Shown here: one piece after another, positions 1-38,744 of the stretch
Layout of the letters: each line of letters opens with the position of its first letter
How positions within the stretch are numbered: position 1 is the first letter of the stretch
Assembly: GCA_003644445.1 (NCBI GenBank)
Contig: QNCG01000003.1
Coordinates: 1-38,744, forward strand
DNA length: 38,744 nt
Reading direction: 5' to 3'
Origin: Candidatus Omnitrophota bacterium
GTDB lineage: Bacteria; Omnitrophota; Gorgyraeia; Duberdicusellales; Duberdicusellaceae
The notes under the pieces: generated by a model
Seen by the model: only the letters and a program-made list of their open reading frames with translations
What the model was told of the DNA's origin: nothing
Database searches by the model: none
Position numbers and translations under genes: made by a program

Positions 1-2
1 GT

Positions 3-89
3 AGTAAGGTTTTTGACCCTTGTTTAGCTTGTGCAGTCCACTTAATTAGTTTTAAAGGAAGAAAAATAGGAGAGTTCAAAGTTGTATAA
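3..89 (+). CDS. C-terminal end of a [NiFe]-hydrogenase large subunit (partial, begins before the window)
   Basis: Frame 3 reads FDPCLACAVHLISFKGRKIGEFKVV* (TTT at 12, stop TAA at 87-89). This is the DPCxxCxxH (L2) Ni-binding motif plus a 15-aa cleavable extension, followed by a maturation protease gene. Not in the ORF track. Confidence 0.9.
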   Translation, partial: SKVFDPCLACAVHLISFKGRKIGEFKVV

Positions 90-475
90 GAAAATAATAA
101 TTTTAGGTTTGGGAAATCTTCTCTATAAAGATGTTAGAAAATATAGATAAACTTATTATAATTGATGCTTTAAAAGGAGGAGGGGCCCCAGCAACAGTAT
201 ATAGAATAGATTACCAGGAATTAGAAGCAGAAATAGACTTTAATAATCTCTCCTTACACCAGCTAAGTCTCTTAGAAGTCTTAAGCCTAATAAAAAAACT
301 GGGAAAATTACCTCCCAAAGTTTTAATAATCGGGGTTGAACCTAAAGAAATAAGCCCAGGGTTAAACCTAACTTCCCGACTGAAAGAAAAACTACCCTAT
401 ATTTTGGGAGTTATTTTAAAAGAGTGCCACTTAAAAAAAGATTTAAGCTTAAGGTATGTTAATAACCAATCCTAA
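82..475 (+). pseudogene. Hydrogenase maturation protease (HyaD/HybD family), split by a frameshift and internal deletion
   Basis: TTG at 82, after AGGAGAG at 68-74, reads (M)YKKIIILGLGNLLYKD then VRKYR* (stop 148-150). The rest of the family sequence (LIIIDA...SLHQL...IIGVEP) is in another frame (131..475). The expected DEGxG...DGGT segment is absent. Confidence 0.8.
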
Positions 476-1121
476 ACCCAAACAAGAGATTTTAGAATTT
501 ATAAAGGAAGAAGAAAATATCTTTATCTTAGTTTGTGGGGGATGCCCGGAAGCCTGTGAAAGTGCCTCTGATAAAAAGGTAAAAGAAATAGAGAAAGAAA
601 TTAAAGAAGCTAAAAAAAATATCACTCTAACCTTAAAGATTGACTTTCTCTGTAACAAAGCCCTCTTAACTACAAAACTTATAAACTATATAGAGAAGAT
701 AAAAAACTCTGACTCTCTCTTAGTTCTTTCCTGTGGAATTGGAGTTCAGGCACTCTCTAAATTAATCGATAAACCCCTCCATCCGGGTTTAAATACCATC
801 TACTTAGGAGGATTTCAAGGATTATGGCCTTCAGAAGAAAGATGTCAAGCCTGTGGAGATTGTCTTTTAGAATTTACTGGAGGTATATGCCCGGTTACTT
901 CCTGCAGTAAGTCTCTTCTTAATGGGCCTTGTGGAGGAACAAAAGATGGTAAGTGTGAAGTAGATAACAGTCGGGATTGTGGCTGGCAGTTAATTTACGA
1001 AAAACTAAAGAAAACCGGGAGGTTAAAAATTTTAGAAAAATTAATCCCTGCCCGCAACCATCAGAACATGCTCCCCTCTCCAGAAACTCTCCAACTCCCC
1101 TCATCAGACATTGAAAAGTAA
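456..1121 (+). CDS. metV: Methylenetetrahydrofolate reductase small Fe-S subunit (MetV-like, MTHFR C-terminal domain protein)
   Basis: Cys motifs CGGCPEAC, LSCGIGVQ, CQACGDC, CPVTSCSKSLLNGPCGG, CEV...DCGWQLIY. Confidence 0.88.
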   Translation: MLITNPKPKQEILEFIKEEENIFILVCGGCPEACESASDKKVKEIEKEIKEAKKNITLTLKIDFLCNKALLTTKLINYIEKIKNSDSLLVLSCGIGVQALSKLIDKPLHPGLNTIYLGGFQGLWPSEERCQACGDCLLEFTGGICPVTSCSKSLLNGPCGGTKDGKCEVDNSRDCGWQLIYEKLKKTGRLKILEKLIPARNHQNMLPSPETLQLPSSDIEK

Positions 1122-1122
1122 A

Positions 1123-1167
1123 CCCTAACTTGACAAAATGTTTTCAAAAGAAAGTGTCAAGTTAGGG
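1123..1167. terminator. 13-bp perfect inverted repeat at the convergent metV/folD junction; likely bidirectional terminator
   Basis: CCCTAACTTGACA (1123-1135), 19-nt spacer, TGTCAAGTTAGGG (1155-1167); a T run follows on the + strand at 1170-1176. Confidence 0.55.
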
Positions 1168-2074
1168 AGGTTTTTTGGAATTTTGCACATTCTACGGTAT
1201 TCCTCAAAAGTAAAGCAGTAGTTAAAGGCCCTACTCCTCCGGGAACAGGGGTTATATAAGAACAGATTTCTTTAGCCTTTTCAAATTCTACATCTCCTAC
1301 AATCTGAAACTTAGGTCTTCCTTTTTCATCTAATACCGGCCTTCCTTCTTCATCCAATACCGGGACCCTATTTATACCCACATCTATCACTATTGCTCCT
1401 TCTTTTAAGCTATCAGCCTTAATTAGCTGAGGTTTACCTACTGCTACAATTAAAATTTCAGCTCGCCGGGTATGGAAAGTTAAATCCTGAGTAGCAATGT
1501 GGCAGACCGTAATCGTAGGAGAAGAAAACTGTGATTGCAGTAAAAGTAAGCTTAAAGGTTTGCCTACTATCTCACTGTGGCCCACAATAACTGTTTCTTT
1601 TCCCTTCAAATCCTGGCCGGTAGATTTTAAAAGCTCAACTACTGCCCCTGCTGTGGGAGGAGAAATCTTATTATCCCCATAAATAATTCTTCCCATATTT
1701 AAAGGATGGATACTCTCTACATCTTTTAAAGGAGAAAGTTTCACTTGAATCTGGCGAGCATTTAAATGAGAAGGTAAAGGCATCTGTAAGATTATCCCAG
1801 TAATTTTCTTATCCTGATTGAGAGATTCAATAAAGTTTACAAGCTCTTCCTGGGTAATTTGAGAAGGGAGTTCCTTGATTTGGTAGTCAATGCCTAATTC
1901 TTGAGAAGCTTTCTTCTGTTGTTTTAAATAAACCCGAGAAGAAGGGTTCTCTCCAACCTGGACTGCTGATAAAAGGAGAGGGAATCCTTCTTTCTTTAAA
2001 GCCTCAATATCTTTTTTTACCCCCTCTTTAATCTTCTCAGCAAGGGGTCTTCCCTCTAATAACTTTGCAGACAT
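1157..2074 (-). CDS. folD: Bifunctional methylenetetrahydrofolate dehydrogenase/methenyltetrahydrofolate cyclohydrolase
   Basis: Motifs GIILQMPLP, KDVE, VIVGHSEIVGKPL, VIDVGINR, TPVPGGVGPLT. The start was moved to the ATG at 2074 because AGAAAGGAG (SD) lies at 2081-2089. Confidence 0.96.
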   Translation of the reverse strand: MSAKLLEGRPLAEKIKEGVKKDIEALKKEGFPLLLSAVQVGENPSSRVYLKQQKKASQELGIDYQIKELPSQITQEELVNFIESLNQDKKITGIILQMPLPSHLNARQIQVKLSPLKDVESIHPLNMGRIIYGDNKISPPTAGAVVELLKSTGQDLKGKETVIVGHSEIVGKPLSLLLLQSQFSSPTITVCHIATQDLTFHTRRAEILIVAVGKPQLIKADSLKEGAIVIDVGINRVPVLDEEGRPVLDEKGRPKFQIVGDVEFEKAKEICSYITPVPGGVGPLTTALLLRNTVECAKFQKTSLT

Positions 2075-2095
2075 AGTTTTCTCCTTTCTCAAAAC

Positions 2096-2689
2096 TTACA
2101 ATCTACAATAAACTTTTTTTAATACCTCTTCTTTAATCTTCTTTACTTCCTCAGACTCTTCTTTTAAACTTTGCTGAATTTTCTTCAATAACTCTCTATC
2201 TTTTAAATTTTTTAGATTTATTCTCACATTTAGTTCTGCCGAATTAAACCCCGCAGTTAAAAATAACACCCCTCCCCCTATATCAGTTATCAGATTAGGA
2301 TTAGCCTTTTCTAAAATAACTTTAGATAACCTTAAACCCTCTAAGGAAGATTCACAAATCTTCAAAGGAACTTCTATTGCTTTTTTTAAGGCGGATTGGA
2401 CTTTCTCTTCTTCCTTAAGCCTATAGGCTAAAGATAACTCCTGATAAGAAAATACATCTTTATCAATTAACTCCTCTAATCCCCTTCTTAAAGAAATTAA
2501 CTTTTCTAAAATCTCTTTAATCTCAGCTTCAACTTCTCTGTACTTAGGTTTTCCCAAGGTAAAATTACAACTCATCTCTAATAAAGCTATCCCCAAACAA
2601 GCCACTAAACCTGAAGCGCTTCCTCCTCCCGGAGCAGGCAATTTACCTGCTAAATCCTCTAAATACTCACTAAATTTCTCCTTATACAT
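2096..2689 (-). CDS. fchA: Cyclodeaminase/cyclohydrolase family protein (FTCD C-terminal-like; methenyl-THF cyclohydrolase FchA-like)
   Basis: PAPGGGSAS, VPLKI, NPNLITD and LNVRINL motifs; located between fhs and folD as in acetogen clusters. Confidence 0.88.
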   Translation of the reverse strand: MYKEKFSEYLEDLAGKLPAPGGGSASGLVACLGIALLEMSCNFTLGKPKYREVEAEIKEILEKLISLRRGLEELIDKDVFSYQELSLAYRLKEEEKVQSALKKAIEVPLKICESSLEGLRLSKVILEKANPNLITDIGGGVLFLTAGFNSAELNVRINLKNLKDRELLKKIQQSLKEESEEVKKIKEEVLKKVYCRL

Positions 2690-2696
2690 CTTTAGT

Positions 2697-4397
2697 CTAA
2701 AAGAGTCCTTTTATCCTTCCTTTAGCATCAATATCTACTTTTTCTCCCGCCGGATGTGTAGGAAGCCCGGGCATAGTTCTAATCTTTCCACACAAAGGAT
2801 ACAAAAACCCTGCTCCTGCTGAAGTTCTTATATCTACTACCGGCAAAGTAAAGTTAACAGGCCTTCCCTTAAGTTTAGGGTCATGAGATAAAGAAAGGTG
2901 GGTCTTAGCCATACATACAGGAAGGTTGCTTAAACCCCACTCCTTATAAAGCTTAATCTTTCTCTCTGCCTCTTCTGAGTAAGAAACTCCTTCTGCTCCA
3001 TAAATCTTAGTAGCAATCGTTTCTATCTTCTTCTTAATTGGCCAGTCTAAAGGGTAAAGAAATTTAAATCTGGACTTCTTTTTAACTGCTGTAATTACCG
3101 CTTTAGCTAAATCTATCCCTCCTATTGAACCTTTAGCCCACAATTGGCTTACTACACTGAAATCAGCCCCGAACTCTTTTGCTTTCTTCATAATAAATCC
3201 TAATTCTTTAGGAGTATCAGTATTAAACCTATTTATAGCCACAACTACCGGCAAACCGAATATTTTTATATTCTCAATCTGTTTTTCTAAATTAGGTAGG
3301 CCCTCTTCAATAGTTTTCAGGTCTTCTTGTAATAAAGAGGAGGGAAGGGGCTTCCCCGGAACTATCTTAAACCTTCCTGAATGCATCTTTAAAGCCCGGA
3401 CAGAACAAACTAAAACTGCACAATCCGGTTTAAGCCCACTTACTCTACATTTTATATTAAAAAATTTCTCGGCTCCACAATCAGCACCAAAACCAGTCTC
3501 AGTTATTACAAAATCAGAAAGTCTAATAGCAATTAAGTCAGCCAAAACCGAGCTATTTCCGTGGGCAATATTAGCAAAAGGGCCAGTATGGACAAAACAG
3601 GGAGTATGTTCTGTAGTCTGTAAAAGATTAGGCTTTAAAGCATCTTTTAGCAAAACGGCCATAGCTCCTGCTACTTTTATATCTTCAGAAGTTACTGGTT
3701 CTCCTCTCCTATTAGTAGCTAAAATTATCCTGCTTATCCTTTGTCTTAAATCTTTAAGATTTTTAGCCAAAGCTAAAATAGCCATAAGTTCTGAAGCTGG
3801 AGCAATATCAAATCCCGAATCTCTTTCAAAGCCATCTTCCTTTGAGCCTAAGCCAATCTTAATATTCCTTAAAAATCTATCGGAAACATCTACAACCCTT
3901 CTCCATAAAACAGAATCAGGGTCAATGTCTAAAGGATTACCTTTAAACATAGAATTGTCTAAAAAAGCTGAACAAAGATTATGAGCAATACTTACTGCGT
4001 GAACATCTCCAGTTAAATGAAGATTAACATCTTCCATAGGAAGCACCTGGGAATACCCTCCACCGGCTGCTCCTCCTTTTATCCCGAATACCGGGCCTAA
4101 AGAAGGCTGGCGAATGCAGACTATAGATTTCTTACCTGCCCTATTTAAAGCCATAGAAAGACCAATAGTAGTTACAGTCTTTCCTTCGCCTAAAGGAGTA
4201 GGGGTAATAGCTGTAACTAAAACATACTTTCCTTTCTTTCTTTTTTTAAGTCTTTTAAGCACTTCTAATTTTACTTTAGCCTTATAGTTTCCGTAGAGTT
4301 CTATCTCTTTTTCTCTTAACCCTATTTTTTTAGCTATCTCTTTTATAGGTTTTAGCTTTATTCTCTGGGCTATTTCTAAATCAGAAGGTATCTTCAT
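2697..4397 (-). CDS. fhs: Formate--tetrahydrofolate ligase
   Basis: TAITPTPLGEGKT, GIKGGAAGGGYSQV, GPFANIAHGNSS, TMPGLP; 566 aa. Confidence 0.98.
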   Translation of the reverse strand: MKIPSDLEIAQRIKLKPIKEIAKKIGLREKEIELYGNYKAKVKLEVLKRLKKRKKGKYVLVTAITPTPLGEGKTVTTIGLSMALNRAGKKSIVCIRQPSLGPVFGIKGGAAGGGYSQVLPMEDVNLHLTGDVHAVSIAHNLCSAFLDNSMFKGNPLDIDPDSVLWRRVVDVSDRFLRNIKIGLGSKEDGFERDSGFDIAPASELMAILALAKNLKDLRQRISRIILATNRRGEPVTSEDIKVAGAMAVLLKDALKPNLLQTTEHTPCFVHTGPFANIAHGNSSVLADLIAIRLSDFVITETGFGADCGAEKFFNIKCRVSGLKPDCAVLVCSVRALKMHSGRFKIVPGKPLPSSLLQEDLKTIEEGLPNLEKQIENIKIFGLPVVVAINRFNTDTPKELGFIMKKAKEFGADFSVVSQLWAKGSIGGIDLAKAVITAVKKKSRFKFLYPLDWPIKKKIETIATKIYGAEGVSYSEEAERKIKLYKEWGLSNLPVCMAKTHLSLSHDPKLKGRPVNFTLPVVDIRTSAGAGFLYPLCGKIRTMPGLPTHPAGEKVDIDAKGRIKGLF

Positions 4398-5089
4398 TTA
4401 CTCACTTCCCCAGCTATCTTTCTTAATCTTTCTAAATATCGGGGAGGATCCTCCGGGTTATACAAAGAAGAACCCATTCCACAAGGAAGGGTTATCAAAT
4501 CTCCAGGCTTAAAATCTTTAATATCTTCCCTTTTTTCTACTCCCCAGGAAATTCTCTTGCCACTTCTATATTTAGAATATTTAGTAATATCATATTTAGA
4601 AGCATCGAAGCTAATAATCTCTACAGAAGAAGAAAATACTTCATCCCAATTCATATTCCCACAGATATGTACTCCCGGAATAACTTTAAAATTAGAAAAT
4701 ATTACCTCCCAAAGTTCTTTAAAATTAACTCCTGAATATCCTAAAGCCGGCTCATCTAAAAAAAGAATTATTTCCTGAGCAGATAAACCTTCTAAGATTT
4801 GGGAAATATGCTCGTATATTCGGGAGATAGCTTCCCCTTTAGAATAACCAGCCTGAATTAAAGTAGCTGGGCCTACACACTGAACTTTTACTAAACTAAA
4901 TTTATGCTTTTTAAATTCTTCTAAACAGCTGAGTTTACCGGGATGCTTTATATATTCTAACATCGCGTCCCCTCTTTTAGGGAGTTCCGGCAAAAAAGGT
5001 ATATCGTGTTTTAAGCTATAATCTACAGCTTCTTTTACATCAGTATAAGGCAAAGAGCCTATTTGAGTAATTATTTTGCTCGAGTTCAT
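4394..5089 (-). CDS. Minimal core (catalytic-domain-only) methionine synthase, MesB-like / URO-D-MetE superfamily
   Basis: TQIGSLP, PFLPELP, KVQCVGPATL, FLDEP, GVHICG (HxC Zn ligands), SFDA and PCGMG (third Zn ligand), in the order seen in core MetE-like proteins. Confidence 0.7.
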   Translation of the reverse strand: MNSSKIITQIGSLPYTDVKEAVDYSLKHDIPFLPELPKRGDAMLEYIKHPGKLSCLEEFKKHKFSLVKVQCVGPATLIQAGYSKGEAISRIYEHISQILEGLSAQEIILFLDEPALGYSGVNFKELWEVIFSNFKVIPGVHICGNMNWDEVFSSSVEIISFDASKYDITKYSKYRSGKRISWGVEKREDIKDFKPGDLITLPCGMGSSLYNPEDPPRYLERLRKIAGEVSK

Positions 5090-5092
5090 AAT

Positions 5093-6643
5093 TTAGTGTT
5101 TAAAGTGCCTTATCCCGGTAAAAACCATACTTATTCCGTATCTATCACAAGCAGAAATTACTTCTTTATCCCGGATAGAACCTCCCGGTTGAATTATAGC
5201 TTTAATTCCTGCCCGGTGAGCTTCTTCTATAGCGTCAGGCTTAGGAAAGAAAGCATCACTGGCTAAAACTGAGTCCTTAGCCCTTTCTCCTGCTTTTCTT
5301 ACCGAAATTATTACCGAATCCACCCTGCTCATCTGGCCTGCTCCAATACCTACTGTCTTTTTACCCTTTGCTAAAACTATGGCATTGCTCTTTACATGCT
5401 TTACTACCTTATAAGCAAATAAAAGAGAAGTAAACTCTCCTGGAATAGGAGATTTCTTAGTAACTACCTTTAAATTACTTTCTTCGATATTCTCCAAATC
5501 CTTATCCTGAACTAAAAATCCTCCCCCTACCCTCCTAAAATCTAAATAATCTCTAAAAGAATCAAAATCTGCTTCTATTATCCTTAAATTCTTCTTCTGA
5601 GAAAAAATCTCTAAAGAAGATTTCTCATAAGAAGGAGCGATAATACACTCTACAAAATCAGCCTCTTTCATTATAACTTCAGCAGTATTTTTATCTACTT
5701 CTCTGTTAAAACCAACGATACTCCCAAAAGCACTCAGCCTATCACAATCTAAAGCATCTAAATAGGCTCCGGCTACATTCTCAGCAGAAGCTACCCCACA
5801 GGGGTTGTTATGTTTTATTATAGCACAAGCTGGCTCAATAAACTCCTTAACTATCTCTACTGCTGAATTTAAGTCTAAGATATTGTTAAAAGAAAGTTCT
5901 TTTCCCTGATACTGCTTAATTGAAGAAAACCCTCCCGGAAAACTTAAATCTCTATAGAAACTCGCCTTTTGGTGAGGATTTTCTCCATACCTTAAATCTC
6001 TTACCTTTTCCAAACTTAAGGTGAGTCTTTGAGGAAAAAGCTTTTCTTCCTTAAACTCTGCACTTAAATAATTAAATATAGCTGTATCATATTCAGATGT
6101 CCTTCTAAATACCTCTAAGGCTAAATCTTTAAGAGTCTCCTCAGAAAGACAGCCTTTGTTATCTTTAAGCTCTTTTGTTATCAAGGGATATTGAGAAGGT
6201 GAAGTTACTACTGCCACAGCCTTATAATTTTTAGCAGCACTCCTTAACATAGTAGGCCCTCCTATATCTATATTTTCTACAGCTTCTTCTAAACTTACAC
6301 CTTTTTGCTGGACAACTTTCTCAAAAGGGTATAAGTTCACTACCACCATATCAATCAACTTTATATTGTGTTTCTTAATTTCTTCTAAATGATTAGAATT
6401 ATCCCTCAAAGCTAACAACCCAGCGTGGATTTTAGGGTGAAGGGTTTTAACTCTTCCTTCAAGCATTTCAGGAAAGCCTGTGTATTCAGAAACATCTTTA
6501 ACAGCTATGCCCAGTTCTCTTATCTTTTTAGCTGTTCCTCCTGTAGAAAGAATTTCTACCCCCAACTCAGAAAGACACTTTACTAAATCTTCTAACCCTT
6601 GCTTATCAGAAACACTTATTAAAGCCCTCTTAACTTTGAGCAT
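5093..6643 (-). CDS. purH: Bifunctional AICAR formyltransferase/IMP cyclohydrolase
   Basis: RALISVSDK, GRVKTLHP, ENIDIGGPT, LRYGENPHQ, KHNNPCG, IQPGGSIRD, RHFKH. Confidence 0.98.
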   Translation of the reverse strand: MLKVKRALISVSDKQGLEDLVKCLSELGVEILSTGGTAKKIRELGIAVKDVSEYTGFPEMLEGRVKTLHPKIHAGLLALRDNSNHLEEIKKHNIKLIDMVVVNLYPFEKVVQQKGVSLEEAVENIDIGGPTMLRSAAKNYKAVAVVTSPSQYPLITKELKDNKGCLSEETLKDLALEVFRRTSEYDTAIFNYLSAEFKEEKLFPQRLTLSLEKVRDLRYGENPHQKASFYRDLSFPGGFSSIKQYQGKELSFNNILDLNSAVEIVKEFIEPACAIIKHNNPCGVASAENVAGAYLDALDCDRLSAFGSIVGFNREVDKNTAEVIMKEADFVECIIAPSYEKSSLEIFSQKKNLRIIEADFDSFRDYLDFRRVGGGFLVQDKDLENIEESNLKVVTKKSPIPGEFTSLLFAYKVVKHVKSNAIVLAKGKKTVGIGAGQMSRVDSVIISVRKAGERAKDSVLASDAFFPKPDAIEEAHRAGIKAIIQPGGSIRDKEVISACDRYGISMVFTGIRHFKH

Positions 6644-6683
6644 CTTACCTCCTCCCTTCTATAAAACGTTTAAAAATTAACCC

Positions 6684-7586
6684 TTACAGTCTAAATGTCT
6701 GCTTCAATTCTCTGAGGTTATCAGCTACCACTTTTGCTTGCTCAGAAGCTAAGTATTTATTGTTACCAAAGGTTTGTTCTAAAACTTCAGGATTTATTAT
6801 ATCTCCACAGGCAAAACAAATATCATTAACCTTTAAATACTCATCTACTTTTAAAAATCCTTCCTGGGATAATAAATCAGGGTAATCTCTCAACAAAGAA
6901 GTATAAGGAAGGTATCCCGAATCTATTATAAGCACATCACAGGCTAAAAACTTCCCGCTAGAAAGTTTAACTGCCCTAATTCTTCCTTCTCCCAAACTTT
7001 CAGCTATCTGAGAATTAAAGTACAAACTGTCTTCTCCCAAACAAGAAATAAGTTCCTTTTTTAATTCTTCAGAAAGAGAAGGATTATCTATTATTATCTT
7101 TACATCCTTGTTTAAGGAATGTAAGGCCTTAGCTAAGTTAAAGCCTAAAATAGTCTTCGCATAAACAATAATATGTTCATAAATTATTATGTCCTGTTTA
7201 AGTTTCAAAACCTGTTCTCCTAAATAGTAAACTCCCTCCTTATATACACCGGGAAAAACCACCCTTTCTGCTCTTAACCCACAGCAAAGAACAATTTTAT
7301 CAAATTCTAAACTCTGATACTCTTTTAAAAAAACCTTTCTCTTTTCCAGATTTACTTTTAAGACTCTGTCCTGTATTATCTCCAAAGAAGGGATATTATT
7401 TTTTAAATCTTCTAAAGAAAGGAAAAAATCCTGATTATTTATCTCATCAAGCAACCAGTCAATAAAAAGATGTTTCCTAAAAGGTGGGTTTTCTTTTTCT
7501 ATTAAAGAAATTTTAAAGTCGGAATCTTTTAATTTTTCTATTAAAGAAACTCCTGCTATTCCTGCTCCTACTACTACTAATTTCAT
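6684..7586 (-). CDS. FAD-dependent pyridine nucleotide-disulfide oxidoreductase family protein (divergent)
   Basis: N-terminal VVVGAGIAG Rossmann motif, FDKIVLCCG (ATG-motif equivalent), KVDEYL...FACGD. The second (NAD-binding) GxGxxG motif is missing. Confidence 0.8.
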   Translation of the reverse strand: MKLVVVGAGIAGVSLIEKLKDSDFKISLIEKENPPFRKHLFIDWLLDEINNQDFFLSLEDLKNNIPSLEIIQDRVLKVNLEKRKVFLKEYQSLEFDKIVLCCGLRAERVVFPGVYKEGVYYLGEQVLKLKQDIIIYEHIIVYAKTILGFNLAKALHSLNKDVKIIIDNPSLSEELKKELISCLGEDSLYFNSQIAESLGEGRIRAVKLSSGKFLACDVLIIDSGYLPYTSLLRDYPDLLSQEGFLKVDEYLKVNDICFACGDIINPEVLEQTFGNNKYLASEQAKVVADNLRELKQTFRL

Positions 7587-7939
7587 TCTTCCAGATTAAA
7601 TGCTCCCTTTATAAGATAAAATTCTAAACCTTCTCGGAATTTTACTACCGAAAGGACATCAAACCTTGCTCTAAGAGAAAATAAACCTTTCTGTTTAAGA
7701 TAACAGAAAGCGCACCTTTCTATTTTTTTTCTTTTGCTCTTACTTACTGCCTCCAGAGGTTCATATTTATAAGGGAAAGTTCTTCCCTTTACTTCTACAA
7801 AACAAAGAACTCCTTTATCTTTAGCTATTATATCAATCTCGCCTAAAAAACTACGAAAATTTCTTTCTAAGACCTTATAACCCCGCTGTTTGAGGTAATT
7901 AACTGCCAAGTCCTCAAAATAATCAAAAGAATCATTCAT
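7583..7939 (-). CDS. yraN: YraN family (UPF0102) putative endonuclease
   Basis: GYKVLERNFR, GEIDIIA, FVEVK, RFDV; follows rnhB. Confidence 0.93.
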   Translation of the reverse strand: MNDSFDYFEDLAVNYLKQRGYKVLERNFRSFLGEIDIIAKDKGVLCFVEVKGRTFPYKYEPLEAVSKSKRKKIERCAFCYLKQKGLFSLRARFDVLSVVKFREGLEFYLIKGAFNLEE

Positions 7940-8528
7940 AACCTAAGTTAAAAGAAAACCTATGGATGGGTGAAGGGCCTCTCTCTTTTAAAGAAAGGTA
8001 GTGTTCTTTAGTAGCATAACCTTTATGTTTAGAGAAATTCCAACCCGGAAATTTCTTATCATACCTTAACATTAACCTATCTCTATAGACCTTAGCCAAT
8101 ATAGAAGCTGATTGAACCTCTTTTATCCTCCTGTCTGCTGAGATAAGACAAAGGTGGTTGTATTTTTTATACTTGAAGAAAGGACCATCAATTATAAATA
8201 AAGTTTCTTCCTTATTAAATTTGCTTTTTCTAAGAAAATTTCTGATAGCCTTCAGGAAGGCCAACTGAGTAGCCCAAAATATATTCAACTTATCAATGGC
8301 GGTTTGAGAAACTATTCCAAAAGAGTAGATAGAAACTTTTTTAATCTGAGAATAAAGAAATTCTCTCCTTTTAGGAGTAAGCTGCTTGGAGTCTTTCAAA
8401 GAAGAAATCTTCTCTTTAAGATAGACGCAACTGGCTACCACTGGGCCACAGAGAGCACCTCTTCCTACTTCATCTACGCCCACTATCTTTAACTTTGTTC
8501 TTCGGTAGTCTCGGACTTTTTTAACCAT
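7932..8528 (-). CDS. rnhB: Ribonuclease HII
   Basis: GVDEVGRG, DSKQL, ASILAKVYRD, KHKGYAT, IHRFSF. ATG at 8528; an in-frame TTG lies at 8531. Confidence 0.96.
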   Translation of the reverse strand: MVKKVRDYRRTKLKIVGVDEVGRGALCGPVVASCVYLKEKISSLKDSKQLTPKRREFLYSQIKKVSIYSFGIVSQTAIDKLNIFWATQLAFLKAIRNFLRKSKFNKEETLFIIDGPFFKYKKYNHLCLISADRRIKEVQSASILAKVYRDRLMLRYDKKFPGWNFSKHKGYATKEHYLSLKERGPSPIHRFSFNLGYE

Positions 8529-8576
8529 CAAATGAAATAAAGAATATAAAGCCCGAAAACAAAAATATATTTTTTC

Positions 8577-8927
8577 TTATACCGTAGTTGCTTTCTTGCC
8601 TACTCTTCCCCTCAGATAATACAATCTTGCCCGGCGGGGTCTTCTTTTAGCTAACTGAACTATTTCTATCTTCTCTACCAGGGGCGAATAAAGAGGAAAA
8701 GTCATCTCCAAACCTTCTCCATAGGAGATCCTCCGGATGGTAAAACTCTTGCGATGAAGAGCACCTTGTATTTTCATTACAATCCCTTCTACTGAATGAA
8801 CCCTGCTCTTATCTTTCTCCTGAATCTTATAACTAACTCTTATAGTATCACCTACCTTAAACTCAGGAAAATCCTTTTTTAAGGAAGATTGCAATTCTTT
8901 TTCTACTTCTAATAGCTTGCCTCCCAT
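8577..8927 (-). CDS. rplS: 50S ribosomal protein L19
   Basis: FKVGDTIRV, FTIRRISYGEG, RRARLYYLR. Confidence 0.97.
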   Translation of the reverse strand: MGGKLLEVEKELQSSLKKDFPEFKVGDTIRVSYKIQEKDKSRVHSVEGIVMKIQGALHRKSFTIRRISYGEGLEMTFPLYSPLVEKIEIVQLAKRRPRRARLYYLRGRVGKKATTV

Positions 8928-8943
8928 TTCTTACCTCCCGGTT

Positions 8944-9621
8944 TTAAGCTTTCTTTAATAAATCTGGCCTATTCTCCTTGGTCTTCTCTAAAGCTTTTTT
9001 CTTACGCCAAAGCTCAATTTTTTTATGGTTTCCTGACAACAAAACCTTAGGAACTCTCCATCCCCGAAAGACTCGAGGCTTGGTATAATGAGGCCAGTCT
9101 AACCTGCCCTCTTCAAAACTCTCTTTTTCTATTGATTTTTTATCGCCTACTGCTCCCGGTAATAAGCGGGCTAAAACATCTACTAAAACCATAGCCGGAA
9201 TTTCTCCTCCCGAAAGAATATAGTCGCCAATTGATAGTTCTTCGTCAGCTAAATATTTAGCCACTCGCTCATCAACACCTTCATAGCGTCCACAAATAAG
9301 AATAAGTTGCTTGTATTTTAGAAATTGCTTGGCTCTTTTTTGAGTAAGAACTCTACCCTGTGGGCTTAAAAGAATTACCCTTGATTTCTTATCTGAAATT
9401 ACTGACTCTACTGCCTTAAATATCGGCTCGCACCTTAATACCATCCCCGCTCCTCCTCCATAAGGGGGAGCATCAACCTTTTTATGTTTACCTTTAGTAA
9501 AATCTCTAAGGTTATGGACGTAAATATTCAAAAGTTTTTTTTCTTGAGCAATCCTTACTATGCCTTCAGTAAAAACTGTAGAAAACATTTGAGGAAATAT
9601 AGTAATTATATCTATTCTCAT
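8944..9621 (-). CDS. trmD: tRNA (guanine37-N1)-methyltransferase
   Basis: PYGGGAGM, LLSPQG, CGRYEGVDER, SIGDYILSGGE, VLLSGNH. Confidence 0.98.
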   Translation of the reverse strand: MRIDIITIFPQMFSTVFTEGIVRIAQEKKLLNIYVHNLRDFTKGKHKKVDAPPYGGGAGMVLRCEPIFKAVESVISDKKSRVILLSPQGRVLTQKRAKQFLKYKQLILICGRYEGVDERVAKYLADEELSIGDYILSGGEIPAMVLVDVLARLLPGAVGDKKSIEKESFEEGRLDWPHYTKPRVFRGWRVPKVLLSGNHKKIELWRKKKALEKTKENRPDLLKKA

Positions 9622-9623
9622 AA

Positions 9624-10996
<1,373 letters not shown>

Positions 10997-10999
10997 TCT

Positions 11000-12046
11000 T
11001 TAAAATAACTTTTGTTGGACTTCTTTGTCGTAAGGAATACCCAGATGTCTGTAAGCTAATTCTGTAGCTATTCTTCCTCGAGGAGAACGCTTTACAAAGC
11101 CAATTTTTAGAAGATAGGGCTCAATTATATCTATTAAAGTATCTTGTTCTTCTCCTAAACTTGCCGAAAGAGCTTCTACTCCGGCCGGACCTCCTTTGTA
11201 AATTTCGATTAAGACTTTAAGGTACTTCCTGTCTAACTCTCCTAACCCCCTCTCATCAATCTTAAGAAAGCTCAAAGCCTTCTCTACCGTAGAAGTTTCA
11301 ATCTTCCCCTTCTCTTTAACCTGAGAATAATCTCTTACTCTTCTCAATAGCCGGTTAGCAATCCGGGGAGTGCCTCTTGCTCTCTTAGCTATCTCTAAAG
11401 CTGAAGGTCTATCAATCTTTACTTCCAGTATCTTGGCTGAACGCTCAATCACTAAAGTTAAATCTTCCTCACTATAGAAATCAAAATGAAAAAATAAACC
11501 AAACCTTCCCCTCAAAGGAGCACTTAAAAGCCCCTCGCGGGTAGTAGCCCCAATAAGGGTGAAGGGTTTAAGATTAAATTTTATACTTTTAGCGTAAGGG
11601 CCCTTGTCAATTACAAAATCTATTTGGAAATTCTCCATTGCTGGATATAAAAATTCCTCAACAACCTTGGAAAGGCGGTGAATTTCGTCAATAAATAAAA
11701 TATCTCCTCTTTCTAAATTAGTAAGTATACCTATTAAATCTCCAGCCCGCTCAATAGCCGGCCCAGAAGTAGCCATCACTTTTGAGGAAAGTTCGTGAGC
11801 TATACAGTAAGCAAGAGAGGTTTTCCCTAATCCCGGAGGGCCGGAAAGTAAAATATGTTCTAAGGGCTCAGACCTCTTCTTAGCTGCCTCTATAGCTATC
11901 TTTAAAGAAGAAACTATATCTTTCTGACCCACAAAATCAGAAAGATTCCGAGGTCTTAAAGAAAGATTAAACACGAAATCTTCGTCGGTCTCGGGAGGAA
12001 TCCCATTTTTTTTGAGTTCTATTTCTCTTTCCTTAAACTTAGACAT
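11000..12046 (-). CDS. ruvB: Holliday junction branch migration DNA helicase RuvB
   Basis: SLRP, GPPGLGKT, FIDEIHR, GATTREG, RGTPRIANRLL. Confidence 0.98.
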   Translation of the reverse strand: MSKFKEREIELKKNGIPPETDEDFVFNLSLRPRNLSDFVGQKDIVSSLKIAIEAAKKRSEPLEHILLSGPPGLGKTSLAYCIAHELSSKVMATSGPAIERAGDLIGILTNLERGDILFIDEIHRLSKVVEEFLYPAMENFQIDFVIDKGPYAKSIKFNLKPFTLIGATTREGLLSAPLRGRFGLFFHFDFYSEEDLTLVIERSAKILEVKIDRPSALEIAKRARGTPRIANRLLRRVRDYSQVKEKGKIETSTVEKALSFLKIDERGLGELDRKYLKVLIEIYKGGPAGVEALSASLGEEQDTLIDIIEPYLLKIGFVKRSPRGRIATELAYRHLGIPYDKEVQQKLF

Positions 12047-12752
12047 AAGCCTTATTAAACCTGGTAATTACTATCTTCCCAAACAGACCTTCCTGAAAAA
12101 CCGAAATCTCTTTAAGGCGGATAAGCTCTAATATCGCTAAAAAGAGAGCAACTATCTCCAGTTTATTCTTAGCTTTCTTAAAAAGTTCGCTCAATTCAAC
12201 TTTCTCTTCTACTAAAAGAAGGTGGAGTATATCATGAATCTTCTCTTCCACAGTAAACTCATCTTTTATAACTTCTAAAAACACCTCCTTAGGGATATCC
12301 TTTAAGGCAGCCTTAAAAGCAGAAATTAAATCAAAGATGCTGGCTTCAAAATAAATTTCCTCAGGGTTATAATTTAGTAAGCTGTCAGGTCTTCTTAAAT
12401 ATTTAAGACGTTCTGCTTCTTTTTCTTTTAAAAATTTAGCTGCTTGTTTATATTTTTGATATTCTAAAAGTTTTCTCACCAGTTCCTGCCGGGGGTCTTC
12501 CTCTTCAGTTATTTCTTCAGAAGTAGGGGGTTTAGGTATAAGCAACCGAGACTTTATCTGAATCAAAGTAGCTGCCATAACTAAATACTCCGAAGCTATA
12601 TTTATATCCAACAACTTCATTAATTCTAAATATTCTAAGTACTGCTGTAAAACTAAAGCTATAGGAATATCTTTTATATCGATGTGATTCTTTCTAATGA
12701 GATAAAGAAGCAAATCTAAAGGTCCTTCAAATATCTCCAGCTTTATTTTCAT
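12039..12752 (-). CDS. scpA: Segregation and condensation protein A (kleisin)
   Basis: FEGPLDLLL, EYLVMAATL, KSRLL, EDPR, FLAILEL. Confidence 0.95.
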   Translation of the reverse strand: MKIKLEIFEGPLDLLLYLIRKNHIDIKDIPIALVLQQYLEYLELMKLLDINIASEYLVMAATLIQIKSRLLIPKPPTSEEITEEEDPRQELVRKLLEYQKYKQAAKFLKEKEAERLKYLRRPDSLLNYNPEEIYFEASIFDLISAFKAALKDIPKEVFLEVIKDEFTVEEKIHDILHLLLVEEKVELSELFKKAKNKLEIVALFLAILELIRLKEISVFQEGLFGKIVITRFNKAYV

Positions 12753-13741
12753 AAACCTATTATCTTCTTTACCTGGGCTAAAGTTTTCTTTGCTTCTTGA
12801 GAAGCCTTCTCTCTTCCTTCCTCTATAAGAGACAACAACTTTTCTCTATCTTGAAGAAGGGCCTTCTTTTTTTCTCTCTTAGGAGTTATAAACTTACAAA
12901 ATTCTTCAGCTAAGATAGATTTACACTCTGTACAGCCTTTTTCTGCCTGAGTACACCAATTAAATACCTCTTCCTGATAAACAGGGAAAAATGCTTTATA
13001 GTAAGAATAAACATTACAAACCTCAGGCCTGCCAGGGTCTTTGCGCCTTATCCTTTGGGGGTCAGTAAACATACTCATTACTTTCTCTTTTATAATCGAG
13101 TCTTCTTCAGAAAGGTAGATACAATTATTATAGCTCTTACTCATCTTCCTCCCATCTAAACCTAATAACCTTCGAACTTCAGTTAAAATAGGTTGAGGCT
13201 CAGGAAATATTTCCTGGTGATAAATAAAATGAAATCTCCTGAGAATCTGGCGGGTTAGTTCTAAATGAGGTAGTTGATCCTCTCCTACTGGAACAAAGTC
13301 AGCTTTGTAAATCAGAATATCTGAAGCCTGAAGTACCGGATAACCCAAAAAGGCATGGGTATTGATTTCTTTGGTCTTAAGTTGAGAAATCTGTTCCTTA
13401 AAAGTAGGGCATCTATACAACCAGCCTAAAGGAGTAAGCACAGAGAAGACCATAAACAGCTCCAGATGTTCTTTTACTTCAGACTGAATAAATATTACCG
13501 CTTCCTCAGGAGAAATTCCCCAACTCAACCAGTCAGCTATGTTATCTAAAGTTGTCTCTCTTATTGAAGTAGGGTCTTTATATTCGCTCATTAAAGCGTG
13601 CCAGTCAGCTACCATAAAAAAACACTCATATTCTTTCTGGAGCTCTACCCATTTAGAAAGAGTACCGGCCCAATGGCCTAAATGAAGTTTTCCTGTAGGG
13701 CGCATCCCGCTTAATACTCTCTTTTTGCCCTTTTCTCCCAT
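12749..13741 (-). CDS. trpS: Tryptophan--tRNA ligase
   Basis: SGMRPTGKLHLGH (HIGH), YPVLQASDIL, VPVGEDQ, KMSKS. Confidence 0.98.
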   Translation of the reverse strand: MGEKGKKRVLSGMRPTGKLHLGHWAGTLSKWVELQKEYECFFMVADWHALMSEYKDPTSIRETTLDNIADWLSWGISPEEAVIFIQSEVKEHLELFMVFSVLTPLGWLYRCPTFKEQISQLKTKEINTHAFLGYPVLQASDILIYKADFVPVGEDQLPHLELTRQILRRFHFIYHQEIFPEPQPILTEVRRLLGLDGRKMSKSYNNCIYLSEEDSIIKEKVMSMFTDPQRIRRKDPGRPEVCNVYSYYKAFFPVYQEEVFNWCTQAEKGCTECKSILAEEFCKFITPKREKKKALLQDREKLLSLIEEGREKASQEAKKTLAQVKKIIGL

Positions 13742-13750
13742 CTCTTATAA

Positions 13751-15664
13751 TTAAATTTGAATCTTGCGGGTTTTAGTTTCTTCAGTGAAAACTTCAATCA
13801 CATCTTCTTCTTTAATATCATTAAAACCTACTCCTATCCCACACTCAAAACCTTCTAAAACCTCTCGGACATCATCTTTAAATCTCTTAAGAGAAGAAAC
13901 TCTTCCTTCAAAAACTACCTCTCCTGTTCTTAAAACTCTGCAAAAAGCATTCCTCAATATCCTGCCTTTCTCCACTATACAGCCAGCAATCACGCCGGCT
14001 TTAGAAAGCTTAAATACCTTCTTCACTTTAGCTCTTCCTAAGAAGACTCGCTCTATCTTAGGCTCAAGCAACCCTTCTAAGGCTGATTTTACTTCCGATA
14101 TTAATTCGTAGATAATCTGATAAGTCTTAATCTGAATATTTTTTTCCTGAGCCTTTTTAGAGGCTTGAGGTTCTACATTTACTTTAAACCCTAATATTAA
14201 AGCATCAGAAGCATCAGCTAATATTACATCAGAAAGATTAACCACCCCGACCCCCTTATGAAGAATCTTAATCTCTATAGAGGGAACTTCTATCTTTTTT
14301 AAGATATCTTCAATTGCCTCTAAAGTTCCATAAGTATCAGCCTTTATAATTACTCTGAATTCTTTAAGTTCTTGTTTTTTAATCTTCTCATAGATATTCT
14401 CTAATCTTACATGTTCAGGAATTACTTTTTTCTCTTTCTTCCCTCTTCTCTTCTCCACAATCCTAATTGCCTCTTTCTCCTCAGGAACAACTATAAACCT
14501 TTCTCCAGCAGAAACTAATCCTCCCAAACCCACTAATTCCACCGGCATAGAAGGATAGGCTTCTTTTAAAGAATTACCTCGGTCATCTCTCAGCAACCTC
14601 ACTCTACCCCATTGATCAGCACAAACTACAACATCTCCTACCCTGAAAGTACCCTGTTGAACTATTACTGTTGCTATTGGACCCAACCCTTTAGAAAGTT
14701 TTGCCTCTAATACTACTCCTAAGGCCGGACGCTGATAATCTGCCTTTAACTCCAGCAATTCTGCCTCTAAAAGGAGCATTTCTAAAAGTTCATCTATTCC
14801 CTCCCCTGTCTTGGCTGAAACTAAAACTGTGGTAGTTTGACCCCCCCAGTCTTCAGGGCTAAGTCCTAATTTAGAAAGTTGCTGTTTTACCATATCGGGT
14901 TGAGCCTGAGGTTTGTCTATCTTGTTTATAGCCACTACTATGGGCACACCCGCAGCTTTAGCGTGGCTTATAGCCTCTTCAGTCTGAGGTTTTACTCCTT
15001 CATCAGCAGCCACTACTAAAACTACGATATCAGTAAGATTAGCCCCTCTGGCTCGCATAGAAGTAAAAGTTTCATGACCGGGAGTATCAATAAAAGTAAT
15101 CTTACCCTTAGGAGTCTCTACCTGATAAGCTCCTATGTGCTGGGTAATTCCACCTGTCTCCTTCTCAGTAAGTCTGGACTTTCGGATAAAATCTAAAAGA
15201 GAGGTTTTGCCGTGGTCAATATGTCCCATAAGGGTGACTACCGGGGGCCGGGGTTTAGCTCTGCTTTCGTCAAGAATCTCTCTTTCAATTAGCTCTTCTT
15301 CTAAAGAAGTCTTTTCTTTAAGAGTAAATCCTAACTGGTAAGCTAAATCCTTAGCTAATTCTTGGTCTATATTCTGGTTTATATTTAAAAACTTTCCCTT
15401 CCTAAGAAGGAGTTGAACGATTTCCGAAGGCTTCTTACCCAGTTTTACTGAAAAATCCTTAACAGTAAGAGGAAATTCCACCTCCACAATATTTTTACTA
15501 ATCTCTTTCTCTTTAAGACCTTTAAATTCTTCCTTAATAATCTGGGCGGTTTCTTCATCTATAATAGAAAGGTGGCTTTTAACTGGAAAATTCATCTCTT
15601 TAAGTTTTTTAAGAAACTCTTTAGAATCTAAGCCTAATTCTTTTGCTAACTCATAAACTCTCAT
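13751..15664 (-). CDS. infB: Translation initiation factor IF-2
   Basis: RVYELAKEL, MGHIDHGKT, GGITQHIGA, DTPGH, NKID, SLKRFKDDVREV. Confidence 0.98.
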   Translation of the reverse strand: MRVYELAKELGLDSKEFLKKLKEMNFPVKSHLSIIDEETAQIIKEEFKGLKEKEISKNIVEVEFPLTVKDFSVKLGKKPSEIVQLLLRKGKFLNINQNIDQELAKDLAYQLGFTLKEKTSLEEELIEREILDESRAKPRPPVVTLMGHIDHGKTSLLDFIRKSRLTEKETGGITQHIGAYQVETPKGKITFIDTPGHETFTSMRARGANLTDIVVLVVAADEGVKPQTEEAISHAKAAGVPIVVAINKIDKPQAQPDMVKQQLSKLGLSPEDWGGQTTTVLVSAKTGEGIDELLEMLLLEAELLELKADYQRPALGVVLEAKLSKGLGPIATVIVQQGTFRVGDVVVCADQWGRVRLLRDDRGNSLKEAYPSMPVELVGLGGLVSAGERFIVVPEEKEAIRIVEKRRGKKEKKVIPEHVRLENIYEKIKKQELKEFRVIIKADTYGTLEAIEDILKKIEVPSIEIKILHKGVGVVNLSDVILADASDALILGFKVNVEPQASKKAQEKNIQIKTYQIIYELISEVKSALEGLLEPKIERVFLGRAKVKKVFKLSKAGVIAGCIVEKGRILRNAFCRVLRTGEVVFEGRVSSLKRFKDDVREVLEGFECGIGVGFNDIKEEDVIEVFTEETKTRKIQI

Positions 15665-16797
15665 CTTTCCAACATCTTTTTAGCCTGCTCAATAATCTCC
15701 TGGGCCTTTTTCTTACCTATCCCTTTTATCTGGGATAAATCCTTAATGTCAGCCCTAGCTAAGGAATCTAAACTTTGAAAACCTGCTTTTATTAAGTTCT
15801 CTACAGTGTGAGTTCCTACTCCTTTCAACTTATTGAGTTCTTCTGCTTCTTTCTTTATCTCCTCTTTAGAGCGGATATCCAATTCCCAACCAGTAAGTCG
15901 GGAAGCCAACCTTACATTTTGACCGCCTTTACCAATGGCCAATGAAAGCTGGCTTTTATCCACTACTACTAAGGCTCTCTTCTCTCTTTTATTTAGAACT
16001 ATCTTACTCACTTCAGCAGGAGAGAGGCTTTCTCTTATAAACTTCTGAGGGTCTTCTGAATATCTAACTATATCTATTTTTTCTCCTTTTAACTCTTGAA
16101 CGATATTCTTTACCCGCGAGCCTCTCATCCCCACACAGGCTCCTACACAATCTACCTTATCGTCTTTAGAATAAACTGCAATCTTAGTTCTATCCCCTGG
16201 GTCTCTGGCTATAGACTTTATCTCTACAATCCCTTCGTAAATTTCAGGAACCTCCAGTTCAAATAATTTTTTAACAAAATTAGCCATCCTTCGGGAAGCT
16301 ATAACTTGGGGGGTCCTATCTTTTTTTACTTCTAAACAATAGGCTCTCACTCTTTCTCCTAATTTGAAACTATCTAAAGGAGAAAGTTCTCTCTTGGGAA
16401 TAATTGCCTCAGTCTTCCCCAAAAGGTCTAAAACAACCCCGGCTTTCTCAAACCTATAAACAGAGCCAGAAATAAGTGAACCTACTTTGTCTTTAAACTC
16501 ATTAAAAATAACCTCTTTTTCTGCTTCTCTAATTTTCTGAATTATAACCTGTTTAGCAGTCTGGGCAGCAATTCGGGCTAAACTTTCGGAAAGAATCTCT
16601 TCACCCCCCACAAAGGCCCTAATCTTTCCATTTTTAGGGTCAATCTTTACAGAAATTTCAGCCGAAGGATTGGTTATTTTAGCAATCTTCTTAGCCGCTA
16701 CAACTAAAGCTTGTTCTATAGCTTGGATAAGCTTTTCCTTCTGAATACCCTTCTCTCTTTCTATCTGTTCCAGTATTGCTAATAACTCTCCATCCAT
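15661..16797 (-). CDS. nusA: Transcription termination/antitermination factor NusA
   Basis: RIAAQTAKQVI, ARDPGDRTKIAV, GACVGMRGSR, AIGKGGQNVRLA, C-terminal HhH repeats. Confidence 0.98.
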   Translation of the reverse strand: MDGELLAILEQIEREKGIQKEKLIQAIEQALVVAAKKIAKITNPSAEISVKIDPKNGKIRAFVGGEEILSESLARIAAQTAKQVIIQKIREAEKEVIFNEFKDKVGSLISGSVYRFEKAGVVLDLLGKTEAIIPKRELSPLDSFKLGERVRAYCLEVKKDRTPQVIASRRMANFVKKLFELEVPEIYEGIVEIKSIARDPGDRTKIAVYSKDDKVDCVGACVGMRGSRVKNIVQELKGEKIDIVRYSEDPQKFIRESLSPAEVSKIVLNKREKRALVVVDKSQLSLAIGKGGQNVRLASRLTGWELDIRSKEEIKKEAEELNKLKGVGTHTVENLIKAGFQSLDSLARADIKDLSQIKGIGKKKAQEIIEQAKKMLER

Positions 16798-16799
16798 TT

Positions 16800-17291
16800 T
16801 TATTCCTCCTCAGAATTGCTCCTATAATTTACTCTCTGGGTAGCTTTTCTAATCTTAACTAAAGGAATAGGTAAATTCCCCTCCCTTGTTTCTAAGAGAA
16901 CTTCTCCTTTGAATACATCTATTCCAGAAACCTTGCCTTGAATAGGCTTTTTAAAGTCTTGGCCCTGAAACCAAACATTAATTTCTCTTCCTCTTACTCT
17001 CAAAAAATCCTTAAGAGTCTTGAGTTCCCTCTTAATTCCCGGAGAAGAAACTTCTAAAATAAAAGGACTCTCTAAAAAATCTTCCTTGTCTAAATAATCA
17101 GATAATTTTTTGTTTATATATTGGCAATCCTCTAAAGTTATACCTCCTTCTTTAAAGTCTATTAATATCCTCAAGAAAAGTCTTCCCTTATTATAGAAGA
17201 GTTTAAGTTCAAAAACTTCAAACCCTTCTTTTTCCACGAGAGGAGTAATTTTCTTCCTAAGAAAAGCCTGTTTTTCTTGTAGGGAATTCAT
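16800..17291 (-). CDS. rimP: Ribosome maturation factor RimP
   Basis: LRILID...GITLEDC, LEVSSPG; immediately upstream of nusA. Confidence 0.95.
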   Translation of the reverse strand: MNSLQEKQAFLRKKITPLVEKEGFEVFELKLFYNKGRLFLRILIDFKEGGITLEDCQYINKKLSDYLDKEDFLESPFILEVSSPGIKRELKTLKDFLRVRGREINVWFQGQDFKKPIQGKVSGIDVFKGEVLLETREGNLPIPLVKIRKATQRVNYRSNSEEE

Positions 17292-18544
17292 CCAAAAAAA
17301 TCTTTACCTGTCCTAACTTTAATCTTATTTCGGAAAGAAGGAATATATCCGGTGAATTCTCCTTTAAGAGTTTCTTTGTCCTCTTTGAACTCTGTTTTTA
17401 ATGAAAATATATCCTTAACTTTATAGTCCCCTTGTTCATAGACAACTTCGGAAATTTGAGAAATTACTCTCCTGCCTTGCAAAGTTCTTTTAAGATGAAT
17501 TACCAAGTCTACCCCCCTACTCAAGAACCTTTTTATTACCTCTGCTTGAATATTGGGTTTAGCCATTAAACCTAAAGTTTCTAACCGAATTAAAGCATCG
17601 AAAGTATCGTTGGCATGAAGTGTACACATAGAACCTTCATGCCCAGTATTTATAGCCTGTAAAAAATAGAAAACTTCCTCTCCCCTTACCTCTCCTATAA
17701 TTATTCTATCGGGCCTTAAGTGGAGAGAAAGTCTAACCAAATCGTAAAGGGTAATTTCACCCTTACCCTCTATATTAGGAGAACGGGTAAGGAGTTTTAA
17801 AAAGTGGAAGTCCTCAGAAAGAGAAAGTTCCTCGGTATCCTCAATTATTATCATCCTCTCATTATTGGGTACAAATCTTAGAAGGGTATTAAGAAGAGTA
17901 GTCTTGCCTGCTCCGGTTGAACCGGTTATTAGGATATTAAGACGGGATTTTACGCTTAATTCTAAAAAGTCTAATACTTCAGGAGTCAAGGTTCCTAAAT
18001 TTATTAGATCCTGAGGTTGAAACGCTTCTGCAGTAAACTTTCTTATACAGATAGAAGGCGAAATAGACACCGGAGGAATTACTGCTGTTACTCTTGAACC
18101 GTCATCTAGTCTAAAATCCACAAAAGGAGAAAACTGGTCTATCCTTCTAGAACTGCCAGTCAACATCCTTTCAATTATAGTTTTTATCTCCTCAGCACTC
18201 TTAAAATTTAGCTCTACTCTCTTTAATTCACCCCCTTTCTCAATAAATACCTGAAAAGGACTATTTACCAAAATATCAGTAATTAAGGGGTCTTTCATCA
18301 AATCTTCTAAACCTCCATAGCCTATAACTTCAGAGACAATCTCTAAAGAGAAGTTATCTAACTCTTGCTCTGATAGAACTAATTTAGACTTATTAACAAT
18401 CTTTCTTAGAATATTATCTGATATTTCTTTAACTGCTTTTCTTCTTAAATCCTCTTTTAAAGAAAGAATTTTTTCTTTATTATCAAATATTCTTTCTTTC
18501 AATTCTCTCTTGGCCTTCTCTTTAATTAAATTTAACTCTTCCAT
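17288..18544 (-). CDS. cpaF: TadA/CpaF family pilus assembly ATPase (paralog between proS and rimP)
   Basis: ITDILVN, RRID..SPFVD.RL.DGSRV, SICIRKF, Walker A GSTGAGKTT, IEDTEEL, LRPDRIIIGEVRG, NTGHEGSMCTLHAN. Confidence 0.92.
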   Translation of the reverse strand: MEELNLIKEKAKRELKERIFDNKEKILSLKEDLRRKAVKEISDNILRKIVNKSKLVLSEQELDNFSLEIVSEVIGYGGLEDLMKDPLITDILVNSPFQVFIEKGGELKRVELNFKSAEEIKTIIERMLTGSSRRIDQFSPFVDFRLDDGSRVTAVIPPVSISPSICIRKFTAEAFQPQDLINLGTLTPEVLDFLELSVKSRLNILITGSTGAGKTTLLNTLLRFVPNNERMIIIEDTEELSLSEDFHFLKLLTRSPNIEGKGEITLYDLVRLSLHLRPDRIIIGEVRGEEVFYFLQAINTGHEGSMCTLHANDTFDALIRLETLGLMAKPNIQAEVIKRFLSRGVDLVIHLKRTLQGRRVISQISEVVYEQGDYKVKDIFSLKTEFKEDKETLKGEFTGYIPSFRNKIKVRTGKDFFG

Positions 18545-19781
18545 TTTTTTCCCTTATAGAATTTACTAAAGGTTCTAAATAATTCTTTTTATCTATAAAA
18601 AGCTTCTTTTTATCTCTTCTCCAGATAAATTCTAATTTATCTTCAGAGAAATTCTTTTTTCCCACTACTATTAAATAAGGTATACCTATTAAGTAGGCGT
18701 CCTTAAACTTTACTCCCGAATATTCAGCTCGCTCATCTAATAATACCTGAAAACCTCGCTGAGTAAGGGTATTATAAACCTGAAAACAAAAAGAGAGGAT
18801 TTCTTCTTCTTCAGGATTAAGACAGACTATCTCTATATCAAAAGGAGCTATACTTTCTGGCCAAATTATCCCCTCAGAATCATAGTTTTGCTCTATTACT
18901 CCCGAAAGAAGTCTGCTCACTCCTATTCCGTAACAGCCCATAACAATAGCCAATCTTTTACCTTTCTCATCTAAAAAATAAGCTCCTAACTTTTCTGAAT
19001 AAATAGTCCCAAGTTTAAAAATATGACCTAACTCTAACCCTTTCTTTTCTGAGTAATCTCTGCTCTTACATTTAGGACAGCAGTCTTTATCTCTAAAATA
19101 AAAACCACAATTTTTACATTGAAAAAAATTATCTTCTCCCGAAGAACTCTCTATTAAGAACTCACAAGAAGCACTCCCTCCAATAAAACCCACATCAGCT
19201 GAAAAAACTAAAGGTTCAAGGCCACACTCTTTAAATATCTTCTCATAAGCTGAGTACATACCTTGATAACTTTTTTCTAAACCCTCCTCATTCCTATCAA
19301 AACTGTAAGCATCCTTCATTATAAACTCACAACTTCTAACCAGCCCTCCTTTAGGCCTTAACTCGTCTCTAAACTTAGTCTGAATCTGATAAAGAATTAA
19401 AGGAAGCTCACGGTAAGAAGAAATATACTTACTTACTAAATCGGTAATCACCTCTTCATGGGTAGGTCCCAGACAGAGAGCCCTTCCTCTTCTGTCTTTA
19501 AACTTAATCATGACTTCACCTAAAAGGTCGCACCTTTCAGTCTTCTGCCATAAATCTAAAGGCTGGAGAGCAGGAAGTAAAACTTCACAAGCCTCTAAAC
19601 TATTCATATTCTTTCTTACTATAGCTTCTATTCTCCTTAAAACCCTCAAACCTAAGGGAAGATAGGAATATATCCCTGAAGCTAAAGGAGAAATAAGGCC
19701 TGCTTTTAAAGAGAGCTTAAAAGAAATAGATTCTTCTTTTACTTCTCTTAAAGTAGGAATAAAATATTTAGAAAAAAGCAT
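18522..19781 (-). CDS. proS: Proline--tRNA ligase (bacterial type, short form without INS editing domain)
   Basis: GIYSYLPLG, LGPTHEEVIT, YQIQTKFRDE.RP..GL.R..EF.MKDAYSF, ELGHIFKLG, MGCYGIGVSR, GIIWP. Confidence 0.97.
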   Translation of the reverse strand: MLFSKYFIPTLREVKEESISFKLSLKAGLISPLASGIYSYLPLGLRVLRRIEAIVRKNMNSLEACEVLLPALQPLDLWQKTERCDLLGEVMIKFKDRRGRALCLGPTHEEVITDLVSKYISSYRELPLILYQIQTKFRDELRPKGGLVRSCEFIMKDAYSFDRNEEGLEKSYQGMYSAYEKIFKECGLEPLVFSADVGFIGGSASCEFLIESSSGEDNFFQCKNCGFYFRDKDCCPKCKSRDYSEKKGLELGHIFKLGTIYSEKLGAYFLDEKGKRLAIVMGCYGIGVSRLLSGVIEQNYDSEGIIWPESIAPFDIEIVCLNPEEEEILSFCFQVYNTLTQRGFQVLLDERAEYSGVKFKDAYLIGIPYLIVVGKKNFSEDKLEFIWRRDKKKLFIDKKNYLEPLVNSIREKNGRVKFN

Positions 19782-19789
19782 TTTTTATT

Positions 19790-21058
19790 CTAGCTTTTTT
19801 TATTCGGCTCAAATAATTCTTTAGGTACTTTAACTCCCATCTTATCAAATTTAGATAAAAAAGTAGGCAAAACACCCGTAGGAGAAAAAAAACCTCTTAC
19901 TTCTCCCTGAGGAGTTATTTCTTCTTGAGCAAAAGAGAATAAATCTTTGATAATTATATTATCTTCGGAATCTAAATCAACAATCTCACTTATCCGGGTA
20001 ACCTTTCTAGAACCATCTACTAATTGCTCCTGCTGAACCACTACTTCTAAACCCTGAGTAATCTGCCTTCTTATTGCCCAAATAGGCAGATTTACTCCTG
20101 AATAAAAAACCATTGTCTCTAACCTGCTAACTACATCTTCAGGTGAAGAAGCATGGATTACCGCTAAAATACCCCTATGCCCACTATTCAAAGCCTGAAG
20201 GAAATCTAAGGCTTCCTGGCCTCTTATTTCCCCTAAGATAATCCGGGAAGGCCTCATCCTTAAAGTATTTATAAATAAATCTCTTATAGCAACTTCTCCT
20301 TTGCCCTCTACATTAGGAGCCCGGGTTAAAAGTCTCACCACATGTTTCTGCCTAAGGTGTAATTCTAAAGCATCCTCAATAGTTATAATTCTTTCTGAAG
20401 GCTCAATATAAGAAGATAAAACTTCTAAAGTAGTGGTCTTTCCTACGCCAGTGGCTCCCGAAAAAATCATATTGATTTTAGCTTTTATACAAGCTTTAAG
20501 AAAATGAGCCATTTTTTCATCTAATGTCCCTAAGTTTATTAAGTCTTCCAAAGATTCTATTCGTTTCAAAAATTTTCTTATAGTTAATGTAGGCCCTTCC
20601 ACAGATAAGGGAGGCAATATCACATTAACTCTTGAGCCATCCTCCAAAGAAAAATCTACATAAGGAAAAGACTCATCCACTCTTCTCCCAGTAGGCCTTA
20701 TCATCTTCTCAATAATATAGCGAAGATGCTGCTCATTATCAAACTTAACTTCAGTTAAAAACTTTTTACCTTTTCTCTCTGCATAGACCTGGTAAGGACC
20801 ATTAACCATAATCTCAGTAACTTCCTCATCCTCTATAAGCTTTTGAAGAGGGCCCCATCCTAACAAGTCATTAATTATCTCTGAGGTAAGAATCTCCCTA
20901 TCTTTATCAGAGATAATTATTTGCCTTTCCTTCTCTAAACTTTCAAAAATGTCCTCTATTTTAGAGGTTATCTCTTCCTTACTAAAAGAACTTTTATCTC
21001 TTCCCAAACTTAAAAATAAGCTTTCTCTAAGAATCTTTTTAAGTCCAAGCTTATCCAT
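19790..21058 (-). CDS. cpaF: TadA/CpaF family pilus assembly ATPase (paralog between ispG and proS)
   Basis: VTEIMVNGP, RRVDES.PYVD, DGSRVN, TLTIRKF, Walker A GATGVGKTT, IEDALEL, LRMRPSRIILGEIRG, DGSRKV. Confidence 0.92.
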   Translation of the reverse strand: MDKLGLKKILRESLFLSLGRDKSSFSKEEITSKIEDIFESLEKERQIIISDKDREILTSEIINDLLGWGPLQKLIEDEEVTEIMVNGPYQVYAERKGKKFLTEVKFDNEQHLRYIIEKMIRPTGRRVDESFPYVDFSLEDGSRVNVILPPLSVEGPTLTIRKFLKRIESLEDLINLGTLDEKMAHFLKACIKAKINMIFSGATGVGKTTTLEVLSSYIEPSERIITIEDALELHLRQKHVVRLLTRAPNVEGKGEVAIRDLFINTLRMRPSRIILGEIRGQEALDFLQALNSGHRGILAVIHASSPEDVVSRLETMVFYSGVNLPIWAIRRQITQGLEVVVQQEQLVDGSRKVTRISEIVDLDSEDNIIIKDLFSFAQEEITPQGEVRGFFSPTGVLPTFLSKFDKMGVKVPKELFEPNKKS

Positions 21059-21059
21059 C

Positions 21060-22106
21060 CTAACTCCTTTTTAAAAAATACAGAAGAGTATCTAAGGAAC
21101 CCCTCTCCTCGATAGCTTTAATTATTTTACCTCTCTTAAAAAGAAGGGCTCTCCTTCCGGCAAAAGCTAAGCCTAAGTCTGAGGTGCTTGCTTCTCCCGG
21201 TCCGTTTACTACACAACCCATAAGAGCAACTTTCATATTTTTATTATACAGGCTATCTTTGTTCTTATAAACCATTTCTTTAAATTTCTCTACTTTTTTC
21301 TTTAAATCTACCTTACACCGCGAACAGGTAGGGCAAGATATTATCTCAGGATAAAAATACCCCTTCCCTAAAGATTGGAGTATCCAGCCTGCGGTTCTTA
21401 CTTCCTCCCAAGAAGAAGAGTTCAAAGAGACTCTTATAGCTGAACCTATACCTTGATATATAAGAATCCCCAGAGTAAGGCAACTTTTTATCAAACCCTC
21501 ATAAAGAGGGCCGGTGGCAGTTAAACCGAGATGAATGGGGTAAGGCAACTTCTTATAAAGAATCTGATTAGCTAAAATTGTAGCTAAACAAGACTCAGCC
21601 TTAGCTGAAACCATTATTCTCTTAAAGTTTAAACTCTCCAAAAATTCTACATAAGAAAAGACCTTCTTAACCATAGCCTGGGCTAATTCTCTACTATCCA
21701 TCCTTTTTTTAAATCCTCCGGAGTTAACACCTACTCTTATGGGCGTGGATTTTTCTTTAGCCAGTTTTGCAATCTTTGTTAGATGAGATTTTTTGTAGAT
21801 ATTTAAAGGATTCAACCTTAAACAGTCTACCCCTTTCTCTAATGCTGAGAGAGCTAACCTATAGTTAAAGTGGATATCTGCCTCTAAAGGAATGTCTATT
21901 AATTTTCTTAATCGATCTATTACCTTTAAATCTCCCTCCTTCTCTATAGCTACTCTTAAGATTTGGCAACCTTCTTGTTTAAGAAGTTTAACCTCTTTTA
22001 AAAAGTTCTTGTTATCTTCTAAGGAAGTTTTAATCATTCCTTTTATAACTATAGAGTTTTTACCTCCTAATTTTAAATTACTTACTTTTATAACTTTTTT
22101 CCTCAT
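21060..22106 (-). CDS. ispG: (E)-4-hydroxy-3-methylbut-2-enyl-diphosphate synthase (divergent)
   Basis: ADIHF, IRVGVN, IRVSL, [4Fe-4S] motifs SCPTCSR and MGCVVNGPGEA; position after rseP. Confidence 0.94.
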   Translation of the reverse strand: MRKKVIKVSNLKLGGKNSIVIKGMIKTSLEDNKNFLKEVKLLKQEGCQILRVAIEKEGDLKVIDRLRKLIDIPLEADIHFNYRLALSALEKGVDCLRLNPLNIYKKSHLTKIAKLAKEKSTPIRVGVNSGGFKKRMDSRELAQAMVKKVFSYVEFLESLNFKRIMVSAKAESCLATILANQILYKKLPYPIHLGLTATGPLYEGLIKSCLTLGILIYQGIGSAIRVSLNSSSWEEVRTAGWILQSLGKGYFYPEIISCPTCSRCKVDLKKKVEKFKEMVYKNKDSLYNKNMKVALMGCVVNGPGEASTSDLGLAFAGRRALLFKRGKIIKAIEERGSLDTLLYFLKRS

Positions 22107-23170
22107 TATTTACTAAATATTTTAGAACCAAACCTGATAATATCATTATAGAGAACAAAGAATATTAAAAGAAAAATAAAGGATATTCCTATCTTAGTAA
22201 TTATCTCCTCTGTCTTTAATGAAAGAGGTTTTCTCCTTATCTTCTCTAAGCCTAAAAGAAAAATGTGTCCTCCATCTAAAACTGGCAAGGGTAAAATATT
22301 AAAAATTGCTAAACTCATACTTAAGACTGCCATAAGGTGGAGTACAGAAGAAAGCCCCCAGCTTACAGCTTGTTTAGTAATATAATATATACCTAAAGGA
22401 CCAGTAAGAGTCTCTCTAAAGGGAAGGGCTCCTATTACTATATAAAATAAAGCCTTAAAAGTAAGAAAAGTAAACCTCAGTAAACTCAAACTTCCCTCTA
22501 TAATCGCTCTTAAAGGGGTGTATCTTAATTTAACCACCTCTTGAGAAGGATAAATCCCGATAAAAGAAAAGACTCTCTTTCTTCCCAAGAGATCTTTTAC
22601 TTCTTCTCTCTTAGGAGTAATAGTAAATCTCACTTTTTCCCCATTTCTTAAAACTACTACCTCTATTTGTTTGAGGTTAGTATTATGGATTACTTCAGTT
22701 ATATCCTGCCAGGTCTTTGTAGGTTTGCCTTCTACTTCTAAGATTATATCTTGCTCTTTAATTCCGGCTTTTTCTGCTGGCCAGCCCGGTTTGAGTTTTC
22801 CCACCCGGTTAGAAGGAAGTTCTACTCCGGCCAGGAAAACAAGACAGAATAAAATCCAACTAAATAAATAATTAAACAAAGGACCAGCTAATATTATTTT
22901 AGCTCTCCTCCCCAAAGGTTTAGACAAAAACTCCCAAGGTTTTCTTTGATACTCCTGGCGTTCAAAACCAGCCAATTTAACATAACCTCCCCACAAGATA
23001 AGAGATATATAAAGGTCAAATGTCCTGAACTTAAATTTAGCCAAGGGAGGCCCAAACCCTATGGAGAAGACCTCCACTTTTACCCCTGAAGCCTTAGCTA
23101 AAAGAAAATGGCCCAGTTCGTGAACCACTACTAAAATTCCTAAAATGAGAATAAATACCAGCACACTCAT
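22106..23170 (-). CDS. rseP: RIP metalloprotease RseP (M50) with PDZ domain
   Basis: HELGH, FSIGFGP, GGYVKL, AGPLFN, NILPLPVLDGGH. Confidence 0.97.
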   Translation of the reverse strand: MSVLVFILILGILVVVHELGHFLLAKASGVKVEVFSIGFGPPLAKFKFRTFDLYISLILWGGYVKLAGFERQEYQRKPWEFLSKPLGRRAKIILAGPLFNYLFSWILFCLVFLAGVELPSNRVGKLKPGWPAEKAGIKEQDIILEVEGKPTKTWQDITEVIHNTNLKQIEVVVLRNGEKVRFTITPKREEVKDLLGRKRVFSFIGIYPSQEVVKLRYTPLRAIIEGSLSLLRFTFLTFKALFYIVIGALPFRETLTGPLGIYYITKQAVSWGLSSVLHLMAVLSMSLAIFNILPLPVLDGGHIFLLGLEKIRRKPLSLKTEEIITKIGISFIFLLIFFVLYNDIIRFGSKIFSK

Positions 23171-23184
23171 ATTCTAAAATAAGT

Positions 23185-24318
23185 TTAAAACACTAATTCT
23201 TTTACTTTCTCCCTAGCCCAAGCTTCCCAATAATAAACATCTTCTAAAGAAGTAATGTCTCTTGGTTTATGCTTGGCAATCACTCTTTCTATAATCTTAG
23301 AGATGTCAGAAAAACCGACTTTCCCCTTAAGATAGAGGTCTACTACTTCCTCATCTGCAGAAACTAAAACCGTGGGGAAACTTTTTTCTTTGTTAGCTAC
23401 AAAATAAGCCAAATTAAGTAGAGGAAACTTTTTATAATCAGGCAGGAAAAATTCTAAGCCTTTTATCTTATCTAAAAGGAGCTTCTTTCCTTTTAAAGAA
23501 AATTTATCTATTCCTAATCCTGAAGAAATAGGTATTCTCATATCGGGATAAAACATACAAGAAATTAAACTCTTATCTCTCTTTTCCAAAAAGGCATGGA
23601 CTACTGATTGAGGATGAATAAGTATCTTTATATTTTCTGAGTCTATATTAAATAACCTCTTTATCTCTATCACCTCAAAACCCTTATTCATAAGAGTGGC
23701 TGAATCTACTGAGATTTTCTTACCCATCTTCCATACCGGATGTCTTATTGCCTCTTTAGCTTTAACGTTCTTAATAATTTCTTTAGGTTTATCCCAGAAA
23801 GGACCCCCTGAGGCTGTAAGATAAACACAAAGAATATCTTCTCTATCTTCTTTCTTAAGAAGATTAAGTACCGCCCAGGCTTCACTATCTACAGGAAATA
23901 GTTCGGTATTCCTATTCTTTGCTCTCTCTTTTATAATCTCACCTGCAGAGATAATTGCTTCTTTATTAGCTAAAAGAACCTTTTTAGCCTTCCCCAAACA
24001 AGAAAACAAAGGCTTAAGAGCAGAAAGACCGGGCACTCCTAAAACTAAAATATCACATTCTTTCTTAGAAAGTTCCCCCAAACCTTCCTCTCCTGCTAAT
24101 ATCTTCAGGCCTTTATTAATTCTGAGAGTTTTAGCTTTTCCTTTATCTAAAATACTTACATAAGAAGGTCTAAATTCCTTTATCTGCTTATTAAGAAGAG
24201 ACGTATTCCTCCTTGCTGAAAGACCTATTACTTCAAATTTATCAGGATTTTCTTTTACGACCTTTAAAGTAGCTCTTCCAATAGAGCCTGTGGAACCTAA
24301 AATAATTATCCTCTTCAT
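23185..24318 (-). CDS. dxr: 1-deoxy-D-xylulose-5-phosphate reductoisomerase
   Basis: LGSTGSIG, LANKE, PVDSE, LTASGGPF, HPVWKMGKKISVDSATLMNKG, PDMRIPI. ATG at 24318; an in-frame GTG lies at 24321. Confidence 0.96.
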   Translation of the reverse strand: MKRIIILGSTGSIGRATLKVVKENPDKFEVIGLSARRNTSLLNKQIKEFRPSYVSILDKGKAKTLRINKGLKILAGEEGLGELSKKECDILVLGVPGLSALKPLFSCLGKAKKVLLANKEAIISAGEIIKERAKNRNTELFPVDSEAWAVLNLLKKEDREDILCVYLTASGGPFWDKPKEIIKNVKAKEAIRHPVWKMGKKISVDSATLMNKGFEVIEIKRLFNIDSENIKILIHPQSVVHAFLEKRDKSLISCMFYPDMRIPISSGLGIDKFSLKGKKLLLDKIKGLEFFLPDYKKFPLLNLAYFVANKEKSFPTVLVSADEEVVDLYLKGKVGFSDISKIIERVIAKHKPRDITSLEDVYYWEAWAREKVKELVF

Positions 24319-24330
24319 CACTTTGGTTTT

Positions 24331-25155
24331 TTATTTGAATAGAAGATAGTAAAAGGAAATATTTTTAAACATAGTAACATAAAAATAAAATACTGGTGCA
24401 GAAAAAATTAAACTATCAATAACATCCAATACTCCTCCCATACCCAGTAAAATCCTTCCTGAATCTTTAACCTGGCAATCTCTTTTTAATAAAGACTCAA
24501 ATAAATCTCCTAATTGGCCAACTACTCCTAAAATTAACCCCAGGCCCATAACTTGGAAAATAGTAAAATTATCAAGCCAGGCTCTAAATAATAGAGCAAA
24601 TATTACACTAAAAACTAATCCTCCTGCTGCTCCCTCTATAGATTTATTAGGACTTACTCTTTTTAGCAAGGGATGTCTTCCCCAAAGACTGCCTATAATA
24701 TAAGCCCCTAAATCCTGGGCTTTAACTACTAAAATCAAAAATCCTAAAAGAAAGACCCCTCCTTCTAAATTTCTAATTCTTAAGATAAAACTAAAACACC
24801 AGGAAACATATAAAACTCCAAAAACTGTTGCTGAGATAGAAAGAATAGTCTCCTGATTTTCCTTGCGAGTTAGTTCTAACAAGAAAAGTATAAACAAACC
24901 ACACACTATTAAAAATAATTGCCATTCCCGGGTTATAGGAAATTGAAAAAATATAGAAATAGGGATGAAGGCGCCCAGTATCAACCCAAAAAACTTAAAC
25001 AGCCTCACCTTCTTTTTCTCGATCATCAGGAAGAATTCCCAAAGCCCTGTAAGAATAAAGAGAACAACCATTAAAAGACACAGAGGTCTAAAAATTATAG
25101 AAAGAATAGTTATCCCTATTAAGAGTAAACTACTTCTAATTCTCTTGGCTACCAT
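24331..25155 (-). CDS. cdsA: Phosphatidate cytidylyltransferase
   Basis: Polytopic membrane protein with SPNKSIEG, GDLFESLLKR, KDSG...GGVLD..DS. Confidence 0.95.
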   Translation of the reverse strand: MVAKRIRSSLLLIGITILSIIFRPLCLLMVVLFILTGLWEFFLMIEKKKVRLFKFFGLILGAFIPISIFFQFPITREWQLFLIVCGLFILFLLELTRKENQETILSISATVFGVLYVSWCFSFILRIRNLEGGVFLLGFLILVVKAQDLGAYIIGSLWGRHPLLKRVSPNKSIEGAAGGLVFSVIFALLFRAWLDNFTIFQVMGLGLILGVVGQLGDLFESLLKRDCQVKDSGRILLGMGGVLDVIDSLIFSAPVFYFYVTMFKNISFYYLLFK

Positions 25156-25852
25156 CTTTTAAACCTCCAAATCTTCTCTTTCTTTGAGAAAAGGCCTCTA
25201 AGGCTTTATCAAAATCAGCTTCATAAAAATCTGGCCACAAAGTTTCAGTAAAATAGAGCTCAGAGTAAGCTAACCTCCAGAGAAAGAAATTACTGATTCT
25301 CTTTTCTCCGGAAGTTCTAATTAACAAATCTAAATCAGGGATAAAAGGACTATAGAGATAATCTTTAAAGCTATCCTCATTTAGAGGCAAGTCAATTTTT
25401 TTCTCTTGATAATCTAAAATGATGCTATTTACTGCATCTACAATTTCGGCTCTTCCTCCGTAATTTAAAGCTATATTCAGGATAAAATCTCTATTATCTT
25501 TTGTAAGTATTACTGCTTCTTCTATCTGACTTATTAGACGTGGTGGTAACCCCCTTCTTCTTCCCATTACATTCAAGCCCACCCCTCTATCTTTCAATTT
25601 CTGCTTATTCTTTACTAAGTATTCTTCTAAATAGGAAAACAAAAAATCAATCTCCTGCTTAGGCCTCTTCCAGTTCTCAGTAGAAAAAGCAAATAAACTC
25701 AGGATTTTTACTCCTCTCTTCTGAGCGTATTTAGAAATCCTCTCTACATTTTCTATTCCTTTGCGGTGACCAAAACTCCTGGGCAAACCTCTCCTCTTAG
25801 CCCACCGTCCATTTCCATCCATAATTATCCCTACATGCTCTGGAAGATTCAT
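25136..25852 (-). CDS. uppS: Undecaprenyl diphosphate synthase (isoprenyl transferase)
   Basis: IIMDGNGRWA, FSTENWKRP, NYGGRAEI, LIRTSGEKRISNF, WPDF, RRFGG. Confidence 0.97.
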   Translation of the reverse strand: MNLPEHVGIIMDGNGRWAKRRGLPRSFGHRKGIENVERISKYAQKRGVKILSLFAFSTENWKRPKQEIDFLFSYLEEYLVKNKQKLKDRGVGLNVMGRRRGLPPRLISQIEEAVILTKDNRDFILNIALNYGGRAEIVDAVNSIILDYQEKKIDLPLNEDSFKDYLYSPFIPDLDLLIRTSGEKRISNFFLWRLAYSELYFTETLWPDFYEADFDKALEAFSQRKRRFGGLKDGSQEN

Positions 25853-25859
25853 TCTCTAC

Positions 25860-25884
25860 AAAAAAAGGGGCTCTCCAGCCCCTT
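25860..25884 (-). terminator. Intrinsic terminator-like hairpin just upstream of uppS
   Basis: On the - strand: AAGGGGCT-GGAG-AGCCCCTT (8-bp stem) running into a 7-U tract (A at 25860-25866). Confidence 0.75.
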
Positions 25885-25920
25885 CCCTCAGAAATCAGTA
25901 AAAAGAAGTAACTTCTCTCC

Positions 25921-26268
25921 TTAAAGAGTATCCTTTTTCATTAATTCTTCACTTAGACTTTGCTCTAATTTTTCCTTTAATTTCTTTAATTTTTCCAACT
26001 CTAATCTCAATTCTCCGATTAACTTCTCTTTAGAAACTAAAACTTCCTTAGTAGAGTTAAGTTGACTTTCCAAATCTCCTATCTTCTTTAAGAGATTACC
26101 TTTTTCCTTTTCTAAACTGCTTACTCTTTCTTCTGCTTTCATCCTCAGACTTTTTTCTTTGGAAGAATATTTATGAGCTTTATTAAGCTGATAGCCTAAA
26201 GAGAAAACCACAATTAATAAAAGTACAATAACCCCTACTAGAAATCCTAAAATCGGCGAATCCTTCAT
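25921..26268 (-). CDS. Hypothetical single-pass membrane protein with coiled-coil domain
   Basis: Strong SD (AGGAGG), N-terminal hydrophobic helix, heptad-like K/E/L-rich C-terminus. Confidence 0.8.
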   Translation of the reverse strand: MKDSPILGFLVGVIVLLLIVVFSLGYQLNKAHKYSSKEKSLRMKAEERVSSLEKEKGNLLKKIGDLESQLNSTKEVLVSKEKLIGELRLELEKLKKLKEKLEQSLSEELMKKDTL

Positions 26269-26291
26269 CTAACCTACCTCCTTAAAATTTT

Positions 26292-26394
26292 ACCCCGCAC
26301 CACCAGAAAGCTACGCTTCTAAACCTGCAGATAAAGGAAAATATCTCAAAGGACCATGTCCACAAGCCACGGCTATTAAGCCGTGGTGCGAGGT
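26292..26394. mobile_element. Miniature palindromic element (REP/MITE-like, with IS200/IS605-end-like hairpin)
   Basis: GC-rich island. Terminal imperfect IR ACCCCGCACCAC (26292-26303) / GTGGTGCGAGGT (26383-26394), 11 of 12 matching. Internal hairpin AAG-CCACGGCT-ATTA-AGCCGTGG (26364-26386). Confidence 0.5.
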
Positions 26395-27036
26395 TTACTT
26401 AAGAATCTCTTCTCGAGCTTCTGGTTCTTCCACTTCTAATTTTTTTACCAAGCGAGGAAGGACTACTATTTCTACCCGACGATTTAACTGTCTTCCTTCA
26501 GGGGTATCATTGGAAGCTACAGGTCTATATTCTCCATAACCAATAGCTGAGAGACGAGAAGGGTTTATTCCTTTCTCTTCCAAATAATGTAAAACACTTA
26601 GAGCCCGGTGAGTAGATAACTCCCAGTTAGATTTCCAGCCCGAATATTTTATAGGCTGATTATCAGTATGACCTTCTATACCTACATTGTGATTTCTAAG
26701 TTCTTCTTTTAAAATTTTAGCCACCTTATCTAATATAGGAAAACTCTCCTGACGAAGCTCAGCCTTCCCCGAATCAAAAAGAACTTCTGCCAAAACCGTA
26801 ATAACTAAACCTCTCTCTTCCATTTTAAGTTTTACTTCTTTATCTCTTATTTCTTTAGAAAGCCTTTCTTCTAACAAAGTCTTAGCAGACCTAAGCTCAG
26901 CTAACTCTTGTTCTAACTGCTTTATTTTTTCTAAGTCTGAACGCCGACCTTTCTGAACTACTAAAGCACACCCTGATAAATAAGTAATAACTAATAAACT
27001 AAAACTTACTAGAGTAAATATCTTAAAATATCTCAT
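26395..27036 (-). CDS. OmpA/MotB-family peptidoglycan-binding lipoprotein with coiled-coil linker
   Basis: Lipobox LSGC after a hydrophobic signal; LFDSGKA, IEGHTDN, NWELSTHRA, GYGEYRP, NRRVEI. Confidence 0.9.
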   Translation of the reverse strand: MRYFKIFTLVSFSLLVITYLSGCALVVQKGRRSDLEKIKQLEQELAELRSAKTLLEERLSKEIRDKEVKLKMEERGLVITVLAEVLFDSGKAELRQESFPILDKVAKILKEELRNHNVGIEGHTDNQPIKYSGWKSNWELSTHRALSVLHYLEEKGINPSRLSAIGYGEYRPVASNDTPEGRQLNRRVEIVVLPRLVKKLEVEEPEAREEILK

Positions 27037-27060
27037 AATCCACCCCTTTATTTTGTCAAC

Positions 27061-27089
27061 ATCTTATCACAACCCCTCTAAGTAGTCAA
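27061..27089 (-). promoter_or_regulatory. Putative sigma70 promoter of the OmpA/MotB-like gene
   Basis: On the - strand: TTGACT (27089-27084), 17 nt ending in TGA, then TAAGAT (27066-27061). This is an extended -10 pattern about 25 nt before the ATG. Confidence 0.65.
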
Positions 27090-27090
27090 G

Positions 27091-29181
27091 TTATTTAAAA
27101 AGGCTAAATTTGATTATAAACCCACTAAAAACTATAGAAACCATAGACATAAGTTTGATAAGGATATTTAAAGAGGGTCCAGCTGTGTCTTTAAAGGGGT
27201 CTCCTACTGTATCTCCTACTACTGAAGCCTTATGGGCAGATGAGCCTTTGCCTCCAAAGTTGCCTTCTTCAATAAATTTCTTAGCATTATCCCAGGCTCC
27301 TCCGGAATTAGCCATCATCAAAGCTAAAACAAATCCCGAAACCAAAGCTCCTACTAATAAAGAAGCCACTGCTTCAATCCCTAAAAGTAAACCCACTATT
27401 ACTGGAAGGAGAATAGCTAATAAAGCAGGAAGAAGCATCTCTTTCTGAGCTGCCTTAAGAGTAATCCTTACACAACTCTCATAATCTGCAGAAGACTTGC
27501 CCTCTTTAAGAAGAGGGTCTTCTCTAAATTGCCTTCTTACTTCCTCAATAATCTTACTGGCTGTTCTTCCTACAGACTTAAGTAAAGAAGAAGAAAAGAT
27601 AAATGGAGACATCCCTCCTATAAATAATCCCACAAGTAAACGGGGATTAAGAAGAGAAAGTTCTAAAGGCCTTCCTAATAATTCTACTCTTTCCTTGTAA
27701 GCTACTATCAAAGCTAAAGCAGTTAAGCTTGCTGAACCTATAGCAAACCCCTTGCCAGTAGCAGCAGTAGTGTTTCCTAAAGCATCGAGTTGGTCAGTCC
27801 TCTTTCTCACTTCCGAAGGTAATCCGGCCATCTGAGCATTACCTCCAGCATTATCAGCTACCGGACCATAAGCATCGGAAGCTAAAGTAATCCCTAAGGT
27901 AGAAAGAAGCCCTACTGCTGCTACTCCTACTCCGTATAAACCCAGATTATAATTTACTCTGCCTCCTGATAAGTAGAAACTCATTAACACTCCCAAACAC
28001 ACTAAAACTACTGGTATTAATGTAGAAAACATTCCCAAAGAAAGTCCGCCAATAATGACGGTAGCCGGCCCAGTTAAAGCAGTTTGAGAAAGCTGGCGAG
28101 TAGGAGAAAAACTGTGGGAGGTAAAATATTCAGTAGAAACTCCTAAAAATATCCCTACTATAAGACCAACTATAACTGAACCCCAGACTCCCAGGTAACT
28201 CTTACCCAGAGTATTTACTACTACTAAATAAGAAAAAATAGCAATTAATAAAGAGGCACTATAAACGCCTCTTCTTAAACTGAGGATTAAATCTTTTTGA
28301 GTTTCTCTCTTGGTTTTAACAAAGAAGAAGCCTAAAACTGAAGCTATCACCCCGCAAACAGCTATTAACAGGGGGATTGTCACCCCTTTAATTCCCAACC
28401 CTGCACCAGCAGCTAAAGCCATAGTAGCTACTATAGAATCTACATAAGATTCGTATAAATCTGCGCCCATTCCCGCAACATCGCCTACATTATCACCTAC
28501 CTGGTCAGCAATTACTGCTGGATTACGAGGGTCATCTTCAGGTAAACCTTCTTCTACTTTCCCTACTAAATCTGCACCCACATCAGCGGCTTTAGTATAA
28601 ATTCCTCCTCCTACCCGGGCAAAGAGGGCGTAAGCAGAAGCCCCCATCCCAAAACAAAGCATAGTAGAAGTAATAGCGCTTAGCTTATCAAATCCTGCAG
28701 GTAAAGGATGAAAACTATACCACCAGTTAAGAATAAAATACCAGATAGCTAAATCTAAGAGCCCTAAACCTACTACCATAAGACCCATAACTGTACCTGA
28801 AGAGAAAGCCACTCTCAAACCCTGATTCAAACTCTCTCGGCAACCCTGAGCTGTCCGGGAAGAAGAATTAGTAGCAATCCACATCCCTATCCAGCCACAG
28901 AGAGCAGACCAGAATCCTCCAGTTAGAAAAGCAAAGGGAACAAATATAACTAAGAAACCTTTGTAAGCCATAAAAAGAAGAATAAAAAAGAGAACAAGAA
29001 AAAATATTGAAACTACTTTATACTGCTGTTTAAGATAAGCTTTAGCACCTGTAGAAACAAAGCCAGAAATCTTGCGCATCTCTTCTGAACCAGAGTCTTT
29101 CTTAAATATCCAGATAATTAAATAGAAAGAAAAACCTAAAGCTATCATTGACCCCACAGGAACCAGCCAAAATAGATTCAT
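27091..29181 (-). CDS. hppA: Membrane-integral cation-translocating pyrophosphatase (K+-dependent; Na+ or Na+/H+ type)
   Basis: [47 protein letters not shown] (Ala = K+-dependent), [20 protein letters not shown]. Confidence 0.96.
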
Positions 29182-29189
29182 TCTCCCTC

Positions 29190-32172
<2,983 letters not shown>

Positions 32173-32178
32173 ATATTT

Positions 32179-33765
32179 TTAAATCTTTATAAATTTAAGG
32201 GAAGTAAAATTTTCATCCTTTAATATTTCCTCTACAACTTCTCTGGATAAAGGACTATCTACAGTCAAAACAGTAATAGCTTGGCCTCCTTTTTCTTTTC
32301 TTCCAAAGCTCATACTAGCAATATTAATATTGTGTTTACCTAAAATAGAACCCAACTTTCCAATTACTCCTGGTTTATCTCTATTAGTTATAAATACCAT
32401 GTATTCTGAAGGAGCTGTCTCCACATAAAAATCATTTATCCTCACAATTCGGGGATGTTGGTCAGCAAAAAGAGTACCTTCCATAAAGAAATTTTCCTTA
32501 TCACTTTCTAAAAAAAATCCAATAGAATTTACATAATCAGAGTTTTGAGAGGACTTAATCTCTTCAATACCTATACCTCTTTCCTTAGCCAAATTTAAGG
32601 AATTAACAAAATTCACTGTGTCCTCAAGCACTGAAGAAAGCAGGCCCTTTACCAAAGCTGAAGAAAGAGGAGTGAGTTTAAAAGAAGTTATTTCTCCAAA
32701 GTAATTAATTACTACTTTTTTTAATCTTCCCTCAATAAGTTGAGAAGAAATCTTCCCCATTTTTTCAGCTAAACTAATATAAGGAGAAAGGACTTCTAAA
32801 ACTTCTGGCTCTAAGGAAGGGAAATTAACCGCATTCTTTAAGGCTTTGCCCAAAAGAGCGTCTCTTACACACTCAGCAATCTCTACAGCTACATTTACCT
32901 GGGCTTCCTCAGTGGAGGCTCCCAAATGAGGGCTTAAGACAATATTATCTAATTCAAATAAAGGACTATCTTTAGGGGGAGGTTCTTTTTCATAAACATC
33001 TAAAGCAGCTCCAGCAATCTTCTTTTCTTTTAAAGCTTTATATAGAGCTGATTCATCGATAATGCCTCCCCGGGCACAATTAATTATCCTGGCTTGAGGC
33101 TTCATTAGAGAAAATTCTCTTTCAGAAATCAGGTTTTTAGTCTGCTCAGTTAAAGGCGTATGAATGGTAATATAATCTGAGTTCTGGAGAAGTTCTTCTA
33201 AACTACCAAGGCTTACCTCCAAACTCTTAGCTACTTCTTCAGAAATAAAAGGGTCGTAAGATAAAACTTTCATCCCAAAGGAAAGAGCTCTTTTAGCTAC
33301 TTCCCGACCAATCCTTCCTAAGCCAATTATCCCTAAAGTCTTACCGTAAAGTTCTGTCCCTTTAAACTTTGAACGTTCCCAGGCTCCCTTTCTTACCGAA
33401 AGATCAGCCTGGGGAATATTCCGAGAAAGGGCTAACATTAAAGCAAAAGTCTGCTCACAGGTAGAGATAGTATTACCTAAGGGAGAATTCATAACGATTA
33501 TTCCCCTCTTAGTAGCTGTAGCTAAATCTACATTATCTAAACCCACTCCTGCTCTCCCAATTACTTTTAGAGAATGGGCTTTTTCTAAAACTTCCTTAGT
33601 AAGCTTAGTTCCACTCCTTATCACAATAGCCTGGTATTGAGAAATTACCTCTCCTAATTCTTGAGGAGAAAGTCCTATTTTAACATCTACTTCAAATTCC
33701 CCACATTTTTTAAGAATTTCTATACCTTGAGGAGCTAATTTATCACTTACTAAAATCTTAACCAT
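32179..33765 (-). CDS. serA: D-3-phosphoglycerate dehydrogenase (type I, with ASB and ACT domains)
   Basis: GRAGVGLDNVD, GLGRIG, INCARGG, PHLGAST.EAQ, ACT domain NRDKPGVIG. Confidence 0.97.
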   Translation of the reverse strand: MVKILVSDKLAPQGIEILKKCGEFEVDVKIGLSPQELGEVISQYQAIVIRSGTKLTKEVLEKAHSLKVIGRAGVGLDNVDLATATKRGIIVMNSPLGNTISTCEQTFALMLALSRNIPQADLSVRKGAWERSKFKGTELYGKTLGIIGLGRIGREVAKRALSFGMKVLSYDPFISEEVAKSLEVSLGSLEELLQNSDYITIHTPLTEQTKNLISEREFSLMKPQARIINCARGGIIDESALYKALKEKKIAGAALDVYEKEPPPKDSPLFELDNIVLSPHLGASTEEAQVNVAVEIAECVRDALLGKALKNAVNFPSLEPEVLEVLSPYISLAEKMGKISSQLIEGRLKKVVINYFGEITSFKLTPLSSALVKGLLSSVLEDTVNFVNSLNLAKERGIGIEEIKSSQNSDYVNSIGFFLESDKENFFMEGTLFADQHPRIVRINDFYVETAPSEYMVFITNRDKPGVIGKLGSILGKHNINIASMSFGRKEKGGQAITVLTVDSPLSREVVEEILKDENFTSLKFIKI

Positions 33766-33862
33766 ATCTCCTCCCGGTTTAAATTGTTAAAAGCTTTCCT
33801 CCCCTGACATAATTACTTTGCCACTACCTTAGTTCCTAAATATATTAATATCTTTTGACTGA

Positions 33863-34993
33863 CTAAGGGTAAAAGCTTTCTTGAAAAGTCTTAAGGCTTA
33901 TACCTTTATCAAATTTATAGCCTAAATCAATAAGGACTTTCTCTAGGCAGGAGAGAGTCATTACTATATCTTGTTCGTTAATATAGCCCATATGAGCTAT
34001 TCTTATAATTTTCCCTTTTAAATGACTTTGGCCTCCAGCAATAGATATCCCGAACATACTTCGCATTTTTTTAACTATTTGCTGAGTATCTAAATCTTCC
34101 AAAGAAACAGCGGTAACTGAAGAAGAGGGATTTTTTGAAAAAAGTTTAAGTCCCAAAGAGCTTAAAGACTTACGCACAGCTTCCGACAATTTAGCAAAGT
34201 ATTGCCAGCGGGCCTCTATCCCCTCTTCTCTTATAATCCTGAGAGACTCTCTTAAAGCCATAATCAAACCTACTGCCGGAGTAAAAGGAGTATCATTTTT
34301 ATGGTAGGCTTTTAAAGCCTTGTTGATATCAAAATAGTATTTAGGGAGGTCAGAATTTTTAAGAAAAGATTCCGCTTTTTTATTAAGGGAAATAAAACTT
34401 AACCCCGGAGGCAACATAAACCCTTTTTGGCAACCACCTACTACCACATCTACTCCCCACAAATCCGTTTCTAAAACATCCTGGCCTAATCCACTTATAG
34501 CATCTACCACTAAAAGGATATCTTTATCCTTAGTAATTTGGGCTATCCCTTTAATATCATATACTGTAGCAGTAGAAGTTTCACAGAGAGTAGTGTAGAC
34601 TGCTCTTATCTGAGAATCTTTTTTAAGAATTTCTGAAATCTTCTCTACACAGGGAGCCTGGCCCCATTCAATATCCAAACAAACAGTCTTCACCTTAAAA
34701 CTCCCGCAGATTTCCTTCCAGCGTTCCCCGAATTTTCCTCCCACAACTACCAGGGCTTTATCTTGATGAGAAAGAAAATTAGAGATTGCTGCCTCCATCG
34801 CCCCAGTTCCTGAAGAAGCAAAAGTTAAAACTGGGGACTGGGTTCTGAAGACATATTTTAAACCTTCATCCACTTCAGCTAAAATATTTCTAAATTCTTC
34901 AGTGCGGTGATGAATAATATCCCGGCCTAAAGCTTCTCTAACCTGAGGAGCCAGAGGTGAAGGCCCCGGAGACATCAAATAAACTCTCTTCAC
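33863..34993 (-). CDS. Class V PLP-dependent aminotransferase (serine-pyruvate/alanine-glyoxylate type; probable phosphoserine aminotransferase)
   Basis: PGP, IHHRT, SSGTGAME, ETSTA, VVDAISG, QKGFMLPPGL, RIAHMG; GTG start after AGGAG; adjacent to serA. Confidence 0.9.
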   Translation of the reverse strand: MKRVYLMSPGPSPLAPQVREALGRDIIHHRTEEFRNILAEVDEGLKYVFRTQSPVLTFASSGTGAMEAAISNFLSHQDKALVVVGGKFGERWKEICGSFKVKTVCLDIEWGQAPCVEKISEILKKDSQIRAVYTTLCETSTATVYDIKGIAQITKDKDILLVVDAISGLGQDVLETDLWGVDVVVGGCQKGFMLPPGLSFISLNKKAESFLKNSDLPKYYFDINKALKAYHKNDTPFTPAVGLIMALRESLRIIREEGIEARWQYFAKLSEAVRKSLSSLGLKLFSKNPSSSVTAVSLEDLDTQQIVKKMRSMFGISIAGGQSHLKGKIIRIAHMGYINEQDIVMTLSCLEKVLIDLGYKFDKGISLKTFQESFYP

Positions 34994-35110
34994 TATTAAC
35001 TCCTTTCTCTTAATCTTTTTTAACCTTGCCTCTCCATTGAGAAGCTATCAATAAGTTGCTTTCTTAAGTTTTAATTCTAAAGGCCTAATTCCCTTACTTC
35101 CTAAGAACTA

Positions 35111-35707
35111 TTATTTCTTAGGTGGAGTTATTACTTCGTCTACAATCCCGTAATTTTTGGCTTCTTCTGCAGACATAAAATAGTCTCGGTCAGTATCTTC
35201 TCTTATCTTTTCTAAGGGTTTGCCGGTATGAAAAGAAAGGATTTCATTAACTTTCTCTCTTAATCTTAAAATCTCCTTAGTTTGAATAGATATATCTTCA
35301 GCAGTGCCCTGAACCCCTCCCCAGGGCTGATGAATCAAGATTCGAGAATTAGGAAGGGCAAAACGTTTACCTTTCTTACCGGCAGCTAAGAGTAAAGCCC
35401 CTAAACTAGCAGCTTGGCCTACACAATAAGTAGCTACATCAGGTTTAACAAACTGCATAGTATCATAGATAGCTAAGCCGGCAATAATTGAACCTCCGGG
35501 AGTATTGATGTAGACATTAATATCTTTACTCACGTCTTCCATCTGTAAAAATAACATCTGAGCAATTACTACATTAGCCACGCTATCATCAACCGGAGTT
35601 CCAATAAATATTATCCTATCTTTAAGAAGCCGGGAGTAAATATCGTAGGCTCTTTCGGTTCTCTGGGTTTGTTCAATCACTATAGGCACATAAGTCTGGT
35701 CCTTCAT
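35111..35707 (-). CDS. clpP: ATP-dependent Clp protease proteolytic subunit
   Basis: [25 protein letters not shown] (catalytic Ser), [12 protein letters not shown]. Confidence 0.98.
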
Positions 35708-35720
35708 AGTTAACCTCCCT

Positions 35721-36614
35721 TTAGAGAGTTTTACTTAAGATAAAACCTGTTACTACCTCGTAAAGATTATCTTTATTATAGTTAAGCTTTTCCTTCTTAG
35801 CTATTTCTTCTAAAATATAGAATAATTTTACCTGGTCTGTAGCTAAACTTTCTGCTTTCTTAGAAATCTCCTGGTGGTGCTTGTTTATTTCTTCCTCAGG
35901 GATTCCTCTCCTTCTTAACTCTTCCAGTTGAGAAGTGAGGATTTCTCTTTTCTGCTCTTCTACCAAAGATTTAGGTATCTCAAACTTTACTTTAGATAAA
36001 AGAACATCAATTATTTGTTTATCTATCTCTCTTTTTCTCTGAATAACTTTATTAAGATAGACTTCACTGTGAAAAGCCTTCTTAAGTTCATCTTTATCAG
36101 AATAACCTAACCACTTTGCTAAAAAATCTTCAGAAATATCTTTTTCCTCTTTGCTTAAAACTTGAGAAATTTTTTCTTTGATACCCTCTATAAATTTTTC
36201 CCACTCTTCTTCTCTAACTTCTAAAGGCTTCCTTTTAATCTTTATACTCTCGTAAAGAGACTTATCTATATTAACTTGAGGCCTTAATTCTACTTCAGCA
36301 ACAAAAGAAAGCTCCTCTTCTTTATAAACCACATCTTTAATCTTAGGAATATTTACTACTTCTAAGTTTTCCTGTTTAAGAGCTTGATTGCAATAAAAAG
36401 GGATAGCTTCTTTTAAAACTTCTTCTTTAGTTAAATCAGGATAATTCTTTTCTATTAATCCTAAAGGGGCTTTGCCCTTGCGAAATCCGGAAACAGTTAC
36501 CTGTTGATTTATCCTGGCTAAAACCCTGTCTTTAATATCTTTAAGGGCTTCTCTGGGTATCTGTATCTTAATGTCTCTGGAGATTCCACCTTTTTTAATT
36601 ACCTCTAACTTCAT
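35721..36614 (-). CDS. tig: Trigger factor, short form apparently lacking the FKBP PPIase domain
   Basis: Ribosome-binding signature GFRKGKAP, C-terminal helical domain ([17 protein letters not shown]), directly upstream of clpP; only 297 aa. Confidence 0.88.
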
Positions 36615-36615
36615 T

Positions 36616-37338
36616 TTACATTCTAAACTTTTCTCCTAAATATACTCGACGGGCTTGAGGGTCTTCTATTAACTCTTGAGAATTTCCCGACATCAAAATT
36701 CTTCCCTCAGCTATCAAATAGGCTCTATCAGTAATAGAAAGCATCTCTCTTACATTATGGTCGGTAAGAAGTACGCCTATCCCTTTAGACTTTAAATCCC
36801 TGATAATCTCTTGAGCTTCACTCACTACTATGGGGTCTATCCCTGAGAATGGCTCATCTAAAAGGATAAAAGAAGGATTCTTCACTAAAGCTCGGGTTAT
36901 CTCTAACCTTCTTTTTTCTCCCCCGGAAAGAGTATAAGCCTTGTTTTTACGAAGGTGCTCTATCTTAAGTTCTCGGAGGAGTTCTTCCAGCCTTTCCCTT
37001 CTCTCCTGCCAGGCCAAAGGCATAGTTTCTAAAACAGCCATAATATTTTCTTCTACAGTAAGCCGAGTAAAGACTGAGGGCTCCTGAGGCAGGTAACTTA
37101 TGCCAAACTCTGCCCTAACATGGATAGGAAGAGAGGTTATGTCTTGATTGTCAAACAGAACCTTCCCTTGATCAGGAGGAATAATCCCTACAATCATATA
37201 AAAAGTGGTAGTCTTACCTGCTCCATTAGGCCCTAAAAGCCCCACTATCTCTCCTCTCCGCACGTGGAAACTTAAATTATCTACAACTCTTCGCCCATTA
37301 TAAGACTTTACCAAATTCTTAATCTCTAAAAGGCGCAT
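36616..37338 (-). CDS. lptB: LPS export ABC transporter ATP-binding protein
   Basis: [54 protein letters not shown]. Confidence 0.97.
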
Positions 37339-37346
37339 CTTCTCTC

Positions 37347-38066
37347 CTATTTGAGAAAACCTTCATTTTTACCAGGAAAGATTACCAACCGAGGGCTTCC
37401 CTTAAGAGTGAGTTTCTTATCTTTTACATCATAGACAGCTTCTTCAGAATAAGATGTATCTTTACCTCTTAAAATCCGAACATCACCTTGAGCTACTATC
37501 TTCTCTAAACTCTGAGAAGCTGCATCAAAATACATTGTAGCTTTATCAGAAAATAGTTGATAATCTTTGTGGTTTACCTCTACTTCGTTATAGAAGACCG
37601 CTCTCCCTTCTCCATAATCTATCTCTAAAGGGCCCTTACAGTTAATCATAATAAAACTTCCTTCCTCCCCAGATAGTTTAACTTCTACAGCTTTCTCTAT
37701 CTTAAGTTTCTTTAGAGAAGGTTTTGCCTGGAGACCTTTGCCTTGGACCTGAATATCCTTGCCTTTGGTAATCTTTACTTCTTTATCAGTAAAAACCTTT
37801 TCTTGTTTTTGGTCCCACTTTATAGCCTGAGTTTCCAGGCTTAAGCCTTTAGGAGTTTTTATCTCTACATCTTCTTGCATCTCTAAGAACTTCTCACTCT
37901 TATTAAAGAGAGCTTTCTTGGCTTTGAAGTGGATATTCCCATCTTTAGCTTTAGTAGTTCCTCTTATATTCTCTTCAATTACTAAGTCTTTCAGATTAGT
38001 TTGAGAAAGAACCATTCCTCCCATCCCGATGCCCACCAAGAAAAGAAAGATTATCTTTTTAACCAT
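37347..38066 (-). CDS. LptC-like/LptA(OstA)-like two-domain LPS transport periplasmic protein
   Basis: N-terminal signal or anchor; LptC-like segment (LETQAIKWD...FTDKEVKI...GKGLQA) followed by LptA-like segment (AVFYNEVEV...SDKATMYF...IVAQGDVRI...AVYD...LTLKGSP); upstream of lptB. Confidence 0.75.
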
Positions 38067-38079
38067 CTATAAACACACT

Positions 38080-38108
38080 AATATAAACTTCTTCTCTGAT
38101 TATGTCAA
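38080..38108 (-). promoter_or_regulatory. Putative sigma70 promoter for the lptC/A-lptB-tig-clpP unit
   Basis: On the - strand: TTGACA (38108-38103), 17-nt spacer, TATATT (38085-38080). Confidence 0.72.
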
Positions 38109-38148
38109 GTAAAACCCCTTCTTTCTTCCGGGCTGGGAAGAATTCAGG

Positions 38149-38744
38149 TTACTCTCTAAAATTTCTCAACTCTAACTTTGATAGAAAATCCCTGATTTCT
38201 TGGAGTAAATATGGGCAAGATATCCGCTTACAAATTTCTTCAGCCTGCCTAAGATACTTCTCCGCTAAAGAGAAATTTTCCAGCCTTTCATAAATCCAGC
38301 CTAAATAAAAGTAAGGATAAGGATTAAAAGGGTCAATTTCTAGAACTTTCTGAAAATTCTCTCTGCTTTCTTTATACTTTCCCAGAAGAAAGAAGGCTAT
38401 CCCCATATTATTAAAGGAAGAAATAAACGAAGGGTTAATTTCTGAAGCCTTCTTATAGAATTCTATAGCTTTCTCATAATCTCCCTGAGAAAAGAAGAAA
38501 TTTCCTTTTTCTAAAAAGAACAAAGAATCTTCAAAAACTTTTTTAGGTATTTTGTGAGGATTTTCTATCTTTTCTATTTGGTATAAGAAAACAGGAGAAT
38601 GTTCTTCCGGTGCCTCTTTAAGCCTCAATTTAATAAATACCCCCTCTTGAGATTGAACTTCTGCTTCTCTCTGCCGAGTGGCATATTCTAAATCATATAG
38701 TTCAGAAAAAGCCAACTTAGAAAGTAAACTGATTCCCAAAATTA
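38149..38744 (-). CDS. Tetratricopeptide repeat protein (probably 5'-partial, likely exported)
   Basis: Three TPR-like repeats (GDYEKAIEFYKKA..INP; NNMG...GKYKES...FQKVLEIDP; YFYLG...A). The frame stays open to the window edge and begins with a signal-peptide-like stretch. Confidence 0.85.
   Translation of the reverse strand, partial: ILGISLLSKLAFSELYDLEYATRQREAEVQSQEGVFIKLRLKEAPEEHSPVFLYQIEKIENPHKIPKKVFEDSLFFLEKGNFFFSQGDYEKAIEFYKKASEINPSFISSFNNMGIAFFLLGKYKESRENFQKVLEIDPFNPYPYFYLGWIYERLENFSLAEKYLRQAEEICKRISCPYLLQEIRDFLSKLELRNFRE

What the first reader, a model, noticed from the sequence alone, without database searches (positions are those of the whole stretch)
17288..21058. Two orphan TadA/CpaF ATPases flank proS inside the core ispG-proS-rimP-nusA-infB cluster
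Seen: one full-length CpaF-type ATPase starts 1 nt after the ispG stop and ends 8 nt before proS. A second, clearly diverged paralog overlaps the proS end by 23 bp and the rimP start by 4 bp. I found no pilin, prepilin peptidase, TadB/C, secretin, TadZ, promoter or mobile-element scar nearby. Known: uppS-cdsA-dxr-rseP-ispG-proS and rimP-nusA-infB are ancient uninterrupted clusters, and TadA genes normally sit in tad loci beside tadB/tadC. Inference: these motors are wired into growth-linked housekeeping expression. They could be alternative or heteromeric motors for a Tad machine encoded elsewhere (for example host or prey attachment), or ATPases repurposed for a pilus-independent role. This is the best candidate for an undescribed system in the window.
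Basis: partly seen in the sequence, partly recalled or inferred. Interest (0 to 1): 0.8.

Follow-up and report, generated by a model that had tools for sequence, protein, structure and literature searches.

The report
Extra Tad pilus motors flanking proS
Two intact pilus-motor ATPase genes sit on either side of the prolyl-tRNA synthetase gene in a small Omnitrophota genome, an arrangement inherited across a whole class, and they look like extra motors for a pilus machine encoded elsewhere, which is unusual because this kind of pilus is thought to run on one motor.

Summary
On the minus strand the order is rseP, ispG, CpaF-A (19790-21058), a short proS, CpaF-B (17288-18544), rimP, nusA, infB, with a 1-nt gap, an 8-nt gap, a 23-bp overlap and a 4-bp overlap.

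The genome is a 1.2 Mb Candidatus Omnitrophota assembly. It has four CpaF-type ATPases:
- A and B.
- S, a short copy without the N-terminal three-helix bundle, directly upstream of thrS.
- Z, a TadZ-CpaF fusion inside the one real tad locus on another contig, with a secretin, tadB and tadC.

A, B and S form their own well-supported clade, apart from Z and from canonical CpaFs. ispG-A-proS occurs in 26 of 40 relatives and 28 of 96 sampled class members. Both flanks are occupied in 10 genomes from three families. A and B keep all ATPase motifs and have dN/dS of about 0.12.

All eight relatives with no Tad genes have a clean ispG-proS-rimP, which is at least four independent co-losses. In one family S has moved into the tad locus beside Z.

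Best reading (0.6): trans-encoded accessory motors of the single Tad machine, carried in housekeeping gene arrays. This is a new variant of a known kind. No expression or binding data were obtained.

The parts
19790..21058 (-). CpaF-A: 422-aa CpaF/TadA-family ATPase between ispG and proS
   Evidence: PF00437 at 183 bits. The best solved hit is CpaF 8rkd/9e24, E 4e-99, with A residues 30-403 aligned to CpaF residues 110-483. Walker A, Asp box, Walker B and His box are intact. Orthologs occur in 26 of 40 relatives, always with proS directly downstream. dN/dS is 0.12 against G002 and 0.11 against G001.
18522..19781 (-). proS: short (419-aa) prolyl-tRNA synthetase without the INS editing insertion
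   Evidence: tRNA-synt_2b plus HGTP_anticodon. It matches the 568-position model TIGR00409 in two stretches at 506.9 bits, and the 437-position short-form model NF008979 at 459.6 bits. Absence of INS is inferred from length and the two-stretch match.
17288..18544 (-). CpaF-B: 418-aa diverged CpaF/TadA-family ATPase between proS and rimP
   Evidence: PF00437 at 172.7 bits. CpaF 8rkd at E 7e-78. 36% identical to A. Motifs are intact. Orthologs at the same place in G001 (71%) and G004 (61%). It falls in one clade (100/99) with the second CpaF at proS|rimP of other families. dN/dS is 0.12 against G001.
21060..22106 (-). ispG (upstream neighbour; its stop lies 1 nt before the start of A)
   Evidence: GcpE PF04551 at 350 bits. 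Junction read.
16800..17291 (-). rimP (downstream neighbour; ATGA overlap with B), followed by nusA 15661-16797 and infB 13751-15664
   Evidence: RimP_N, NusA and IF-2 families. Junction read.

Best explanation
CpaF-A and CpaF-B are working ATPases of the CpaF/TadA family. They belong to a set of three accessory paralogs (A, B and the bundle-less S) that arose by duplication within one class of Omnitrophota. The canonical motor, here fused to a TadZ/ParA-like domain (Z), sits in the genome's only tad locus beside the secretin, TadB and TadC.

The accessory paralogs most likely serve that same Tad machine in trans, as additional hexameric motors that engage the TadB/TadC platform. The labour would be divided between extension, retraction, force or timing. 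In model Tad systems a single bifunctional CpaF does all of this. In type IVa pili it is split among PilB, PilT and PilU.

The positions of the genes are an old insertion into the rseP-ispG-proS-rimP-nusA-infB array. It has been inherited vertically and is probably co-transcribed with those genes.

**Shown:**
- the genes, their intact motifs and their purifying selection
- the paralog phylogeny
- class-wide synteny
- co-loss with the tad locus
- relocation of S into the tad locus

**Inferred:**
- docking on TadB/TadC
- which paralog drives which direction
- co-transcription
For: 1. **One platform, four motors.**
   - The genome has four CpaF-type genes: A, B, S at C1:32881-33945 and Z at C12:12188-14362.
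   - It has only one TadB/TadC pair, at C12:3410-5115.
   - That pair lies in a locus with a secretin, a TadG-like gene and a weak Flp-like ORF.
   - Five of the six two-domain PilC genes lie within a few hundred bases of a PilB-type ATPase gene. The sixth, on C18, is about 2 kb from one. No platform is therefore left without a motor.
2. **A and B are intact and constrained.** Motifs are intact. dN/dS is 0.11-0.12, like ispG at 0.12-0.17 and proS at 0.09-0.10.
3. **Phylogeny (52 rows, careful IQ-TREE; UFBoot/SH-aLRT).**
   - A+S+B 100/99, A 97/92, B-group 100/99, S 100/99.
   - Z 100/99. Z lies outside the A+S+B clade, among the canonical CpaFs of other phyla.
   - The 96- and 84-row quick trees agree.
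4. **Co-distribution with Tad.**
   - Eight of 40 relatives have no CpaF of any kind.
   - None of the eight has a TadB. G024's only hit is a 405-aa open frame at E 1e-9, which I read as PilC-like; the other seven have no hit.
   - All eight have a clean rseP-ispG-proS-rimP-nusA.
   - On a ProS+IspG tree this state needs at least 4 changes.
   - In the phylum sample, 27 of 28 genomes with a CpaF directly upstream of proS also carry a Z fusion.
5. **S moved into the tad locus.**
   - S sits directly upstream of thrS in 9 genomes from families f1, f2 and f15.
   - In 14 genomes of family f3 it lies immediately next to Z in the tad locus.
   - Those copies form a 100/100 clade nested within the thrS-linked grade. 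S therefore moved into the tad operon.
6. **Literature context.**
   - Tad pili are described as single-motor systems, in Ellison 2019 (bioRxiv 10.1101/616128, passages read) and Yen 2025 (PMC12019362, section 10 and passages read).
   - A 2026 preprint (10.64898/2026.02.24.707734, passages read) ties retraction to the C-terminal face (P386/R387) and to clashes with the N1 domain.
   - Here that position reads PR in the canonical outgroup consensus, TH in Z, P plus a variable residue in A and S, and TF in B.
   - S lacks N1 entirely. Its open frame is only 357 aa.
Against: 1. **A without Tad.**
   - In three of the 26 relatives with A (G001, G011, G028; 91-93% complete), neither Z nor TadB was found. 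G001 is in the window's own genus and keeps A, B and S.
   - G164 in the phylum sample has A and a second copy but no Z.
   - If those genomes truly lack Tad, the accessory ATPases work without it.
2. **The independent-pairs test is not significant.** Of 6-7 pairs that differ in Tad state, A goes the same way in 3-4, the other way in 0-1, and does not differ in 2-3. The median sign-test p is 0.25.
3. **Tad works without A or B in some genomes.**
   - G010 and G022 have a tad locus and a direct ispG-proS.
   - G013, G033 and G036 have Z and S but no A-type match. Their proS loci were not fetched.
   - G002 lacks B.
4. **No direct evidence of expression or binding.**
5. **No paralog keeps the canonical R387.** The extension/retraction split therefore cannot be read from that motif.
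6. **Region-wise conservation is only suggestive.** The C-terminal motif is at 0.70 in S, 0.52 in A and 0.70 in Z. N1 is at 0.37 in A and 0.60 in Z.
Confidence: 0.6

Rival explanations
1. Mixed rings. A, B, S and Z do not form separate motors. Instead they co-assemble into hetero-hexamers, so the paralogs are specialised subunits of one motor rather than exchangeable motors.
For: - Covalently fused tandem CpaF proteins exist in public data, with 2 to about 5 CpaF modules and lengths of 800-2100 aa. Some are named CpaF family protein from Chloroflexaceae, Riflebacteria and others. Rings built from non-identical CpaF modules are therefore plausible.
- All four paralogs keep their ATPase motifs.
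- Some B-group members replace the first His of the His box: G004 has N, the f22 genomes and L058 have R, and G022 has Q. This would be tolerable in a mixed ring.
Against: - Paralogs are lost one at a time: B in G002, A in G010 and G022, and S not found in G006. This fits exchangeable motors better than obligate subunits.
- Z carries an extra 300-aa TadZ domain and S lacks the 3HB, so a symmetric mixed ring would be uneven.
- Not tested directly.
Confidence: 0.15
2. Pilus-independent role. The A/B/S clade has left the Tad machine and powers something else, or acts with the translation genes it sits beside (proS, thrS, rimP).
For: - By parsimony, all three accessory paralogs ancestrally sit next to translation genes. 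A and B flank proS, and S lies between a tRNA-Cys/Leu/Val cluster and thrS-infC.
- In G001, G011 and G028, A is present but no Z or TadB was found.
- The clade is separate from canonical CpaF.
- The P386/R387 platform-face residues are not kept.
Against: - All 8 Tad-less relatives lack A, B and S, with at least 4 independent co-losses.
- S relocated into the tad locus next to Z in family f3.
- In family f14, proS has left the array while A stays, giving ispG-A-rimP.
- Relocated copies sit in unrelated contexts: radical SAM and Memo, ligA and a response regulator, aroB and a FliR-like gene, recJ and an AddA-like helicase.
- None of the 120 listed longer homologs, out of 2084 hits, carries an aaRS Pfam domain.
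- 91-93% completeness can explain three missing tad loci among 26 genomes.
Confidence: 0.12
3. Decaying passengers. These are selfish or neutral insertions kept only because the surrounding operon is conserved.
For: B is patchy. It is found at proS|rimP in 3 of the 9 f1 genomes, and is absent from G002 in the same genus.
Against: - dN/dS is 0.11-0.12 for A and 0.12 for B.
- The frames are open and the motifs intact across a class.
- There are no repeats or mobile-element genes among the ORFs scanned.
Confidence: 0.03

Closest known systems
CpaF/TadA, the motor ATPase of Tad (type IVc, Flp) pili, e.g. Caulobacter crescentus CpaF (PDB 8rjf, 8rkd, 9e24-9e29)
   Same: - Same family and domain order. 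A and B align to CpaF residues 110-483 and 106-459, at E 4e-99 and 7e-78.
- Walker A, Asp box, Walker B and His box are present.
- The size of about 420 aa corresponds to the 'class I' minimum architecture, 3HB-NTD-CAD, of Yen 2025 (PMC12019362, section 10 read).
   Different: - Not in a tad locus and not beside platform genes.
- Four paralogs for one platform, instead of one bifunctional motor.
- A separate clade from canonical CpaF.
- The P386/R387 pair of the C-terminal face reads PE in A and TF in B.
PilB / PilT / PilU of type IVa pili (dedicated extension and retraction motors)
   Same: - Several paralogous hexameric ATPases share one platform.
- The retraction motors lack the N1 domain, as CpaF-S does.
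- Motor genes can lie away from the pilus operon. This last point is recalled, not tested here.
   Different: - A, B and S are CpaF-lineage duplicates, not PilT relatives. TIGR01420 scores are 53-77 bits against a cut-off of 319.
- A and B keep the N-terminal bundle.
- Roles are not assigned.
Tad loci of Omnitrophota (TadB/C, RcpA, TadZ, Flp surveyed by Seymour et al. 2023, PMC10066038)
   Same: Same phylum and the same machine. That paper reports Tad genes in 74 of 116 Velamenicoccia species and links them to predation or parasitism (passages read).
   Different: Its main text has no occurrence of 'CpaF' or 'TadA'. The ATPase paralogs and their placement at proS and thrS are not mentioned there. 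Its supplements could not be opened.
Tandem-fused multi-CpaF proteins (800-2100 aa) in Chloroflexi and other phyla
   Same: More than one CpaF module serves, presumably, one machine.
   Different: Those modules are covalently fused. Here the paralogs are separate genes scattered in housekeeping arrays. I found no description of the fused forms in the searches I ran.

Membership tests
CpaF/TadA (Tad pilus motor ATPase) | T2SSE (PF00437) ATPase domain above the Pfam cut-off | tested here: met
   A scores 183 bits and B 172.7 bits, against a cut-off of 24.9.
CpaF/TadA (Tad pilus motor ATPase) | Walker A, Asp box, Walker B with catalytic Glu, His box | tested here: met
   - A: SGATGVGKTT, ERIITIED, RIILGEIRG, SGHRG..IHAS.
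- B: GSTGAGKTT, ERMIIIED, RIIIGEVRG, TGHEG..LHAN.

From. The motif names are recalled.
CpaF/TadA (Tad pilus motor ATPase) | Closest solved relative is CpaF, aligned over NTD and CAD; N-terminal three-helix bundle present (class I architecture) | tested here: met
   CpaF is the best PDB hit for both. Residues 1-75 of A and B align with the N-termini of Z and of outgroup CpaFs. No structure was predicted, so the bundle is inferred from alignment only.
CpaF/TadA (Tad pilus motor ATPase) | Gene co-oriented with two single-domain platform genes (tadB/tadC) in a tad operon (operational criterion of Ellison 2019) | tested here: not met
   There is no T2SSF hit on contig C3. TadB/TadC are at C12:3410-5115.
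CpaF/TadA (Tad pilus motor ATPase) | Falls inside the canonical CpaF clade | tested here: not met
   A, S and B form a separate clade (100/99). Z lies outside it, among the canonical CpaFs of other phyla.
CpaF/TadA (Tad pilus motor ATPase) | Hexameric ATPase that engages the TadB/TadC platform and drives pilus dynamics | not testable with these tools
   This needs biochemistry or genetics. See Tried and rejected for the one modelling attempt.
TIGR03819 TadA family conjugal transfer-associated ATPase | Score at or above the curated cut-off of 373.15 bits | tested here: not met
   A 294.5, B 310.2, S 283.8 and Z 347.3 bits.
VirB11/TrbB type IV secretion ATPases | Score at or above the curated cut-offs (TIGR02788 249.95; TIGR02782 304.55) | tested here: not met
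   A scores 202 and 166.9. B scores 214.5 and 193.
PilT/PilU retraction ATPases | TIGR01420 at or above 319.1 bits | tested here: not met
   A scores 53.4, B 55.1 and S 77.4 bits.

The most novel reading that the evidence does not exclude
One class of Omnitrophota has independently reinvented a multi-motor pilus. The Tad machine would be run by four CpaF-lineage motors:
- a TadZ-tethered assembly motor
- a bundle-less, PilT-like retraction motor (S)
- two further specialised motors (A and B)

All three accessory genes were ancestrally placed beside class II aminoacyl-tRNA synthetase genes, two at proS and one at thrS. Pilus dynamics for host or prey contact would then be coupled to the expression of the translation apparatus.
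Probability: 0.15. Interest if true: 0.8.

Novelty: new variant of a known kind. Interest (0 to 1): 0.6.

Why it matters
Tad pili are the textbook case of a pilus that extends and retracts with one ATPase. Current work (2019-2026) is about how a single CpaF can do both. A lineage with one platform and four conserved CpaF paralogs, one of them missing the N-terminal bundle as PilT does, is a natural experiment on that question. It predicts that direction, force or timing can be split among CpaF-type motors.

It also matters for annotation. Tools that call Tad systems by gene clustering will miss these trans-encoded motors. Surveys of Omnitrophota, which are ultra-small and thought to be predatory or parasitic, have not reported them in the texts I could read.

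The conserved insertion into ispG-proS-rimP is also a clean synteny marker for this class.

Tried and rejected
- **Complex prediction of TadB + TadC + CpaF-A** (alignments A1-A3). The verdict was 'no answer', with a score of 0.00 against a mark of 0.32, and the controls were not run. This is no evidence either way. A 1:1:1 model is also unlike the real hexamer on a trimer of heterodimers.
- **Expression.** The look-up of sequencing runs listed no RNA holder. The one RNA run laid, X22, had no contig on the stretch. This says nothing about expression.
- **Promoter and terminator scan**. Nothing above the shuffles. Omnitrophota promoter types are not covered.
- **Rfam scan of the window and the thrS locus**. 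Only three tRNAs upstream of S. No leader or riboswitch next to proS or thrS.
- **Search for CpaF-aaRS fusions**. None among the 120 listed of 2084 longer homologs. The other 1964 were not seen, and only 8000 candidates were scored.
- **Reading extension or retraction from the P386/R387 motif**. No paralog keeps R387, so this is not informative.
- **Region-wise conservation**. Suggestive only.
- **Independent-pairs test of A against Tad**. Too few pairs, median p 0.25.
- **Adjacency of CpaF and proS outside the class was only partly tested.** Of 29 other-class genomes with a CpaF match, 13 have their listed proS on another contig. For the other 16, the proS place was not among the rows shown, or proS was not found at all (G105).
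- **Rows dropped.**
  - The tree left out one truncated duplicate, G022 L162:165-1451.
  - The tree used every second A, Z and S-in-tad row.
  - The ProS+IspG tree lacks G013, G023, G033 and G036, whose loci were not fetched.
  - The 'cpaFB' row for G002 is a mismatch to A, because G002 has no B, and is ignored.
- **Literature.** Searches found no paper that describes CpaF paralogs at proS or thrS. One search was badly framed and useless. Supplements are closed. Three that I could not see may list such genes:
  - the Tad tables of Seymour 2023
  - Supplementary Data 1 of Yen 2025 (292 CpaF orthologs)
  - Table S1 of the 2026 preprint

Full report
**What is there**

Every ORF of at least 70 aa between 1157 and 38742 that does not lie inside a longer minus-strand ORF is on the minus strand. 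In the finding's range the order is:
- rseP (22106-23170)
- ispG (21060-22106)
- a 422-aa ORF, here called CpaF-A (19790-21058)
- proS (18522-19781)
- a 418-aa ORF, here called CpaF-B (17288-18544)
- rimP (16800-17291)
- nusA and infB

uppS, cdsA and dxr lie upstream. trpS/tyrS-type, scpA, ruvB, tgt and trmD lie downstream.

A and B both carry the T2SSE domain. They are 36% identical to each other. Their best solved relative is the Tad motor CpaF of Caulobacter crescentus, aligned over almost its whole ordered part. No curated NCBIfam equivalog is reached. Three independent assemblies hold the same arrangement.

**The organism and its other motors**

The window is a whole contig of a 1.20 Mb, 92% complete genome. 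The nearest named loci are Candidatus Omnitrophota MAGs.

The genome has 14 T2SSE hits and 14 T2SSF domain hits:
- seven PilB/GspE-type ATPase hits at or above 364 bits, plus a partial one at the end of C92
- six two-domain PilC genes. Five lie within a few hundred bases of such an ATPase gene, and the one on C18 is about 2 kb from one.
- two PilT-sized ATPases
- four CpaF-type genes

Besides A and B, the CpaF-type genes are these:
- **Z** (C12:12188-14362, 724 aa). Its first 250 residues are a ParA/MinD/TadZ-like domain fused to CpaF. It sits in a real tad locus with a secretin that carries a TonB_C end, a TadG-like gene, a weak Flp-like ORF, and single-domain TadB and TadC.
- **S** (C1:32881-33945, 354 aa). 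It starts where the N-terminal three-helix bundle of the others ends, and its open frame is only 357 aa. S lies between a tRNA-Cys/Leu/Val cluster and thrS-infC-rplT, and overlaps thrS by 8 nt.

So three orphan CpaF genes, not two, sit in translation-gene arrays. The machine they could serve exists once in the genome.

**How old and how wide**

Among 40 relatives of the same order, 26 have an A ortholog at 53-92% identity. In all 26, proS follows directly. In 25, ispG precedes it, and the 26th locus ends at a contig edge.

I also drew a sample of 201 genomes across the phylum. It holds 96 members of the window's class and 105 from other classes.
- A CpaF gene lies directly upstream of proS in 28 genomes, all of the class.
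- CpaF genes lie on both sides of proS in 10 genomes, from families f1, f15 and f22.
- Five of those loci were fetched. They show the full rseP-ispG-A-proS-CpaF-rimP-nusA order, as does a named MAG contig, L058.

Adjacency outside the class was only partly tested (see Tried and rejected). Those genomes mostly carry a single CpaF.

Exceptions to the arrangement:
- Family f14 has ispG-A-rimP, with proS elsewhere.
- In G192 and L057 the A-type gene is not followed by proS.

B orthologs sit at proS|rimP in G001 and G004. In G015, G037 and G021 they have moved to unrelated housekeeping contexts. G002, in the same genus as the window, has proS followed by rimP with 107 nt between the aligned segments and no B.

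**Phylogeny**

I built a 52-row tree with IQ-TREE (LG+C20+F+G4, ultrafast bootstrap / SH-aLRT). Support values:

| Group | Support |
|---|---|
| A+S+B as one clade | 100/99 |
| A | 97/92 |
| S | 100/99 |
| A+S | 100/98 |
| B-group | 100/99 |
| Z (outside A+S+B, among canonical CpaFs of other phyla) | 100/99 |

The B-group joins the window's B with the second copies at proS|rimP of other families and with the relocated copies. The larger quick trees agree. A's tree follows the genome families.

Hence A and B are not recent copies of the tad-locus gene, and ispG-A-proS-B-rimP goes back to the common ancestor of several families. S next to thrS is found in f1, f2 and f15. S next to Z in the tad locus is found in 14 genomes of f3, and those copies form a single nested clade (100/100). 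S therefore moved into the tad operon.

**Selection and motifs**

dN/dS by the Nei-Gojobori method:

| Gene | Comparison | dN/dS |
|---|---|---|
| A | G002 (dS 0.29) | 0.12 |
| A | G001 | 0.11 |
| B | G001 (dS 1.5, near saturation) | 0.12 |
| ispG | G002, G001 | 0.12-0.17 |
| proS | G002, G001 | 0.09-0.10 |

All four paralogs in this genome keep Walker A, the Asp box, Walker B and the His box. A and S share derived signatures, SGATG..KTTT.E and GHRG..LAVIH.

All 16 B-group members keep Walker A and the Walker B Glu. Some replace the first His of the His box.

At the position of C. crescentus P386/R387, the canonical outgroup consensus has PR. Z has TH, A has PE, S has P plus a variable residue, and B has TF. 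A 2026 preprint links these residues to retraction (passages read).

**Link to the Tad machine**

Eight relatives have no CpaF of any kind (G003, G014, G018, G020, G024, G026, G032, G035). None has a TadB. G024's only hit is a 405-aa open frame at E 1e-9, which I read as PilC-like; the other seven have no hit. All eight have a clean rseP-ispG-proS-rimP-nusA. On a ProS+IspG tree this state needs at least four changes.

In the phylum sample, 27 of 28 genomes with CpaF upstream of proS have a Z fusion, and G164 does not.

Evidence on the other side:
- G001, G011 and G028 have A but no Z or TadB was found. They are 91-93% complete.
- The independent-pairs sign test is not significant, with median p 0.25.
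- G010 and G022 keep Tad and have a direct ispG-proS. G013, G033 and G036 have Z and S but no A-type match.

**Reading**

The simplest account is that this class runs its single Tad platform with several CpaF-lineage motors. Z is tethered to TadZ and is canonical in sequence. S has lost the N-terminal bundle, as PilT-type retraction motors have, and its C-terminal motif is better conserved than its N-terminal domain (0.70 against 0.55). A and B keep the class I architecture.

Which paralog does what is not shown. Separate hexamers and mixed rings are both open. Tandem-fused multi-CpaF proteins in other phyla show that rings of unlike CpaF modules exist.

The placement in housekeeping arrays probably gives steady co-expression. 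But 37.6 kb of this contig is co-directional, and no transcript data were found, so I treat 'wired to growth' as a hypothesis.

The recurrence of class II synthetase neighbours (proS twice, thrS once) is striking. Three things weaken it: f14, where proS left and A stayed; the unrelated contexts of relocated copies; and the absence of CpaF-aaRS fusions among the 120 homologs I could see.

**Comparison with what is known**

The texts I read describe Tad pili as single-motor systems:
- Ellison 2019 (passages). It considered and rejected a retraction ATPase encoded in trans for Caulobacter.
- Yen 2025 (section 10 and passages).
- The 2026 preprint (passages).

Yen 2025 lists three CpaF architectures, with 3HB-NTD-CAD as the minimum. 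S is below that minimum, and the TadZ fusion is not among them.

Seymour 2023 surveys TadB/C, RcpA, TadZ and Flp in Omnitrophota. Its main text never mentions CpaF or TadA. The 2026 Omnitrophota preprint mentions a Tad cassette once and no CpaF. My six literature searches found no description of these orphan paralogs. Supplements were closed.

**Verdict**

The feature is real, old, conserved and under selection. It is best filed as a new variant of the Tad system: a multi-paralog, partly trans-encoded motor set. The mechanism is inferred from phylogeny and co-distribution, not demonstrated.

Noticed in passing
G000 contig C1:32881-33945 (locus L026:8882-9946, minus strand): There is a third orphan CpaF paralog (S, 354 aa) without the N-terminal three-helix bundle. 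It lies between a tRNA-Cys/Leu/Val cluster and thrS-infC-rplT, and overlaps thrS by 8 nt. The same S-thrS pairing occurs in 8 other genomes of three families. In family f3 the gene sits in the tad locus instead.
   Followed up: yes
G000 contig C12:12188-14362 (L025): The canonical Tad motor is a 724-aa fusion of a TadZ/ParA/MinD-like domain to CpaF. The fusion (open frames of 713-754 aa, most of them 720-750) is found across the class. Open frames of similar length (about 694-707 aa), not checked for the TadZ domain, occur in another class. It is not among the three CpaF architectures listed by Yen 2025.
   Followed up: partly
G000 contig C12:14372-15940 (L025): The Tad secretin carries a C-terminal TonB_C domain (PF03544, 58 bits) after the Secretin domain.
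   Followed up: no
window 18522-19781: ProRS is the short form of about 420 aa, without the INS editing insertion. In the phylum sample, part of the class has this form (open frames of about 410-460 aa, one colinear match). Other Omnitrophota have 560-600-aa ProRS that match in two pieces. Every genome with a CpaF upstream of proS has the short form, but the short form is more widespread than the CpaF gene.
   Followed up: partly
whole genome G000: This 1.2 Mb genome carries 14 T2SSE ATPase hits: seven PilB/GspE-type hits at or above 364 bits, a partial one at the end of C92, two PilT-sized genes and four CpaF-type genes. It also has six two-domain PilC genes. That is a very large share of coding capacity for type IV filament machinery.
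   Followed up: partly
public protein collection, (P0001-P0098): Single polypeptides with 2 to about 5 tandem CpaF modules (about 775-2100 aa) exist in public data. Several are named CpaF family protein from Chloroflexaceae, Herpetosiphonaceae, Riflebacteria and others. I found no description of them in the searches I ran.
   Followed up: no
loci L183, L184 (G083, G170; family f14): In this family proS has left the array while the CpaF-A gene remains. G083 has rseP-ispG-A-rimP. In G170 only A-rimP was matched in the locus.
   Followed up: partly
window 30463-32172: A 569-aa ORF with no Pfam family at E 1e-5 sits between purA and serA-like genes.
   Followed up: no
locus L181:3304-4071 (G170): A FliR/Bac_export_1 family gene (192 bits) lies two genes downstream of a relocated B-group CpaF. 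This hints at a flagellar or type III export apparatus in that Omnitrophota genome.
   Followed up: no
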